DNA of 64,000 nucleotides from Ostreococcus lucimarinus (Eukaryota). A model generated the notes under the pieces. That model had not been told where the DNA came from. It saw nothing but the letters and a program-made list of their open reading frames with translations, and did no database searches. The stretch lies in NCBI GenBank assembly GCA_000092065.1, contig CP000583.1; one strand, given 5' to 3'. The translations under genes were made by a program, and so were the position numbers. Below, one piece after another: positions 1 through 64,000 of the stretch (position 1 is its first letter; each line of letters begins with the position of its first letter).

Positions 1-1
1 C

Positions 2-244
2 GTCTGTCGACGTCGTTTACAAGTCTCCGGCTGGGTCCAAGCCGGCGTCCAAGCCGGCGGTCCCGTGTACACGGGCATGTTCGACTGTTTCCGTCGTACC
101 GTCGCCGAGGAGGGCGTCTCCGCCCTGTTCCACGGTCTCAGCGCCAACTACATCAAAATCATGCCCTCGATCGCCATCGCCTTCGTCGTCTACGATCAAC
201 TCAAGATCATTCTCAAGCCGGAAATCAAAATCTCCGCGGGCTGA
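2..244 (+). CDS. 3' terminal fragment (last ~80 codons) of a mitochondrial carrier family (SLC25) protein; the CDS enters from the left edge and ends at stop TGA 242-244
   Basis: Frame-2 translation ...GPVYTGMFDCFRRTVAEEGVSALFHGLSANYIKIMPSIAIAFVVYDQLKIILKPEIKISAG* matches the last repeat of mitochondrial carrier proteins. It is absent from the ORF track because it has no start in the window. Confidence 0.65.
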   Translation, partial: VCRRRLQVSGWVQAGVQAGGPVYTGMFDCFRRTVAEEGVSALFHGLSANYIKIMPSIAIAFVVYDQLKIILKPEIKISAG

Positions 245-498
245 GCGTCGACGCGACGGTCGCCGTCGCCGCCGTTCTGTTCGCCTCGACGCGTTTCGCC
301 CTCGCCTCGTCGCCCCTCGTCGCGCGACGGCGCGGCGCGCATCGCATCTATTTAATTTTCGAGATTCTCGACATCCTAGCCATCGCGCTCGCGTCCTCGC
401 GTCCTCGATCCCCGCTCGGCTCGCGTCCCGCTCGGCGTCTCGCCGAAAAGCGAAAAGTCGCGTCATTCCCCCGCGATCCGATCCATTCGTCATCCGTC

Positions 499-1298
499 AT
501 GTCCAACCCCGTGTGCTACTTCGACATCGAGATCGGCGGCCAGCCCGCGGGTCGCATCGAGATGACCGTGCGTCTTCGCTCGCGCGCGCGCGAACGCGAC
601 GCGCGCCCGACGCGCGCGACGTTCGATCGCATCGCCGCCGATCGCCGCCGCGCGGAGATTATTAGATTGCTTCCGGAACGACGATGACTGACGAATCGCG
701 CGCCTTCGTCGTCGTAGGTTCGCGCGGACGTCGTGCCGAAGACCGCGGGTGCGTGCGCGCGAGCGGCGGCGCGAATGATGCGCGCGCGCGGGTGATGATC
801 GATCGGGATGAGCGCGGCGCGTAATCCGATCGGTTGACTCGGCGGCGACGGGACGGCGACGAACGAACGAACGGAGACTGACGATGGGTTTCTCGCGCGA
901 TAGAAAACTTCCGAGCGCTGTGCACGGGTGAAAAGGGCTTCGGCTACGAGGGCTCGAGCTTCCACCGCGTGATCCCGGGGTTCATGTGCCAAGGCGGCGA
1001 CTTCACGAACCACAACGGCACGGGCGGCAAGTCCATCTACGGCAACAAGTTTGAAGACGAAAACTTTGTCTTGAAGCACACCGGACCGGGCATCTTGTCC
1101 ATGGCGAACGCCGGCCCGAACACGAACGGCTCGCAGTTCTTCTTGTGCACGGCTGATACCGCTTGGTTGGACGGTAAGCACACCGTCTTCGGCGCCGTGA
1201 GCAAAGGCATGGACGTCGTCAAGGCGATCGAAGCCGTCGGCTCGCAATCCGGCGCGTGCTCCAAGAAGGTCACCATCGCCAAGTCCGGCGTCCTCTAA
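499..1298 (+). CDS. Cyclophilin-type peptidyl-prolyl cis-trans isomerase, 3 exons: 499..567, 718..748, 904..1298 (164 aa)
   Basis: Exon 1 [23 protein letters not shown] ends at a GTGCGT donor. Exon 2 [10 protein letters not shown] also ends at GTGCGT. Exon 3 (E)[41 protein letters not shown]...[10 protein letters not shown] is a canonical cyclophilin A-like sequence. Both introns carry an ACTGAC branch motif about 30 nt before the AG. Confidence 0.9.
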
Positions 1299-1422
1299 GG
1301 GCGACGCGCGTCTGCGTTACGTAAACCTGCCTTGATACGACGAGTTGATCCACGAGCGATGAATCGTTATTACTACTTTACAATAAAATGACGAAGCCTA
1401 CAATCGCCACCGCGCGTCGCCT

Positions 1423-1962
1423 TCAACCGTTCCGCTTCTCCACGGTCTCCCACCCGCGCAACGCGACGAGCGAACTCAAATTCACCACCTGCGCCGCGAC
1501 GATCGGCGCCGGTATCTCCGCGGGCGCGATGACGTTCGGAAAGTCTATTCCGAGGACGATTTCCGTGCTCGCGATCACGACGACGCCGACGTCGCCTACG
1601 AAGGACGCCGTCGCCAAGCCGAACGCCGCCGCCGGGCCGCCGAGCGCCCAGAGCAACGTCAGCGCGCGCACGGGCGCGTCGAGGGCGTCGAACGACGCGA
1701 CGCCGCAGGCCGAGGATATCGGTCCCGCGCCGAAGCAGTCGGGGAGGTGCAGAAGACCGCCGGCGAGGAAGAGCGGCGCGAGGACGGCGCGGTAGCGCGA
1801 CAACCCATCGGTCGCATCGCGCGGGACGAGGGAGAAAGACGCTTCTCCCTCGTCGCTCGCGCGCGCGCGCGCGACGAGCGAGCGCGACTGCGCGCGAGCG
1901 ATCGGCGAGCGACGGGCGACGCGCGCGTGGCCGCGCGAGACGCCCGTCGCGGTCGCGAGCAT
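1423..1962 (-). CDS. Possible small organelle-targeted membrane protein (Arg/Ala/Ser-rich N-terminus followed by two Gly/Ala-rich hydrophobic helices); low confidence
   Basis: The minus-strand ORF from MLATATGVSRGHARVARRS... contains hydrophobic stretches (LAPLFLAGGLLHL, LLWALGGPAAAFGLATASFVGDVGVVVIAS) that are unusual for random CG-rich frames. However, it lies only ~80 bp from the stop of the upstream minus-strand gene, and I recognise no homology. Confidence 0.25.
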   Translation of the reverse strand: MLATATGVSRGHARVARRSPIARAQSRSLVARARASDEGEASFSLVPRDATDGLSRYRAVLAPLFLAGGLLHLPDCFGAGPISSACGVASFDALDAPVRALTLLWALGGPAAAFGLATASFVGDVGVVVIASTEIVLGIDFPNVIAPAEIPAPIVAAQVVNLSSLVALRGWETVEKRNG

Positions 1963-2039
1963 CGCGCGCGAGAGACGCGCTGTGAAGGCAGAGGGCACGA
2001 CGCGGCGCGCGCGATTAAATGATTTTGTTACACGGAGAT

Positions 2040-3960
2040 TTAACGAATCCACGGCGACGCCAGGCCGAACGGGCTCAGGGTGTCCATAATTTGCTTGTTC
2101 AGCGCGCGGCCGAGCACGACTTGGGCTTCGTCGGGGCGAATCGGAATGACGGGATGGCTGGCGCCGCCGGAAACGCCCGCGCCGGAGACGACGCATCTGC
2201 GTAAAAGAGAATTTCCAGCCTCTAAACCGCTGACGTAGGCGCGCTCTTGGCACAAGCCCTTAGCGCCGTGCTCTCTGTCGCCCATGCGCACCCAATCTCC
2301 CGCGCATACGATGTTTGAAATGGACGTTTCGAGCGGCGGTCTTTTCGAATACGAGCCTGGAGAGAACCAGGAAACCGCTCCCGGGTACCTTCGCACTTCA
2401 AAGTCGACAGCTTTGACGCCCTTGAATCCCGGTACGGCGGCCGGAAGGAGCTCGTCCGTTAATAGTTTTACGATATCATCATCGCTCAAGCACGCGATGG
2501 CGCCGCCGTTGTAGAAATCGGCGGCGATGACGCTTCCTTTTGGCTCTTCGCCACCCCACAATTCAACTTCCGAGTCTTTTTGCAACTGGTCCAACATGAA
2601 GAAAGTACCCCCGGCGCCACGAAGGGCTTCAAATCTACTGAATACATTCGCTGGATGCTGCACGTCCACGTACTGATCCAACCAGATTCGCGTCGCCACG
2701 ACGTCAATGCCGCCGAGCGACGCTGCGGCGCTAAACTCTGGCGCCATGCGAGCCAAGACGGGAGAGTTGGACACCACGCTCTTCATGCCCTTTGCGCCGA
2801 GCGCGAAGACCACCGCATCAACGTCTTTGATCACGCCTGCTTTCCCGCCGTCCTTTTTCAGGTAGTGCACCGCCGTCGCCTTTTTTGTCGCCTCGTCCAC
2901 TTCAACTTTGCTGACAAACGTCGAGCCCATGACTTTCAATCCGTATTCGCTCTGCAGGCGAGCCATCGTGGGCCCGACGATGACTTCGGCTATACTCTTC
3001 GTCTTGATCCAGCGCACGTCGAACGAGTCTTGGTGCGCCAACGCGTAGTAATACAACAATTCCATCACGACAGCCGCCGAAAGCTCCTCTGGTGGCTTGA
3101 ACAACCCGACGAGCAACGTCGGGCGAATGAAATCGTCCACCAGTCGCTTACTCAATCCCATGCGAATGAACAGCTCGTGCGCAGTGAGCCTATCGTACGC
3201 CTCAAACGTCTTCTCATCGCGATTCAAATCCAACATCGCGTACAGCAAGCCGACCATCGTCACCCTATCGCTCAGAGGCAGTCGTTTAAAGTTATCGAAA
3301 GTCGCAAACACCTGTCCGAGAGGGCTCGGGAGCGCCATCGAATCCCCAAACACCGGCGCCGTCGCCTCCAACCCGTCCGGCGACCAAAACGAACTCGGCG
3401 TGAATTCTGTGAACGCATCCTTTTCGTCGATGTTCATCTCTCGACACAGATCGGAGATATTAGGATAATCTTTCCAAAACCCTGAATCATCGCACAAAGT
3501 TTCGTTTCATCGTCAGTCGTCGCGCTCTCTCGCGCACGCGAGCGACGCGCGTCGTCGTTCTTTTCGTCGTCATTCTACACGCACCGCGTGTTCCCGCCTC
3601 GAACGGTTTCCCGCTCTTCGTCAGCGTCGGCGTCGCGCCCGTGGGGTCGTCTTGCACGTCGACGAGCGTCACGTCCGCCCCGGCTTCGCACAGCGATTTC
3701 GCGGCGCCGATGCCGCCCCAGCCGGCACCGATGACGACGACTTTGGATATCGCATTCGCGCGCGCTGACGACGTCGCTGACGCCGCGACGCGCGTCGACG
3801 CGCGCGCACGAGGACGAGCGCGGTGTTTGGTCGCGACGTGCGCGCGCGCGCGCGCGCGCGAGGCCTGCGCGCCGAGCATATTCGCGCTCTGCGCGCCGAC
3901 GAGTGACGTCGGTCGGGCGGCTCGAGCGCAGCCGAGCCGAACGCGAATTCGATGAGTCAT
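2040..3960 (-). CDS. FAD-dependent amine-oxidase family flavoprotein, phytoene/zeta-carotene desaturase-like, with predicted plastid transit peptide; 2 exons on minus strand: 3585..3960 and 2040..3481
   Basis: Exon 1 carries the dinucleotide-binding motif KVVVIGAGWGGIGAAKSLCEAGADVTLVDV and ends ...PFEAGTR at a GTGCGT donor. The intron (~103 nt) has branch site GACGACTGACG and acceptor CAG. Exon 2 (G)FWKDYPNISDLCREMNIDE...CAGDWV...HGAKGLCQERAYVSGLEAGN resembles PDS/ZDS-family desaturases. Confidence 0.75.
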
Positions 3961-4000
3961 CGGCGATGTGCTACTGGAGTGTTTTACAATAAAAGTACAA

Positions 4001-4687
4001 TCATCGCGCGCTCGCCAACGCGCCCTCTAACGTTTTCTTCGCCACGCTCTGCTGCGCAATGATTTCCTTGAGCGAGGCGACGAGCTTGTGCCGCTTGGCG
4101 GCGTGTCGCTCGAGCTCCGCCTCGACGACCGCGCGTCGCTCCTTTCGCTTTTTCTCGTTCTCCTTCAGCGCCACCGCGCGCTCCTCCCGCTCCATCTTGA
4201 TCGCTTTTTCGATGTCCTTCGCCTCTTCCTCGAGCTCCTCCTTCAACTGCAGCGCGCGGCGTTTGGCTCGTTCCGCCTCGGCGCGCGCCTCGCGCGTCTC
4301 CTCCGCGATCTCTCGATGTCTCGACGCTAATCTCGACGCCGCCGCCCGCGCTTTCGTCCCTCGCAGTTCGTGCTTAATGGCTTTTATCTCTTTCGCGATC
4401 GTCGTTTTACTGACGACGCGCGCGCGATCGGCCGCGTCGATCTCTCGAAGTCGGCGTTTCAAGAGCGCCGTCTTGAATCCTTCGAGCGACATCGTCGGCG
4501 TCGGTGGCTCGTGCGAGGCGTTGATGTAGCGAGGACGAAGGAAATCGGGTTCTTCGCGCGCGGGCATGGCGGCGATCGATGCCTTGAGCTCGGCGGGGGT
4601 GAGCTCGCGATCCATTTGAGAATTGTCGCGGCGCGCCCTAGTGTGCGGGGCGAAGGCGCGAGCGAGCGAAACGAATGCTTGCGTCAT
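4001..4687 (-). CDS. Lys/Glu/Arg-rich coiled-coil protein of unknown function (228 aa)
   Basis: Clean ATG-initiated ORF with charged heptad-like sequence (...KEELEEEAKDIEKAIKMEREERAVALKENEKKRKERR...) and balanced codon usage unlike the flanking CG-rich noncoding DNA. Confidence 0.5.
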   Translation of the reverse strand: MTQAFVSLARAFAPHTRARRDNSQMDRELTPAELKASIAAMPAREEPDFLRPRYINASHEPPTPTMSLEGFKTALLKRRLREIDAADRARVVSKTTIAKEIKAIKHELRGTKARAAASRLASRHREIAEETREARAEAERAKRRALQLKEELEEEAKDIEKAIKMEREERAVALKENEKKRKERRAVVEAELERHAAKRHKLVASLKEIIAQQSVAKKTLEGALASAR

Positions 4688-4724
4688 GATTACAGCGGGG
4701 GAGGGAACGAGCGCGATGGATTAA

Positions 4725-5519
4725 TTAAGCGGTGGTGGAAGTGAAATCAGCGAACGAGCGCTCGCGCATCTCGGGACATCCCGTGGGGGCGATTAAACCG
4801 CGCTCCAACGCGTTGGCCTTGACGCCGCGCGTGTACGCGACGGGGAATTTGTAGCCGAGACCGTCGTGGAATTGGTGGTAAACTTCGGCGGGGTAAAACG
4901 GTAGCTTGGCGCTGTCGTAAATCCACACGCTGTTGATGACGTCCGTTTCCGTGGGCTTGGCCTTGGGCGCCATGACGTTGCCCGAACCCGGAACGAGCTT
5001 CATGCCGTGCACGTTTGCCTCCTCGATCACCTTGAACAACGGCGAATCGATCCCACCCGGAAGCGCGATGCAGTTTCTATACCCTGGACCTGCGTCTTGA
5101 GGGTCCACGCGCTGCATTCCGAGTCCGGGAATCTTTTGGAAGCTCGCGAAATACGCGTCCGCGAGCGGCTTTAACTCGCTCGCGTTCGCCGCGTCCACGG
5201 CGACGACTTCGGCGTGACCCAATCGTTCGTACACCGTGTCCGCCGCGCCGTAATAGTAGCACACCGGTTTATCACCCTCTCTGACGCTCGCACCACCGCC
5301 GTATCCCACGACGGAGGTGATCGTGTCGTCCGTTCGCCCCAGCGAGAGCTCGGCTTCGTAAAACGTGTGTTGTCGTCCCCAAAAGCACCCGTTCCCAAAG
5401 TAGATATCGCGCGCGCGAAGCGATTCCGCCGTCGGTCCCGCGGCGGGCGCCGCGAGCGCGCCCTTCGGCGCCGTTCCGACGAGCGCGCCGAGCGCGAGCG
5501 CGCACGTAGACGCGAGCAT
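4725..5519 (-). CDS. msrA: Peptide methionine sulfoxide reductase MsrA with N-terminal signal/targeting peptide; the ORF is open further upstream to 5831
   Basis: Active-site motif GCFWG (YFGNGCFWGRQHTF), GHAEVV motif and C-terminal YHQ are all MsrA hallmarks. Start chosen at MLASTCALALGALVG (signal-like). The longer in-frame extension includes HRHRHHHKRR. Confidence 0.85.
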   Translation of the reverse strand: MLASTCALALGALVGTAPKGALAAPAAGPTAESLRARDIYFGNGCFWGRQHTFYEAELSLGRTDDTITSVVGYGGGASVREGDKPVCYYYGAADTVYERLGHAEVVAVDAANASELKPLADAYFASFQKIPGLGMQRVDPQDAGPGYRNCIALPGGIDSPLFKVIEEANVHGMKLVPGSGNVMAPKAKPTETDVINSVWIYDSAKLPFYPAEVYHQFHDGLGYKFPVAYTRGVKANALERGLIAPTGCPEMRERSFADFTSTTA

Positions 5520-5912
5520 CGACCGACGCTTGTGATGATGACGATGACGGTGCGCGTCGGCATCTTCATCGGTCGATGGCGTCGCCGACGCGACCGCGAC
5601 GACGCGACGGGCGACGGTTCTACCGCAAACGTTATCCGAGCGTTGGTTTCGCGCGGCGCGCGGCGCGCGCGGCGCGAGACGCGTCGTCGTCGCCGCCGCG
5701 AACATGTCGTTCGCCGGCTGGAGAGGTGCGTTGTGAAGGCCGAGGCGCGACCGCGACGAGCGAAAACGCGCGAGAGCGGGAAGTTCGATGCGATGGACGC
5801 TCTGATGAAACGTAAAATTCGTATTTTTCAACGCGTGCCTCTTAGACTTTTGCGGACGCGCGCGAAGCGATGCGCGACGACGCCGTCGTCGTCGTCGTCG
5901 TCGTCGTCGCGT

Positions 5913-6548
5913 TTAATACTTTCTGAAATTGAGACTCTCTCTCTCCGCCAGCATGGCGCGTCCGTACGCCTCGCAAAACTTCTTCTTCGCGTCCTCGCGA
6001 GACAACCCTTTGAGCTTGTTCCAAAAATCCCATCGCTCGCGATCGTCGTAGGCGATGCCACCGTGCGACGCCCACATGGGCTTTTCGCCGACGCAGTCGC
6101 CCTTCTCCGCCTGCTGCTTCGCCGCGTACAGCGCGTACCAATCATCCGGACGACACACCGCCCCTCCCGGCTTCGGCAGCATGCGCCACTTATGCACGTG
6201 TTCCTTATCCCAATTTTTCGCCAGCGTTTCGTACTCTTCCACCGCTGGACACTCCCACGTGACCTCCTCCTCCGTCTCTCGTCGTCGCTCCTCGACGAAC
6301 ACCTCGCCGCCGACGCTCGGCGCTTTCAATTCATTAAACGCGAACACCCGCTTAAAGTTCGACAGCGAGTTCACCGAGAACATTCGAAAGAATCCATCCA
6401 TATCCGCCCTTCGCGTGAGCGGCTTCGCGTCGTCGATCCCGGGCCGGACGAATCCCCGCGCCAGCGCCGTCTCCGCGACGTCCCGCGCCGTGACGTCCCT
6501 CACCAGGTGCCAACCTTTTCCAGAGCGCGCGAAATCGATCACCGCCAT
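5913..6548 (-). CDS. Acyl-CoA-binding domain (ACBP) protein, 211 aa
   Basis: C-terminal half ...WYALYAAKQQAEKGDCVGEKPMWASHGGIAYDDRERWDFWNKLKGLSREDAKKKFCEAYGRAML matches the ACBP fold signature (KQAxxGD...KPG...KW.AW..L.G.S.EDA...Y). Confidence 0.65.
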   Translation of the reverse strand: MAVIDFARSGKGWHLVRDVTARDVAETALARGFVRPGIDDAKPLTRRADMDGFFRMFSVNSLSNFKRVFAFNELKAPSVGGEVFVEERRRETEEEVTWECPAVEEYETLAKNWDKEHVHKWRMLPKPGGAVCRPDDWYALYAAKQQAEKGDCVGEKPMWASHGGIAYDDRERWDFWNKLKGLSREDAKKKFCEAYGRAMLAERESLNFRKY

Positions 6549-6771
6549 CGCGTCGCGCGTCCTCGGCGTCCGTCGTCGCGCGCCCTGCGCGTTTTAATTT
6601 TTTTTTCTCGTTTCACGTCGCGCGCGGCGTCGCGCGTCGTCGTGTGCGGCGCGCGTAACGCCCGCGAAACGTCCGTTCGGCGCCTCGAAATTCGTCAAAG
6701 ATTTGACATCGACTCGACGTCGCGTCGCGTCGACGCCCGCATCGCGCCGCGCGGCGATCGCGCGCGGCGCG

Positions 6772-6892
6772 ATGGACGACGACGCGTTCGAAGGCGACGA
6801 CGCGCTCGAGTTCTGCGACGGGCGCGGCGCGCGGTACGCGCGCGCGTCGTACGGCGCGGGAACGCCGTCGTCGTCGCTCAACGGTCGAGGTC

Positions 6893-6932
<40 letters not shown>

Positions 6933-8088
6933 GACGCGCGCGAGGGAACGCGACGACGACGACGACGACGCGAAAGACGCGGACGCGCGCGTCGGCGCGG
7001 TGCGAGCGCTGAGCGACAGCGACAGCGAGGAGGAGGAGGAGGAGGAGGACGCGCTCGGCGGGACGAGCGCGGCGAGAGCGTGGAGCGCGTACGATCCGTC
7101 CGCGGCGGCGAAAGTGTCGGGCGATGGCGCGCTAGCGGTGATAGAAGAGAAGGAACGCGTCGCGAGGGAGGCGGAGGAGAGGGCGAAGGCGCTGTTGAAC
7201 GCGAGAGGGAGACCGAAGCGCGACGCGGCGCTCAAGACGGAGAGAGCGAAGGCGAGCGAGGGAACCGACGTCATCGCCGCGACGTCGCGAAAGAAGCTCA
7301 GTGAGGGTGAGAAAAAAGTAGAAGGCGTGGCGACGGCAGTGGTGTGCGAGCGTTCGTCCATGCGAATCAGCGCGTCGGCGGAGGAGAGAGCGCCGGCGTC
7401 AAAGAAGACGAGCGGCGAAAAGAAGAAGCGCGCGCCGACGACGAAGACCGCGGTCACCAAGGCGAAAAAGTCGCAAAAGACGACGAATGATTCGAGTGCG
7501 ACGCACCGCGTGCTGTTGAGCTCGGGGTTCAGCCCGCGTCAGGTGAAGGCTTTGAGCAAGAAGATTGAGTCGCTCGGCGGCGACATCGCGACGTCGTTGC
7601 GCGACTTCACCGTCTTCGTCACCGAAGCGCCTTTGAAGCGAACGAAGAACGTGATGGCGTCAGCTTTACAGAATTGCCCGATCGTCAAGGCTGATTGGCT
7701 GGAAAAGTCCACGACGAGCGGGAAGTTTCTCCCGACGCAGAAATTTCTCCTCCGCGACAAAGCGTTTGAACGCGCGCACGCCTACAATCCAATGATCGAG
7801 CGCGACCATCCGTTTCGTGGCAAGACGTGGAGCATGTATGGCTCGACGGCATCCCCTAGCACTGGCGTAAACACCCGCGCCGGCGTCGAAGGCGTGGTCT
7901 TGGACTTACTCTCGCTCGGCGGGGCGAAACGCGCAACCGCCGACGGCGACTTCGTCCTTCGCCTCGACGCGGGCTCTTCGTCGTCAAAGACCCCCGACCG
8001 CGTGACCTACCTCAAAACCCCCAAAATCCCGATTTACACCCCATCCCACGTCCTCGCGGCGTGCCTCGACGGCGTTCTCCCGTCTTAG
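6772..8088 (+). CDS. BRCT-domain protein with long acidic (poly-Asp/Glu) N-terminal region; the ORF is open from 6703 using a TTG
   Basis: BRCT-like segment VLLSSGFSPRQVKALSKKIESLGGDIATSLRDFTVFVTEAPLKRTKNVMASALQNCPIVKADWLEKS. It is preceded by a (GAC)n-encoded D-run and an E-run, then a Lys-rich linker. Confidence 0.6.
6893..6962. repeat. (GAC)n trinucleotide repeat encoding poly-Asp inside the BRCT-protein CDS
   Basis: GACGACGACGACGACGACGACGACGACGACGG...GACGACGACGACGACGAC seen directly in the sequence. Confidence 0.8.
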
Positions 8089-8220
8089 CGCTCGTAAATA
8101 TCTCACTCCAAGTATAGCCATCAACACGGACTTTGAACGCTCGACACCGTCGCGCGCGCCCACGACGCCGTCTTTTCCGCGCTCGCCTCGTCGCGACGCC
8201 CCGAAGCGAGCAAAGGAACG

Positions 8221-9086
<866 letters not shown>

Positions 9087-9805
9087 GCTACTTTGTCGAG
9101 TCGTGGGTGAACAAAGAACGCGCGCGGTACGTGAAGATGAGCGCGACGAGTAAAACGCGATACTCTGTAACTAATCCGTCGGTTCTTTTACATCAAGCGC
9201 TCTCGCGAGCGTCGCCTCGCGCGTCGACGACTCGCCGAACCGTCGCCGTCGCGCCGAATCGCGCGGCGTTCAAACAATCAACCATCAATCGCGAAAGCAC
9301 ACCGAGCCCGTATTATTTCTTCTTATTACCCTTGCCCTTCTTCGCTCCCTTCTTCACCGCCTGTCGTCCCGCGCGCGTTCGCGTCGTCGGTCAGTCTCGC
9401 TTCGCGTTATCCAGTCCCCCGTCTCTCGCCCGCCCCCTCGCGCGTCTCCCGTCTCGATTCGCGCCCGCGCCCGCGCGCGTCTCCCCCCGCGCCTCCGCCG
9501 CGCGCCTTTCGAAGCGCGCGCGGTCGGCTCGCGCGTCCACGCACCTCCTCCGCCGCGATCTTTTCGTCGCGCGCGCGTCGCCATCGTCCCAGCGCGCTCT
9601 CCGCGTCCGCGCCCGAGCGCGCGGCGACGACGGCGCCGCCCACGAACGTCGCGCTCGCCACCGCAAACGCGGCGTTCAGCGTGCAGAACGGCATCGTCGC
9701 GAGTCGTCGTCCGCGCGCGCGAGTGCGGCGGCGACGGCGACGGTCGACCGACTGACCTAGAGCGTCGCCCCGCACACGCGCGCGCGCGCGCGCCGAGCGA
9801 CGACG

Positions 9806-10434
9806 ATGCTTCGAGCGATCGCGCGAGCGTCGCGAGCGGTCGCGGGCGTCGACGCGCGGCGACCGACGGGACGGGCGATCGACGCGCGACGCGCGGTCGG
9901 GACGTTCGTCGGCGCGGAGAGCGAGGAGTTGGCGTACGCGCCGACGAAAAAGGTGCGCGCGCGCGACGAGCGCGACGACGGCGCGCGCGACGGCGCGATG
10001 GGAGGACGACGACGATGCGCGCGCGTCGATGGACGGCGCGCGAAGGGACGAACGCGGGACTGACGCGACGCGCGCGCGCGAAAACGTAGGTGAAATTCGA
10101 ACCGACCGAACCGACGTTCATGACGCAGTTCACCCTGAACCGCGCGAACGCCAAGAGCACGATGGAGGGCGCGGAGGACGCCGAACGGTTGGTCGCGCGT
10201 CTGATCGGGATGCTCGGCGGGAGCTTGAAGACGTTTTACGTGACGCAGACGGGGGCGTTTGACGGCGTGTGCGTGTACACGTTTCCGAAAAACCACGACT
10301 CGAGGACGTTCACGTGCCTGCTGCGATCGAGCGCGGGGTACGATAGGATCGAGACGACGAAGTTGATGGCGAGCGCCGACGCCGCGATGTGCGCCAAGGC
10401 GGCGCGCGAGGTGGAGAAGCAGTTGAAGAAGTGA
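9806..10434 (+). CDS. Small organelle-targeted conserved protein of unknown function, 2 exons: 9806..9952 and 10090..10434 (~163 aa)
   Basis: Exon 1 MLRAIARASRAVAGVDARRPTGRAIDARR...ELAYAPTKK (presequence-like) ends at GTGCGCGCG. The intron has branch site GGGACTGACG 24 nt before TAG. Exon 2 VKFEPTEPTFMTQFTLNRANAKSTMEGAEDAERLVARLIGMLGGSLKTFYVTQTGAFDGVCVYTFPKNHDSRTFTCLLRS...EVEKQLKK* has non-CG-rich, protein-like composition. Confidence 0.5.
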
Positions 10435-10625
10435 GCTCGGGACGTTTCGGACGCCGCCGCGCCGAGTCGACGAATCGTCGATGCGCGCGCGCGTCGCGTC
10501 CCAGTTAGAATAACGCACCGTCTCACCACCATTCGCGCATATGTTGTAATTAGACCACGCGCAGTCGTCTCGTCGACGTCGTCTCGTCGTTCGTCTCCGA
10601 CGTCACTTCTCGAAGCGCCGCCGCG

Positions 10626-11764
10626 ATGCCGTCGCCGTTCCCCGAGCGCCCCTTCGGCGTCGTCGATTCCACCGCGTACGCGCTCGAGGGGATGTACATG
10701 CCCAATCCCGGGGAGTTCGAACCTCCAAAGCTCACTTACGACGACTCTAACGCGGTACGCGCGACTGTTTACGACGATTTCGACGACGATTGCGCAACCT
10801 CGAATCCGCGACTGACTCGAACGGTTTCGCGTCGTGTCAGCGAACGACGACGCTCGTGGGGGGTAAGAAAGCCGTGAAGACCGTGCAGTGGTCGGTGGGA
10901 GGCGATAAGCTCGCGTCCGGGGGAGTGGAGCACGACGTGCGCGTGCACGATGTCGAACACGGGGCGGGCACGGGACGAGGGGCGCAGACGCTTCGAGGAC
11001 ACGCGGGCGCGGTGGAGCAATTGCGGTTCGATCCGTCGCGTCAAGGAGGTGATCGCGCGCTGACTGTGAGTTCGGATAAAACGGCAAAGATTTGGGACGC
11101 GAAGAGCGGGAAATGCGCGGGGACGATCGAGATGAAGGAAGGATTGATGAACGCGGCGTGGTCGCCGAGCGGGCGGCACGTCGCCGTCGGGAGCAAGTCG
11201 GACGTGATCTCGATCGTCGACGTGACGACGATGAAGGTGATTTGGGAGCAAAAGTTCAAGTACGAGGCGAATGAGATGATGTGGGATAAGACCGGGAAAT
11301 CGTTCATGATGGCGACTGGAGAAGGGAAAATGGAAAAGTTTACGTTTGACGAGACGACGGGATCGTTGACGCCGCTTTCATCGCATTTTGCACATAATGG
11401 CGGGTGTTACTGCATGGCGATCGACCCTACCGGAAAGTATCACGCCATGGGTGCTGCAGATGCGATCGTGAGCTTATGGGAGTCTGAAACAAACATCTGC
11501 TACGACACTATCGTGCGCTTGGACTACCCGATTCGCTCAGTTTCCTACAGCCACGATAGCCGATATATAGCCGCCGCTTCGGAAGATTTAAAAATAGATG
11601 TCGCAGAGGTGATGACTGGCGATTGCGTGGCACAAATCAAAACGAAAGAGGCGATGAATACCATAGCGTTTCACCCGAAGGAATTGGTTCTGGCGTACGC
11701 CGGCGACGGGGGAGATATTTCGCTGTGGAGCGCGTTCACCGCCATCTCTGCAGGTACAAAGTAG
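10626..11764 (+). CDS. THOC3: THO complex subunit 3 (THOC3/TEX1) WD40 protein, 2 exons: 10626..10754 and 10868..11764 (alternative in-frame acceptor at 10841)
   Basis: Exon 2 KAVKTVQWSVGGDKLASGG...DKTAKIWDAKSGKCAGTIEMKEGLMNAAWSPSGRHVAVGSKSDVISIVD...MGAADAIVSLWESETNICYDTIVRLDYPIRSVSYSHDSRYIAAASEDLKIDVAEVMTGD... aligns along its whole length to THOC3. Exon 1 ends at a GTACGC donor, and branch site CGCGACTGACTCG lies upstream of the acceptor. Confidence 0.85.
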
Positions 11765-11840
11765 CGGGCGTCTTGTTGTATTACAGCGTAGAACTACATA
11801 GTCAAATCGTATCATACATTTCATCAATCCTGCGTTTTCA

Positions 11841-13487
11841 TCAATCTTGCGTTGAGCGAATGCCATAGCCAACGATGCAAATGGGCAGCGTTGGGTGTTT
11901 TATCGTGGAGGCGGACCGCCCAGTCATGACGACGTTTGTATTCGTCATTGTCGACGCATTTCGCGTCCATCTGGCGGTGGGAATCAAACAAGTCTTGCGC
12001 ATTTGCATCACATGCACACGAGCGGCGTGCAGGAGCGTCTCCGTCGGTTGCTTCCCTTCGGTGTGCACCGGGAGCTCATGACTGTACACCACGTGGCCAC
12101 CACTGCTCAGCGTGCGATCGAGTTGGCGATCTATGATGGTCACCACGACGCGCATACGGCCGGGACAAGTAGGCTGATGACTCCATGAACTCGGCGCGAG
12201 AACACTCAAACTCGCAACGAGCATGCTGGGCTCTTCACCACTCTTTGGGCTGACAATGTACTGGAGAGGAAACAGTTCATAATCGCGCAAAGTAAATCCA
12301 AAGTCTAAAGCCGCTCGCAAGGAAGAGTTCAAGACTTTACTCATTTCGAGCGCGATCCAAGGCGTGATGATGCACACACGCACTGATCTGGGAAGTGCTG
12401 AGACGTAAACGTACGGTGCAGTATCACCAAGCACGCCTTGATCTTCCACGTACACGTCTTCATTGCCAACGCTCAAATCGCTCGCGTCACTTCCATGCCA
12501 TTTCACCAACGGCGAATGACACGCTGGAATCACGGAAACGAGTGATCCAATACTGCCTTGCAATTGAACCTCCATGAGAGATCGATCGTGAGCGTCTCGC
12601 GGATTCAACGTCGCCGTCGCGATGTCCACCGTCAGGAGTGCGTCTGCGGTGTTGAGCGCGAACTTGCCACCGTCAACTAAATCTCTCATCACAGCGTCCG
12701 ATTTTCTCAACTTACGCCTCGGACTCATCTCATTCGCGTTAAACGCGTATGGATCACCGATGCACGTATCTTCTCCTTCGTCTCCAAGCTCGAGCGCATC
12801 ATCTTGCGGCGTCGCCGCCGGCGTCACGCCGCTCCAACTCGGATGAAACGGCGACAGCGCGGCGCTCACGTAACTCATGTGCGTCGCCGCGATCGCCGTC
12901 CCCGGCTTCACGCTCGCCGGCGACGGCAGTACCGTCACGCAGCACTTCTTCGCGATTCGTCCTCGTCCATCTCCATCCTCTCCTCCGTGCCTGCGCGCCT
13001 CCCCGTGCACCACCAGCGTCGAACGGTCCCAACTCTCGCACACGTGTACCCGCACGTTCGCCTCCGTCGGCGCATCCGCGAAAGCCCCACCGAAATCTTC
13101 GGACAACCCGCGCATTCCGCGTCCGAAATCGCCCATATCGCTCTCGAACAGCGGCGTCGTCGCGAGCAAGCGCGCGCGCGCCCCCGGTTGAAATTTCCAA
13201 ATTTGCAGCTCGAAGCTGAAATTCTCTCCTCCCTCCGCGCTGTAACTCACCAGATGATCGCCGTCCGCGGTGAAGCCGAGCAGGACGCACGAGAGCATCT
13301 TGCGAGCGTCGTCGATGACGCGCTCGATCGGGATCGTCAGCCGCGGTGGGATCGACCGGAAGATTTGTTCGGGCTTGGCACCAGACGCGGAGGTGAATTC
13401 GCGACGCGCGAGCCTGGACTGCACCGTGGACGCGCGCGCGCGGCGTTCGGCGTCGACGCGATCGTCGGAGCGTTCTTTTCGAATCAT
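11841..13487 (-). CDS. Conserved hypothetical protein (548 aa); weak DET1-like/beta-propeller-like N-terminal similarity
   Basis: Uninterrupted ATG-initiated 548-codon ORF with protein-like composition (e.g. LLGFTADGDHLVSYSAEGGENFSFELQIWKF). No confident family assignment from sequence alone. Confidence 0.5.
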   Translation of the reverse strand: MIRKERSDDRVDAERRARASTVQSRLARREFTSASGAKPEQIFRSIPPRLTIPIERVIDDARKMLSCVLLGFTADGDHLVSYSAEGGENFSFELQIWKFQPGARARLLATTPLFESDMGDFGRGMRGLSEDFGGAFADAPTEANVRVHVCESWDRSTLVVHGEARRHGGEDGDGRGRIAKKCCVTVLPSPASVKPGTAIAATHMSYVSAALSPFHPSWSGVTPAATPQDDALELGDEGEDTCIGDPYAFNANEMSPRRKLRKSDAVMRDLVDGGKFALNTADALLTVDIATATLNPRDAHDRSLMEVQLQGSIGSLVSVIPACHSPLVKWHGSDASDLSVGNEDVYVEDQGVLGDTAPYVYVSALPRSVRVCIITPWIALEMSKVLNSSLRAALDFGFTLRDYELFPLQYIVSPKSGEEPSMLVASLSVLAPSSWSHQPTCPGRMRVVVTIIDRQLDRTLSSGGHVVYSHELPVHTEGKQPTETLLHAARVHVMQMRKTCLIPTARWTRNASTMTNTNVVMTGRSASTIKHPTLPICIVGYGIRSTQD

Positions 13488-13678
13488 TCGTCGCTCATGC
13501 GGTGCGCGGTGCGGTGGTCATGATTGTCTGTTCTCGGCGAGGGCGACTGTGACGCTCGAACGCCGCGTGAGCGACGTGGACGCGACGCGCGACGCCCGAT
13601 GACGATGCGCGTTCGTACGAAGTTTTGTTATATTGAAATTGTCGAAATCGACGAACGCTCGCGATCGCGCGCGAGCGT

Positions 13679-15172
13679 TTACGTGGGATTGGAGAAGTTG
13701 AATATGCGCGCCGTGCAGTCGTCGCTCGCGGTGATGACTCGAGCGTAGTCGGGACTCATGGCGAAGTCTAAGATCCCTTTCGTGTGACCGTGCGCCTCTC
13801 GTTGACACGTAGACGTGCGGGCATCCCAGAGTCGCACGATGCCGTCGACGGATGTGCTGTGGGAGTGGAAAATAGATACTGAACGTAAGTCGAAGGAGCG
13901 CGGCGAAGCGAGTAGACGAAATGTCGCCAAATCGACGGCTTGAACGATGGAGTTGAGGTCTCAAAGCTCGGTGTCGCGTCGATGCGAGGCGAGTGATATA
14001 TGCAAGCTATGTCCACCACCGCGCGTTACGTGCAAACGCGCGAGGCCCTTATGTTGCGAAGTCAAACGACCGAAGCGACGCTCGAAGACGTACCTATACA
14101 AACACATGGTGTTCGGAATCCATCGAAGCTGGCTCACCGCACCACCGTGCGAGAGCGTACCTCTGGCTTGACACGAATTCGTGTCCCAAATGATAATTTG
14201 CTTATCCAGCGAGCCGGTGGCGCACACCGGCATGATGTCGCTGAATCCGACGGCTTCGATGGTTTCCGTGTGCGCCACGAGCGGCGCCAGAACTTTCCCA
14301 GTCGTCGTGCTCACCAATCGAGCGGTGTTGTCTTCGCTCCCGGTGATGGTTAATCCCAGCGTCGATGGATGAAACGCGACGCACGTGAGCGGACCGTCGT
14401 GGAACGGATGCCCGCGGAACGCGTGTTCGCACGCTCCCGTTCTCGGTTGCCACACTCGCAACGATCCGTCGTAAGACCCGGTGACGACTTGCTTACCGTC
14501 GGGCGTAAATCCACCGCACGACACGCGCTCACTGTGTCCACTGAACACTTGCATGAGCGCACCGTCGTCGCCGTTCCACATCCACGCCGTGAAGTCTTCG
14601 CTCCCCGCGAGCGTCACGCGTCCTCGCGGATGCCACGCCACCCACTCGATTCCCCCGCCCGGTCCCTCGAGCGCGCGTTCGACCGCGCCCGTCTTCCCAT
14701 CATAAATGCACACCTTTCCATCGAGTCCACCCGTGGCGAGCAAGCCACCGTCGGCGCTGAACGCCGCGCACGACACGCTCTCCCCGTGTCCTCCCAGCTC
14801 TCGCGCCTCCCCCGCGCCTCGTCTCAAATATCCCTTATCGTCCCCCCCGCCGCTCACCACCGTCGCCTCCGCGCCGTCGTTCGACCACGCCACCGCGTAC
14901 ACCGGCGCGTCGTGCGTCGCCGCCACGCATTCCGCGTCGTCCCTCGGCGGCGCGATCGTCGTCGACGCCGCCGCGTCCCGGTCCTCCGTCGTCGTCCCGT
15001 CCCCATCCATCGCCTCGTCCTCCGCCTCGTCCTCGTCGTCGCTCGACATCGGCGCCTCGTCGTCCTCGTCCAGGTCCGCGACCTCCTCGTAATCGTCCGC
15101 CGCGGGATCGATGAAGGCGTCCTCGACGTCGTCGTCGTCGTCCTCCGTCGCCGCCGCCGCCGCGTCGTCCAT
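13679..15172 (-). CDS. AAMP-like (angio-associated migratory cell protein) WD40-repeat protein with acidic N-terminus, 2 exons on minus strand: 14094..15172 and 13679..13856
   Basis: Start chosen at MDDAAAAATEDDDDDVEDAFIDPAADDYEE..., ahead of WD repeats (PVYAVAWSNDGAEATVVSGGGDDKGYL, GHGESVSCAAFSADGGLLATGGLDGKVCIYD, ...). Exon 1 ends ...IPNTMCLY at a GTACGT donor. The ~237-nt intron has acceptor CCCACAG. Exon 2 (S)TSVDGIVRLWDARTSTCQREAHGHTKGILDFAMSPDYARVITASDDCTARIFNF... The upstream Arg-rich part of the ORF-track ORF (to 15628) is rejected. Confidence 0.8.
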
Positions 15173-15364
15173 CGCGCTCGAGCGCCGCGCTCTATCGCCT
15201 CGCGCGCGCGCCGCGCGCTCGACCGCGGGCGACGAAATCGTCGCGCGCGTCGCGTCGACGGCGTCGGTCGCGATCGACGCGCGCGCGTCGTCGAGTGCGG
15301 CGGCGGCGCGACGGATGGTCGACGGACGGTCGACGACGCGCGCGCGCACACGACGACGCGCGCG

Positions 15365-16231
15365 ATGCTGCGCGCGATGCGTCGGCGCGCCGGCGCGCTC
15401 GCGCGAGAGGCGCGCGCGCGCGCGCGCGCGACGACGACGACGACGACGGCGACGGCGACGGCGACGGCGACGACGCGACCGCGAGGCTTGATGACGTTGT
15501 CGACGCGCGAGACGATTTCGTCGCGCGCGGCGCCGTGGACGGCGCTGACGACGACGACGGCGCCGACGACGACGGCGCCGACGACGACGACGCGCCGGGG
15601 CGCGCGAACGATGTTCATTCAGACGCAAACGACGCCGAATCCGATGAGCCTGATGTTTCAGCCCGGGCGCGAGGTGTACGCGGAGGGGTCGAAGAATTTT
15701 TCAAACGCGAGGGAAGCGATGGCGAGCCCGCTGGCGAAGCGGTTGTTCGCGATCGAAGGCGTCACGAATGTCTTCTTCGGGATCGACTTCGTGACGGTGA
15801 CGAAGGGCGAAGACGCGGAGTGGGAGACGGTGAAACCGCAGACGTTTGAGGCGATTACGAACTTTTACGCGAGCGGAGAGACGGTGATGGACGAGGAGAA
15901 ATTGGCGGCGAGCGGGACGGCGATCGCGGAGGACGACGATGAAATCGTGGCGATGATCAAGGAACTCCTCGAGACGAGGATTCGACCGGCGGTGGCGGAA
16001 GACGGGGGAGACATCGTGTTCAAGGCGTTCGATCCCGAGAGCGGGCTCGTGACGGTGCAGTTGCAAGGCTCTTGCGACGGGTGCCCTTCGTCGAGCGTGA
16101 CGCTGAAGAGTGGGATCGAAAATATGCTGATGCACTACGTGCCCGAAGTCAAGGGCGTGGTGCAGGCTGGGCAAGACGACGGCGAGATGGATTTGCTCGA
16201 CTTGGCGGATTTGCATCGAGGGCGAAAGTAG
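15365..16231 (+). CDS. NFU1: NFU1-type iron-sulfur cluster scaffold (NifU-like, mitochondrial type) with N-terminal presequence; the conserved domain starts at 15611, and an alternative start lies at 15491
   Basis: MFIQTQTTPNPMSLMF... (Nfu_N domain) and the C-terminal NifU CxxC motif SCDGCPSSSVTLKSGIENMLMHYVPEV. The upstream in-frame MLRAMRRRAGALAREARARA looks like a mitochondrial presequence. The remainder of the 620-aa track ORF (from 14369) is rejected as antisense of the AAMP-like gene. Confidence 0.85.
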   Translation: MLRAMRRRAGALAREARARARATTTTTTATATATATTRPRGLMTLSTRETISSRAAPWTALTTTTAPTTTAPTTTTRRGARTMFIQTQTTPNPMSLMFQPGREVYAEGSKNFSNAREAMASPLAKRLFAIEGVTNVFFGIDFVTVTKGEDAEWETVKPQTFEAITNFYASGETVMDEEKLAASGTAIAEDDDEIVAMIKELLETRIRPAVAEDGGDIVFKAFDPESGLVTVQLQGSCDGCPSSSVTLKSGIENMLMHYVPEVKGVVQAGQDDGEMDLLDLADLHRGRK

Positions 16232-16371
16232 CGACCCGCGCGCGTATCACATCATAACTTTCAGTCGGCGCCGTATAATAACTGAATTTCCACCATTCAT
16301 TGATTTAACGACGCCCGCGCGCGCGGTCGCGCGTCGAGCGTTCAACACCAATCATTTGTCGTCCCGCGACG

Positions 16372-17490
16372 ATGTCGTACGGCGCGACGCCCGGCGCGAC
16401 GATCGATGCCGATTCGTCGTTCGGGCGTCGACGCGAGGACGGCGTGCGCGTGTCGCCGCGCGCGCTGCTCGGCGCGATCGCGGTGGCGTGCGCGGCGGCG
16501 CTCGCGGCGCACGAGGTCGGACGGTCGACGGGCGCGCGGCTCGGATTGAAGGCGGGGCTGGGACTGTGCTCGTGCGAGTGTCGGTGCGACTCGGACGGCG
16601 GCGGCGGCGGCGGCGGCGCGCCGGCGCTGTCCGTCGCGCGAGGCGCCGCGGCGAACATGCCGAAGACGCTGTTGGATGTCGAGGTGACGGATCCGCGGCG
16701 TTGCGGGACGTTGGCGGCGGAGCGTAATTACAGCGCGTGGGTCCACTACGACGAACACGTCGAGGCGGCGGAGAAGCGAAACAGGTGCGCGTTTTACGAC
16801 ATCTTCGGCCCGTTCGCCGGGGACGAGACGGACGAACACCGGGTGACTGGATGTTCGGTCCCGGGCATGACGCCGCTGGGCGGATGCGGAACGGTGCGAG
16901 GCTGGCACAGAACGGCGTCGCAGGCGTACGCCATGGGCATGGGCAACGCGCCGTCGTCTAACGTCTGTCGACAGTTCGCCGCCCAACACGGTTACGAAGC
17001 GTGGCTCTGGCTCTCCCCGGCGCACCCCGAAGCCGCTCGCAGGAACTCGTGCGTCTTCTACAGCGCTTTCCACTCGGCGCACGCGGACGAGCCCGGGGAC
17101 GTCATTCACGGCACCGCGTGCACCAATCCTCACGCCTCCGTCGCCAACGGCTGTCGCAACCACGCGCGACACGCTCAAAACGAAATCGAGGGTTGGGCAC
17201 ACGCGACGCACACCTACGCAGAAGGCTTCGGCAAAGCCAAGGGTCCGGGTGACTGCAAGCGATACGCCAAGCAACACGGATACCCGAGTTTTCTCTTCAT
17301 CAACGAAAAGCACCCGTCCGCGCAGCACCGTTTCAGTTGCGCGTACTACCTCAGCAACGGGGCGGGCGAGGTTGAGCCGGGATGGGGGCCGTACTCTGCG
17401 TCGACGCAAATCGTCAACAGCGGGAACGACGACATTCACATTCTCGGGTGCGCCGACGACTCGAAGACGCCGCTCGAAGGGTGCGCGTGA
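16372..17490 (+). CDS. Novel cysteine-rich membrane/secreted protein with three tandem ~65-80-aa 4-Cys repeats (possibly WSC-like carbohydrate-binding modules)
   Basis: N-terminal hydrophobic anchor ALLGAIAVACAAALAA and a poly-Gly stretch. Three repeats follow the pattern C-x2-(F/Y)A-x-(Q/E)(H/R)(G/N)Y-x-(A/S)(W/F)(L/V)...R-x-(S/R)C-(A/V)(F/Y)Y...GC-x6-8-P-(L/V)-x-GC. Confidence 0.6.
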   Translation: MSYGATPGATIDADSSFGRRREDGVRVSPRALLGAIAVACAAALAAHEVGRSTGARLGLKAGLGLCSCECRCDSDGGGGGGGAPALSVARGAAANMPKTLLDVEVTDPRRCGTLAAERNYSAWVHYDEHVEAAEKRNRCAFYDIFGPFAGDETDEHRVTGCSVPGMTPLGGCGTVRGWHRTASQAYAMGMGNAPSSNVCRQFAAQHGYEAWLWLSPAHPEAARRNSCVFYSAFHSAHADEPGDVIHGTACTNPHASVANGCRNHARHAQNEIEGWAHATHTYAEGFGKAKGPGDCKRYAKQHGYPSFLFINEKHPSAQHRFSCAYYLSNGAGEVEPGWGPYSASTQIVNSGNDDIHILGCADDSKTPLEGCA

Positions 17491-17690
17491 GCCGAGCTCG
17501 GCGTCGTCCGTCGTCGAGACATTTTCCCCGACAGACGTCCCGAGCGACAAAGTGCAAGACACACAAGACATCATTTACCACTACAGTATACTGTACATTA
17601 AACGAGAATCGCGGCACCGGCGCCGGCGCGCGCGGCGACCCGCCGGACGGCGTCCGCGTCGTGTAATAATTCCACGAATGAACAAAGAAA

Positions 17691-18941
17691 TCATCGTCGA
17701 GCTAACTTGCGTTCGTCGCTATCGATCTTGCCGCCGAGAGCCTCTTCGAGTTCCGAAACGCCCGCCGCATCGGTGTCCGTTCGCCCGCTTAAGAGGCTCG
17801 AGAACCAGTTGTACGTCGACGTTCCGAGTCCGAGTCGACTTTGTAAGCTACATTTCGAGTCAGCCATTTCGTCCGTGAACCGGTCGGAGTCGCAGTGACA
17901 GCTGTGACCTTTCGGTTCGTTGAAGTTCAACACCGACGTCTTCACCGGGCACAACCCAAACGTTTGATCGAGCAACGTCTTGAACTTATTATCTCGCGCG
18001 ACGGCAACGATGGTGAGCTCGATCCCAGAATTCGGTGTGGCGAAAATATCATCCCACGCACCGTGATCGACTCTCAAGTACGCCGTCGGCGTGGCCTTTC
18101 CATCGGCATCCGCGCTCGCGCCCGCGAGATAGACTGAGTACCCGTACTGCGCGACGAGCTTAACTTCCCCCAGTAACGCCTTACGCTGCGCCTTGCTCGT
18201 AATCTCACGTCGCCAAATAATCGTACTGACTTTTCCACTCGCCAAACCTTTCTTGAACCGCGCGAATTGCGAGCGAGAGCGCTTCGCGTCGTTGATCAAA
18301 ACCGTCAGCTTCGCCTTGGGCGACGTCTTCGCGATTTGCTCAAACTCCTCATCGAGCTGTCGACTCACTCGTCGATCGTTCCATAACTTCTCCACTATCG
18401 AATTGTCGTGTCCGAGATCCTTCAGCGTCGCGCTCAACGTCTCCACCGCGCGCTCGTCCACGTACGTCCTCGTCTCGCACTCAAACGCTCCCGCGTTCGC
18501 CATCGCGTTCACCCAAAATCCCATCTTCGTCGCCATCCCCGCGTCCACGCTTCCCCGCCTTCGCATCACTCTCGCATCGTCGCCCTCGCGTCCGGACCCT
18601 GGTTCCGGCAATCCGATCGTCATCACCACGCACGGTCCCGGCGCGTGTCTCGCTCGCACCGTCAACGCCAGCTCCGCCGCGATGAAATCCGCCCGCGCCT
18701 CCCTCGCGCTGTAGTGACACGCCCGGTGCTCGAACCACGATCGCTGCGTCTCTTTCAGCGTTCGCACGCACCGCGCGTCCAGCGCCGGGTCGTACGCGCC
18801 GCCCAGCGATACCTGCGCGAGTCCGAGCGCGAGCGCGACGACGGTGGCGAGCGCGACGCACGCGGCGCACGCGCGGCCGCGCTTGACGCCCTGGCGCAGC
18901 GCGCGCGAGCGCCGACGAAGTTGCTCTTTGCTCAGCCCCAT
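17691..18941 (-). CDS. Hypothetical type II (signal-anchor) membrane protein, 416 aa, lumenal domain of unknown function
   Basis: ATG ORF with N-terminal basic stretch then TM (ACAACVALATVVALALGLAQVSL) followed by a large hydrophilic domain (...EKLWNDRRVSRQLDEEFEQIAKTSPKAKLTVLINDAKRSRSQFARFKKG...). Confidence 0.5.
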   Translation of the reverse strand: MGLSKEQLRRRSRALRQGVKRGRACAACVALATVVALALGLAQVSLGGAYDPALDARCVRTLKETQRSWFEHRACHYSAREARADFIAAELALTVRARHAPGPCVVMTIGLPEPGSGREGDDARVMRRRGSVDAGMATKMGFWVNAMANAGAFECETRTYVDERAVETLSATLKDLGHDNSIVEKLWNDRRVSRQLDEEFEQIAKTSPKAKLTVLINDAKRSRSQFARFKKGLASGKVSTIIWRREITSKAQRKALLGEVKLVAQYGYSVYLAGASADADGKATPTAYLRVDHGAWDDIFATPNSGIELTIVAVARDNKFKTLLDQTFGLCPVKTSVLNFNEPKGHSCHCDSDRFTDEMADSKCSLQSRLGLGTSTYNWFSSLLSGRTDTDAAGVSELEEALGGKIDSDERKLARR

Positions 18942-19059
18942 CTCGGCGCGACGAGGACGCGCGCGCGGGCGTCGACGAATGCGGACCGATCGATCGATGT
19001 AATCGCGTCGCGACGCCGTTACAGGACGAGGCGCCGGGACGGGACGAAGAGACGCGACG

Positions 19060-19743
19060 CTAGACCGGACGGAGCGCCTCGCCCCTGAGCGCGGCCTCGC
19101 GCGCGCGACGAGCGATGCGAGGCGTTAAAAGCTCGCCGAACTCGCACCAAAACTTGCCCTGCTCGCGCTGCGCGAGACGCACGGCGTCGCGCTTGGCCCA
19201 ACCGGCGCGCCGACGATGGCGCCGCGAGCGACCGCGCACGGGCAAATCGCCGAGTTTCAACCCGCCCAGGGGATCGCCGGCGTCGACGGCGTCGATCACG
19301 CGATCCTCGATCGTCTGTCGGTGGCCGATCTGCTGCAAACCGACGAGCTCGGTGAGGGTGTTCAGATCGAAGACGCCCGGATATCGTCTGCCGCCGACGC
19401 GCCACGTCGGCGTCGTCGCGCACCGCGCGCACGTCAAGCACCTCGACGCGTTCCCGCAATCGACGTAGTGCTGTCGCCATCGCGTCGGGAGGAGCTCGGC
19501 GAGGAGTTGTTTTTGTTGCTTGCACTTCTCGCACCACGGCGCGCCGAGGAGCGCGACGTCGAGTCGACGCAGCGCCTGGCCGAGCGCGCGGATTTTGTCC
19601 CCATCGGTGTCATCGTTCGCGCGCGTCGCGCTCTGCGCCTCCGCGGCGCGACGCGCGCGAGCGGAGAGCTCGACGTCGTCCTTGCGCGCGTGTCGAGGCT
19701 CGCACGCGCGCGTGCGCGCGCGGAGATTGATCGCGAGCGCCAT
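19060..19743 (-). CDS. Thioredoxin-fold protein with WCxxC motif (WCEKC)
   Basis: VALLGAPWCEKCKQQKQLLAELL...YVDCGN...TPTW...YPGVFDLNTLTELVGL resembles a thioredoxin-like fold. N-terminal Arg-rich stretch. Confidence 0.45.
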   Translation of the reverse strand: MALAINLRARTRACEPRHARKDDVELSARARRAAEAQSATRANDDTDGDKIRALGQALRRLDVALLGAPWCEKCKQQKQLLAELLPTRWRQHYVDCGNASRCLTCARCATTPTWRVGGRRYPGVFDLNTLTELVGLQQIGHRQTIEDRVIDAVDAGDPLGGLKLGDLPVRGRSRRHRRRAGWAKRDAVRLAQREQGKFWCEFGELLTPRIARRAREAALRGEALRPV

Positions 19744-19899
19744 CGCGGCGTCGAATGCGGGTTCGAACTTTCAAGCCGCGGGGACGCGCGCGGAACTTTG
19801 CGACGCGCGCGACGCGCCTTCGCGAGCGCGCGCGAGAGAGAACGTCCGTGAGTATGATTAGCATCGCACGGCGCGAACGCGCGCGTCGTTGAGCGCACG

Positions 19900-22800
19900 A
19901 TGACGCGTGGAGAGCGCCGCGCGCGCGGCAACGCTGGGACAACGGCCGGACGACGCGCGCGCGGTGCTCGAGCGCTGTGCGCGATCGCGCTCGCGCGCGC
20001 GCTCGTGGGTGACGTTTCGCGCTACTTTGTGCTCGCGCAGACGGTCAGCACGGGAGCGCCGCTGGTCGGGGCGACGAACGGCGCCGCGCAGGCGGTGCTG
20101 GACTTCGCGAGCGCGCCGGGCGGACGGTGCTCGCCGAACGACGACTCGAACACGATGGCGTGCGAAAAGCTCGAACCGCCGTCGACGAAGAATTACGCGT
20201 CGTTTGACTTTTATGTGAACGACGTCAACGGCGCGCGGTGCGATAAGTGTGGGAGGGAGTGTAGTTTGGACGGCGCCGCGTGGGCGTATTGCGGCGCGAC
20301 GCCGGTGTGGTACTTTGGGTTGTCGTACGGGCAACACCAGTTCAAGGTGCGAGGACTCGGTGGAGATAACGTCGCGGGGACGGCCGTGGTGTATGACTGG
20401 ATGAATGAAGAACCGTTGAAGGTGGAGTGGGATTCGGGATATTCCACGCCTTCGTCGTACTTGAATTCAAACGCTGTGTTGACGTTTCATTTGGCGTCGT
20501 CGCGGCCGAGCTCAAATTACGTGCAGTTTGAATACAGTACGACGAATGATTACATCAAGACGTTCACGCGATTATCGATTGGGGTGACATCGGTGAGCGT
20601 GACACCGAGTTATGGGTCGAATAGGTTTACATTCAGGGCGATATCCATAGAGTCGTTCACGGGGAAATCGCTCACCGAGTCTTCGGTGAACGAGATTGAG
20701 CTTTTGTACGTCGCCGATAACGTCAACCCCTCGTTGGCCTTCGTGAGTGGACTCGCAAACGGAGGAACGACGCAGAAAGGATCGATGGAGTACGTAATTA
20801 GCGCTTTAGACGTGGACCCAACGAATGGATACGAATCTGGATTGGCAACGCTCGACGTGCAGCTCTTTCGGCTGGATAACGGGGCAACGTCGCCGTCGCC
20901 GTTGCGCGCATGGACGACGTATCACACATTTAGTGGCGCTCCTGTGGACAAAAACGTAACGGTGACTTTAACAAACATCGCGTCGCTGGCGGACACGACG
21001 TATAAATTAGAGATTAGAGCTACAGATCTTGCAGGAAACGTCGCAACAACGATTGGTAGGACTTTCGTCGTGCAGTTGTCAAGCTTGGTGAACGTTCCCG
21101 ATTCGTCTGGTCTGAGTGCGTCGACCACAGAGCGGCTACAGACGACGTCTGGGGCGATTAAACTAGCTTCACAGCCATCAGATGGATCTCTCGTACCCGT
21201 TGCGTACGAGGTGAGCGCAATCGTCGGCGGCACTCTTGTGCTTGAATCAGCGACGAGCGTGGCTTTGGCCAACAACACGCTTGTCACGGCATCAGATGCG
21301 CTCAATGGTTTCAGGTTCACGCCTACGGCTGGATTTTATACGAACGATCAGTACGCGAGTACGTTTGGTTTTGATTTGAAGCCTTCCACGAGCACGTCAG
21401 ACTTGTCTCAAGTCGTCAATTTACCTGCGCATTCCACCATCACCGTCACAGCGACGAATGATCCACCCGTAGTGAGTGTCACAGCGCACTACAAGTTGAC
21501 CCCAATACACGTGTCGGACGGTGCGAACATTGGAACCGTGGTACGTGATATTTTAGATGCTAACGTCATCGATTATGATTACCTCTCGTCGAACAACACT
21601 GTTCCTTACGGCTTCGCCGTTGTGGGCGCCGACGAGACGCGAGGCGCGTGGCAGTTTTCAACGAATGGTGGTTCTTCATGGACAAATTTCAACACTGCTG
21701 GTGCGTTGAGTACGACGAATGCATTAATGCTCACGGCGACGACAAACGACCGAGTGCGATTTGTACCCACGGCAACGACTCTCCAGGATCAGTTCATCGC
21801 TTCCTTTGCGTTTAAAGGTTGGGATGGCACGACGAGCGAAGCGACAGGAGCCACTGGCATTGACATCACAACGAGTGGACATACGGCAACGACTGGATCG
21901 ATTAGCGTTTCAACCGTCACTGCCACCATTCTTGTGCGTGGTCTTTCTCATAGTTTATTCGAGCAAGCTGCACAAACGACAACAGCGAGCTCACGACAAG
22001 CGTACAGCGCAGCACTTTACAGTTGCCCGCCGACGCACCGGCGAAGTATTCGTATCCCCGTCGCTGCAACGTCGAGCACGTCCTCTTCTTGTGCGGGCAC
22101 CACGTCAACCGCTCAGCCTAAGATAAAGGCTTCGTCAGCTCTTACGGTCTCACCTCCTTGGACGATCGAGGCTTGGGTGCGTCGCGATGCTTGGCTCAGC
22201 GAACAGACGTTATTTCAGAATCCAAGCGATTTGAGTGCAGTCATGCTCGAAATGAGCGACGCAAGCGGGAAGGTTGGTGTCGTGCCGCCGTCGGGTGTGA
22301 GCGGTGGTACATTTAACTATGCAGCTCCACTGGGGACTTGGGTGCACTTGGCCTTCGTCATGTACGAGAACAATCATCCTTCCGCTTACAGCGCGCCTGG
22401 GGCGAATTTGCGCCTCATCGTAAACGGCGTCTTTCACAGCGAAATCACAAACGTCGGTTTCGCCATGCCACATGGCATCATCGGTGGTTCTGGTCTCGCT
22501 GGATTCTCGATCGATGAGGTGCGATTTTGGTCCATCGCCCGATCGACGGAAGATATTTACACCAACATGAATCGTTTTGTCGCGGGCACGGAGACTGGGC
22601 TCGTATCGTACGTTCCCTTTGACGCGGGATGCGGTAGCACCGTGGTCGACAGAGACAGCGGAAGCTCGACCACTTGGACGCTCGTATCTCACGAGTGGAT
22701 TGATGCGCGCATATTTTCCTGCGCTTCGTTGACCTCCGTATCGCCTGCAAGCGTGAATTTGTACAACACTTCAAATTTGCAGCTCACTGGCGAGCGCTTT

Positions 22801-25602
22801 ACTCGTCCGGCTTTGGGTTGGGGATCGAGCTCTGTCGCATCATTTGACGGCACCAACGCGGTTTGTATTTTCGGTTCATCGACTATTGGAAATATGACTA
22901 CAGTGGCCACAGTTGTAAACGACGGTTTGGTACAGTGTGCGCCTCCGGACTCGACGAATGGCATCGCTGTGGTAACGCCAGTGTTTTGCGACTATTCTCT
23001 TGGTTGTTGCACGAGTGAGACCCCTATTGATTATTATCTCGCAGCGAGTCGACCTTACGACTCGAATTACGTTTCTTACGGTGTGAACACACCACCGATG
23101 TATGATCAACCGGCGCTCAGGTACAGTGTTGGAGAAATCACATCAGTGATGCCTTCGACGATAGACTGGGCTCTCGGCGCCGTTGTGACTCTGGCTGGTT
23201 ATGGATTTTCGACGCCGATGGATACGAATTTTGGTGCTCAACCCCCAAAGTGCGTGTTTCGAGCTCGACTTCCGTCGAAGACTGCTTGGGCTACCTTTCA
23301 CGTTACAGATGCGGCCGTGCTGTCGGATAGTGTGGCCAAGTGTGAGTATCCTGGTTCTGCTGTGACTGCTTCGCTTGAAGCGCGATATAGCGTCGAGGTA
23401 GCGTTGGCATACTTCTACGACCACGTGGATTCGATCCATCTCATATCAAACGGATGGATCACAGTAGTAGTTTCAAGTTATACTTTGTACACCGGACTCG
23501 ACGAGCCGCTCACGGAGATTTCGGACTTAGGAGGCAGTGTGGTTTCGATCACCGCGATATACACCAAATCTGACACGGCGGGGGAATTTGCAGATCACAC
23601 CTCTGGACGGGTATCGTCTCTGGACGTGGCGTGTGCTTTCGGTACAGTGCACCCCGTTTCAGCTCGTCACAACGCATCTGAGACCTTTGAGTGCGTCGCT
23701 CCAGCGGCACCGAGGGCTGTGCCCACAGATGTCCCGCTTTCAGTGACTTTGTTTGCGTCGTCGATGTTCACTTCGTATTCGCGTCTCGAGCTTCTCACTC
23801 AGACCGGAGACATTTCTTACGTCGCGCAACCGGTGGTTTCAGCAATATGGCCTCTGAAAATCTTTTCAGTGGCGACGAATGCGCCTAATTTTCAGGTCAT
23901 TGGGTCCAACTTCCCGAGTTCGAGCACGACGTGTCAGCTCAACAACAAGTATTACTCGGCGACGTGGTCGAGTGCGAGTCGAGTGCAATGCAACACCGTC
24001 ACGAGCGGTGGAGCATCACCTGGTTTCCAAGCAGTTTACGTGGGTAACAATTTACTCAAGATGGACGAAGCTTTCTCTCCAGGTGACGCTCACGTGATGA
24101 TACGAGATGATGTTTACGTGGGCGCCGTCGTATCCGGCGGAGCGGCAGGACCTCTGTACGGAGGGTGGGCGCTCACCGTCTCGGGATCCGGATTCCTTCC
24201 TGGGGACGGGTGTTCGTTACACGCCTATCCAGGAGAGCTCAATGGAAGTGGTGATGATCCCACAGCTGGAGAGTTTGTAAGCAGCGCTTTGATGAGGTGT
24301 CTCGCTCCGAAAGTGGAAGAAAATTCGGTGAATTGGGATTTAACGTCAGACGGCGGCGGTTGGGCGACGCACCTGGTCGCGCGTCTCGCCATTCAGACGT
24401 TTTCTGATGCACTCGATAATAATGCAGTGGTCATGAAAGTAGTAGACGGTATCAACAACGTTAGTGCGGTGGCAAATTTGTATGCTACCATGACGTCTGC
24501 TGAGCTCATATCTACCGATCCCGTGTACTTGAATGTCGATGGCGGCACCTCCGTCGCCATCATTGCAAAGAATGGAACTGCTTCTCTTTTGAGTACTTCG
24601 TGTCGATTTGGGACTATCCAAGTCTTGGCAGATTGGGGTTGGTCGAACACTTCTTCGACGACGCGAATGCGATGCGTTTCACCCTCTTTCGGCGCGTACA
24701 GCACAAACGGAATTCGACTATCAGTGTCTCAGGGCGACCCTGGACATCACGGTGAAACAGTCGTTTCGGCCGCCTTGACAATGATGAGGCCGTTAGATGA
24801 TCTAACTTCAACGCTCAACAATGGTTTGAACATCGTTGGGCCATTCTCGTCGGTGCCAAGCGCACAGTTGGCGTTGTACGAGTGCTACATAAAGGGCGAC
24901 CGGAACTTCGTGACGGGGTCGTTCGAGTTGGCATCCTCACAGAACGAGGGCAGTTGTTCCCTGAGACAGGCTTCCATGAATCTCGTATCACGTTCAGATT
25001 TCGCGTTTTACACTACCGCGATTGCGATAAGGGGTGGTGAAGATGTTGCGTTACCCATCACGCTTCAATACATCGCGCCGCCGATTGTGTCGTCCGTCAC
25101 GGTGAGCGCCCGCCCGCCGCCTTACGGTTATCGACCGGCGTTTGCTACCAGTAATTGCACGACACTCGAAGATGCACCATTGCTGACGTACGATAACGCT
25201 CACGGTGTGTACGAAGGTCGACCCCAGACACCGTACGAAGTGGAAAAATTTGCCTTGTCCTCTCTGCCAATTTTCGGCGGCGCTTGGTGGCACGTCTCGA
25301 ACGCCATCGGCACGCCCGTGAATGTTTACGGTCGATTCTTTCGATCGCCACAAGACGGAGGAGACATTCGTATCTTATTTCAGCACGCCGGTGAGATCGC
25401 TTCGACCTCTGCGCACTTCGTTTCGTCAGCACTCGTGCGCGTAGAGGTGCCCATCGACGTCGACGCCGAGCACGAAACCGAGGTTCGCGCCTCCGTGGAC
25501 GACGGCGCATCTTGGTCCAGCGAGCGCTTCACGTTCATGATTCCAGAATTAGATTACGTCAACCGTGACTTGCAAACGGTCGAGCAAGGATGTGCGGCGT
25601 AA
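19900..25602 (+). CDS. Giant (1900 aa) single-exon secreted/cell-surface multidomain protein containing a LamG/concanavalin-A-like (pentraxin-like) domain and multiple beta-sandwich (IPT/Ig-like) repeats
   Basis: 5.7 kb uninterrupted ORF. Signal-like N-terminus (ALCAIALARALVG). LamG-like block ...TLFQNPSDLSAVMLEMSDASGKVGVVPP...WVHLAFVMYENNHPSAYSAPGANLRLIVNGVFHSEITNV...GFSIDEVRFWSIARSTEDIY. Many Thr/Ser/Val-rich beta-strand segments. GC visibly lower than neighbouring genes. Confidence 0.75.
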   Translation: MTRGERRARGNAGTTAGRRARGARALCAIALARALVGDVSRYFVLAQTVSTGAPLVGATNGAAQAVLDFASAPGGRCSPNDDSNTMACEKLEPPSTKNYASFDFYVNDVNGARCDKCGRECSLDGAAWAYCGATPVWYFGLSYGQHQFKVRGLGGDNVAGTAVVYDWMNEEPLKVEWDSGYSTPSSYLNSNAVLTFHLASSRPSSNYVQFEYSTTNDYIKTFTRLSIGVTSVSVTPSYGSNRFTFRAISIESFTGKSLTESSVNEIELLYVADNVNPSLAFVSGLANGGTTQKGSMEYVISALDVDPTNGYESGLATLDVQLFRLDNGATSPSPLRAWTTYHTFSGAPVDKNVTVTLTNIASLADTTYKLEIRATDLAGNVATTIGRTFVVQLSSLVNVPDSSGLSASTTERLQTTSGAIKLASQPSDGSLVPVAYEVSAIVGGTLVLESATSVALANNTLVTASDALNGFRFTPTAGFYTNDQYASTFGFDLKPSTSTSDLSQVVNLPAHSTITVTATNDPPVVSVTAHYKLTPIHVSDGANIGTVVRDILDANVIDYDYLSSNNTVPYGFAVVGADETRGAWQFSTNGGSSWTNFNTAGALSTTNALMLTATTNDRVRFVPTATTLQDQFIASFAFKGWDGTTSEATGATGIDITTSGHTATTGSISVSTVTATILVRGLSHSLFEQAAQTTTASSRQAYSAALYSCPPTHRRSIRIPVAATSSTSSSCAGTTSTAQPKIKASSALTVSPPWTIEAWVRRDAWLSEQTLFQNPSDLSAVMLEMSDASGKVGVVPPSGVSGGTFNYAAPLGTWVHLAFVMYENNHPSAYSAPGANLRLIVNGVFHSEITNVGFAMPHGIIGGSGLAGFSIDEVRFWSIARSTEDIYTNMNRFVAGTETGLVSYVPFDAGCGSTVVDRDSGSSTTWTLVSHEWIDARIFSCASLTSVSPASVNLYNTSNLQLTGERFTRPALGWGSSSVASFDGTNAVCIFGSSTIGNMTTVATVVNDGLVQCAPPDSTNGIAVVTPVFCDYSLGCCTSETPIDYYLAASRPYDSNYVSYGVNTPPMYDQPALRYSVGEITSVMPSTIDWALGAVVTLAGYGFSTPMDTNFGAQPPKCVFRARLPSKTAWATFHVTDAAVLSDSVAKCEYPGSAVTASLEARYSVEVALAYFYDHVDSIHLISNGWITVVVSSYTLYTGLDEPLTEISDLGGSVVSITAIYTKSDTAGEFADHTSGRVSSLDVACAFGTVHPVSARHNASETFECVAPAAPRAVPTDVPLSVTLFASSMFTSYSRLELLTQTGDISYVAQPVVSAIWPLKIFSVATNAPNFQVIGSNFPSSSTTCQLNNKYYSATWSSASRVQCNTVTSGGASPGFQAVYVGNNLLKMDEAFSPGDAHVMIRDDVYVGAVVSGGAAGPLYGGWALTVSGSGFLPGDGCSLHAYPGELNGSGDDPTAGEFVSSALMRCLAPKVEENSVNWDLTSDGGGWATHLVARLAIQTFSDALDNNAVVMKVVDGINNVSAVANLYATMTSAELISTDPVYLNVDGGTSVAIIAKNGTASLLSTSCRFGTIQVLADWGWSNTSSTTRMRCVSPSFGAYSTNGIRLSVSQGDPGHHGETVVSAALTMMRPLDDLTSTLNNGLNIVGPFSSVPSAQLALYECYIKGDRNFVTGSFELASSQNEGSCSLRQASMNLVSRSDFAFYTTAIAIRGGEDVALPITLQYIAPPIVSSVTVSARPPPYGYRPAFATSNCTTLEDAPLLTYDNAHGVYEGRPQTPYEVEKFALSSLPIFGGAWWHVSNAIGTPVNVYGRFFRSPQDGGDIRILFQHAGEIASTSAHFVSSALVRVEVPIDVDAEHETEVRASVDDGASWSSERFTFMIPELDYVNRDLQTVEQGCAA

Positions 25603-25893
25603 TGAGCAGTAGAACCCATAGCTTTTAGTAATACTAGCGCGAACTAAGCAAGTTGTGCGAGGGGACTTTGAAGGTGGAGGGGGGCGGATCGGGCGACGAA
25701 GAGAGAAAAGAAACATTATTTACGTGAGTTCCCATAACAAACGGACATGAAGATTATGTTCTAGTGAAAGAGCGTTTTTACTCTCACACCGCCTCACGTA
25801 CCTCTTACACCGGCCCACTCAAGACTCGGGGGAATCGTACTTCAGCGTGGTCAAATTATACGTACACAAAAACCGACCCTTCGCGAAACGCAC

Positions 25894-27158
25894 TTAGAGG
25901 TCTTGGCTCCACGTCATGCGGAGTTGGACGTCGTCCGGGTTCACGCCACCGTCCTTGGAGAACGGCACTCGGAGCTCGTACTTGTCCTTGGTGACGGAAA
26001 GCTTACCGTTCACATCTTGGTCGACTTCAGCCTTGACGCCGACGCCTTCAATGCCAGAGTAGTTGACAGTGGCCTTGTGCGTCGCCTTTTGGGAGTTGAC
26101 GTTGACAACAGACTTGACGCCGAGGTTGACGTCGCCGTTCGTGTAACCCAAGTCGACGGTGGCGTTTTGGCTCGGCACGTCGTATTCGACGGACGCGGTG
26201 ACGTCGTTGACCTTGAGCACGTCGGTCAAGTTGACCTTGACGGAGGCGCGGTCGGCGCCTTGCGTGTCGCCGTCGACCTTGGAGCCGGCTTGCGCGAGCG
26301 TCACGGTGACATCGCCGAGCTTGTCGTGGTTGGTGGAGATTCTCAAAGAACCAGCTTGACCCTATTCATTCAAAAAGTACATCGCGTCGTCGTCAGTCAC
26401 CCAGTCGTCGCGAAATAGAGTCGAGAATTCATCTTCGCGCGCGTTCGCCGCGCCGCTGACTGTGCGCGTGCGCGCGCGCTCGCCCTCGTCGGTACGCACC
26501 GACTTGATGTTTTGGATCCCGAGCGAGACGTCGCAGTCTTGGCCCGCGAGTTCCGCGGACTTGTTCACGGTAACATCGTAATCAGAGATGTTGGACAACC
26601 CAACCAAGGAATCGGCGTCGATGTTGTGCGACACGCCATTCTTGGAAGAAATGCTGCGTGGGGCAAAAAGGGCACGCCAGGGTCAGTCGCTGAATTGCGA
26701 AGGATTTCTTCTTCCCCCTCCGCGCGCGCGCGCGTTCGCGCCACCGCGCGCGACGCGTTCGAAGACGCGTAATCTTTATCATCGCATGCGACATCCCTCG
26801 TCCGCGTTCCACCACCGCGCGACGCGACACGCGCGGCATCGATGGCGCAATTAATCGCTAAACGAGAAAGAATCCTCGCGTCGGCGCCCCCGATCGCGCG
26901 CACCTCGGGCGGTAGTTCGGCTTGGCGTTCAGCGACACCGAACCGGAGCCGTTGCAGATCGGCGCGGAGGCGGAGATTTTAAAAGAATCTTCCGCGCACG
27001 AACCGTTACCGCCGACGACAATCTGCGCGCGCGCGAAACCAGTCGAGACAAAGTCAGTCGCTGACGTGTCGATGCGTCGCGAATCCCTATAATTCCCATC
27101 GCGCGATTCATCGCTCGCGTCGTCGCGTCGCGAGACGTACGCGACCGGACATGGACAT
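25894..27158 (-). CDS. Beta-strand-rich porin-like protein (VDAC/OEP-like candidate), 4 exons on minus strand: 27141..27158, 26904..27022, 26500..26653, 25894..26361
   Basis: Exon 1 is ATG TCC ATG TCC GGT CGC (MSMSGR) in a GCCACCATG Kozak context, ending at a GTACGT donor. Every intron has a GTGCGY donor, an ACTGAC branch site and an AG acceptor, and the frame is preserved throughout. Assembled protein ...IVVGGNGSCAEDSFKISASAPICNGSGSVSLNAKPNYRP-S-ISSKNGVSHNIDADSLVGLSNISDYDVTVNKSAELAGQDCDVSLGIQNIKS-GQAGSLRISTNHDKLGDVTVTLAQAGSKVDGDTQGADRASVKVNLTDVLKVNDVTASVEYDV...KYELRVPFSKDGGVNPDDVQLRMTWSQDL* shows alternating polar/hydrophobic beta-strand character. Confidence 0.55.
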
Positions 27159-27439
27159 GGTGGCTTCGTTCATTTTGTGAGTGAGTGTTTTTGTTTTGCG
27201 TGGGTGCGGTGGCGTGAGTGCGTGTTCGAACCGTGCGGACGAACGACGACGCGTCGATGAGTGCGGGCGCGATCGTCCCCGTCGTCCCCGTCGTTCCCGC
27301 GCGATCGGGATCGATATAAATCGTGTCGGGGGGTCAAATCGCGCATTGTACTTGTTTTTACGCCATGTACGTCGAAAATGATGCCCTCGAAGATTCCCTC
27401 GACGGCCGCGCGCGAAATGCTGACGCGGCATCGCGCGCC

Positions 27440-27520
27440 GTCGCGTATCTGTGATACATGTTTTTTATTTAGATTTAATATTGTTATTATACGTATATTT
27501 GTGCCAGCGCATACCCCCAC
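27440..27520. promoter_or_regulatory. AT-rich island inside the bidirectional intergenic region between the porin-like gene (minus, ATG 27158) and RPL11 (plus, ATG 28004)
   Basis: TGATACATGTTTTTTATTTAGATTTAATATTGTTATTATACGTATATTTGTGCC is the only strongly AT-rich block in a region that is otherwise above 70% GC. It lies near GATCGATATAAATCG (27305) and a GTCCGAATGTCCGAATGTCCG direct repeat (27590). Confidence 0.4.
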
Positions 27521-28003
27521 CCCGTCGTCCTCGCGAAAAAGCGTGGGGGGGTGGAAAAAGGCGCGCGCGGTCGGTCGGCGTCCGAATGTCCGAATGTCCG
27601 CCGAGCCGTCCGTGTGTGCGTCGCGTCTCGCGTTCGCGCGACGCGACGCCCGCGGCGCGCGACCGCGCGCGTCGGTCTTTTGTCGTCGCGCGACCGCACG
27701 AGTCATCATGGTGCGTTCGCGGCGAAGCGCGCGATCGATCGCGCGCGATGGCGCGGACGCGCGACCGCGCGCGCGACCGCGCGGCGTCGGTCGCGGCGCG
27801 GCGTCGCGCGGAAGCGCGGAAGCGCGATGATGGAATAGGGTTTTCGTGCGCGCGGTGGCCGACGACGACGACGACGACGACGGCGCCGGCGACGCGCGCG
27901 AGCGGTCGGCGATGGACGATACGGACGGTGGTGGATGTTCGCGTCGCGCATCGCGCGTCGATGGGGCGCGAACGGCGATGGAGGTGATGGAATCGAAGGA
28001 TGA

Positions 28004-28567
28004 ATGACTGACGACGGATCGATCTTCGCGGTGCAGGCTGAGAAGACTGAGAACCCCATGCGGGCCATTCGCATTCACAAGCTCGTGATCAACATTTGCG
28101 TTGGGGAGAGCGGTGATCGTCTCACGAAGGCGGCGAAGGTGTTGGAATCGATCACTTCTCAACAACCGATCTTCTCCAAGGCGCGATACACCGTGCGTAC
28201 GTTCGGTATTCGACGTAACGAAAAAATTTCCTGCCACGTCGCCGTCGGTAACCGCGACAGGGCCATGACGATTTTGGAGAACGCGCTCAAGGTGAAGGAA
28301 TTCGAGTTGCTCAAGAAGAACTTTAGTGCCACGGGTAACTTTGGCTTCGGTATCTCCGAGCACATTGATCTCGGTATCAAGTACGACCCGTCCACGGGTA
28401 TTTACGGGATGGATTTCTACGTGGTGTTGGAGCGTCCGGGCTACCGCGTCGCCCGTCGCCGTAAGCAGCAAAAGAAGATCGGCAAGCAGCACAAGCTCAC
28501 CAAGAAGGATGCGATGTTGTGGTTCCAACAAACCTTCGAAGGCGTCATTTTGAACAAGGCGTACTAA
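28004..28567 (+). CDS. RPL11: 60S ribosomal protein L11 (uL5), single exon
   Basis: [153 protein letters not shown]... is near-identical to eukaryotic RPL11. Confidence 0.95.
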
Positions 28568-29010
28568 GCGATTGCAGACGCTTCCCGTAGCTGTAGCCCC
28601 AGTTCCCGCGACGCGCGCGCTTTGTAACGCCACGTCACGTTCGTTCTAAAACCCTCTCACCGCATCGAGCGCGCGCGAATCACGACCCGTTCCGTCTCGC
28701 GCCGCGGATCCCCGCGCCGACGCCGCGCGCCGCGGCGGACCCGAGCCTCGCGTTCGCCCCGCGTCCCGGTCTCAGACACCCGGAAAACGCCCGACCCCAT
28801 CTTGCGCGCGCGCCCGCCGCCATCCGCCGCCGCACCGCGCGTCGTCGTCCGCGCGCGAATCAGCGCCGACGAAGGGAGGGTTTAATCGCTCGCGCCCGCG
28901 CCCGCCGTCGTCGAGCGCTCCGCGCTCTCCTCGCGCTCGAACGCGCGCGCGCGCGCTCGAGGGGGCGTCGACGTCGTTTTATCGCCGGCTCGACCGCGAC
29001 GAGGATAAAC

Positions 29011-30231
29011 ATGGCGACGGAGGCCACGGTCGAGGTCGACGCCGCGATCGCGCGCGATAAAGCGGTGAAGGACGCTTCGTTGGAGGCGTGCGAGAAGAAA
29101 TGGGGCGAGACGGCGTCGATCTTCGAGTACGGGAGCGCGGCGAATCCGGACATGAGGCCCATCCCGGTGCTCGTGCACCCGCCGGATTTGCACGAGCGCG
29201 GAGAGACGCGAGTGATCCCGTTTGATATCAATGATTTCTTGGAGATTGAGGAATCGTGTACGTCGCCGAATCTCATGGCGTCGTTCGTGAGGATCGTGAA
29301 GGGGGAGGCGATCGAGACGAGCGCGAACGCGACGAGTCAGGCGTTTTACGTGATTCGAGGGAACGGAACGAGCGAGGGCGAACACGGTAAGATTTCGTGG
29401 AGCACCGGGGATTTGTTCGTCGTGCCGGTGACGAGGGGGAAGATTCACCACGTGTGTGTCGATGCGGAGTCCATGGGTGGGGCCGCGCTGTACTGGGTGC
29501 ACGATGAACCCCTGATGAGCTACCTGGGCGTGAATCCGTCGAGCGAGAAGAAGTTTGAACCGACGCTGTATCGCCGTGAGGAGATGCTCGCGCGCGTCGA
29601 AGAAATCAAGCACGCGAGCGACCGCAGCAACAACCGGTGCGGTGTGTTACTCGGCAATACCGCGTGCTCGCAGACAAAGACGCTCACGCACGTTTTGTGG
29701 TCTCTGTTGAACTCGATTCCGGCGCAAAGCGTACAACGTCCGCACAGACACAACTCCATCGCCCTCGATCTCGCGGTCGCGGCGAAGCCGGGAGTGTACA
29801 CGCTCATGGGCAAGGAGATCGATCGCAACGGATTCATCATCGATCCCATTCGTTGCGACTGGGTCCCGGGCGGCGTCTTCATCACGCCCCCTGGGTGGTG
29901 GCACTCGCATCACAACGAGAGCGACGACGTCGCCTGGGTGTTGCCCATGCAAGACGCTGGTCTGTACACCCATCAGCGCACCTTAGACATTCGATTTGTC
30001 GATGACGAAATCGCTCTTCATGCTGAGGGTAAAATTCGAGGCAGCGCCTTCGCTGTGACGAACAAGCAGTACTTGCAACTCGCCCAAGTTGGCGGCTCGG
30101 TGCCGACGCCCAAGGGTGAGGCGGCCATGAAGCGCGTGCTCAGTGTCGAGTGCATGAGCATGCATGGCGACACGAAGCGCGCGCGAGCGACACAAATCGG
30201 CTCCGCCATCACGTCCCCGACCAAGGAATAA
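29011..30231 (+). CDS. Bicupin dioxygenase-like protein (gentisate 1,2-dioxygenase-like cupin family)
   Basis: 406-aa ATG ORF with two cupin-like halves and His-rich metal-site context (QRPHRHNSIALDLAVAAKPGVYTLMGKE...GVFITPPGWWHSHHNESDDVAWVLPMQDAGLYTHQ). Confidence 0.7.
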   Translation: MATEATVEVDAAIARDKAVKDASLEACEKKWGETASIFEYGSAANPDMRPIPVLVHPPDLHERGETRVIPFDINDFLEIEESCTSPNLMASFVRIVKGEAIETSANATSQAFYVIRGNGTSEGEHGKISWSTGDLFVVPVTRGKIHHVCVDAESMGGAALYWVHDEPLMSYLGVNPSSEKKFEPTLYRREEMLARVEEIKHASDRSNNRCGVLLGNTACSQTKTLTHVLWSLLNSIPAQSVQRPHRHNSIALDLAVAAKPGVYTLMGKEIDRNGFIIDPIRCDWVPGGVFITPPGWWHSHHNESDDVAWVLPMQDAGLYTHQRTLDIRFVDDEIALHAEGKIRGSAFAVTNKQYLQLAQVGGSVPTPKGEAAMKRVLSVECMSMHGDTKRARATQIGSAITSPTKE

Positions 30232-30343
30232 ATTATGGACGACGACGACGACTTTGATCACCGAACGAAGCCGTCGATATAGCAAGATTCTCTAATCCTA
30301 TAATGAAACCATCTAGTCTGTAACTAACTACTCCTTCTCTCTA

Positions 30344-31657
30344 CTACTTCCCAGGCAGCTTGACGCGAAAACAAACGAAACTGAATACCATCATCAACGC
30401 GCACAGCCCAAGCAACACTCGATCGCTCGATCGACTGGCAACGAGCAACAACGCGACGACCAAGATGTTGAGCGGGATCCGGAAAGCGCTCGTCATGGTC
30501 GCTCGCATCTTGTTCGGCACGTACTTTGCCCGTAGTATGGACATCACGGGCCAATAAATCCCCAAACCGAACTCAAACGCGCAAAACGCGGCGAGTGTGA
30601 CCCAATACCCCGTGAACAACACGGCGATGGAAAAGCTGACGGCGGAGCCCACGAGAACCATCCGCAGAAGATTCTCGGCGGGAATCCTAGCCTCCAGCAC
30701 CTTGAACGCCTGGCTTCCGAACATTTTACACACCATGAACGCGCTGAACACGGATCCGTATGGCACCGTGGCGTCTATCGCCGACCTTTTCTCTAGAACT
30801 GGCGTCCATACGAAGACAAAGAGATGCAACGCGCCTTCGTAGAGAGAATTCGCCGCACCGAGGCGAAACAACTCCACCGAGCTCATAATCATTCTCACCG
30901 CACTAGAGATGCTCACCGCGCCGACTTGCGTATCATCGACCGCGGATGACCCTGGCGCCCCCAAATTTGCCGCGCTCGTCCGATTACTCCATAAAAACTT
31001 CGCCCCCGCGGCGCACAGCAACAGCGACAAGGCGCCGACGTCAAACGCCGGCGCGTACACGTTCTTCGACATCATCACCACGCTTCCTGACGTATCCGCC
31101 TCCGCCCCCATCTCGAGCCTAACCTCGTCCATTCCAATCCACGAGAACTGGCTCGATTCAGCGAATTCAACGACAAAATTCCCCACCAATCCCGCCAGCA
31201 CCGCGCTCGCCCCGTTGAACAACGTCGCCACGCTAAACACTCCCGCCAACTTTTTCCTATCGATCCCCATCGCGTCCGCCTCCGTGATCACCCACGACTC
31301 AAAGTTTGTAAACAACAACGAATACGCAATCCCCCCGAGTATCCGGCTCGCGATCAGCGTCGTCATCGCGCTCGACCGCAGCAACAAACAGCTCGCCGCG
31401 TACAGCGTCCCGTACGCCACCGCGAGCGCTCGGTGCCCGCGCGTGTCCCCGAGCGCGGCGCACGTCGTCCCGATCGTCGCGCTCACGACGTACCCGAGCA
31501 CGTATATGTATCCTATCTCTCGTTTCACCAGTCCGTGTCGGCGGTAGGCGGCGTACAGGTACGCCCCTTGGATCCAATCTCCGAACGTTCCGAGCGCGTA
31601 CACGGCGACGTATCTTCGGACGAGCGCGGCGTCGCTCGCGAGGCGAGGCGAGTTCAT
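30344..31657 (-). CDS. MFS_5 family transporter (molybdate-anion transporter MOT2 / MFSD5-like)
   Basis: N-terminal signature GTFGDWIQGAYLYAAYRRHGLVKREIGYIYVLGYVVSATIGTTCAALGDTRGHR is typical of MOT2/MFSD5, and the protein has about 12 hydrophobic segments. Confidence 0.8.
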   Translation of the reverse strand: MNSPRLASDAALVRRYVAVYALGTFGDWIQGAYLYAAYRRHGLVKREIGYIYVLGYVVSATIGTTCAALGDTRGHRALAVAYGTLYAASCLLLRSSAMTTLIASRILGGIAYSLLFTNFESWVITEADAMGIDRKKLAGVFSVATLFNGASAVLAGLVGNFVVEFAESSQFSWIGMDEVRLEMGAEADTSGSVVMMSKNVYAPAFDVGALSLLLCAAGAKFLWSNRTSAANLGAPGSSAVDDTQVGAVSISSAVRMIMSSVELFRLGAANSLYEGALHLFVFVWTPVLEKRSAIDATVPYGSVFSAFMVCKMFGSQAFKVLEARIPAENLLRMVLVGSAVSFSIAVLFTGYWVTLAAFCAFEFGLGIYWPVMSILRAKYVPNKMRATMTSAFRIPLNILVVALLLVASRSSDRVLLGLCALMMVFSFVCFRVKLPGK

Positions 31658-31967
31658 GGCGATGCCCTTGAAGTTGACTACGCCGACCGACGGCGAGGCG
31701 ATCGAGCGCGGCGAAGTGAAGTCACGGCGCGATGGCGATTCGAGCGCATCGCCCGGGCGTCGGCGCGCGCGCCGGGCGACGCGCTCGCGAGGGACGCGCC
31801 GAGGGGACGATCGACGCGCGATGCGGACGTGGAACTCGCGAGACGAAGCGCTCGGGATGTGGTCTGAGTTTTGTTGATTCGAAAATCGTTTTTATTAAAA
31901 TGCAATCTTCTAAGTTGGTAGAGAGACGAGTTGGTAGAGAGACGACGCGAGAGCGACGTCACGCACG

Positions 31968-32612
31968 GTGAACCGCTTAGTAGAAGCCGAAGCCCTTGGC
32001 CGCGTTGGTGAGGACGTTGGAGTGAACCGGGTCCGCAACGTGGGATTGCCAGTTGGCGATCGGGCCTTCTTGGGTGGCGAGCGCTTGGAAGATGCAGCCC
32101 AACCACGCGAACATGGACAAGCGGCAGTGCTTGAGCTCCTTGATCTTGAGTTCTTCAAGGTCGCCAGACTCGGCGAGGCCGAGCGGGTCGAAGCGTCCAC
32201 CCGGGTTGACGTCACCGACGGTGAGGCCATCATCGAACGGAGAGTCGGAGATACCGGTACGGTACGCTTCCGCGGCGCCGACGAGAACGATCTCGATGAT
32301 GAGAACGTTCCAGAAGGACGGGTAGCCAGAGCCTTCCGGCGCGAGCGGGGCGACGGCGCCCGGGAACTTGTCCGCGACGGCGGTGCAGTCATCCGGGGTG
32401 CACAAGGTACCCGCGGTGAACCACGGGATGCCGGTGCCGTTTTCGGCGGCCCACGCACCGGTGACGCCAAGCATCGCCCAGCGGCCGTGGATCACTTCAC
32501 GCTCGGCGTTCTTTTCGTCGCCGAACGGGATGATCGGGGATTCGCCACCGCCCGGGTAGGTACCGAATTCCGGGTAGATGTCAGCCTTGACCGTCGTGGA
32601 GACAGACTTGGC
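31968..32612. repeat. Inverted repeat arm A (LHC exon 2 + 9 nt of 3' flank); the identical partner is 33979..34623
   Basis: Identical translated strings in both orientations in the ORF track (e.g. MIHGRWAMLG..., MNRLVEAEALGRV..., MSATAVQSSGVHK... each occur twice). Direct comparison shows identity through the exon, with divergence ~10 nt past the stop. Confidence 0.85.
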
Positions 32613-33152
32613 CTGCGATCGAACGAAGTTTATATTCTCCAGTCAGTCTCGTCGTCTCGTGATCGCGCACGCCCATCCGTCGTCGTCCGCCGACGCGCCC
32701 GCCGCTCTAAAAAGTCTGTTCCCCCCCCGATCCACGTTTTCACGGTTCACGACTCGTGCCGACCCCCATCCGCGGCGATAAGAGCGAAACCGTATCTCGC
32801 GCGCGGCGTCCCGCCCGATCGCCCGCGTCGCGCGCGCGTCGCCCGCGACCGACGCCTCGACCCCCGACGTCGCGCGACGCGCGCGACACATTTCCAGCAT
32901 CCACCGCGCGCCGTCCCGCGCCCGTCCGCGCGACACCGCCCGCGCGAGGGCGCCGCGCGCGATCGCCCACCGCGATCGATCGCCCGATCGTTCGTTCGTT
33001 CGTTCGACGCGCGCGCGTCGCGTCCCTCGCGCGCGTCGTCGTCCCGCGCGTCGTCGCGCGTCGCGCGAAGGCTAAAAAATACGCACTTGGATCTTGGTCG
33101 CCTTGAAGGCGGCGACGCGGCCGACGAAGGAGGAAGCGAGAAGGGCAGACAT
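31977..33152 (-). CDS. Light-harvesting chlorophyll a/b-binding protein, copy A; 2 exons on minus strand: 33087..33152 (MSALLASSFVGRVAAFKATKIQ) and 31977..32612
   Basis: Exon 2 AKSVSTTVKADIYPEFGTYPGGGESPIIPFGDEKNAEREVIHGRWAMLGVTGAWAAENG...GGRFDPLGLAESGDLEELKIKELKHCRLSMFAWLGCIFQALATQEGPIANWQSHVADPVHSNVLTNAAKGFGFY* has the LHC helix-1 and helix-3 signatures. The 474-nt intron runs GTGCGT...GAGACTGACTGG...CGCAG. Confidence 0.85.
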
Positions 33153-33488
33153 TACGACTGAGTGTGCGTGAATGCCGCGCGCGGCGCGCCACCGGTGGCG
33201 GTCGAGGCGCGCGCGCGGGCGCGGCCTCGCGGCGAACGAGATCTTCCGTGATGGGCGAAATACGGCGTGGAATGCGTGAATATCTCGCGATCGGGGTGTT
33301 TTATGTTTTATGCGTCGCGGCGCGCGCGATCGAGATCGCGATCGACGCGTTCGGGTTCGCGCGTCGCGCGCGATCGATCGTGCGTCGATCGATCGCGCGA
33401 TCGATCGATCGATCGATGGCGCGCGATCGATGGCGCGCGATCTCGCGCGCGCGCGCGAGCGGCATACCTGCACACGCACATTTCTACA
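33153..33488. promoter_or_regulatory. Shared divergent promoter / 5' UTR region of the head-to-head LHC gene pair, containing a (CGAT)n/(CGCGATCGAT)n microsatellite at about 33340..33430
   Basis: The region between the two divergently oriented ATGs is centred on CGCGCGATCGATCGTGCGTCGATCGATCGCGCGATCGATCGATCGATCGATGGCGCGCGATCGATGGCGCGCGATC. The two 5' UTRs are similar but not identical. Confidence 0.5.
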
Positions 33489-34614
33489 ATGTCTGCCCTT
33501 CTCGCTTCCTCCTTCGTCGGCCGCGTCGCCGCCTTCAAGGCGACCAAGATCCAAGTGCGTATTTTTTAGCCTTCGCGCGACGCGCGACGACGCGCGGGAC
33601 GACGACGCGCGCGAGGGACGCGATCGCATCGCGCGCCATCGATCGACGGCGTGAGATACGCGACATCGCGCGCGCGGCGCGCATCGCGTCGTCGCGACGC
33701 GGGACGTGCGACGCCGCGAAGGGCGTCGCGGGAAGCGATGTCGATGATTATTTGTGATCGCGACGCGACGCGCGTCGGCGTCGCGACGCGTCGCGACGGG
33801 CGAGCGGGCGCTCGATCGCCGCGGCGATAGGATAACCGCGATACGGATATTTTCTATCTGTTTGTTTGACTGGACGAAGCGCGGGCGCGGGGCGGAGGAC
33901 GCGGGTGATTGGATCGATCGTTCGAGCGAAGAGAGGAGACTGACGAAAGAAACGCGATGTGTTTTACGAAATGAACAGGCCAAGTCTGTCTCCACGACGG
34001 TCAAGGCTGACATCTACCCGGAATTCGGTACCTACCCGGGCGGTGGCGAATCCCCGATCATCCCGTTCGGCGACGAAAAGAACGCCGAGCGTGAAGTGAT
34101 CCACGGCCGCTGGGCGATGCTTGGCGTCACCGGTGCGTGGGCCGCCGAAAACGGCACCGGCATCCCGTGGTTCACCGCGGGTACCTTGTGCACCCCGGAT
34201 GACTGCACCGCCGTCGCGGACAAGTTCCCGGGCGCCGTCGCCCCGCTCGCGCCGGAAGGCTCTGGCTACCCGTCCTTCTGGAACGTTCTCATCATCGAGA
34301 TCGTTCTCGTCGGCGCCGCGGAAGCGTACCGTACCGGTATCTCCGACTCTCCGTTCGATGATGGCCTCACCGTCGGTGACGTCAACCCGGGTGGACGCTT
34401 CGACCCGCTCGGCCTCGCCGAGTCTGGCGACCTTGAAGAACTCAAGATCAAGGAGCTCAAGCACTGCCGCTTGTCCATGTTCGCGTGGTTGGGCTGCATC
34501 TTCCAAGCGCTCGCCACCCAAGAAGGCCCGATCGCCAACTGGCAATCCCACGTTGCGGACCCGGTTCACTCCAACGTCCTCACCAACGCGGCCAAGGGCT
34601 TCGGCTTCTACTAA
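33489..34614 (+). CDS. Light-harvesting chlorophyll a/b-binding protein, copy B (identical protein to copy A); exons 33489..33554 and 33979..34614
   Basis: Same exon sequences as copy A in inverted orientation. The 424-nt intron runs GTGCGT...GGAGACTGACGAAAG...GAACAG, and only its first ~65 nt match the copy A intron. Confidence 0.85.
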
Positions 34615-34623
34615 GCGGTTCAC
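33979..34623. repeat. Inverted repeat arm B (partner of 31968..32612)
   Basis: See arm A. A second short inverted pair covers exon 1 plus the first 65 intron nt (33022..33152 vs 33489..33619). Confidence 0.85.
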
Positions 34624-34914
34624 CGCCTTGGTAGCTTCGTCATAGGGTAGCTTGATCGGCGGCCGTCGACTTCGCGTCTACGGTCACCTCCAAGATTTCT
34701 CTGACAGCGCTGGGAATTCCCGACTGCTTTTGGGGCTTTGTCTCTTCAATAACATTCGTTTTAATGATGCATCTCTCGATGTTTGATTACTCTTCGCCTC
34801 CGCGTCGCCGTCGCCGCGCTCTGGATAGCCCGCAGACGCGCGTCCCGGCATCTTGCCCCACACACGCGCGCGCGCGTTCCCTTCGCCCCCGTGGCCGGAT
34901 CGAACGCGAAGAAC

Positions 34915-36462
34915 ATGGCGACGACGATCGCTTCGCGCGCCGTCGCGGCGACGACGCCCCGCGCGCGCGCGCGCGCGCGAACGAATCCCCGCGCGTCGTC
35001 CACCTCGCGTCGGACCCGCGCGATCGCCGACGCCAACGCCGAGGCGACGGCCGAGGACGCGCGCGAGCTCGCGGCGTGGTTATCCTACGACAAGGGCGTG
35101 GACGCGAGCGGATTAGTGTTCAAAGAGGGCGCGAGAGGCGAGGTGGAGGTGGCCCTGCGCGGAGACGTCGACGCCGGGGCGCGCGTGCTCGCGGTGCCGC
35201 AAGACTGCGCGGTGACGTCCGTGGACGTCGACGCGCACCCGATCGTCAGCGGATTGGCCAAGGGGCGACCAGAGCTCGTCGGGTTGGCGCTGTGGTTGTG
35301 CGCGGAGCGCATCAAGGGTGGAGCGAGCGATTGGGCGCCGTACGTGAAGACGCTCGCGGCGAATCCAGACGCGCCGTTGTTTTGGACCGAGGCGGAAGAT
35401 TTCGCGCTGTTGAAGGGGTCGCCGATCGTGAATGATGCGGTAGAACGCTCGAGGAGCGCGAGGGAGGAATATGCGGCTATCGTGGAGGTCATTAAGGGTG
35501 ATCCCACGGCGTTTCCCGCGGAGGCGTACGAGTTTTTCACCGAGGAGCGCTTCGTGGACGCGCTGGCGACGGTGTGCGCCAAGGCGACTTGGTTACCCAC
35601 GGCATCGTGCTATGCGTTGGTGCCTTTGTTAGACGTCATCACGATTGCTGGATCTCCGGTGCCGGGCGTTTCACCGCCCTCGGCGAAGGATGGAATCGCG
35701 CGGTGCGCTGCGGATTACGACGTCGACAGCGCGTGCGTGGTTTTATCCGCCGTCGTCAAGGCGCCGGCGAACTCGCGAGTCGTACAGTTGGATCCGTTGC
35801 AAAGGAACAACGGTGAGCTGTTCTTGAACACTGGTCGCGTTGATCAGAAGCATCCAGGGGATTATTTGTACATGCGGACCGAGATTCAGCCCTCCGATCG
35901 CTTATTTTCGGCGAAGAAGCAAGTCCTCGAGGGTATGGGTTTCACCGCCGAAAACCAGTACTTTCCGGTGTATGAAGATCGTATGCCGACCCAGTTGTAC
36001 TCTTATCTTCGTTTTGCCCGCGTTCAAGATCCCGGTGAGATGATGGCGGTGTCGTTTGAGGAGGATAAAATCGTTTCGGTGATGAACGAATACGAAATTC
36101 TTCAGCTTCTCATGGGCGATTGTCGAGAGTTAATGTCTGAATACGACACGAATGAGGAAGACGAGCTGAACCTGTTGAAGCTCTCGGACACGATGCGCGT
36201 GCGAGAGATCGAGGCGGCCAAGCTTAGAATGTCCGAGAAGAAGCTCATCGGTTGCACGATGACGGCGGTTCGCAAGCGCTTGGCGCCGATTCGTGGCATC
36301 CCAACCAAGCAAGGCATGGAAGACCCGAACCAGGATCTTTTAGACATTTTCAACGCGATCGAGAGCATTCCAAATAAGCCAAAGGAAATGATGGAAGACT
36401 TCAAGAAGTGGGCGCGTGGGGACTACGAAGACATCCCCAAAGGCGGGGGTGGCTGCGGGTAG
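34915..36462 (+). CDS. SET-domain protein-lysine N-methyltransferase, Rubisco LSMT-like, with plastid-type transit peptide; the ORF is open from 34783
   Basis: Start chosen at MATTIASRAVAATTPRARARARTNPRASSTSRRTRA. SET/Rubisco-substrate-binding architecture is indicated by ...ELFLNTGRVDQKHPGDYLYMRTEIQPSDRLFSAKKQVLEGMGFTAENQYFPVYEDRMPTQLYSYLRFARV... Confidence 0.75.
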   Translation: MATTIASRAVAATTPRARARARTNPRASSTSRRTRAIADANAEATAEDARELAAWLSYDKGVDASGLVFKEGARGEVEVALRGDVDAGARVLAVPQDCAVTSVDVDAHPIVSGLAKGRPELVGLALWLCAERIKGGASDWAPYVKTLAANPDAPLFWTEAEDFALLKGSPIVNDAVERSRSAREEYAAIVEVIKGDPTAFPAEAYEFFTEERFVDALATVCAKATWLPTASCYALVPLLDVITIAGSPVPGVSPPSAKDGIARCAADYDVDSACVVLSAVVKAPANSRVVQLDPLQRNNGELFLNTGRVDQKHPGDYLYMRTEIQPSDRLFSAKKQVLEGMGFTAENQYFPVYEDRMPTQLYSYLRFARVQDPGEMMAVSFEEDKIVSVMNEYEILQLLMGDCRELMSEYDTNEEDELNLLKLSDTMRVREIEAAKLRMSEKKLIGCTMTAVRKRLAPIRGIPTKQGMEDPNQDLLDIFNAIESIPNKPKEMMEDFKKWARGDYEDIPKGGGGCG

Positions 36463-36505
36463 TTTTAGAAAATTTTAAGCGCGTTTATATTAATGTACCC
36501 ACTCT

Positions 36506-38317
36506 CTACTTGCTAATGTCTTCCTCGTCTTCGTCTTCGTCCTCGTCCTCGTCCTCGTCCGCACTTTTGTCGAAAATTTGTTCCAAAGCGTTGACGACGT
36601 CAGCGTTCGTATCCATCAAGAAGAAGAGATCGTCGAGTAACGCTTGCTGAGTCTCTTCTTCCGTTTCGAATTCACGCTGCGGCAGCTCCTCTAATTCCAT
36701 GAAGTCATTGATCTCGAGGTTGAAGTACGCCTGCTTCAGAGCCTTGACTTCATCTTCGCTCACGACGGAGGTTACTACGCCTGGGGCCATGGTACCGAGA
36801 CGCCCGCATCGACCGGCTCGATGTAAATAACTGCTCGTTGAAGGAGCGTCTAAACTATAAATGTGCTGAATATTTGGCATATCCAGCCCCCGCTCACTTT
36901 CAGACGTGCACACTAATATGCTAGCCTTGTTGTTCTTGAAATCTTGAACCGTTCGCAAAGCCTCGGTGCCCTCGGGGAGCAACATCAACAGCTTGTGTTC
37001 GCCCCAGAGCGCCTTCCGCACGGGCCCAGCCGTAACTTTCGCCGCTTCGCTATTCGGAACAAAAATGAACGTTCGCGGCGGTGGTGCATCTTCTCCTGCT
37101 TCTTCGAGATCTTTACGAAGCTGTCGCGTGAGTGCGATAAGCTTGCGAGAACGGTCCTTCACGACGAGCATTCGGTGCGTGATGCCCGGGGGCACGCGCA
37201 TACCGCCGCCCGTGGTGATCCAAATGGGATCCTTCATTAGACCTTTAGATGTGCACCGATCGACGATCTCTTGCGACAACGCCACGCCACTAAGACACAC
37301 GCATCGGTCCTCCATCACTGGCTCGTATGGTGACGGTTTGAGCAACACATCCATCGCATCTGGGTGCTTGTCGAAGAGCACATCCGCTTCGTCGGCGATG
37401 ATGAATTGTGCCAGATCCACCTCTAAATCTCCTTGTAGCTTCAAATCTTTGAGCTCTTCGGGCGTTCCGACGACGATTTCCGCGATGCATAAGTCGGGAT
37501 CCGGATTCAACACGTGCTTTTCAAAATCAAACGCGCCCTTCACCTTCACGCCGCGGGGACCGATGTATCTAAAGATGTTACCCGAATCTCCTGGTCTCTG
37601 CGTGCTCACGTTCCCTCCGAGTATGCGCCATATCAGCATAGAGTTCTGTACCACCAGTTCTCTCGTCGGCACGATCACCAGCAACTGCAGCATCCCTCTC
37701 CCCACGTAATTCAACCCGTCGATGCTCGGCATGAGGTACGCCAGCGTCTTCCCGCTCCCCGTCTGACTCGAAATAACCACGTCGTTCACGTTCATCATCG
37801 CCAGCGCCGCCCGTCGCTGAATCGCCGTGGGATATCGGAACCCTAAATCCTCCGCCCGAGACGCGATCCAGTTCGCCATTCCGAGCGACCGCCAATCGAG
37901 CAACTGCTCCCGCGGGTCCGTCATCCCTTGCACGCGCCGCAGCTTTTCCGACACCCTCTGCGCCAACCCGTAATCCTCCTCAAATATCGCCTTATTCAGC
38001 GCCGTGGTGAGAATGTTTTCATCCTCCGTCCCGTCCGCGTCGAACCCATCGAGCGCAGACGCGTCGCTCGCTCCGTCGTCACCGGTCCCGCCGTCACCGA
38101 ACGGCGCCGCGTCTCGCGCGCGCAATCGGTCGCCTCGCGCGCGCGGGCCCGCGCGCGGACGCGCGCGACGCGTCGATGACGACGCTCGCGACGTCCGCGC
38201 CCGTCGCGGGACGCTCGCGCGATGTCCGCTCGCGACGCGCATGCCGCGGTCGTTCGCGCGCGTCGAGTGACGTCGCGCCCGCGCGCTCGAGGCGACACGA
38301 GCGCGTCGCGGTTTCAC
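36506..38317 (-). CDS. DEAD-box ATP-dependent RNA helicase (603 aa) with Arg-rich N-terminal targeting-like region and acidic (Glu/Asp)n C-terminal tail
   Basis: Helicase motifs SQTGSGKT (motif I), PTRELV, IADEADVLF (DEAD), TSESERGLD and HRAGRCGR (motif VI). The C-terminus ...DEDEDEDEDEEDISK is encoded by (GACGAG)n-type repeats at 36521..36560. Confidence 0.9.
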   Translation of the reverse strand: MKPRRARVASSARARRHSTRANDRGMRVASGHRASVPRRARTSRASSSTRRARPRAGPRARGDRLRARDAAPFGDGGTGDDGASDASALDGFDADGTEDENILTTALNKAIFEEDYGLAQRVSEKLRRVQGMTDPREQLLDWRSLGMANWIASRAEDLGFRYPTAIQRRAALAMMNVNDVVISSQTGSGKTLAYLMPSIDGLNYVGRGMLQLLVIVPTRELVVQNSMLIWRILGGNVSTQRPGDSGNIFRYIGPRGVKVKGAFDFEKHVLNPDPDLCIAEIVVGTPEELKDLKLQGDLEVDLAQFIIADEADVLFDKHPDAMDVLLKPSPYEPVMEDRCVCLSGVALSQEIVDRCTSKGLMKDPIWITTGGGMRVPPGITHRMLVVKDRSRKLIALTRQLRKDLEEAGEDAPPPRTFIFVPNSEAAKVTAGPVRKALWGEHKLLMLLPEGTEALRTVQDFKNNKASILVCTSESERGLDMPNIQHIYSLDAPSTSSYLHRAGRCGRLGTMAPGVVTSVVSEDEVKALKQAYFNLEINDFMELEELPQREFETEEETQQALLDDLFFLMDTNADVVNALEQIFDKSADEDEDEDEDEDEEDISK

Positions 38318-38561
38318 CGCCTCGTCGTCGATCGACGGTCAAGGGTCGACGCGAAACTAGATCGTGAACCTAAAATGAGGTTCACATTCGTCGATGGCGT
38401 CGATCGATGGACGGTTTCGAGGCAACCTGCGCGCGCGAAACTGAAATGAGGTTCGGCGTCACCGATCGCCGTGATCGACGCGCAAACCTGGGGCGCGACG
38501 TCGAACCCGTCGCGGCGCGCGTCGAACCTGGGACGGCGCGCAATCATCGACGCGGGAAACT

Positions 38562-39816
38562 ATGCGCGCGTCGTCATCGCACGCGCGCGCGCGTGTCGGT
38601 AGAAATCATGTTCACGCGTCGCGCGCGCGCGCGCGTGGGGTGGACGGTGGACGGCCTTCGCGTGTGGCGACGGCGGAACCGTCGCTAATTCGGGAAGGAT
38701 TGGTGTCGAGCCGTGGGACGCGGGGCGGGGCGCGCGTGCTGGTTCAAACGGGCGCGATCGATCCCGCGAGCGCCGTGTCGGCGGTCCAGGGGTTCGTGCT
38801 CGACGGGTCGCCGGGTTTGCGTGCCGCGGCGATGGCGAATACCGCGGTGTTTACGAGCGGCTTCGGCGTCTTGCGACTCGGGTTGACGCTCGCGGGTATC
38901 GCGCACTCGTGGTTTCTCGGAACGGTGCGTGAATCGCCAGAAACACGCGTGGCGATGCGCATTTAGATTTTTTGTCGCGAGTGCGACGCTCGAACGACCG
39001 TGGGAGGTGATGACAGATGACAGATACTTCCGAGCGCGCGCAACGCGGACCGACAATCGTCGGTGCAGCGACGGCCGCTCCGTGAGCGAGTATCAAAATA
39101 TTAGTTTTCAATCTGATCCCGGAGGTTTCTGATAGTTCTGAGACTCGTTTTTTGTGCGTTCGACAGACTGACTCGCTTTTCCCGCGCGCACGCAGGTCGT
39201 CATGGCGGCGTTTGGTGTCGGAGGATACGCTCTCGTGTGCGCCTACTTCATCGTCGGCAGTGCGGTGACAAAGATAAAATTGAAGGAAAAGCAAGCCGAG
39301 GGGATAGCGGAGGCGCGGGGAGGGCTTCGTGGCCCCGGAAGCGTGTGGGGGAGCGGGACGGCGGGGATTTTGTGCGCTATTGCGGCGCTTTCGGGATGGA
39401 CACCCGTGTCGTTGGAACTCTGGCGGATCGGTTTCGTGGCGAGCTTTTGCAGCAAACTCAGCGACACCACCGCAAGTGAGATCGGCAAGGCCTACGGCAA
39501 GACGACCTATATGAGCACGCCACCGTTCAAGTTAGTTCCCAGAGGTACGGAGGGCGCCGTTAGCGTCGAAGGAACCGTGGCTGGTATCGTCGTATCGGGT
39601 CTGTTCGCCGGGCTTGCGTTCATCATCGGTCAACTGGATGCCGTCGGCGTCGGTGTATGCGTCCTCGCTGCCTTCATCGCGACGACCTTCGAGAGCATGC
39701 TCGGGGCGGCTGTGCAGGGTAGAAAAGGATTTGATTGGATGTCTAACGACGTGGTGAACGGAATACAGATCACGCTCGCGGCTGGGGTGGCCATCGCGTT
39801 GAGAACAATCGTCTGA
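38562..39816 (+). CDS. DUF92/TMEM19-like integral membrane protein, 2 exons: 38562..38924 and 39196..39816
   Basis: Exon 1 ...GIAHSWFLGT ends at a GTGCGTG donor. The 271-nt intron has branch site GACAGACTGACTCG and acceptor CGCACGCAG. Exon 2 VVMAAFGVGGYALVCAYFIVGSAVTKIKLKEKQAEGIAEARGGLRGPGSVWGSGTAG... (RGG.R motif) plus further TM segments. Confidence 0.7.
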
Positions 39817-39946
39817 GTCGACTAGATTCGAATCATCGTCGCGACGACACTCGTAGTAAAATTTACAAACTAGATAGAATTTAACAGATGGCTAGTTCAG
39901 GACCCCTTTTCTGTCATCCGGCACGGATAATGAAAAATCTCGTTCC

Positions 39947-40885
39947 TCACGACCCCTCCGACGTCGCCGCCCTTTGTTTATCATCGCACCGCGTCACGAA
40001 ATCATGAACCTCGTCGGCAAACTTTTTCGGTTCTTCGAGGTACAACCAATGCCCACAGTTTTCGAAAATCTTCAACTCCGAATCGGGAATCATCTCAGCC
40101 ACCGCTTTGATGCCATCTATGGGAAATATTTTGGTTTCACGTCCCGCCAGGACGAGCGCCGGGATGGTCATGTGTCGACACTCGCTTCGCCAGTCTTGGT
40201 GCGTGTGGTCGTACATCAGCTCGCACAACGCCTCGGGACAGCACTCGAGCGTCTCGCTCTTCACCATGGCGAGCACGTCGGGATCAACGACACTGAGATC
40301 GTGAAAGCAAGCCTCGGCGTTACCATCCGCGAACGTAGACATATCTCTTCTCACAGCCGCCGCCAACGCCTCGTAACTCGCCGCGTCGTAACAACCCAAA
40401 CTCCCCAGCTCCCAATCCGGGCGTCTATTCTGCAACGGGGCCTGATCCACGAGCACCGCGCCGATGACGCTCACCTCGGTCGCATCGCTCCCCCCTCCGA
40501 CGCGCCATCGCGCGCCGCACAACTGTAAGAGCGACCAAACGACCGCGCATCCCATCGACGCGCCGACGAGCACGAACCCGCTCGGCGACAGTCTCGCCGC
40601 CGCCTGCTCCAGGACCTCCCGCAGGTCCATCGCCAGCCGCGCGACGGTGTGGCCGCGTCCCGGACGGTCGCTCCCGCCGTGCCCTCGAAGATCGAACGCG
40701 ATCGTCGCGGGAAAGTCGTCGCGCGCCGCGCGCATCGCCGGCGACCAGTACGCCGCCGTCCCGCTCCAACCGTGGACGAGGACGACGACGGGGCGATCGC
40801 GCGCGGGCGTAGCGCCGCCGACGACGGCGCGGAGGCGAACGCGGCCGCCGTCGACGGGGTCCAGGTCGAGCGCGGTCCACGGCAT
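39947..40885 (-). CDS. Alpha/beta-hydrolase fold protein (ORF extends to 40924 with an earlier Met)
   Basis: HGW oxyanion-region motif VVVLVHGWSGTAAYW and nucleophile elbow GASMGCAV (GxSxG). About 310 aa. Confidence 0.75.
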   Translation of the reverse strand: MPWTALDLDPVDGGRVRLRAVVGGATPARDRPVVVLVHGWSGTAAYWSPAMRAARDDFPATIAFDLRGHGGSDRPGRGHTVARLAMDLREVLEQAAARLSPSGFVLVGASMGCAVVWSLLQLCGARWRVGGGSDATEVSVIGAVLVDQAPLQNRRPDWELGSLGCYDAASYEALAAAVRRDMSTFADGNAEACFHDLSVVDPDVLAMVKSETLECCPEALCELMYDHTHQDWRSECRHMTIPALVLAGRETKIFPIDGIKAVAEMIPDSELKIFENCGHWLYLEEPKKFADEVHDFVTRCDDKQRAATSEGS

Positions 40886-40943
40886 CGCGCGTCGACGAGT
40901 GTTTGGGAGCGAGGTCGATTGCAAAGGGCGGCGTCGCTCGGTT

Positions 40944-43112
40944 CTAAAGACGAGATTTAATTTTGGTGTCCAACGGACCCTGAGCGAGGGTGCGACCCTG
41001 AATGGCGCAGTTCTCTAAGTAAGGACACGGTTGGTACAGACCGCCGTACTTGGTGGACCAAGCGCGGAGCTTGGCGGCGATCACGGCGGGGCCGACGGAG
41101 TCGCCCCAGTGGACGACGCCGCCTCGAAAGGCAGGGAAGCCCATGCCTAAGATTGCCGCGGTGTCGATATCGCCAGCCTTGACGACGATGCCTTCGGAAA
41201 GAACTCTGCACGCTTCGTTGACGACCGGGAAAAAGATCATCTCAGCGATCTCTTGCGGACTCAAGCCCGCCGGAATGGGCGAACCGTCGAGCGGAAGTTT
41301 GGACTGCGCTCGGGACGCGGCGATGAGCATCTCGACACCCTCGGAATCAGGCGTGGCCCGGCGCTTATTGTCGTACTTGTAAAATCCAGCACCGGACTTC
41401 TCGCCCAATCTTTTGTTCGCGAGCAACGATGGGATGAGGGGCGAGCGGTAGACTCGATCGGGGAAATCGTCGATGAAGTTCTGCCCGACGTGAACGCCGA
41501 CATCGTGACCGACCAAATCACCCAAACGGAACGGACCCATGGGCATTCCAAACATCATTATCGCACGATCGATGGCGTACGGATCGCACCCAATATCCAC
41601 GAGCACCGTCGCGCTCATGGTGTACGGAAAGAAGATACGGTTGACGGCGAATCCGGTGCAGTTTCCCACGACGACAGGCGTCTTCTTAATTTGTTTACTC
41701 AAGCCCAAGGTGTCCACCAAAATCTGCGCCGGAGTCGCGTCGGTACGAATAATTTCGAACAGCTGCATGACATGAGCAGGTGAAAAGAAATGAGCACCCA
41801 CGATGCGCTCTGGGTTCTTCATTTTGGCGGCGATTTTTGTAATGTCGATGGTACTCGTGTTCGTGCTCAAGATGCAATCAGGCTTGCAAATCCTCTCCAA
41901 CTCACAGAAGATCTTTTGCTTGAGAGGTAAGTTTTCAATGACAGCCTCGATGACCATATCACACTGACGGAAATCTTGATCTGTGAGTGTAGGCTTGACG
42001 AGCGACATCAGCTGGCGCGCCTTGTCTTCAGTCATCCTGCCTTTACGAACCATGCTCGTCAAGTTTGATTGAATGCGACCGACGCCCGCGTCCAAAAACT
42101 CTTGCTTGATCTCTTTCAACACGACTTGAATTCCAGCGAGCAAGCACGCCGTGGCGATTCCACTCCCCATCAAACCGCCTCCGACGACGCCGACTGACTT
42201 CATCGGTCGAGGCTTAAGGCCGACGTCCGTGATTCCCGGAACTACGTTCGTCGCGCGCTGAGCGAAGAAGAAGTGAACCAAACCTTTCGCGGCAGGCGAT
42301 GATACAGCCTTTTTAAAGTTTTCTGCCTCGCGCTTCAGTCCCTCTTCAGGGCCTTGGGCGAGTCCGACCGAGATGGCATCGACGCAAAGCGCCACGTGCG
42401 GCATCACTGACTGCACTCGCTTGGCCTTCTTGCTCGCCTCCTTGAGAATCATCTCCGTAGACTTGGGATCTGGTAGTTTGTCTTTACGATACATCGAAAG
42501 CTCCCGCTTCACGGAGCCACTCGCGATCGCCTTCGCCAACGCCGACGCCTCGGCGACGATTCTTGACGGGTCCGCAATTTTGTCAACCAATCCAAGTTTC
42601 AGCGCCTCCTCCGCCTTGATCGACTTGCTCTTCAGCATCATCTCCAGGGACTTCTCCAAGCCCACCAACCGCGGCAGGCGTTGAGTGCCACCAAACCCAG
42701 GAATCACTCCCAACTGAAGCTCAGGCAACCCCAACTGCGCCCTCGGCGTCGCCACGCGCGCGTTGCACGACATCGCCACCTCCAATCCCCCTCCTAGAGC
42801 CAAGTTTTCGATCGCCGCCACGCACGGCTTACTTCCACCCTCCACGTATCGGCACAGAATCGCGTTAAAATCGCCCACGTCGTTCGACGGCTTCCCCTGG
42901 GTCGACTTTCTCAATTGCGTAATGTCGAAACCGCCGCTAAACTTTCCGCCCGCCCCGTGGATGACGATCGCGCGCACGTTCGAGTTTGCCTGCGCGTCCT
43001 TTACCGCGCGCTCGAGTCCCTCGAGTACCGGCACCGCCAGCGCGTTCACCGGGGGGTTATTCAGCTCGATCACCGCCACGCCGTCGTCGATTTTCGTCGT
43101 CACCGGGGACAT
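40944..43112 (-). CDS. Peroxisomal fatty-acid beta-oxidation multifunctional protein (enoyl-CoA hydratase/isomerase + 3-hydroxyacyl-CoA dehydrogenase), C-terminal PTS1 -SRL
   Basis: N-terminal crotonase fold (VAVIELNNPPVNAL...AIVIHGAGGKFSGGFDI) and central 3HCDH NAD-binding GVVGGGLMGSGIA. The 722-aa ORF ends ...KIKSRL*. Confidence 0.95.
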   Translation of the reverse strand: MSPVTTKIDDGVAVIELNNPPVNALAVPVLEGLERAVKDAQANSNVRAIVIHGAGGKFSGGFDITQLRKSTQGKPSNDVGDFNAILCRYVEGGSKPCVAAIENLALGGGLEVAMSCNARVATPRAQLGLPELQLGVIPGFGGTQRLPRLVGLEKSLEMMLKSKSIKAEEALKLGLVDKIADPSRIVAEASALAKAIASGSVKRELSMYRKDKLPDPKSTEMILKEASKKAKRVQSVMPHVALCVDAISVGLAQGPEEGLKREAENFKKAVSSPAAKGLVHFFFAQRATNVVPGITDVGLKPRPMKSVGVVGGGLMGSGIATACLLAGIQVVLKEIKQEFLDAGVGRIQSNLTSMVRKGRMTEDKARQLMSLVKPTLTDQDFRQCDMVIEAVIENLPLKQKIFCELERICKPDCILSTNTSTIDITKIAAKMKNPERIVGAHFFSPAHVMQLFEIIRTDATPAQILVDTLGLSKQIKKTPVVVGNCTGFAVNRIFFPYTMSATVLVDIGCDPYAIDRAIMMFGMPMGPFRLGDLVGHDVGVHVGQNFIDDFPDRVYRSPLIPSLLANKRLGEKSGAGFYKYDNKRRATPDSEGVEMLIAASRAQSKLPLDGSPIPAGLSPQEIAEMIFFPVVNEACRVLSEGIVVKAGDIDTAAILGMGFPAFRGGVVHWGDSVGPAVIAAKLRAWSTKYGGLYQPCPYLENCAIQGRTLAQGPLDTKIKSRL

Positions 43113-43447
43113 AATTCCAGGTTTCCGATTCGGTACGGATTATCGTCGACGCCGATCGCGCGCGGGCGCGTTCGAGGTCGCGCGTCGGTGTGAAGGCGCG
43201 AAAGGCGGTCACACTCGCGATCGGTCGTCGTCTGCGCGTCGCGAGGCGTCGAACGTCGTCGAGTGGCGGTGCTTCGACGGACGGCGACAGTTACGCAGTC
43301 ACGGCGTCGGCGACGCGACTGGCGACTGGAGCGACGGAACCGCGAGCGACGGAATGAGGGTAACAGCCTCGCGAACGGCGATATAATTTGAATTGAAACG
43401 GCGACGATTCGTCACGGGGCGATCGCGAATGAACTCTGAGGACGGAA

Positions 43448-45870
43448 TCACACGGCGAACGCGACCTTGGTCGCCGAAGCTGGCGCGGCGTCGGTCTGGT
43501 TGGGGTCCAACTCGGAATTCTTCTTTTTCAGCGCCGAGACGAGGTTCTTGTCGGAGAAAGACTGCATCGCTCGAGAATTATTTTGAACGGCTTCCACGGC
43601 GTATCGATCGCCGTCGATGAGACGGCGATCGAGGGCACGTCTCACGTAGAGCGTGACGCCGGAGACGAGTATCAGGCAGAGGGACACAATGGGGGAGACG
43701 TATCGCCACACTGCGACAAGAATCTCGATGAAGTCGATCGTTTCCTTGATTTCATCGTAAAACGCCTCGTCCATGTCGTACTCGAGGCTGGTCCAGGAGA
43801 TTGGAACGAGGGCTTCGTCACCGCTCGAGGCGCCGGACCAGAGCGTGGTGTAGAAAGTATCCGTCGGGTCAATTTTGAAGTTTTGTTGGATCGGAACTCG
43901 CATGCCCACGGTGTTACCGCTGCGCTCGTAAATCATGATCTCGATATCATGTATCGTGGCGTTCGGGGCGAACGGAGATGAAGAAGAGGTCGGATCGATG
44001 TACCCGCCGAAGACTCGGGGGTCGGCTCGATGACCGTGAGGAAGCGTGTACACACTCGGGATGAGCTCGAACCCGCTCACGTTGAACGTGCCGTGAAATT
44101 CCGTGTTGCGCCCACACGCAGTCTGATCTACTGGACAAGCCAAGAACTCTTCGTGCGCGATAGCGTACGTTTCGACAGAGACCTTGGAATTCTTCTTGAC
44201 CGTCTTGCCTTGCTGGTGTCGCAGCGTGAGGGAGCGTTTCAAATCTAATCCCATGCCAAAATCTGCCCAGGCAACGACATCAACTGAACTTCCGTGGATC
44301 TTAATAGCGTGATATTGTCCAGAAGCAATTGTTTTGCCTACGACGTTCTCGACATGCGACGTGTGAGGGTACGTGATTGGTCCCGCGGCGCCGTCAGAAC
44401 GGCGCAACACATTCGTCGCGTTCTCGGGCGAGTTCACGCCGGTTGCGATGCGATAGGGCGTAGATCCGTAGACATAAGCCCACGTAGAAGTATCATTCAC
44501 ACTCCACGGCACGTGATCGTCGTCGATCGTCGTCGCGTTGCGAATCTTTGTCACCGATCGAATGAGTCTTCTAGGATCGTTTGCCGCATACTGCGCGGAG
44601 ACGACGGGATCCTCGTATCCAAAAATCCACTCTCGAACGGTGCGTTTGATCAACATTCCGCTAGATTGTGGGCCAAGAGCGGGTCCAAGAGACGCTTGAA
44701 ACGCGTTCGCTCCGTAGGTCGACGAGATATGAGTCAGGTATCCTTTCCAAAGCTGCGCGTGAAGCGCCGAGATCGTAAACGTCGCCGCCAATGTCGTCGT
44801 GTCCATAGTCAGCATACCCACGGCTGTCATGCCCGTGGAATCGCCGACAACGGCCTGATACAGCGCACTCGACGTCGGCGAGCTTATCGCGACGACAGAA
44901 ACGGGCTGAGAAGCCTGAGTGGCGGCCCAAGATGCGTATTCAGGAACAGACGGGAAGCCGGTTAGAAACGCCGCCGGCACGCCCAAGGCAGCGAGTTGGG
45001 TCACCGATAGTCCCCCAAGAGGGCTCGCTGTGAAGATTTGTTCAACTGCAAGCGCCTGTAAAGCGGTAGGCCCTCCAAGAGCCGCCGCGACGAGGTTAGG
45101 AAACGCCGCCCCGAGCGTTGGGTCGTTCGCCATGGCGCCAAAAAGCTGAGTGATACCGCCGACCAACCCCGAGAGCGTTTGCGGGATTGCGGTGTACAGG
45201 ATGTTCGCTTCGCTCCCTGCCGTCTTCACCATGCCGATGTACGCCAAGTTGAAAGACACGATCTATGATGAAGAGTGAGAAGTTATGAAACTAAATGAAG
45301 CGCTCTAGTTAGTATACCTCGTCGTTCATTGAGCATCCGTCGCAAAAGTTTGCAGCGTCCATGTCCGCATAGAGCGTCGACACAAAGGATACTTCCGTGT
45401 CGTCGTTCGAAAAAGTAATATTCTGACGCTTGTTCACAGTGTTCGAAATAACGTACGGACCCACTTCCACGAGTGCCGGGGGATGAGTACCGGCGAGAAC
45501 TTGACTCGGGTTGGTGATGTTCCAGAAATAAATGCTCGCCTTGAGATTATTCTCGCATCTGGTGGTGCTGGTTACCCAGCACTTATCGCCCCGGTCAATC
45601 TTATAATCGGTGATCAAGCTCAGCGCAGGGACGTAGAGATACGCCAAACATAAGCTCGTGCCTAAAAATAACGTCGCACCGACTAAGACAGCCTGCAAAG
45701 TTGGTGTGAGCTCGCGTCGGCTGCGGTGAAGAAACACATGGCAAACTCACGTGACAGAAGAAATTTTTCCTGCTCGACTCCAAGCCACCGTACGTGCTGA
45801 GCACCTTGGTCGGCGCAGCACTCCGTTCATCGACCTCGATCGTGTCTAACGTGTCGTACTGGGTCGACAT
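43448..45870 (-). CDS. CD36 / scavenger receptor class B (LIMP-2) family protein, 3 exons on minus strand: 45751..45870, 45318..45692, 43448..45262
   Basis: Exon 1 MSTQYDTLDTIEVDERSAAPTKVLSTYGGLESSRKNFFCH ends at a GTGAGT donor. Exon 2 AVLVGATLFLGTSLCLAYLYVPALSLI (N-terminal TM) ...ASIYFWNITNPSQVLAGTHPPALVEVGPYVISNTVNKRQNITFSNDDTEVSF... matches CD36 sequence FWIFDVQNPQEV...GPYTY...DNTVSF. Exon 3 carries the large ectodomain and a C-terminal TM (IEILVAVWRYVSPIVSLCLILVSGVTLYV). The introns are short (58 and 55 nt) and AT-rich, unlike the others in the window. Confidence 0.8.
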
Positions 45871-45956
45871 CGCGGCGTGCACTGAGGTTGATATTCTATT
45901 CTTGGCTCGCGACGTCGTCAACAATCGCGTCTTTGTTTTGTTACAAATCATGTTCC

Positions 45957-46940
45957 CTAGTCCTGCTTATCGTGCTCATCGGGCGTCGCCCAGTACTGCG
46001 GGGTGTCCAAATCAGTCATCAATCCCCAGCCGTACATCAAAGTGATGAGAAGGCCCCAGAAGATGATCACCCCCATCACGAGCTGCGCCTGCGTCTCGCA
46101 CAGCGCGCCGCACTCGGGCGCCTCCGATTGCTCCAGCGCCAGCAGCGCGCGCCCCGTGGCGCCGTCCTCGACCTCACCGCACTCGAGCGCGCTCGCACCG
46201 GCTGATTCATAAAACACGCCTACGGCGGCGATACCCTCGCGCTCGACCGTCTCCAAATCGTTCGCGAACGCCTCGCCCGCGCCTCGCGCGTCGTCCCCGC
46301 ACGTCGCCACCACCGCTCGCAGCCTCCCTCCCGCGGCGCCCTCGCGCGCGTCCAAGTACGCGCGCAACGGATCACGCGCGTACACGATCGTCTCCATCCC
46401 ATCGACGCTCGCCAGCTCATCCTCGCACTCGACCGACGCGAAGACGCGCCGCGCCCCGTCGCTCTCCTCGATCGCCCGCCGCACCGCGTCCGCCCTCACC
46501 CGCGCGTTCGGCGCGAACGTCCCGCGACGCTTCCCATCGCCCTCGCCGCGCACCCGTCGCAGCGCGTCCCTTCGCGCGTCCCCATCGTCGCCGAACCGTC
46601 CTCGTCGAACGAGCGCGAGCTCGGCCTCGTCGTCCTCCTCGTCCTCGTCGCGCGTCCCGATCGCCGCCGACGTCCTCGCGCGCGCGCCGACCCCTCGATC
46701 GCGCGTCCGATCGCCGTCGCGCGCGCCGACGACCGCGACGACGCCGTCGTCCATCGCGCGCGCGTCGTACGTCGTCTCGAACGCGTCGCCTCGATCGTTC
46801 GCCCGCGCGCTCTTCGCGCGCGCCGTTCGCGCGCGCACGAGCGCGCCGTCGCTCGCGCGCGCCGCGAGCGCGACCGCGACGACGAGGACGACGAGCGTCG
46901 CGCGCGTCGGCGTCGCCGCGCGTCGCGCGCCGCGCGGCAT
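45957..46940 (-). CDS. Hypothetical type I membrane protein (signal peptide + C-terminal TM), low-complexity Asp/Arg/Gly-rich ectodomain
   Basis: N-terminal ATLVVLVVAVALAARASDGA and C-terminal LVMGVIIFWGLLITLMYGWGL hydrophobic helices. However, the middle is CG-rich with Arg/Asp/Gly-rich low complexity, so this could be partly spurious. Confidence 0.4.
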   Translation of the reverse strand: MPRGARRAATPTRATLVVLVVAVALAARASDGALVRARTARAKSARANDRGDAFETTYDARAMDDGVVAVVGARDGDRTRDRGVGARARTSAAIGTRDEDEEDDEAELALVRRGRFGDDGDARRDALRRVRGEGDGKRRGTFAPNARVRADAVRRAIEESDGARRVFASVECEDELASVDGMETIVYARDPLRAYLDAREGAAGGRLRAVVATCGDDARGAGEAFANDLETVEREGIAAVGVFYESAGASALECGEVEDGATGRALLALEQSEAPECGALCETQAQLVMGVIIFWGLLITLMYGWGLMTDLDTPQYWATPDEHDKQD

Positions 46941-46948
46941 GCCGCGCG

Positions 46949-48019
46949 ATGCGTCGCGATGTGACGATTTCGCGGCCGCAGACCCGCGCGCGCATGCGCG
47001 CCGCGCTCGGACCGCGCGCGCGCGTCGCCATGTCCGTCGAGCGCGCGCGCGCGGACGCGCGCTCGGACCGCGCGCGCGCGCGACCGCGCGCGACCGCGGA
47101 CGCGCTCGAGGACCTGCGCGTGCGATGCGCGCACTGCGACGCCGTCTTCGCGCCGCGCGCGCTCGAATACGGCGCCGACGCGCGACGATTCGCGAGCGAG
47201 ACGCTGCGAGACGCGTTCGACGCGCTCGAGCGGGACGAGGAGACGAACGGGTTCTTGCTGCGAGGGCGCGAGCGCGGCGACGCGGCGCACCGGGGGCTGG
47301 CGCGGGCGTGCGACGAGCTGAGGAAGACGATGTCGCTCACGGAGGCGAACGCGACGCTGGGGCGAGGGGCGATGCACGTGTTCTCGACGAAACAGGCGAG
47401 GGCGCTGCTGACGAGCGCGGGGGCGGTCGGGGAGGGAGAGGGAAGGTTGAGATGGTTTTTGGACGTCGGCGCGGGGTGCGGCGAGGTGACGGAGACGCTG
47501 GCGAAGAATTTTGAAAAGACGTGCGCGACGGAGAGCTCGCGAGGGATGGCGAAGCGATTGAGAGAGCGTGGATTTGATGTCGTGCTCGAGAGCGACACGA
47601 TCGAGGACGTCGTGGGGGACGTGCGGCGGCTGGGGGAGGATTTGGACGAGGACGGGTTCGACGTCGTCGCGGCGTTGAACCTGTGCGATCGAATCGACGC
47701 TCCGGTGACGCTCATGTCGCAGTTAAAGCGCGCGTTGAAACCCGGGACCGGGGTTTTGATATTAGCCATCGTCGTTCCGTTCCGTCCATTCGTCGAGGGC
47801 GCGGACGGGACGCGAACGAAACCCAGCGAAACCGTCGACGCGCCGAGCTCGGGATCGTGGGAGGCGGGCGTCGAGGCGCTGTGGGAAAATTTAATCGCTC
47901 CCGCGGGATTCGAGCTCATCAGGCTCGCCCGGGTGCCGTACATATCCGAGGGCGATCACCTCTTCGACGCGTACGTCCTGGACGACGCCGTGTTCGTGTT
48001 GAGGGCGCCGGCTCGATGA
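46949..48019 (+). CDS. METTL9/DREV-like SAM-dependent methyltransferase (start uncertain; internal Met candidates at ~47030)
   Basis: LLGRGAMHVFSTKQARALL motif and class I MTase motif I FLDVGAGCGEVTETLAKNFEKTCATESSRGMAKRLRERGFDVV. The N-terminal ~80 codons are Arg-rich. Confidence 0.6.
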   Translation: MRRDVTISRPQTRARMRAALGPRARVAMSVERARADARSDRARARPRATADALEDLRVRCAHCDAVFAPRALEYGADARRFASETLRDAFDALERDEETNGFLLRGRERGDAAHRGLARACDELRKTMSLTEANATLGRGAMHVFSTKQARALLTSAGAVGEGEGRLRWFLDVGAGCGEVTETLAKNFEKTCATESSRGMAKRLRERGFDVVLESDTIEDVVGDVRRLGEDLDEDGFDVVAALNLCDRIDAPVTLMSQLKRALKPGTGVLILAIVVPFRPFVEGADGTRTKPSETVDAPSSGSWEAGVEALWENLIAPAGFELIRLARVPYISEGDHLFDAYVLDDAVFVLRAPAR

Positions 48020-48115
48020 ACCGACGTCCCGAGCGCGCGAGCGGGACGCGCTGTAATTCAACGCTTCATTCCTAGCCTCCCCGCGCGCCCGCGCGCGCTT
48101 TCGCCGCGAGCGACG

Positions 48116-49586
48116 ATGTCGACGGCGTCCACGTCGTCGTCGTCGTCGACGTCGGCGCCGATGACGGCGAGCGAGATTCGCGCGCGCGTGCGACGCCAAA
48201 AAGTCGACCCGCGCGTGTCGCTGGACGTCTACTTCAGAACCGCCGAACACGTGCATCTACAGGTGCGCGCGCGCTCGCGACGCGCTCGCGACGCGCGCCG
48301 ACGGTAGAACTCTCGAGCGCGCGCGCGCGAAGCGCGAGCGACGACGGCGACGACGGGAAAAGGGGACGCTCGATTGGATTGGGACGCGGCGTCGGTTGAC
48401 CGAACGCGAGCGACGCGCGCTCGCGACGCGCGGAACGACGGCGCCGCGAGACTGACGGCTCGCGATGCGATGTGCGCTCGTCGCGATCGCGCAGGCAAAG
48501 ATTTATAGGAGCGAAGGAAACTTGCCGCAGCTGTACAGGCTGTTGTACGCGTACGCGTCGGTGGTGTTGGATACGATGGCGGAGCACGGCGACTGGGACG
48601 ACGTAAAGTACGCCGAGCGGGTGAAACGGGAGAAAACGAGGACGGAGGAGGCGTTAGCGGAGATGGAGTCATTGAAACCGGTGATCGATGCGGAGGCGGA
48701 GGCGTGGAGACGATCGGCACCGCGGCGCGGGGCGAAGTCGGCGGCGGTCGGAGCCGCCGCCGGCGCGTCGTCGTCGTCCACAAAGGGCGCGACCGGGGGG
48801 GATGGGGACACGAACAGGAACACGACGGTACCTAAAGCGAGCGGAGAGACGCTGACGAAGCACTCGATGTTCGACGGGCGTCTACCGAGTGCCACGGACA
48901 CGGCGACGGCGGCTCGAACGGCGGCGGCGAACCCGAGCGGAGCCGTCGTCGAAAAGAGTACCACCGCGCCCGCACCGAGCGTGGGGACGCGACAAGAAAA
49001 CGCAGCGAGACACGCCCACTCGCTGTTACCTCCGCCGCCACCGCCGCCTCCAGCGCTCGGGGATGGGGACTCCGCGGCGTTTTCGCAGAGCCTGATGCGC
49101 AACGCGGCGAGCGTGGATTTCCAACCCAAAGTCATCGTCCAGATTCCCACCACGGACGAGGCGGCCACGGACCACACGCGCTTAGACACCCGTCTAAAGC
49201 TGTACAACCTGCGCGAGAAAGTCGTCCGCGGCGACGGGAACTGCCAATTCCGCGCCGTCGCCGATCAACTCTTTCGCGACCAAGAGCGTCACGCCGAGTG
49301 TCGCGCCGTCGTCGTCGATCAACTCCGCCGCGCCTCCGAAGACTACGCTCCCTACGTTCCCGAAGATTTCGACGCGTACGTCGAATCCATGGCCAAGGAC
49401 ACCGCGTGGGGCGATCACATCACCCTTCAAGCCGCCGCCGACGCCTACGGCGTTCGCATGTGCGTCATATCCAGCTACCGGGACAACTTTCTCGTCGAGA
49501 TCACCCCCAAGACGGCGCGCAGCGCGCGCGTGTGTTGGATCTCCTTCTGGGCCGAGGTACACTACAACTCCGTGTACCCCGCGTAG
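48116..49586 (+). CDS. OTU-domain deubiquitinase-like protein, 2 exons: 48116..48262 and 48495..49586
   Basis: Exon 1 MSTASTSSSSSTSAPMTASEIRARVRRQKVDPRVSLDVYFRTAEHVHLQ ends at GTGCGCGCG. The 232-nt intron has branch site GCGAGACTGACGG and acceptor CGCGCAG. Exon 2 AKIYRSEGNLPQLYRLLYAYASVVLD... ends with the OTU catalytic core VVRGDGNCQFRAVADQLF...DTAWGDHITLQAAADAYGVRMCVISS...WAEVHYNSVYPA. Confidence 0.8.
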
Positions 49587-49679
49587 TCTCCCAGCCCTCG
49601 TCGCGCTCGGTCCCTCGTCGCCGCCGCCGCCGCGCCGAGTCCCTCGTATCCACCGTTCACGACTCACGACGAATGCTGT

Positions 49680-51119
49680 ATGGGTAAACAGTATGCTTCA
49701 CGCCACGGTGCCGAGGCCGTGTTCGACGTCACCGCGCGCGTCACATCGCGCGCCATGTCCGCGACGGCGTGCAAGTTTTACCTCGCCGGCGCGTGCCGGA
49801 ACGGCGCGTCGTGTCGATTCTCGCACGACGCCGACGCGAGCGCGAGCGCGAGCGCGCGCGCGTCGACGGAGACGCGCGAGCGATGCAAATTCGTCGACGC
49901 CCCCGGTGGGTGCACGTTCGGCGATCGATGCAAGTACGCGCACGGCGCGAGCGACGCCGGCGCGAGCGACGTCGCGAGGGCGTTCAGTCGCGTGACGCTC
50001 GCCACCGGGGCGGGACGCGGGATGTCGGCGAGCGCGACGGCGTTCGCGCCGGGAGGGACGCGGGGGAACGCGAACGCGAACGGCGCCGAATACGAACACG
50101 GCGAAGAGGAGGACGAAGATTGGGGATACGTGGACGAACACGGGAATTGGGTGTCGTTCGACGACGAGGGCGAGGGCGCGAGGGAGTTTTTGGCGGCGCA
50201 GTTGCCGGACGAGGACGAGCTGTTGGGACTGACGAGCGAGGGGCCGAGCGGGGCGGGCGACGACGCGTGGGGGTTCTTCGACGAGGGCGGGAATTGGGTG
50301 TCGCTCGAGGGAGAGGGACAGCGGTACCTACAAACGCAGGAAGATTTGGTGCGTTGAGGACGATGGGCGTCGACGAGGAAGAGGGAGCGATGACGAGGAG
50401 GATGTACACTACGCGCGACGAAGTATTCGCCGCGACTGAATTCCGACGATTGTAATTTGATTCACGCAAGCGCTAACGATTATGCATGAGTCTGACGGCT
50501 TGCGCGTTTTCATTCCTCGCAGGGCATCGGTCGGGAGGACTCGTTCGTCGACGACGGCGTCGACGAAAGCGCGGATGAGGACGCGGAAGCGGAGGACGCG
50601 GAAGTCGCGCGACTCGAGGCTTCGCAAAATTTAGAGTGCGTGGTGTGTTTGGAAGTCGTCGTCGAGAAACCTCGCTTCGCGGATCGACGATTCGGGCTGT
50701 TGAACGCGTGCGAGCACTGCTTTTGCCTGAATTGCATTCGCGGATGGCGTCAGGGAGGAACGCAGCGAGGGGCCGAAGCGAGCGCTTCGAGCAACGAACA
50801 AGCGCGCATGTGCCCGATTTGTAGGACGACTTCTCACTTCATTACGCCGACGACGTCGTGGCCGAGAAACGACGAAGAAAAGACACAGATGATCGACTCG
50901 TACCGAGAACGGATGGGCAAAATACCGTGCAAACATTTCGACGGCGGCGACGGCACGTGTCCGTTTGGAACTTCGTGTTTCTACGAACACAGATACCGCG
51001 CTACGGGCGAGTTGGAGAGCGCCGAAGTACGGAAAAGCACCGCTTCAGACGGGAGTTTGAACATCCTCACTCCGGTTCGATTGAGCGATTTCATCCAGAC
51101 GTCGAGAAGGTTTAGATAG
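49680..51119 (+). CDS. MKRN: Makorin-type E3 ligase (two CCCH zinc fingers + C3HC4 RING + C-terminal CCCH), 2 exons: 49680..50348 and 50523..51119
   Basis: CCCH fingers CKFYLAGACRNGASCRFSH and CKFVDAPGGCTFGDRCKYAH. Exon 1 ends ...QTQEDL at a GTGCGT donor. The intron has branch site GAGTCTGACGG and acceptor CCTCGCAG. Exon 2 GIGREDSF...ECVVCLEVVVEKPRFADRRFGLLNACEHCFCLNCIRGWR...MCPICR (RING) ...IPCKHFDGGDGTCPFGTSCFYEH (final CCCH). Confidence 0.85.
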
Positions 51120-51213
51120 ATAGCGAACGTAGAGTTGATAAATGAAAAATGTTTACAATGCGTGGCAACTCGTTCGATGGTGGGTCTAAGGGTCGCGATT
51201 TCTTCGATCGTGT

Positions 51214-54200
51214 CTAAGGTTCATAACTCAAGTTCGGTCCCAACCAGCGTTGCACTTCAGAGAGCTCCATCTTTTTGCGGCCCGCGTATTCTTCAACTTG
51301 GTCAGACGTAAGCTTACCGACGTTGAAATATTCAGAGCACGCGCCTGCGAAGTACAAGCCAGAGACCGAGGCCGAGGGAAGCATGGCGAACGTCTCGGTA
51401 AGTTCGACGCCAATTTCTTCCTTGACCTTCATCAAGTCCCACATTGTCGCCTTTTCCGTGTGATCTGGCTGGGACGGATAACCCGGCGCTGGACGAATGC
51501 CTTGATATTTCACCTTGAGTAAGTCTTCGCAGTTGAAAGACTCATCCTTGGCGTAACCCCAGTCATCCTTACGGACGCGCTCGTGGAGCAACTCCGCGAA
51601 CGCTTCAGCGAGGCGATCAGCCAAGGCTTCCGCCATGATGTAGGAGTAATCGTCGTTCGCAGCCTTGAACTCGGCCGTAAGCTCATCGAGACCAAATCCA
51701 GCAGAGCACACGAACATACCGAGGTAATCCTTCACACCGCTATCCTTCGGGGCGATGAAGTCACTGAGCGCCATGTACGGCTCGTCGGTGTCTTTTTCGG
51801 CTTGCTGGCGGAGCGTGTAGAAAGTGTGGTGCGTCGTTGTCCGGCTTTCATCTGTGTAAACGACGATGTCATCGCCAACGGAGTTGGCCGGGTAGAAACC
51901 ATAAATACCCTTGAGAGTAAGTCTCTTGTTTTGCTTGATTTTTGTGATCATCGCGTTGGCCTCGTCGAAGAGCTTCTTCGCCTCGGGGCCGACAGTTTCA
52001 TCGTTGAAAATCTTCGGGTAGCCACGGTTCGGGTAGCGACCACGCAGCTGCCACACCTGGAAGAACGGATTCCAGTCAATGTACGGAAGCACATCGTCGA
52101 TCGACACCTCCATCGCCTTGGCTCCGCAGAACTTGGGAGTGACAGGGACATTCGGCGCGGCGGTGAAGTCCACCGGTTTCACAGTTGCTCTCGCCTTTTG
52201 GAGGGTAAGGTATTTACGATCCTCTAAACCAGCGTAAAATTCGTCACGCATCTCAGCGTACGTTTCATTGATGTCGTCCATGAAGTCAGCGTGCTTCCTC
52301 TTGTCCAACAAGGTCTGAGCCACTGGCACCGCACGCGAGGCATCGAGAACGTGAATCACACCGCCGGAGTAGTTTGGCGTCAGCTTCACCGCAGTGTGCA
52401 TCTTAGACGTCGTCGCACCGCCGATGAGAAGCGGGATTCTCATACCTGCCTTTTCCATCTCCTTTGCGACGGTCACCATCTCATCCAATGACGGTGTGAT
52501 CAAGCCCGAAAGACCCAAAATGTCAGCCTTGCTCTCTCTCACCGCATCTAAAATCTTTTCACAGGGACACATCACGCCAATGTCAATAACCTTGAAGTTA
52601 TTGCACCCTAAAACGACGGCAACAATGTTCTTACCGATGTCGTGCACGTCACCCTTCACCGTGGCGATCAAAAAGGTACCGGCGGTACTGGCTTCAGTGC
52701 TGCCGGTGAGAGCCTTTTCCGCATCCATGAAAGGGATAAGGTGGCCGACAGCCTTCTTCATCACACGGGCAGATTTAATAACTTGCGGCAAAAACATCTT
52801 ACCGGCGCCAAAGAGATCACCAACCACATTCATGCCGTCCATCAGTGGACCTTCGATGACTTCCAGGCAAGACTTGTACTTGTCGCCCACGCGGCACTCT
52901 TCCGTGTCAGCGATGCAGAACTCGTCAATCCCCTTGATGAGGGCATATTCGAGTCGCTTTTCGCACGGCTGGTTACGCCATTCCTTACCCGACCCAGCAG
53001 CCTTCACGGCACCACCGCCAGCGGCACCCTTCTTGCGAAGGTTGCAAGGAGTGGACTTCGGGTCAAGCGTCGCCGCAAATTCGAGCATGCGCTCAGTGGC
53101 GTTGGTGCATCTGTTCAAGAGCACGTCTTCGACGTATTCCAACAACTCCTTGTCCATCTTCTCGTACACATCCTCTTCGACTTGCGCGGCGTTCACGATA
53201 CCCATGTCCATACCGGCCTTGCAGGCGTGGTACAAGAAGGCGCTGTGGAACGCGCGGCGCACGGGCTCGTTGCCGCGGAAGGAGAAGGCCAAGTTGGACA
53301 CGCCTCCGCTGATTTTGCAACCAGGGCAGAGACGCTTGATCTCGCGAGTAGCGTTGATGAAGTCAACGCCGTAGTTGTTGTGTTCTTCCATGCCCGTGCC
53401 GATCGTAAGAATGTTCGGGTCAAAGATGATGTCTTGCGGGTTGAAGCCAAGCTGTTCGACCAAGAGCTTGTAAGCGCGGCAGCAAATGCGCACCTTCTCA
53501 GCTTCAGTCGCCGCTTGCCCTTCCTCGTCGAACGCCATCACGACGACGGCGGCGCCGTGACGCTTCACGATCTTCGCGTGATGCAAGAACTCTTCCTCAC
53601 CACCCTTGAGGGAGATAGAGTTCATGATGCACTTGCCTTGGCTGCACTTCAAGCCAGCCTCGACGACGTGGAACTTGGAAGAGTCAATCATGAAAGGAAC
53701 CTTGGAGGCGTCCGGCTCGGAAACGAGCAAGTTCACAAAGCGAGACATGGCAGTTTCGCCGTCGATCAAGCCGTCGTCCATGTTGATGTCAATGACGTGC
53801 GCACCGTGCTCGACTTGCTTGAGCGCGATGGCGAGAGCCTTCTCAAAGTTACCATCGACGATGGCCTTCTTGAAGATGGACGAGCCCGCAACGTTGCACC
53901 GTTCACCGAGGTTGATGAACGTCTTGCGGTAGTCATTTTCGTTCGGCACATAGTTGAACGGCTCGAGACCGGAGATGCGCATAATTTCTGGCACATCGTG
54001 CTTCTTGCGCGGCGTGTACGGTGCCACCATCTGGGCGAGAGCGCCGATGTGGTCATCCGTGGTGCCGCAGCAGCCACCGATGCCATTCAACAACCCCTTC
54101 TCGAGGAAGACGCGGCAGTCTTCGGCCATTTCAGCACCCTTTTGATCGTAACCACCCATGGCGTTCGGCAAACCGGCGTTAGGGTACGCGAACACCCAGC

Positions 54201-55365
54201 AGTCGGCGCACTTGCTCAAGTTCTCAATGTACGGGACCATGTCCTTGGCGCCGAGAGCGCAGTTCAAGCCAACAGCCATCGGCTTGGCGTGGCTGACGGA
54301 GTTCCAGAACGCCTCGTTCGTTTGGCCAGACAAGGTACGACCGGAGTTGTCGACGATGGTGCCGGAGATGAACAACGGAAGACGCGTACCGTAAGCCTCA
54401 AAGAACTTCTCAATGGCGAAAATCGCCGCCTTGGCGTTGAGCGTGTCAAAGATCGTTTCAACCAAAATCAAGTCCACACCACCCTCGACGAGTGCCTCAA
54501 TCTGCTCGTAGTACGCGTCAACAATCTCGTCGAACGTACACGCGCGGAACGCCGGGTTCTCGACGGATGGAGACACCGAGAGTGTTCTGTTCGTCGGACC
54601 AATGGCGCCGGCGGCAAAGCGCGGCTTGGCCGGATTTTGCTCCGTAAACTTCACGCACGCCGCCTTCGCCAAGCGAGCAGCGGCCAAGTTCATGTCGCGC
54701 ACTTCTTCCTTCTTGTCGAGCTCGTAGTCCGCCTGCGCGATCATCGTCGAAGAGAACGTGTTCGTCTCGATGATGTCGGCGCCCGCGGCGAGATACGCCT
54801 CGTGGATTTCAGAGATAACCTCCGGCTTCGTCAGCACCAAGATGTCGTTGTTCCCCTTCAAGTCATGCGTATGATTCTTGTAACGATCACCACGGAAGTC
54901 ATCCTCGCTCAGCTTGTACTTTTGCACCGCCGTTCCCATCGCGCCGTCGATCACCATCACGCGCTTTTGCATGATACCCTCGATGACGTCGAACGCCGCC
55001 GACTTCTTCAACGAATCCACCCACTTCGCGTACTTCGGCACCTTCGCTCTGTTTGTCTTCGGTTTCACCTTCGGGTACAAGTCGTAGTACCCCGGCGCGT
55101 CCCCGAACCGCTTCACCTCGTGCTCCTCCATCGCCTCCGCCCCGCTCAGTTCCAGGGCGAACGCGGCGATGATGCCGATCGGCGCCAAGATCGGCGTCAA
55201 CACGACGAACAACGCGGCGAACAGCGCGGCTATGGGCCAGGTCGCTAAGATGATAATCGCCCCTCGCTTACCGCTCCGACGAGACGCGTTGTACCATCGC
55301 GCGTAGGCGAGTCTCAGCGCCGGACCGTCGATGGCCGTCATCACGCGGGCGAGCGGCGACGCCAT
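51214..55365 (-). CDS. metH: Cobalamin-dependent methionine synthase (MetH), single exon; the conserved core begins at about 55131 (MEEHEV...) and there is an in-frame upstream extension containing a hydrophobic segment; the track ORF runs to 55968
   Basis: Full-length collinear MetH modules: Hcy-binding (VIDGAMGT...), pterin-binding, B12-binding (...[11 protein letters not shown]...) and AdoMet activation domain (...[21 protein letters not shown]...), with about 1300 aa conserved. The upstream in-frame [78 protein letters not shown] sits in a good Kozak context (AAACCATGG). Confidence 0.95.
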
Positions 55366-55694
55366 GGTTTCGCGACTCACGGCGCGCGCGCGACGCCGCT
55401 CGGGAGGTCTTCGCGCGAGCGTTCGCGCGAAGAGAATTCCTTCGTGCCGCGGACGCGACGCGCGCGTGCGTGTGACGCGCGCGAGGGCGTCTGAGGGCGA
55501 CGCGCGCGCGGCCGCCGTCGCTCGAGGAGTCGCTTCGAGTGGATAGCGCCTGCGCCTGCGGAAAATCGAATTCGACGAGTCAGGACTCGTCGGCAGTCCC
55601 CGAATGACGTTTCTCCCGCGAGACGCGCGAGGGACGAGGGCGATTGAGGACGCGAAGCGTGGATCGGTGTGACAAAAACTAACGATTTGGCGCG

Positions 55695-56804
55695 TCACGT
55701 CGTCGCCTTGGTGGATTGCGAGGGACGACCGACGTCGTAGCCGCGAGTGATTTTGGGCGAACTCTTGAGCTTGTCGCGACGCTTGCGCTGAAACGCGAAT
55801 TGACGCTCGCGGAAAATCTGAGGAATGTCTTTTCCCGTGGTTTCCATCTCCTTCTTGTAGGATTCGAGCACGATTCGAACGTCTTGGACGTTTAAGCGGA
55901 CGATGGACTCGAGGAATGGCATCAAGTCCAGCAGGGCGGTGTCTTTGGAGCCGTCTTCGTACGTCCACGGTTTGATGGGAATGACGTTGGCGGCGTGAAG
56001 CTCGGCGCTTCTCGGTTTGCTGCTAATGTACAAAATCTGCCCCATGTCCCGATTGAGCTTGCTTAAATCTCTGATGTACTCTCCGTTCTTGTACTGCGCT
56101 GATTCCCGATACAAACGATGAGTGACGTATCTCGTCGGGTCCAAGCGTTCGATGATCGGGTCGCCGTACGTCATCAACTGATCCGTGAAAATCACCATCT
56201 CGTAAAACTGCGACATGTGCTTCAGGAACGCGTCCACTCCGGGTCTCTTGAAAACCCTCCACCCGCGCTCGCGCTTCCAATTGGAGTTTATCAGCGTATC
56301 ATCTAAGTCTAACACCAGCGTGTGCGGAATGTACTCGGCTTGCGCCGGGTGATCGGGCAGCAACTTATCGCTGATCGGATCGAGATAATTATGCGACTGA
56401 TCGTCCATCCACTGACGAAACTTCAACACTTGTTCGACCAATCCTCCGTACGCGCCCTCGAGCGGCGTCCCGCGCATCGTCGTCGGCACGTGTTCGCCCG
56501 CCTCGACGCGTTTCGCCAGTTCCTCCGTCGTGCTCGCGTACATCGACCCCCCCACCACGCACCCCACGCCCGCTCCGACCACGAGCGCCGCGGTTCCGAG
56601 TCCATCGGATATCTTACTCGCCGTCGTCGGCGCTTTCGCCGCTTCTTCGCGCGCATCGCCGAACCAGCGTCGTTTCGTTCCTCCGCGCCAAGGATTCGCC
56701 GTCGCGTTCGGCGAGCTCCCGCGCCCGATCGCGCGCTCGCGTCCGCTCGGCCCGCTCGCGACGCCGCGCGCGCATCGCGCGAGTCGATCGGCGACGCGTC
56801 GCAT
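55695..56804 (-). CDS. TIM50: Mitochondrial inner-membrane presequence translocase subunit TIM50 (FCP1-like phosphatase domain); the track ORF is open to 57551 but the upstream part is rejected
   Basis: Start chosen at [14 protein letters not shown] (presequence-like). TM segment [22 protein letters not shown], then FCP1/NIF domain [49 protein letters not shown]... Confidence 0.85.
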
Positions 56805-56940
56805 CGCCGCCGGTCTCGCGTCGCGTCGCGCGCGCGCGTTTTTGTGACGAATGCGCGAGTCGATCGTCGATCCCAATCGTGAATTCCGCACAAATACGCG
56901 CGCTCGCGCTCGCGCGCGTCTCTCGCGTCGCTCGTCGAGC

Positions 56941-57926
56941 ATGGGGAACGCGCAGAATAAGGCGCGAAACGCCTCGGACGGCGCGTCGGCGCCGGAGACG
57001 CGCGCGAGACGAAGCAGGGACGGGCGAGGGCGGGACGCGAGTCGGAGCAACGGCAGCGAGAGCGCGCGCGGCGCGGCGAGCGAGAGCGGCGAGCGAGGGC
57101 ACGGGGGATGGGAGGGCGCGGATGCGCTTTCGTACGGGTGCGCGCGCGATCGCGACGGCGAACGAGGGAGGGAAACGCGCGCGGGGCGCGCGGGGAAGAG
57201 AGTCCCGAGCGCGAGGGCGCGGCGCGGCGACGCGCGGCGACGAGGACACGACTGACGAACGCGCGCGCGAACAGACCGCAAACGCCCACGGTGCCGATAC
57301 CCGGCGGGGAGGGTGGAGGGGTGAATTACCCGGCGTGGGCGACGACGGAACCGGCGCTGGTGCCGGTGGCGATAAATTGGACCCAAGGCGGGAACAGCGT
57401 GGAGGTGGAGGGGAGCTTTGATAACTGGCAGTCTCGGCAGACGCTGCATCGGAGCGGGAACAGGGAGTTTGCGATCGTGATGTCGCTGCGACCGGGGGTG
57501 TATCAGTACAAGTTTATAGTGGATGGACAGTGGAAATACGCGCCGGATCAACCGGCGATGTACGACGAGATTGGCAACGTGAACAACGTGTTGGAGGTGC
57601 AGGAATACGTGCCAGAAATTTTGGATAGCTTGGATGCGTTTACGGCGCCGGCGTCGCCACCGGCGAGCTACGATTGCGCACCGTTTAACTCGGACGACTT
57701 TGCAAAGGAACCGCCACCGCTACCACCGCAGTTGCACATGACTCTGTTGAACATGCCCATGGTGCCCGACGCGCCGAATTTGCTCCCGCGACCGCAACAC
57801 GTGGTGCTCAATCACACGTATTGCGACGGGACAAAGTCGGAGAGCGGAGTGCAGGTGCTCGGAACGACGCACAGATATCGATCAAAGTACATCACGGTCG
57901 TCTTCTTGAAAGCCACGCAATCGTAG
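56941..57926 (+). CDS. AMPK/SNF1 kinase beta (regulatory) subunit with N-myristoylation motif, CBM48 glycogen-binding domain and ASC domain; 2 exons approx 56941..57137 and 57275..57926
   Basis: MGNAQNKARNASDG (MGN myristoylation start). Exon 1 ends at GTGCGCGCG. The intron has branch site GACACGACTGACG and acceptor GAACAG. Exon 2 ...GGVNYPAWATTEPALVPVAINWTQGGNSVEVEGSFDNWQSRQTLHRSGNREFAIVMSLRPGVYQYKFIVDGQWKYAPDQPAMYDEIGNVNNVLEV... and C-terminal ...HVVLNHTYCDGTKSESGVQVLGTTHRYRSKYITVVFLKA. Confidence 0.8.
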
Positions 57927-57969
57927 AATTGAGAATTCCAACTTCAACATCTAGCCTAAAAGCCTAAAT

Positions 57970-60555
57970 CTACGCGCACGTTCCCACGCACGCCGCCGCG
58001 CAGTCCGATTTCCATTCGTACTGACGCTCGTTCGCGTCGCCGACGCACATCCAACCGCCCGCGTTCTCGGAATCACGGAAAAATGCGTGCTCGAGCGCTC
58101 GACCCGCCGTCGGACGCTCGCTCGGATCCCAGGAGAGCAACTTGCGAAGCAGGCGCAGAGTCCAAACAGATTCAAAGCCGACGGAGAGGGGATCGCGCTC
58201 CTTGAAAACCTCCATCAACGCCGTCTCCGTGCAATCCCACGTCAGTAAAGGTGCGACTTGTGTGTTTGGAGGCACTATGCATAGTTCGAGCATCGCGCGC
58301 AGTCGGTAAGCGACCGCGCGAGCTTTTGGATGCACGCCGCGCAATTCTCGCTCGAGCGCCAATCGGGTCGTCTTGCGCGAGATTTGAGAAAACGCCTTGG
58401 GCGAGCCAAGCGCTAAAACTTCCGCCATCATCACGCCGAGCGACCACATGTCGTATTTTGACGTTCGCTCCACCCCACGATCATCACCGAAGAGAACTTC
58501 TGGAGGACTATATTCCGAAGTTTCTTGCGCCATGGACGGGCCGGAGGCTCCGTAAAGTTCCGAGCGACTACGAGCGTCCACGGCACTTCCGAAATCCCCG
58601 AGCCGAGCCTCGACGAAGTCGCCGTCAAGTTTGACGAATACGTTCGCAGGCTTAATGTCTCTGTGTACAATGCCAAATTTGGCGTGACTAACATCCACGG
58701 CGGCGAACACGTGCCTCAAAATTGTCTTCAGCGTTCGACGACCTTTGCGTTGAAGGCGCATGTCTCGCCACCATTCGCTTTGCGTGACAAGTTGCAAACC
58801 TTGCGATCCACCAACGGCTTCGGGGGCGTAAATGAGACGTTCGAGGGACTCGCCTTCGTCTTTGAAGACAAGCCATTGTTCGCTTCCACTCGATGGCGTT
58901 CTCTCAAAGGTGTGTACAAATCTCGCCAAGTGGGGTGACGAGCCGCAGAGCAGCCTTCCGAAGTACACCTCGCGCTCTGCGCTCAATCGTAAATCCGAGC
59001 CCTGATGCAACAGAATACGCTTCAAAATTACCCTGGACGATGCAAACGCATCTGATATTGTGTCAGGAGCGGGTTTACAATCCCATTCGTGCTCCGTCTC
59101 CCGCGACAACTTGCCACGCCACACCTCTCCGAAATGACCTCGAGCGAACGGGCGCTCGCCGGCGGCGAACGCATCTTCCTCGAAATTATCACCACTCGCA
59201 TCGACGATATCGACGTAAGAAGTGATGGCATTTGAGACACTCCCTTTTTCGCTCGTTCCAGGTGCTAACGCTAACGCTGCGAGCGCGCCTTCGATAGCAC
59301 TTTGCTCAAACGTCTTTCCGATGTCAGCCATCGGAAGTTCTTCGTAGTAATCGTCGTACCGGAACGGGATCTCTGCGGGTGAGTGAGGACCGGATGACCA
59401 TGCGATCATTTCCGTGATTTCATAAGCTGAAATACGCGCACCCACTCGGGGGATTTCAGCGACCAGGTCGGAAGGAGTGTGTTGAAGCGCCCCGTGCGCG
59501 ACGCTTTGAATTGGCCGACCCGAGGATAGCGCCCCGAGCGCGACGTTATCGGAGGCCCCAAGGCTAAGCGCACATTTGAGTGCGCGCTCGATTCCACTTC
59601 GCATGCCGCGTGTACTTGCTTCGCTAAACTCTATCGCATCCCAGCTCTCAGCAGCTTCATTTGCTGTGTCGGACCCGGCGTCGCCTCCGAGCGCGATGAC
59701 GGGAACGTTTTCGGCGCGTTCGCAGTCGTGTTTCCCATCGAACACGAACGCGCACGCATCGTCCGCGCGTAGAGCGTCGGTCGTTCCATCGCTTGTTAAT
59801 ATCAATCCCATTTCGTCCCTTTTCCATCGCCTGCGCATGATCTCCGGCGTGGCCACCACGCCAAACGCTTTATGCCTCGCGCCGCCGAGTGCGCGAGTGA
59901 CAAGAAGTTCTCCCCCCACGCGCAGTTTCCCACGCGCGCGCACTATCTTCACTCCTAGCGCATCTAATCGTTTTCTTTCGTTTTCGTTATCTAATCCATG
60001 ATCTTGTGTCAAACGTCGCGCCTTGGCGCGTCCTGACGAATCCGCAAAGCACGCGTACGCCGCGCTATCGCCCGCATGCGCCACCGCGAATCCATCCTCT
60101 CCGCTCGCCGCGAGCACCACCGTCGCCCCACCGCTCGAGCTCGACCGCGCCCAAAATTCGTCCAATTTCGCGATCGTCGTCTCCAGCGCTTTCGCGACGG
60201 CGCGTGACGCCGCCGCGGTCGCGCCGTCGCCGAGCGCGTCTTTGAAAATCTCCGCCGCCGCCAGCGTTGTCGACCTCGACGCCGCACCGCCGTCGTGCCC
60301 GTCGAACACGCCCACGAGATGGAGATGATGAGCACCACCGACGACGCACGCGTCTTCCTGAGCGCGACGGCGGCCTCGCGCGCGCGCGCACGCGCGTTCG
60401 AGTTCGAGCTCTGGGACAGCGGGCGCGTCGAGCGCGCGCAGCGCACCGATGACGAGCGCGATCGCGGCGACGAGCGAAGCGCGGGTGATGAGGAACGGCC
60501 TCAACGGTGCGACCTTCGTCGCCGGCGCGCGCGCCTCCGCGCGCGCGCGCGACAT
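57970..60555 (-). CDS. Membrane-anchored PP2C phosphatase - Ser/Thr protein kinase fusion protein (861 aa)
   Basis: N-terminal TM LVAAIALVIGALRAL. PP2C domain (VGVFDGHDGGAASRS...HAGDSAAYAC...GASDNVALGALSS). C-terminal kinase domain (HFGEVWRGKL...VILKRIL...VHRDIKPANVFVKLDGDFVEARLGDFGSA...YSPPEVLF...DMWSLGVMM). Confidence 0.85.
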   Translation of the reverse strand: MSRARAEARAPATKVAPLRPFLITRASLVAAIALVIGALRALDAPAVPELELERACARARGRRRAQEDACVVGGAHHLHLVGVFDGHDGGAASRSTTLAAAEIFKDALGDGATAAASRAVAKALETTIAKLDEFWARSSSSGGATVVLAASGEDGFAVAHAGDSAAYACFADSSGRAKARRLTQDHGLDNENERKRLDALGVKIVRARGKLRVGGELLVTRALGGARHKAFGVVATPEIMRRRWKRDEMGLILTSDGTTDALRADDACAFVFDGKHDCERAENVPVIALGGDAGSDTANEAAESWDAIEFSEASTRGMRSGIERALKCALSLGASDNVALGALSSGRPIQSVAHGALQHTPSDLVAEIPRVGARISAYEITEMIAWSSGPHSPAEIPFRYDDYYEELPMADIGKTFEQSAIEGALAALALAPGTSEKGSVSNAITSYVDIVDASGDNFEEDAFAAGERPFARGHFGEVWRGKLSRETEHEWDCKPAPDTISDAFASSRVILKRILLHQGSDLRLSAEREVYFGRLLCGSSPHLARFVHTFERTPSSGSEQWLVFKDEGESLERLIYAPEAVGGSQGLQLVTQSEWWRDMRLQRKGRRTLKTILRHVFAAVDVSHAKFGIVHRDIKPANVFVKLDGDFVEARLGDFGSAVDARSRSELYGASGPSMAQETSEYSPPEVLFGDDRGVERTSKYDMWSLGVMMAEVLALGSPKAFSQISRKTTRLALERELRGVHPKARAVAYRLRAMLELCIVPPNTQVAPLLTWDCTETALMEVFKERDPLSVGFESVWTLRLLRKLLSWDPSERPTAGRALEHAFFRDSENAGGWMCVGDANERQYEWKSDCAAACVGTCA

Positions 60556-61214
60556 GGCGTCGTGTGGCGTCGTCGCGCCGGGACAGTTACAGTCGAGTCG
60601 AGCGGCTAAATGGTACAGACTACATCGCTATGGCTATCGGACTACGCTGCGCGGTTTCTGGGTCTGCGTCGTCGACTACGACCTCATTCCGCAACAAAAC
60701 CCCCGCGAACGATGTGCCGATCGTCGCGAACGCAATCACGAGCCATATCCACCGCGGTGCTCGTCCGTGAGGCTTCTCTTCCGTCGTCGCTTCGTCCGCC
60801 GTCTGCGTTCGCGAGCTCCGCGTCAGTCTCGTCCCACTCGCGTCTCCGCGTCGCGTTCGATCGACCCGAGGTGTTCGTGGCAAAAAGTAGAGCGCACGGC
60901 GTGGTCTAAACCGCGCGCTCGTCGCAAGCCGACGAGCTGTTTGATGTATCCCGGATCATGAGTACGACCGCCATTTGTCGAGCGGCTATATAGATACACC
61001 GGGAAAACGAGACGAGACGCGCGTTCGAGGCGCGTTCGAGGCGAAGGAAAGACGCACATCGACGGTGGACGACATCGGAGGCGACGATCGAGCCCGCGCC
61101 CGAAGGCGGGTCGCGGGCTGGATTGTGGCGAACCAGGACGCGTCGGCGGGGTACCCTAGGCGCGGGCGGCGCTTACGTTTTGTTACAATGCCTGAGTGTG
61201 TGCTGCTGATCTGG

Positions 61215-62333
61215 CTAGGCTCGCTCGGTGGCAAACGCCATTTCTTCTGAGAATTCCCAAAGCTTGGACGCCAAGCGTGGGTCGCGGCTGGGAAGGCTCG
61301 ATTTCACCGGGAGACATTTGGAAAAGAACGTGCCCGGCGGAAGCTTGGGGGCGGTGAGGCAATACAGCGGCGTCACGACGGCGTCTTCGAGCGACGAAGT
61401 CACCGTAGATTTCAATAAACCCGAAAGAAATGAGCCGCCCGGGAACGCGAGAGATCGCTCGAGCTCGAGCTCCGTCATGCCCGGGGTCGCCGCGACGCAT
61501 CGAACGGGCGAACCATTCTTTGCCAATCTCTCCGACAACGTCCACGCATGCAAGAGATTGGCGAGTTTACTCTGTCCGTAAGAGTTTATCGGCGTGTATC
61601 CCATCTCACTGTTTAAGTTCACGAAATCGATCCCTCTGCTAGGTTTAATCGTCCCCTGTCGCACTCGATAGGTGAAGTGGTGCAAATTTGAGCTGAGGTT
61701 CACCACGCGTCCTTCTCGCCCCGACGCCGCCGCCGTGCGCACGAGCTCATCCATCAACAGCGCGGTCAATTTGAAATGTGCGAGATGATTCACCGCAAAC
61801 TGTCGCTCGATGCCATCGCTCGTGAGTCCAAACTCTACCATCGTCGCCGTCTCGGCGTTTAATATCCCATCTAACGCCCACGCCTTGGCGCAAAACGCCT
61901 TCACGAAGCTTTCGATCGTCTCCAACTTTTCCAGATCGCAGTACAACATCACCACTTCTCCCTCATTCGGCGACTCGCGCGTCGTCGCCTTCGCACCGTC
62001 TGCGTCGCCTTCTTCGTCTCGCGTCGTCGACTCCGTCGTCTCCGGTTCGCGCTCGAAGGCTCCCTCTCCCGCCTTGACGTCCGCGCACGCGCACACCACG
62101 CGCGCTCCCGCGCGCGTCAATCTTTTCGCGCACTCCACCGCGATCGCCGTCGTCGGTACGCCCGTGATGACGTACGTGCGTCCGCTCAAGTCGACCGATC
62201 GATTGCGTCCCAGCGCGTCGTTTTCATCGCCCTCGCGCGTCGCGCCGTCGCTCGATTCCCCGTCCAGCGCGCGCGCGGAGTACCCGGCGCATCCGGTGAA
62301 GCTGTCGCGCACGGCGCGCCACGCCGCGTCCAT
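61215..62333 (-). CDS. Short-chain dehydrogenase/reductase (SDR, retinol-dehydrogenase-like) with an acidic insert
   Basis: Rossmann TYVITGVPTTAIAVECAKRLTRAGARVV. NNAG-like region LNAETATMVEFGL, NHLAHF and catalytic YGQSKLANLL (YxxxK). Confidence 0.8.
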   Translation of the reverse strand: MDAAWRAVRDSFTGCAGYSARALDGESSDGATREGDENDALGRNRSVDLSGRTYVITGVPTTAIAVECAKRLTRAGARVVCACADVKAGEGAFEREPETTESTTRDEEGDADGAKATTRESPNEGEVVMLYCDLEKLETIESFVKAFCAKAWALDGILNAETATMVEFGLTSDGIERQFAVNHLAHFKLTALLMDELVRTAAASGREGRVVNLSSNLHHFTYRVRQGTIKPSRGIDFVNLNSEMGYTPINSYGQSKLANLLHAWTLSERLAKNGSPVRCVAATPGMTELELERSLAFPGGSFLSGLLKSTVTSSLEDAVVTPLYCLTAPKLPPGTFFSKCLPVKSSLPSRDPRLASKLWEFSEEMAFATERA

Positions 62334-62453
62334 CGCGCGCGTCGCACTGCCGTCGGTCGCGTTCGCCCGGTTGTCCCACGGCGAGCGCTCGCTCGTCCGC
62401 GCACATCACCGCGCGCGCGCGTCGCGGCGCCCTCGCGCGCGCGCGCCGCGGCG

Positions 62454-64000
62454 GCATGGGTCCGAATCGCGGCGGCGGCCGCCGCACGGGCGGCGGCGGG
62501 CACCAGGCGGGACAAAACGCCATGGACAAGGCGAAGCTGAAAAAGGAAAAGGAAAAGGCTGCGAAGCGCGGAAGCCGCGCGGAGGCGGCGGAGCGGGCGA
62601 ACAAGCCGGAATTTCTGCAGTCCAAGACGACCGGAAAGGGCTCAGGGACGAGGCCGGGGGCGGAGGGGCGAGGGGTGGAGGAGGTGGTGATGAGCGCGAA
62701 TTGCGCGGCGATGGTGACGGAGACGCTGCGGCGGCTGGACGTGTCGACGAACGCGATGCCGCGCGTCGGATCGAGCTCGAGCGTGGATGTCAGGCACGAC
62801 GTCGATAGGGAAGATGTACTGCGGAAGGCGGCGCAGGCGATCGGGAAGAAGGGGTTTAGTGAGGGATTGATTGAACGCGCGCTCGCGGCGACGCGGCGAG
62901 CGGCGGATGTCGAGCGAGACGCGTGCGAAGGATTTAATGAACAGAAACGACGAGCGATCGCGCGGGCGATGGATTGGTTGATATTGAATGCCGATAAAAA
63001 TGAACTTCCAGCTGCGTTACGACCGGAGGTGAAAGGAAAGACGAAAGGTAAAGGTGGTGACGAAGCCGCGGCGAAGGACGACGCCGAGGGCGCGATTGAG
63101 GCTTTTGTTCGCGCCGGTTTCACCGTCGACGCCGCTCGGACAGCCATGCGAGGAGCAAAGGGCGATGTCAGCCGCGCACTCGACGATCTGTGCGCCGCAC
63201 TCGGACCGAGTCGCGAGGAGGCGCTCGCGGAGGCGATGGAGGCGTTTGCGGACACAGGAGCGGATTCCGCGAGCGAGGACGACATTCGCGAAGTGTTGCG
63301 CAACGCACAGTACGATGAGTTGAGCGAACTCCCTCGCGATCTTTACAAGCAACGAGGGTATAACCCGGCGTCGGGCACGGCATCTATGGCTGTGGAGATC
63401 GCGGGTATCGTAGCTTTGGGTGCCGCCAAGCAGTATGCCGCGGACTTTTACGTGAGTTTCAAGGACGCGCCGCTGTACCCATTCGAGCTTCCACGCTTGT
63501 CGTTTTCTCATCCCACGCTAGACACGGAACGATCGATCGCAGTCTCGGTGGCGATGATGCGACACGCTGCGTCCCTTGTAGGACAGCCCATGATCGACGA
63601 CATCATAGAGTGGCTTCAAGGGAGCGGTCCTTTGGAGGCGATAGAGGAAGCGCGCGAACGCGCGATGGCGCCCGCGCTCGAGCCAGCGAAGAAGAAAGTT
63701 ACAGGCGCGAAGGCGATTCCAGCACCAAAAGGAGGCATTCTGGCTCCACCAACGCAGACCAAAGAAGAGCGCAAGAGAGAACTCGAGCGTCGACGCGAAC
63801 TTGCAGCCGAAGCCGAGAAGACGAGAGCGCGAGTCGAGGCGCAGACAGAGGCGGAGGCACAGACGATTGCCGAAGCGAAGACGAAGAAACTCGCCGAGGC
63901 AATCTTAAAGGAGGAAGAGAAGCGCGCGAACGACCCGCGCGTGATCGCCGAAAGCGAGCGACTGAAAACGGAGTTGACCAAATTCTGGAACGATAAGAAG
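62454..64000 (+). CDS. 5' portion of a large gene running off the right edge: Lys-rich N-terminus, UBA-like domain and alpha-helical region (possibly the N-terminal region of a DHX57/DHX29-like DExH helicase); open to the window end
   Basis: ATG at 62454 opens a frame with no stop through 64000, which is not listed in the track because it has no stop. UBA-like AIEAFVRAGFTVDAARTAMRGAKGDVSRALDDLCAAL. Coding-like composition throughout. Sits divergent from the SDR gene with about 120 bp between the ATGs. Confidence 0.55.

What the first reader, a model, noticed from the sequence alone, without database searches (positions are those of the whole stretch)
55131..55365. Methionine synthase carries an in-frame upstream extension with a long hydrophobic (TM-like) segment
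Immediately upstream of the conserved MetH start, and in the same frame with no stop, lies MASPLARV... with a ~40-residue Ile/Leu/Phe/Val-rich stretch ([42 protein letters not shown]). The ATG has an excellent Kozak context. Such hydrophobic stretches essentially never arise by chance in this CG-rich DNA. It could be a membrane-tethered MetH isoform, an alternative-start isoform, or a fused small membrane-protein gene.
Basis: seen in the sequence. Interest (0 to 1): 0.55.

Follow-up and report, generated by a model that had tools for sequence, protein, structure and literature searches.

The report
Membrane-anchored methionine synthase in picoalgae
The vitamin-B12-dependent methionine synthase of the marine picoalga Ostreococcus lucimarinus really does begin 131 residues upstream of its annotated start, with a conserved hydrophobic segment that most likely ties this normally soluble enzyme to a membrane; relatives across the Ostreococcus/Micromonas group share it.

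Summary
On the minus strand, ATG 55365 opens a 1383-aa ORF. Its first 78 residues contain the most hydrophobic 40-aa stretch in any frame of the window (0 hits in 30 simulated sequences).

The window is Ostreococcus lucimarinus CCE9901. Its reference MetH model (XP_001417046.1, 1252 aa) starts at M132 (54972), so it omits the extension and the linker.

The extension is coding and belongs to MetH:
- GC is strongly skewed to the third codon position, and no ATG lies upstream.
- It has no indels, whereas the intergenic DNA is riddled with them.
- dN/dS is 0.13-0.22 in unsaturated comparisons.
- It is conserved in at least 13 lineages, with invariant residues (N26, V54, P58, P62, L71).
- In intron-bearing relatives it is a separate exon. 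An intron-less, transcript-like contig joins that exon in frame to the MetH core.
- A profile search of 1.84 billion proteins found it only on MetH N-termini.

Best explanation: a lineage-specific N-terminal membrane anchor. It consists of a 37-residue uncharged helix-Pro-turn-helix and a roughly 50-residue flexible linker, and the catalytic modules face the cytosol. Membrane insertion, topology and purpose are inferred, not shown.

Side finding: genomes 99.3-99.9% identical carry a 2103-bp tandem duplication of the homocysteine- and folate-binding modules (2084-aa MetH). The window lacks it.

The parts
55366..55499 (-). Proximal upstream region: 5' leader and probable core promoter. It contains no ATG. 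The transcript-like contig L017 starts at 55409, 44 nt upstream of the ATG.
   Evidence: no ATG between the upstream gene's stop (55695) and 55365; GC by codon position is flat (0.65/0.69/0.66). L017 aligns from 55409; 55366-55499 is well conserved in the 94%-identical relative L018, while 55500-55640 is full of indels whose lengths are not multiples of three.
55362..55371 (-). Start codon in a strong initiation context, GAAACC ATG G (ATG = 55365-55363).
   Evidence: It is the first ATG downstream of the neighbouring TIM50-like gene.
55132..55365 (-). N-terminal extension, aa 1-78. It is coding and is the true N-terminus of MetH.
   Evidence: GC by codon position 0.59/0.55/0.85. No indels and 2 aa changes versus L018, dN/dS 0.22. 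Homologous exon in relatives has dN/dS 0.125. 35 homologues found. The exact 1383-aa ORF is called on 9 metagenome contigs.
55279..55314 (-). Conserved juxtamembrane motif, aa 18-29 ([12 protein letters not shown]). It corresponds to W[HI]DAYNFAR in Micromonas-like lineages. Y25 is nearly invariant and N26 invariant. It is predicted helical.
   Evidence: Alignment A3. 92% nucleotide identity over 26 nt with the sister species, while the intergenic DNA is unalignable. AlphaFold helix 14-30.
55153..55263 (-). Uncharged hydrophobic span of 37 residues, aa 35-71 ([37 protein letters not shown]). This is the putative membrane-embedded segment.
   Evidence: hydrophobicity; the span is 37 residues in 9 of 13 lineages tabulated, and 7 of those 9 (8 of the 13) have Pro at relative positions 10, 24 and 28. 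AlphaFold helix 33-73, pLDDT about 72-77.
55180..55197 (-). Central Pro-containing turn, aa 57-62 (TPILAP), consensus [TS]PxxxP. P58 and P62 are invariant in the 14-sequence alignment A3.
   Evidence: Alignment A3 invariant columns. In the 13-lineage table, relative positions 24 and 28. 85% nucleotide identity over 53 nt with the sister species.
54991..55131 (-). Flexible linker, aa 79-125, rich in Pro, Lys and acidic residues, with conserved islands YPxVxPKxN and [10 protein letters not shown]79 (55131) is the second plausible start.
   Evidence: AlphaFold pLDDT below 50 for aa 78-86 and low up to about aa 110. dN/dS 0.25. Invariant Y93, Y97, P98, V100, P102, K103. The intron of relatives sits at the position equivalent to aa 106/107.
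54970..54972 (-). M132, the start of the reference gene model XP_001417046.1 / UniRef100_A4RUZ2 (1252 aa). That model omits aa 1-131.
   Evidence: the ORF from 54972 to the stop matches the NCBI/UniProt entry exactly. The versions starting at M9, M79, M137, M143, M208 and M225 are not in the collection, and the M1 version is held only from JGI/ENA metagenomes, not NCBI.
51214..54990 (-). MetH catalytic modules, aa 126-1383 plus the stop: Hcy-binding, pterin-binding, B12 cap, B12-binding and AdoMet activation domains.
   Evidence: Precomputed Pfam hits PF02574, PF00809, PF02607, PF02310 and PF02965, in that order, on the identical protein. NCALG/GGCCG zinc-ligand motifs and the GDVHDIG cobalamin motif are visible in the translation.
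53032..55041 (-). The unit (aa 109-778, the Hcy and pterin modules) that is tandemly duplicated in near-identical genomes, together with a 93-nt unique junction. It is present once in the window.
   Evidence: L013, L019 and L021-L023 align to the window except for an extra 2103 bp. The two copies are 99.2% identical.

Best explanation
The 234 bases upstream of M79 are not a leader. They encode the real N-terminus of the cobalamin-dependent methionine synthase (MetH) of Ostreococcus lucimarinus. The reference annotation starts too late, at M132.

The extension is a module specific to the Ostreococcus/Micromonas group (Mamiellales-like picoalgae). It has three parts:
- a short conserved helix (aa 14-30, motif AY/WYN);
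- an uncharged hydrophobic segment, 37 residues long in most lineages, with a central [TS]PxxxP turn;
- a roughly 50-residue flexible Pro/Lys-rich linker leading into the homocysteine-binding barrel.

The most likely mechanism is as follows. The hydrophobic segment inserts into a membrane as a helix-turn-helix (re-entrant or hairpin) anchor with both ends on the cytosolic side. The very high hydrophobicity favours the ER or an ER-derived membrane. The complete soluble catalytic machinery then hangs from the linker in the cytosol, where its substrates, AdoMet and its reductase are found.

Shown here: the extension is coding, under purifying selection, conserved, contiguous with MetH (including in an intron-less, transcript-like contig), and exceptionally hydrophobic.

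Inferred: membrane insertion, hairpin topology, which membrane, and purpose. My favoured purpose is low-confidence: placing a strictly B12-dependent enzyme next to the endomembrane route by which these B12 auxotrophs take up and hand over cobalamin.

The confidence of 0.75 is for 'a genuine N-terminal membrane anchor of MetH with cytosolic catalytic modules'. That the extension is coding and part of MetH I put at about 0.93. The hairpin topology I put at about 0.5, and the B12-handover purpose at 0.2 or less.
For: Identity of the window and the annotation gap.

Coding signature:
- Third-position GC is 0.85, against a flat 0.65/0.69/0.66 upstream. There is no upstream ATG, and the context is GAAACCATGG.
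- Against a 94%-identical relative, the extension has no indels and only 2 aa changes, while the intergenic region has five indels of non-3n length.
- dN/dS is 0.22 (window vs L018) and 0.125 (L007 vs L009, 16 synonymous vs 7 non-synonymous changes).
- The upstream intergenic DNA is unalignable with the sister species, but the extension aligns at E = 1.8e-12.

Conservation:
- The sister species has the extension fused in frame (P0001, L002), in a syntenic locus (L001).
- A profile search gave 35 hits.
- Alignment A3 has invariant N26, V54, P58, P62, L71, E80, Y93, Y97, P98, V100, P102 and K103.
- A 47%-GC lineage also has it, contiguous with the core (P0165, L016).

The extension and MetH form one protein:
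- In L007 and L009 the extension is exon 1, ending at a GTAAGT or GTGAGT donor.
- L008 is 99.7-99.8% identical to L009 but lacks precisely the 160-nt intron. That joins the extension to the core in frame, behind a 214-nt ATG-free leader.
- L017, 99.1% identical to the window, starts 44 nt upstream of the ATG and runs through the extension into MetH.

Anchor anatomy:
- It is the only 40-aa segment with KD >= 2.0 in the window, with 0 hits in 30 simulations.
- The uncharged span is 37 residues in 9 of 13 lineages, and 8 of the 13 have prolines at relative positions 10, 24 and 28.
- AlphaFold predicts helices 14-30 and 33-73, then a disordered linker.

Specificity:
- hmmsearch of 1.84 billion representatives found it only at MetH N-termini. 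Of 20 hits, the single other one is a repetitive protein at E = 2e-4.
- There is no Pfam match and no PDB match.
- Mamiellophyceae lack METE and so depend on MetH and B12 (PMC11439496).
Against: There is no experimental evidence of membrane association, and none for the protein's N-terminus in O. lucimarinus.

AlphaFold draws aa 33-73 as one straight 41-residue helix rather than a hairpin, at only moderate confidence.

The two hydrophobic arms are unequal (about 23 and 9-13 residues). A single-pass helix followed by an interfacial segment is therefore also possible.

Flank charges disagree between lineages. Ostreococcus-like sequences are positive on the N side and acidic on the C side. Micromonas-like sequences are neutral on the N side and basic on the C side. 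The positive-inside rule therefore gives no consistent topology.

Against the more distant sister species, dN/dS over the hydrophobic part is 0.86, although dS is near saturation at 0.7-0.9. Selection there acts mainly on hydrophobic character and on a few positions.

That L008 and L017 derive from RNA is inferred from their structure. An intron-less allele is the alternative for L008.

The proposed link to B12 handover is speculation.
Confidence: 0.75

Rival explanations
1. The extension is a cleavable organelle-targeting sequence, a bipartite transit peptide plus hydrophobic signal. It would import MetH into the chloroplast, thylakoid or mitochondrion and then be removed.
For: In the window, aa 1-34 are rich in Ala, Arg and Ser with a net charge of about +6. 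An RR pair precedes the hydrophobic region, and the segment ends with A-E-A just before M79, which resembles an AxA processing site.
Against: None of these features is conserved. The sister species has NVNEM at the supposed cleavage site and four acidic residues in its N-region. Micromonas-like N-regions carry almost no positive charge. Targeting peptides rarely keep invariant residues, whereas this segment keeps N26, V54, P58, P62 and L71. A 37-residue uncharged span is two to three times the length of a signal or lumenal-targeting H-region.
Confidence: 0.08
2. Two isoforms are made: a membrane-bound form from M1 and a soluble form from M79 (or M132), through an internal transcription start or leaky scanning.
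For: An in-frame Met followed by EE occurs at position 79 in all three Ostreococcus-like lineages (EMEE[HP]). The reference model uses a downstream Met. This rival is compatible with the best explanation rather than opposed to it.
Against: Scanning ribosomes would have to pass a strong AUG (55365), an in-frame AUG (55341) and an out-of-frame AUG (55297). Position 79 is V, I or M in Micromonas-like lineages, where it lies inside exon 1. The transcript-like contigs L008 and L017 both include the first AUG. There is no evidence for an internal promoter.
Confidence: 0.15
3. The extension is a single-pass signal anchor rather than a hairpin. The short N-terminal tail would lie on the far side of the membrane and MetH in the cytosol, as in microsomal cytochrome P450s.
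For: The first hydrophobic arm is about 23 residues, the length of one transmembrane helix. In Micromonas-like lineages the N-flank is uncharged and the C-flank is basic and Pro-rich (KxTNAPAIEKPKPK), like a P450 halt-transfer signal plus hinge. AlphaFold gives a single helix.
Against: The O. lucimarinus N-flank carries +5 (RRSGKRG) and its C-flank -3, the opposite of what N-out/C-in insertion requires. The conserved extra 9-13 hydrophobic residues after the invariant prolines would have no role in this model. The preceding 24-34 residues contain a conserved helix, which is unusual for a translocated tail.
Confidence: 0.25
4. The extension is not translated. It is a chance open frame in GC-rich leader DNA, and the reference annotation (start at M132, or a start at M79) is correct.
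For: The frame is open for a further 200 codons upstream of the ATG without being coding, so open frames come cheaply here. The reference model omits the region.
Against: The evidence against is codon-position GC periodicity starting at the ATG, the absence of indels in the extension while the intergenic DNA has many, dN/dS of 0.13-0.22, and amino-acid conservation across lineages whose intergenic DNA is unalignable. Hydrophobicity is unmatched in six frames and in simulations. The exon also splices in frame to MetH.
Confidence: 0.03
5. The extension is an independent small membrane-protein gene that merely abuts MetH in frame, or an assembly artefact joining two genes.
For: Prokaryote-style gene callers list the exon as a separate 100-200-aa ORF in intron-bearing relatives.
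Against: Those ORFs are intron read-through. The spliced form is continuous with MetH. There is no stop codon in O. lucimarinus, the sister species or the 47%-GC lineage. The same junction occurs in more than 20 independent assemblies. No stand-alone family exists.
Confidence: 0.02

Closest known systems
Canonical cobalamin-dependent methionine synthase (E. coli MetH, human MTR)
   Same: It has the same five modules in the same order (PF02574, PF00809, PF02607, PF02310, PF02965). The zinc-ligand motifs NCALG/GGCCG and the cobalamin DxHxxG motif are present. The Hcy domain is 60-65% identical even to bacterial enzymes.
   Different: To my knowledge every characterised MetH is a soluble cytosolic protein that starts about 10-30 residues before the IDGAMGT motif. 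This one carries 131 extra residues, including a 37-residue uncharged hydrophobic segment. In near-identical genomes it also carries a second copy of the Hcy and folate modules.
Hairpin or re-entrant monotopic anchors (oleosin and caleosin 'proline knot', caveolin intramembrane domain, class I lipid-droplet/ER hairpin proteins)
   Same: It shares a long uncharged hydrophobic stretch (over 30 residues) interrupted near the middle by conserved prolines. Both flanks are plausibly cytosolic, and the soluble domain lies outside the membrane. This resemblance rests on my own knowledge of those families.
   Different: There is no sequence homology (no Pfam hit; no PDB hit). The motif here is [TS]PxxxP rather than oleosin's PX5SPX3P. 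The span is 37 residues, not about 72. The arms are unequal. Topology is untested.
N-terminal signal-anchor plus proline-rich hinge of microsomal cytochrome P450s and other ER-tethered enzymes
   Same: A soluble catalytic domain is tethered to the cytosolic face of a membrane by an N-terminal hydrophobic segment followed by a basic, Pro-rich flexible linker. This is seen clearly in the Micromonas-like sequences.
   Different: The hydrophobic segment is preceded by a conserved 24-34-residue region and is nearly twice as long as a P450 anchor. In Ostreococcus the charge distribution is the reverse of a P450 anchor.
Compartment-specific methionine synthase isoforms made by N-terminal extensions (plant plastid MetE isoform; organellar MetH activities reported in Euglena)
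   Same: An N-terminal addition changes where methionine synthase works. This is from my own knowledge.
   Different: Those additions are cleavable transit peptides without conserved sequence. This one is a conserved hydrophobic module with invariant residues, and it is unlikely to be removed.
Human lysosome-to-MTR cobalamin handover (LMBD1/ABCD4 - MMACHC - MMADHC - MTR)
   Same: The concept is the same: the B12-dependent enzyme receives its scarce cofactor at an endomembrane through protein-protein handover. This is from my own knowledge and is a functional analogy only.
   Different: In humans the proximity comes from soluble chaperones binding membrane transporters, and MTR itself has no anchor. 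No link between this anchor and B12 trafficking has been shown.

Membership tests
Cobalamin-dependent methionine synthase (MetH, EC 2.1.1.13) | Five modules in the order Hcy-binding, pterin-binding, B12 cap, B12-binding, AdoMet activation | tested here: met
   Precomputed Pfam hits PF02574, PF00809, PF02607, PF02310 and PF02965 on the identical 1383-aa protein. The reference entry is named B12 dependent methionine synthase.
Cobalamin-dependent methionine synthase (MetH, EC 2.1.1.13) | Zinc-ligand cysteines of the Hcy domain and the DxHxxG cobalamin-ligand motif | tested here: met
   NCALG at aa 368, GGCCG at aa 430 and GDVHDIG are present in the translation. This is a motif-level check only.
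Cobalamin-dependent methionine synthase (MetH, EC 2.1.1.13) | Enzymatic activity: methyl transfer from 5-methyl-THF to homocysteine | not testable with these tools
   Inferred from 60-77% identity of the Hcy domain to annotated MetH and from the absence of METE in Mamiellophyceae (PMC11439496).
Integral membrane anchor (hairpin/re-entrant or signal-anchor) | Uncharged hydrophobic segment long enough to embed in a bilayer | tested here: met
   37 residues without D, E, K, R, N, Q or H, mean KD 2.32. Length and proline positions are conserved in most lineages tabulated.
Integral membrane anchor (hairpin/re-entrant or signal-anchor) | Central helix-breaking turn giving two arms with both flanks on the same side | tested here: inconclusive
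   P58 and P62 are invariant in alignment A3, and flank charges are inconsistent between lineages, which fits both flanks being on one side. However, AlphaFold models one continuous helix 33-73, and the arms are unequal.
Integral membrane anchor (hairpin/re-entrant or signal-anchor) | Demonstrated membrane association resistant to carbonate or salt extraction | not testable with these tools
   This needs fractionation or imaging in Ostreococcus.
Oleosin/caleosin proline-knot proteins | Proline-knot consensus PX5SPX3P within a hydrophobic hairpin of about 72 residues, and a match to the family profile | tested here: not met
   The motif here is TPILAP ([TS]PxxxP) in a 37-residue span. No Pfam family matched at E <= 10.
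Cleavable signal or transit peptide | Short H-region (about 7-20 residues), a conserved cleavage motif, and no conservation of primary sequence | tested here: not met
   The H-region is 37 residues. The A-E-A site is not conserved (NVN in the sister species, QP or AP elsewhere). Invariant residues run through the segment.

The most novel reading that the evidence does not exclude
The picoalgae of the Ostreococcus/Micromonas/Bathycoccus-like group are obligate B12 auxotrophs. They may have rebuilt methionine synthase into a membrane-resident enzyme of about 230 kDa: a hairpin anchor, two complete homocysteine/folate substrate modules, and a single cobalamin module. The anchor would place the enzyme at the endomembrane where imported cobalamin is released, so that the scarce cofactor is loaded directly. 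The duplicated modules would raise the turnover obtained per bound cobalamin. That would be a previously unrecognised adaptation to B12 scarcity in some of the ocean's most abundant eukaryotic phytoplankton. A Prorocentrum-labelled MetH with an unrelated single-pass N-terminal anchor hints at convergence.
Probability: 0.15. Interest if true: 0.8.

Novelty: new variant of a known kind. Interest (0 to 1): 0.6.

Why it matters
MetH is the textbook soluble, modular B12 enzyme. In Mamiellophyceae it is the only route to methionine and the reason these abundant picoalgae need vitamin B12.

A conserved membrane anchor would change where the methyl cycle is thought to run in these cells. It would also give a concrete handle, namely anchor deletion or relocalisation in transformable Ostreococcus, on how eukaryotic algae traffic B12 after uptake, which is essentially unknown beyond CBA1.

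There are practical consequences too. The reference model XP_001417046.1 / A4RUZ2 is truncated by 131 residues. In addition, the reference locus may under-represent a 2.1-kb tandem duplication present in closely related genomes. Both affect proteomics searches, transcript quantification and METH phylogenies that use this entry.

Tried and rejected
- **Pfam scan** of the extension from three lineages at E <= 10. There were no hits for the algal family and only sub-threshold noise for the Prorocentrum-type N-terminus.
- **PDB profile search.** Only PsaI transmembrane helices appeared, at E > 0.5.
- **AlphaFold** of aa 1-470 with a 68-sequence alignment. The Hcy barrel is confident, but the anchor is a single straight helix at pLDDT about 75. 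This does not decide between hairpin and single pass.
- **Nei-Gojobori dN/dS against the sister species (L002).** dS is 0.7-0.9, near saturation, and omega is 0.86 on the hydrophobic part, so this comparison is weak. I replaced it with two closer comparisons.
- **First single-sequence homology search.** It returned only 2 hits. The word-index search misses long MetH proteins, so the absence of named NCBI hits there was not evidence about annotation. Exact look-ups settled that point instead.
- **Faulty contigs.** L001 (a MAG) has a 34-bp deletion that frameshifts the linker. L015 is misjoined across the repeat. L002 carries an internal stop and a chimeric 5' end. I treated all three as assembly errors and used none of them as evidence about gene structure.
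- **Literature searches** for a membrane-bound, anchored or transmembrane MetH in algae found nothing relevant.
- **Positive-inside rule.** It gave contradictory answers between lineages.
- **Twin-arginine/thylakoid signal reading** (SRRSGK...AEA). Rejected because it is not conserved.
Full report
**What is in the sequence**

The feature lies on the minus strand. An ATG at 55365 (context GAAACCATGG) opens an ORF that runs to the stop at 51214 and encodes 1383 residues. Residues 1-78 are the reported extension. M79 (MEEHEV) is at 55131. Sequence conserved with other MetH proteins begins around V109-F125.

Kyte-Doolittle 19-residue means reach 2.59 within aa 35-75. The maximum anywhere else in the protein is 1.69. 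In a 40-residue scan of all six frames of the window, this is the only segment with a mean of 2.0 or more. Thirty first-order-Markov simulations of the window gave no hit at 2.0 or at 1.8.

The 'no stop in frame' argument is weak by itself, because the frame stays open a further 200 codons upstream.

**Whose gene it is**

The neighbouring AMPK-beta ORF (57108..57926) is identical to XP_001416754.1 of Ostreococcus lucimarinus CCE9901, on a 982,987-bp chromosome. The reference MetH entry XP_001417046.1 / A4RUZ2 (1252 aa, 'B12 dependent methionine synthase') equals the window ORF exactly from M132 (54972) to the stop. The versions starting at M9 or M79 are not in the collection, and the M1 version is held only from JGI and ENA metagenomes, not from NCBI. 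The public model therefore omits 131 residues.

**Is the extension coding?**

Several independent lines say yes.

- *Codon-position GC.* It is 0.59/0.55/0.85 in the extension, like the linker (0.49/0.36/0.89) and the core (0.55/0.38/0.72). The 330 nt upstream are flat at 0.65/0.69/0.66.
- *No upstream ATG.* None lies between the stop of the upstream TIM50-like gene (55695) and 55365.
- *Indel pattern.* Against a 94%-identical relative (L018), the distal intergenic region carries five indels of non-3n length. The 234-nt extension has none and only two amino-acid changes, R30A and I45L. dN/dS is 0.22 from 5 synonymous and 3 non-synonymous changes.
- *A second close comparison.* Two Micromonas-like genomes (L007, L009) give dN/dS 0.125 over the homologous exon, from 16 synonymous and 7 non-synonymous changes.
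- *The sister species.* Against L001/L002 (60% amino-acid identity in this region) the intergenic DNA is unalignable, but the extension aligns at E = 1.8e-12. That pairwise dN/dS (0.60 overall, 0.86 on the hydrophobic part) is uninformative because dS is near saturation.

**Is it part of MetH in relatives?**

A search with aa 1-132 found the sister species' extension fused in frame to MetH (P0001). It lies in a syntenic locus: adh_short, PP2C-kinase, AMPK-beta, NIF/TIM50, then MetH. A three-sequence profile then retrieved 35 proteins.

A 14-sequence alignment (A3) shows invariant N26, V54, P58, P62, L71, E80, Y93, Y97, P98, V100, P102 and K103. Y25, L40, W43, P44, A50, A51, L56, P82 and K85 are nearly invariant.

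In the Micromonas-like genomes the extension is a separate first exon ending at a GTAAGT or GTGAGT donor. Splicing L007's 159-nt intron gives ...YPEVQPKANL|[11 protein letters not shown]. This aligns without gaps to the window's [21 protein letters not shown].

Contig L008 (JGI Ga0247596) is 99.7-99.8% identical to genomic L009 but lacks exactly the 160-nt intron. That length is not a multiple of three, so only removing the intron restores the frame. L008 also carries a 214-nt leader without any ATG. The simplest reading is a spliced mRNA. An intron-less allele would equally show one continuous ORF.

Contig L017 (Ga0247560) is 99.1% identical to the window. It starts at 55409, 44 nt upstream of the ATG, and runs through the extension into MetH.

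A 47%-GC lineage (P0165, L016; Bathycoccus-like by composition, which is an inference) also has the hydrophobic extension contiguous with the MetH core.

**Is it a domain borrowed from elsewhere?**

No. A profile hmmsearch of 1.84 billion representative proteins returned 20 hits at E <= 1e-3. All are N-terminal MetH exons of this algal group, apart from one repetitive protein at E = 2e-4. Pfam and PDB searches gave nothing.

They are this family, a Prorocentrum-labelled pair (P0008, P0182) with an unrelated single N-terminal TM, and P0021, which is probably an ORF artefact.

**Anatomy and mechanism**

The segment free of charged and amide residues is 37 residues long in 9 of the 13 lineages tabulated. 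Eight of the 13 have prolines at relative positions 10, 24 and 28. In the window these are P44, P58 and P62.

AlphaFold (68-sequence alignment, mean pLDDT 83) predicts a helix at 14-30, one long helix at 33-73 (pLDDT about 72-77), a disordered region from 74 to about 120, and then a confident Hcy barrel.

A straight 41-residue helix is about twice the thickness of a bilayer core. Together with the invariant central prolines and the conserved length, this makes me favour a helix-turn-helix (re-entrant or hairpin) anchor with both ends cytosolic.

Flank charges point the same way. Ostreococcus-like sequences are positive on the N side and acidic on the C side, while Micromonas-like sequences are the reverse. 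That is hard to reconcile with a single conserved transmembrane orientation and easy to reconcile with both flanks on one side.

A single-pass N-out/C-in anchor with a P450-like basic, Pro-rich hinge remains a serious alternative (about 0.25).

In either model the catalytic modules face the cytosol. A lumenal MetH is biochemically implausible, because its substrates, AdoMet and its reductase are cytosolic. That point is inference.

Which membrane is involved is unknown. The very high hydrophobicity suggests co-translational ER insertion (inference). The purpose is also unknown. My low-confidence proposal is proximity to the endomembrane B12 delivery route, since these algae lack METE and depend wholly on MetH and B12 (PMC11439496).

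**Rivals**

- *Chance ORF.* Effectively excluded.
- *Separate small gene.* Excluded by the continuity and splicing evidence and by the absence of any stand-alone homologue.
- *Cleavable targeting peptide.* Suggested by the Arg/Ala/Ser-rich N-region and by A-E-A before M79 in the window. Neither feature is conserved, and the hydrophobic region is far too long.
- *Additional soluble isoform from M79.* Cannot be excluded. It would require bypassing three AUGs, and M79 is not conserved outside the Ostreococcus-like lineages.

**Unexpected side finding**

Metagenomic contigs 99.3-99.9% identical to the window carry an extra 2103 bp inside MetH (L013, which comes from a 957-kb contig, and L019 and L021-L023). 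The insert is a tandem second copy of window 53032..55041 (aa 109-778, the Hcy and pterin modules) plus a unique 93-nt junction. The resulting protein is 2084 aa.

The two copies are 99.2% identical in DNA and differ at six residues. Both keep the zinc-ligand and pterin-domain motifs.

The same pterin-to-Hcy junction, with a conserved linker (ATPKQN..NKIAPK.ASELPPVP.YA), occurs in four other places:
- the sister species (P0152, P0154);
- a third Ostreococcus-like lineage (L015);
- Micromonas-like genomes (P0005, L007), where the copies have diverged;
- a more distant sequence (P0010).

The duplication therefore looks old and maintained. The single-copy state of the CCE9901 reference is either a collapsed repeat or a secondary deletion, and this cannot be decided here. 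L017 shows the anchor, copy 1, the junction and the start of copy 2 on one transcript-like contig.

**Comparison with what is known, and novelty**

The protein is a bona fide MetH by domain order and motifs. I found no report of a membrane-anchored or module-duplicated MetH in the searchable literature. Subscription journals are largely absent from that library, and automatic TM predictions may exist in databases that I could not query.

The anchor works like hairpin or signal-anchor tethers. It is not a member of the oleosin family or of any other profiled family.

Verdict: a new variant of a known enzyme. The sequence-level claim is solid, and the cell-biological claim is well motivated but untested. 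Interest 0.6.

Noticed in passing
window 53032..55041 (-), compared with L013 4001-10255, L019, L021-L023, L017; proteins P0169, P0181, P0168, P0173: Genomes 99.3-99.9% identical to the window carry a 2103-bp tandem duplication of the Hcy-binding and pterin-binding modules (aa 109-778 plus a unique 31-aa junction). This gives a 2084-aa MetH with two substrate-module sets and one B12 module. The window (the CCE9901 reference) has a single copy, which is either a collapsed repeat or a deletion allele. Both copies keep the catalytic motifs.
   Followed up: partly
L007 10001-16199; P0005, P0010, P0152, P0154; L015: The same pterin-to-Hcy junction, with a conserved linker (ATPKQN..NKIAPK.ASELPPVP.YA), occurs in the sister Ostreococcus-like species, a third Ostreococcus-like lineage, Micromonas-like genomes (where the copies have diverged) and a more distant sequence (P0010, 67% identity). 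The module duplication therefore appears ancient and maintained. In Ostreococcus it is homogenised, presumably by gene conversion.
   Followed up: partly
P0008 (EukProt, Prorocentrum cordatum/minimum transcriptome) and P0182 (ENA): A MetH labelled as dinoflagellate has an unrelated N-terminal single hydrophobic helix (VKHVLLAGIGGAIALYVFL) followed by a Lys-rich linker. The helix is conserved between two variants. This may be an independent case of a membrane-anchored or signal-bearing MetH. Contamination or a plastid-targeting signal was not excluded.
   Followed up: no
window 57970..60555 (-): An intact 861-aa ORF combining a PP2C phosphatase domain and a protein kinase domain is called full-length on 87 contigs. 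In the reference proteome it is represented only by a 159-aa fragment model (XP_001417048.1 / A4RUZ5). This is another under-annotated gene next to MetH.
   Followed up: no
window 55366..55499 (-) versus L018: The 130 nt immediately upstream of the MetH ATG are highly conserved with a 94%-identical relative, whereas the next 150 nt or so are riddled with indels. This region probably holds the core promoter and 5' UTR, and it contains GC-rich CGCGCG runs.
   Followed up: no
L001 7600-7625; L002 775-785 and 1-190; L015 560-620: The public assemblies of relatives contain local errors at this locus. There is a 34-bp deletion causing a frameshift in MAG GCA_054229165.1. One ENA contig has an in-frame stop and a chimeric 5' end. 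Another is misjoined across the duplicated modules. Contig L001 also ends exactly at the repeat junction. The duplication evidently breaks short-read assemblies.
   Followed up: partly
window 39559..39702 (+): This is the second most hydrophobic 40-residue segment in the window (mean KD 1.93, VSVEGTVAGIVVSGLFAGLAFIIGQLDAVGVGVCVLAAFI). It presumably belongs to an ordinary membrane protein and was not examined.
   Followed up: no
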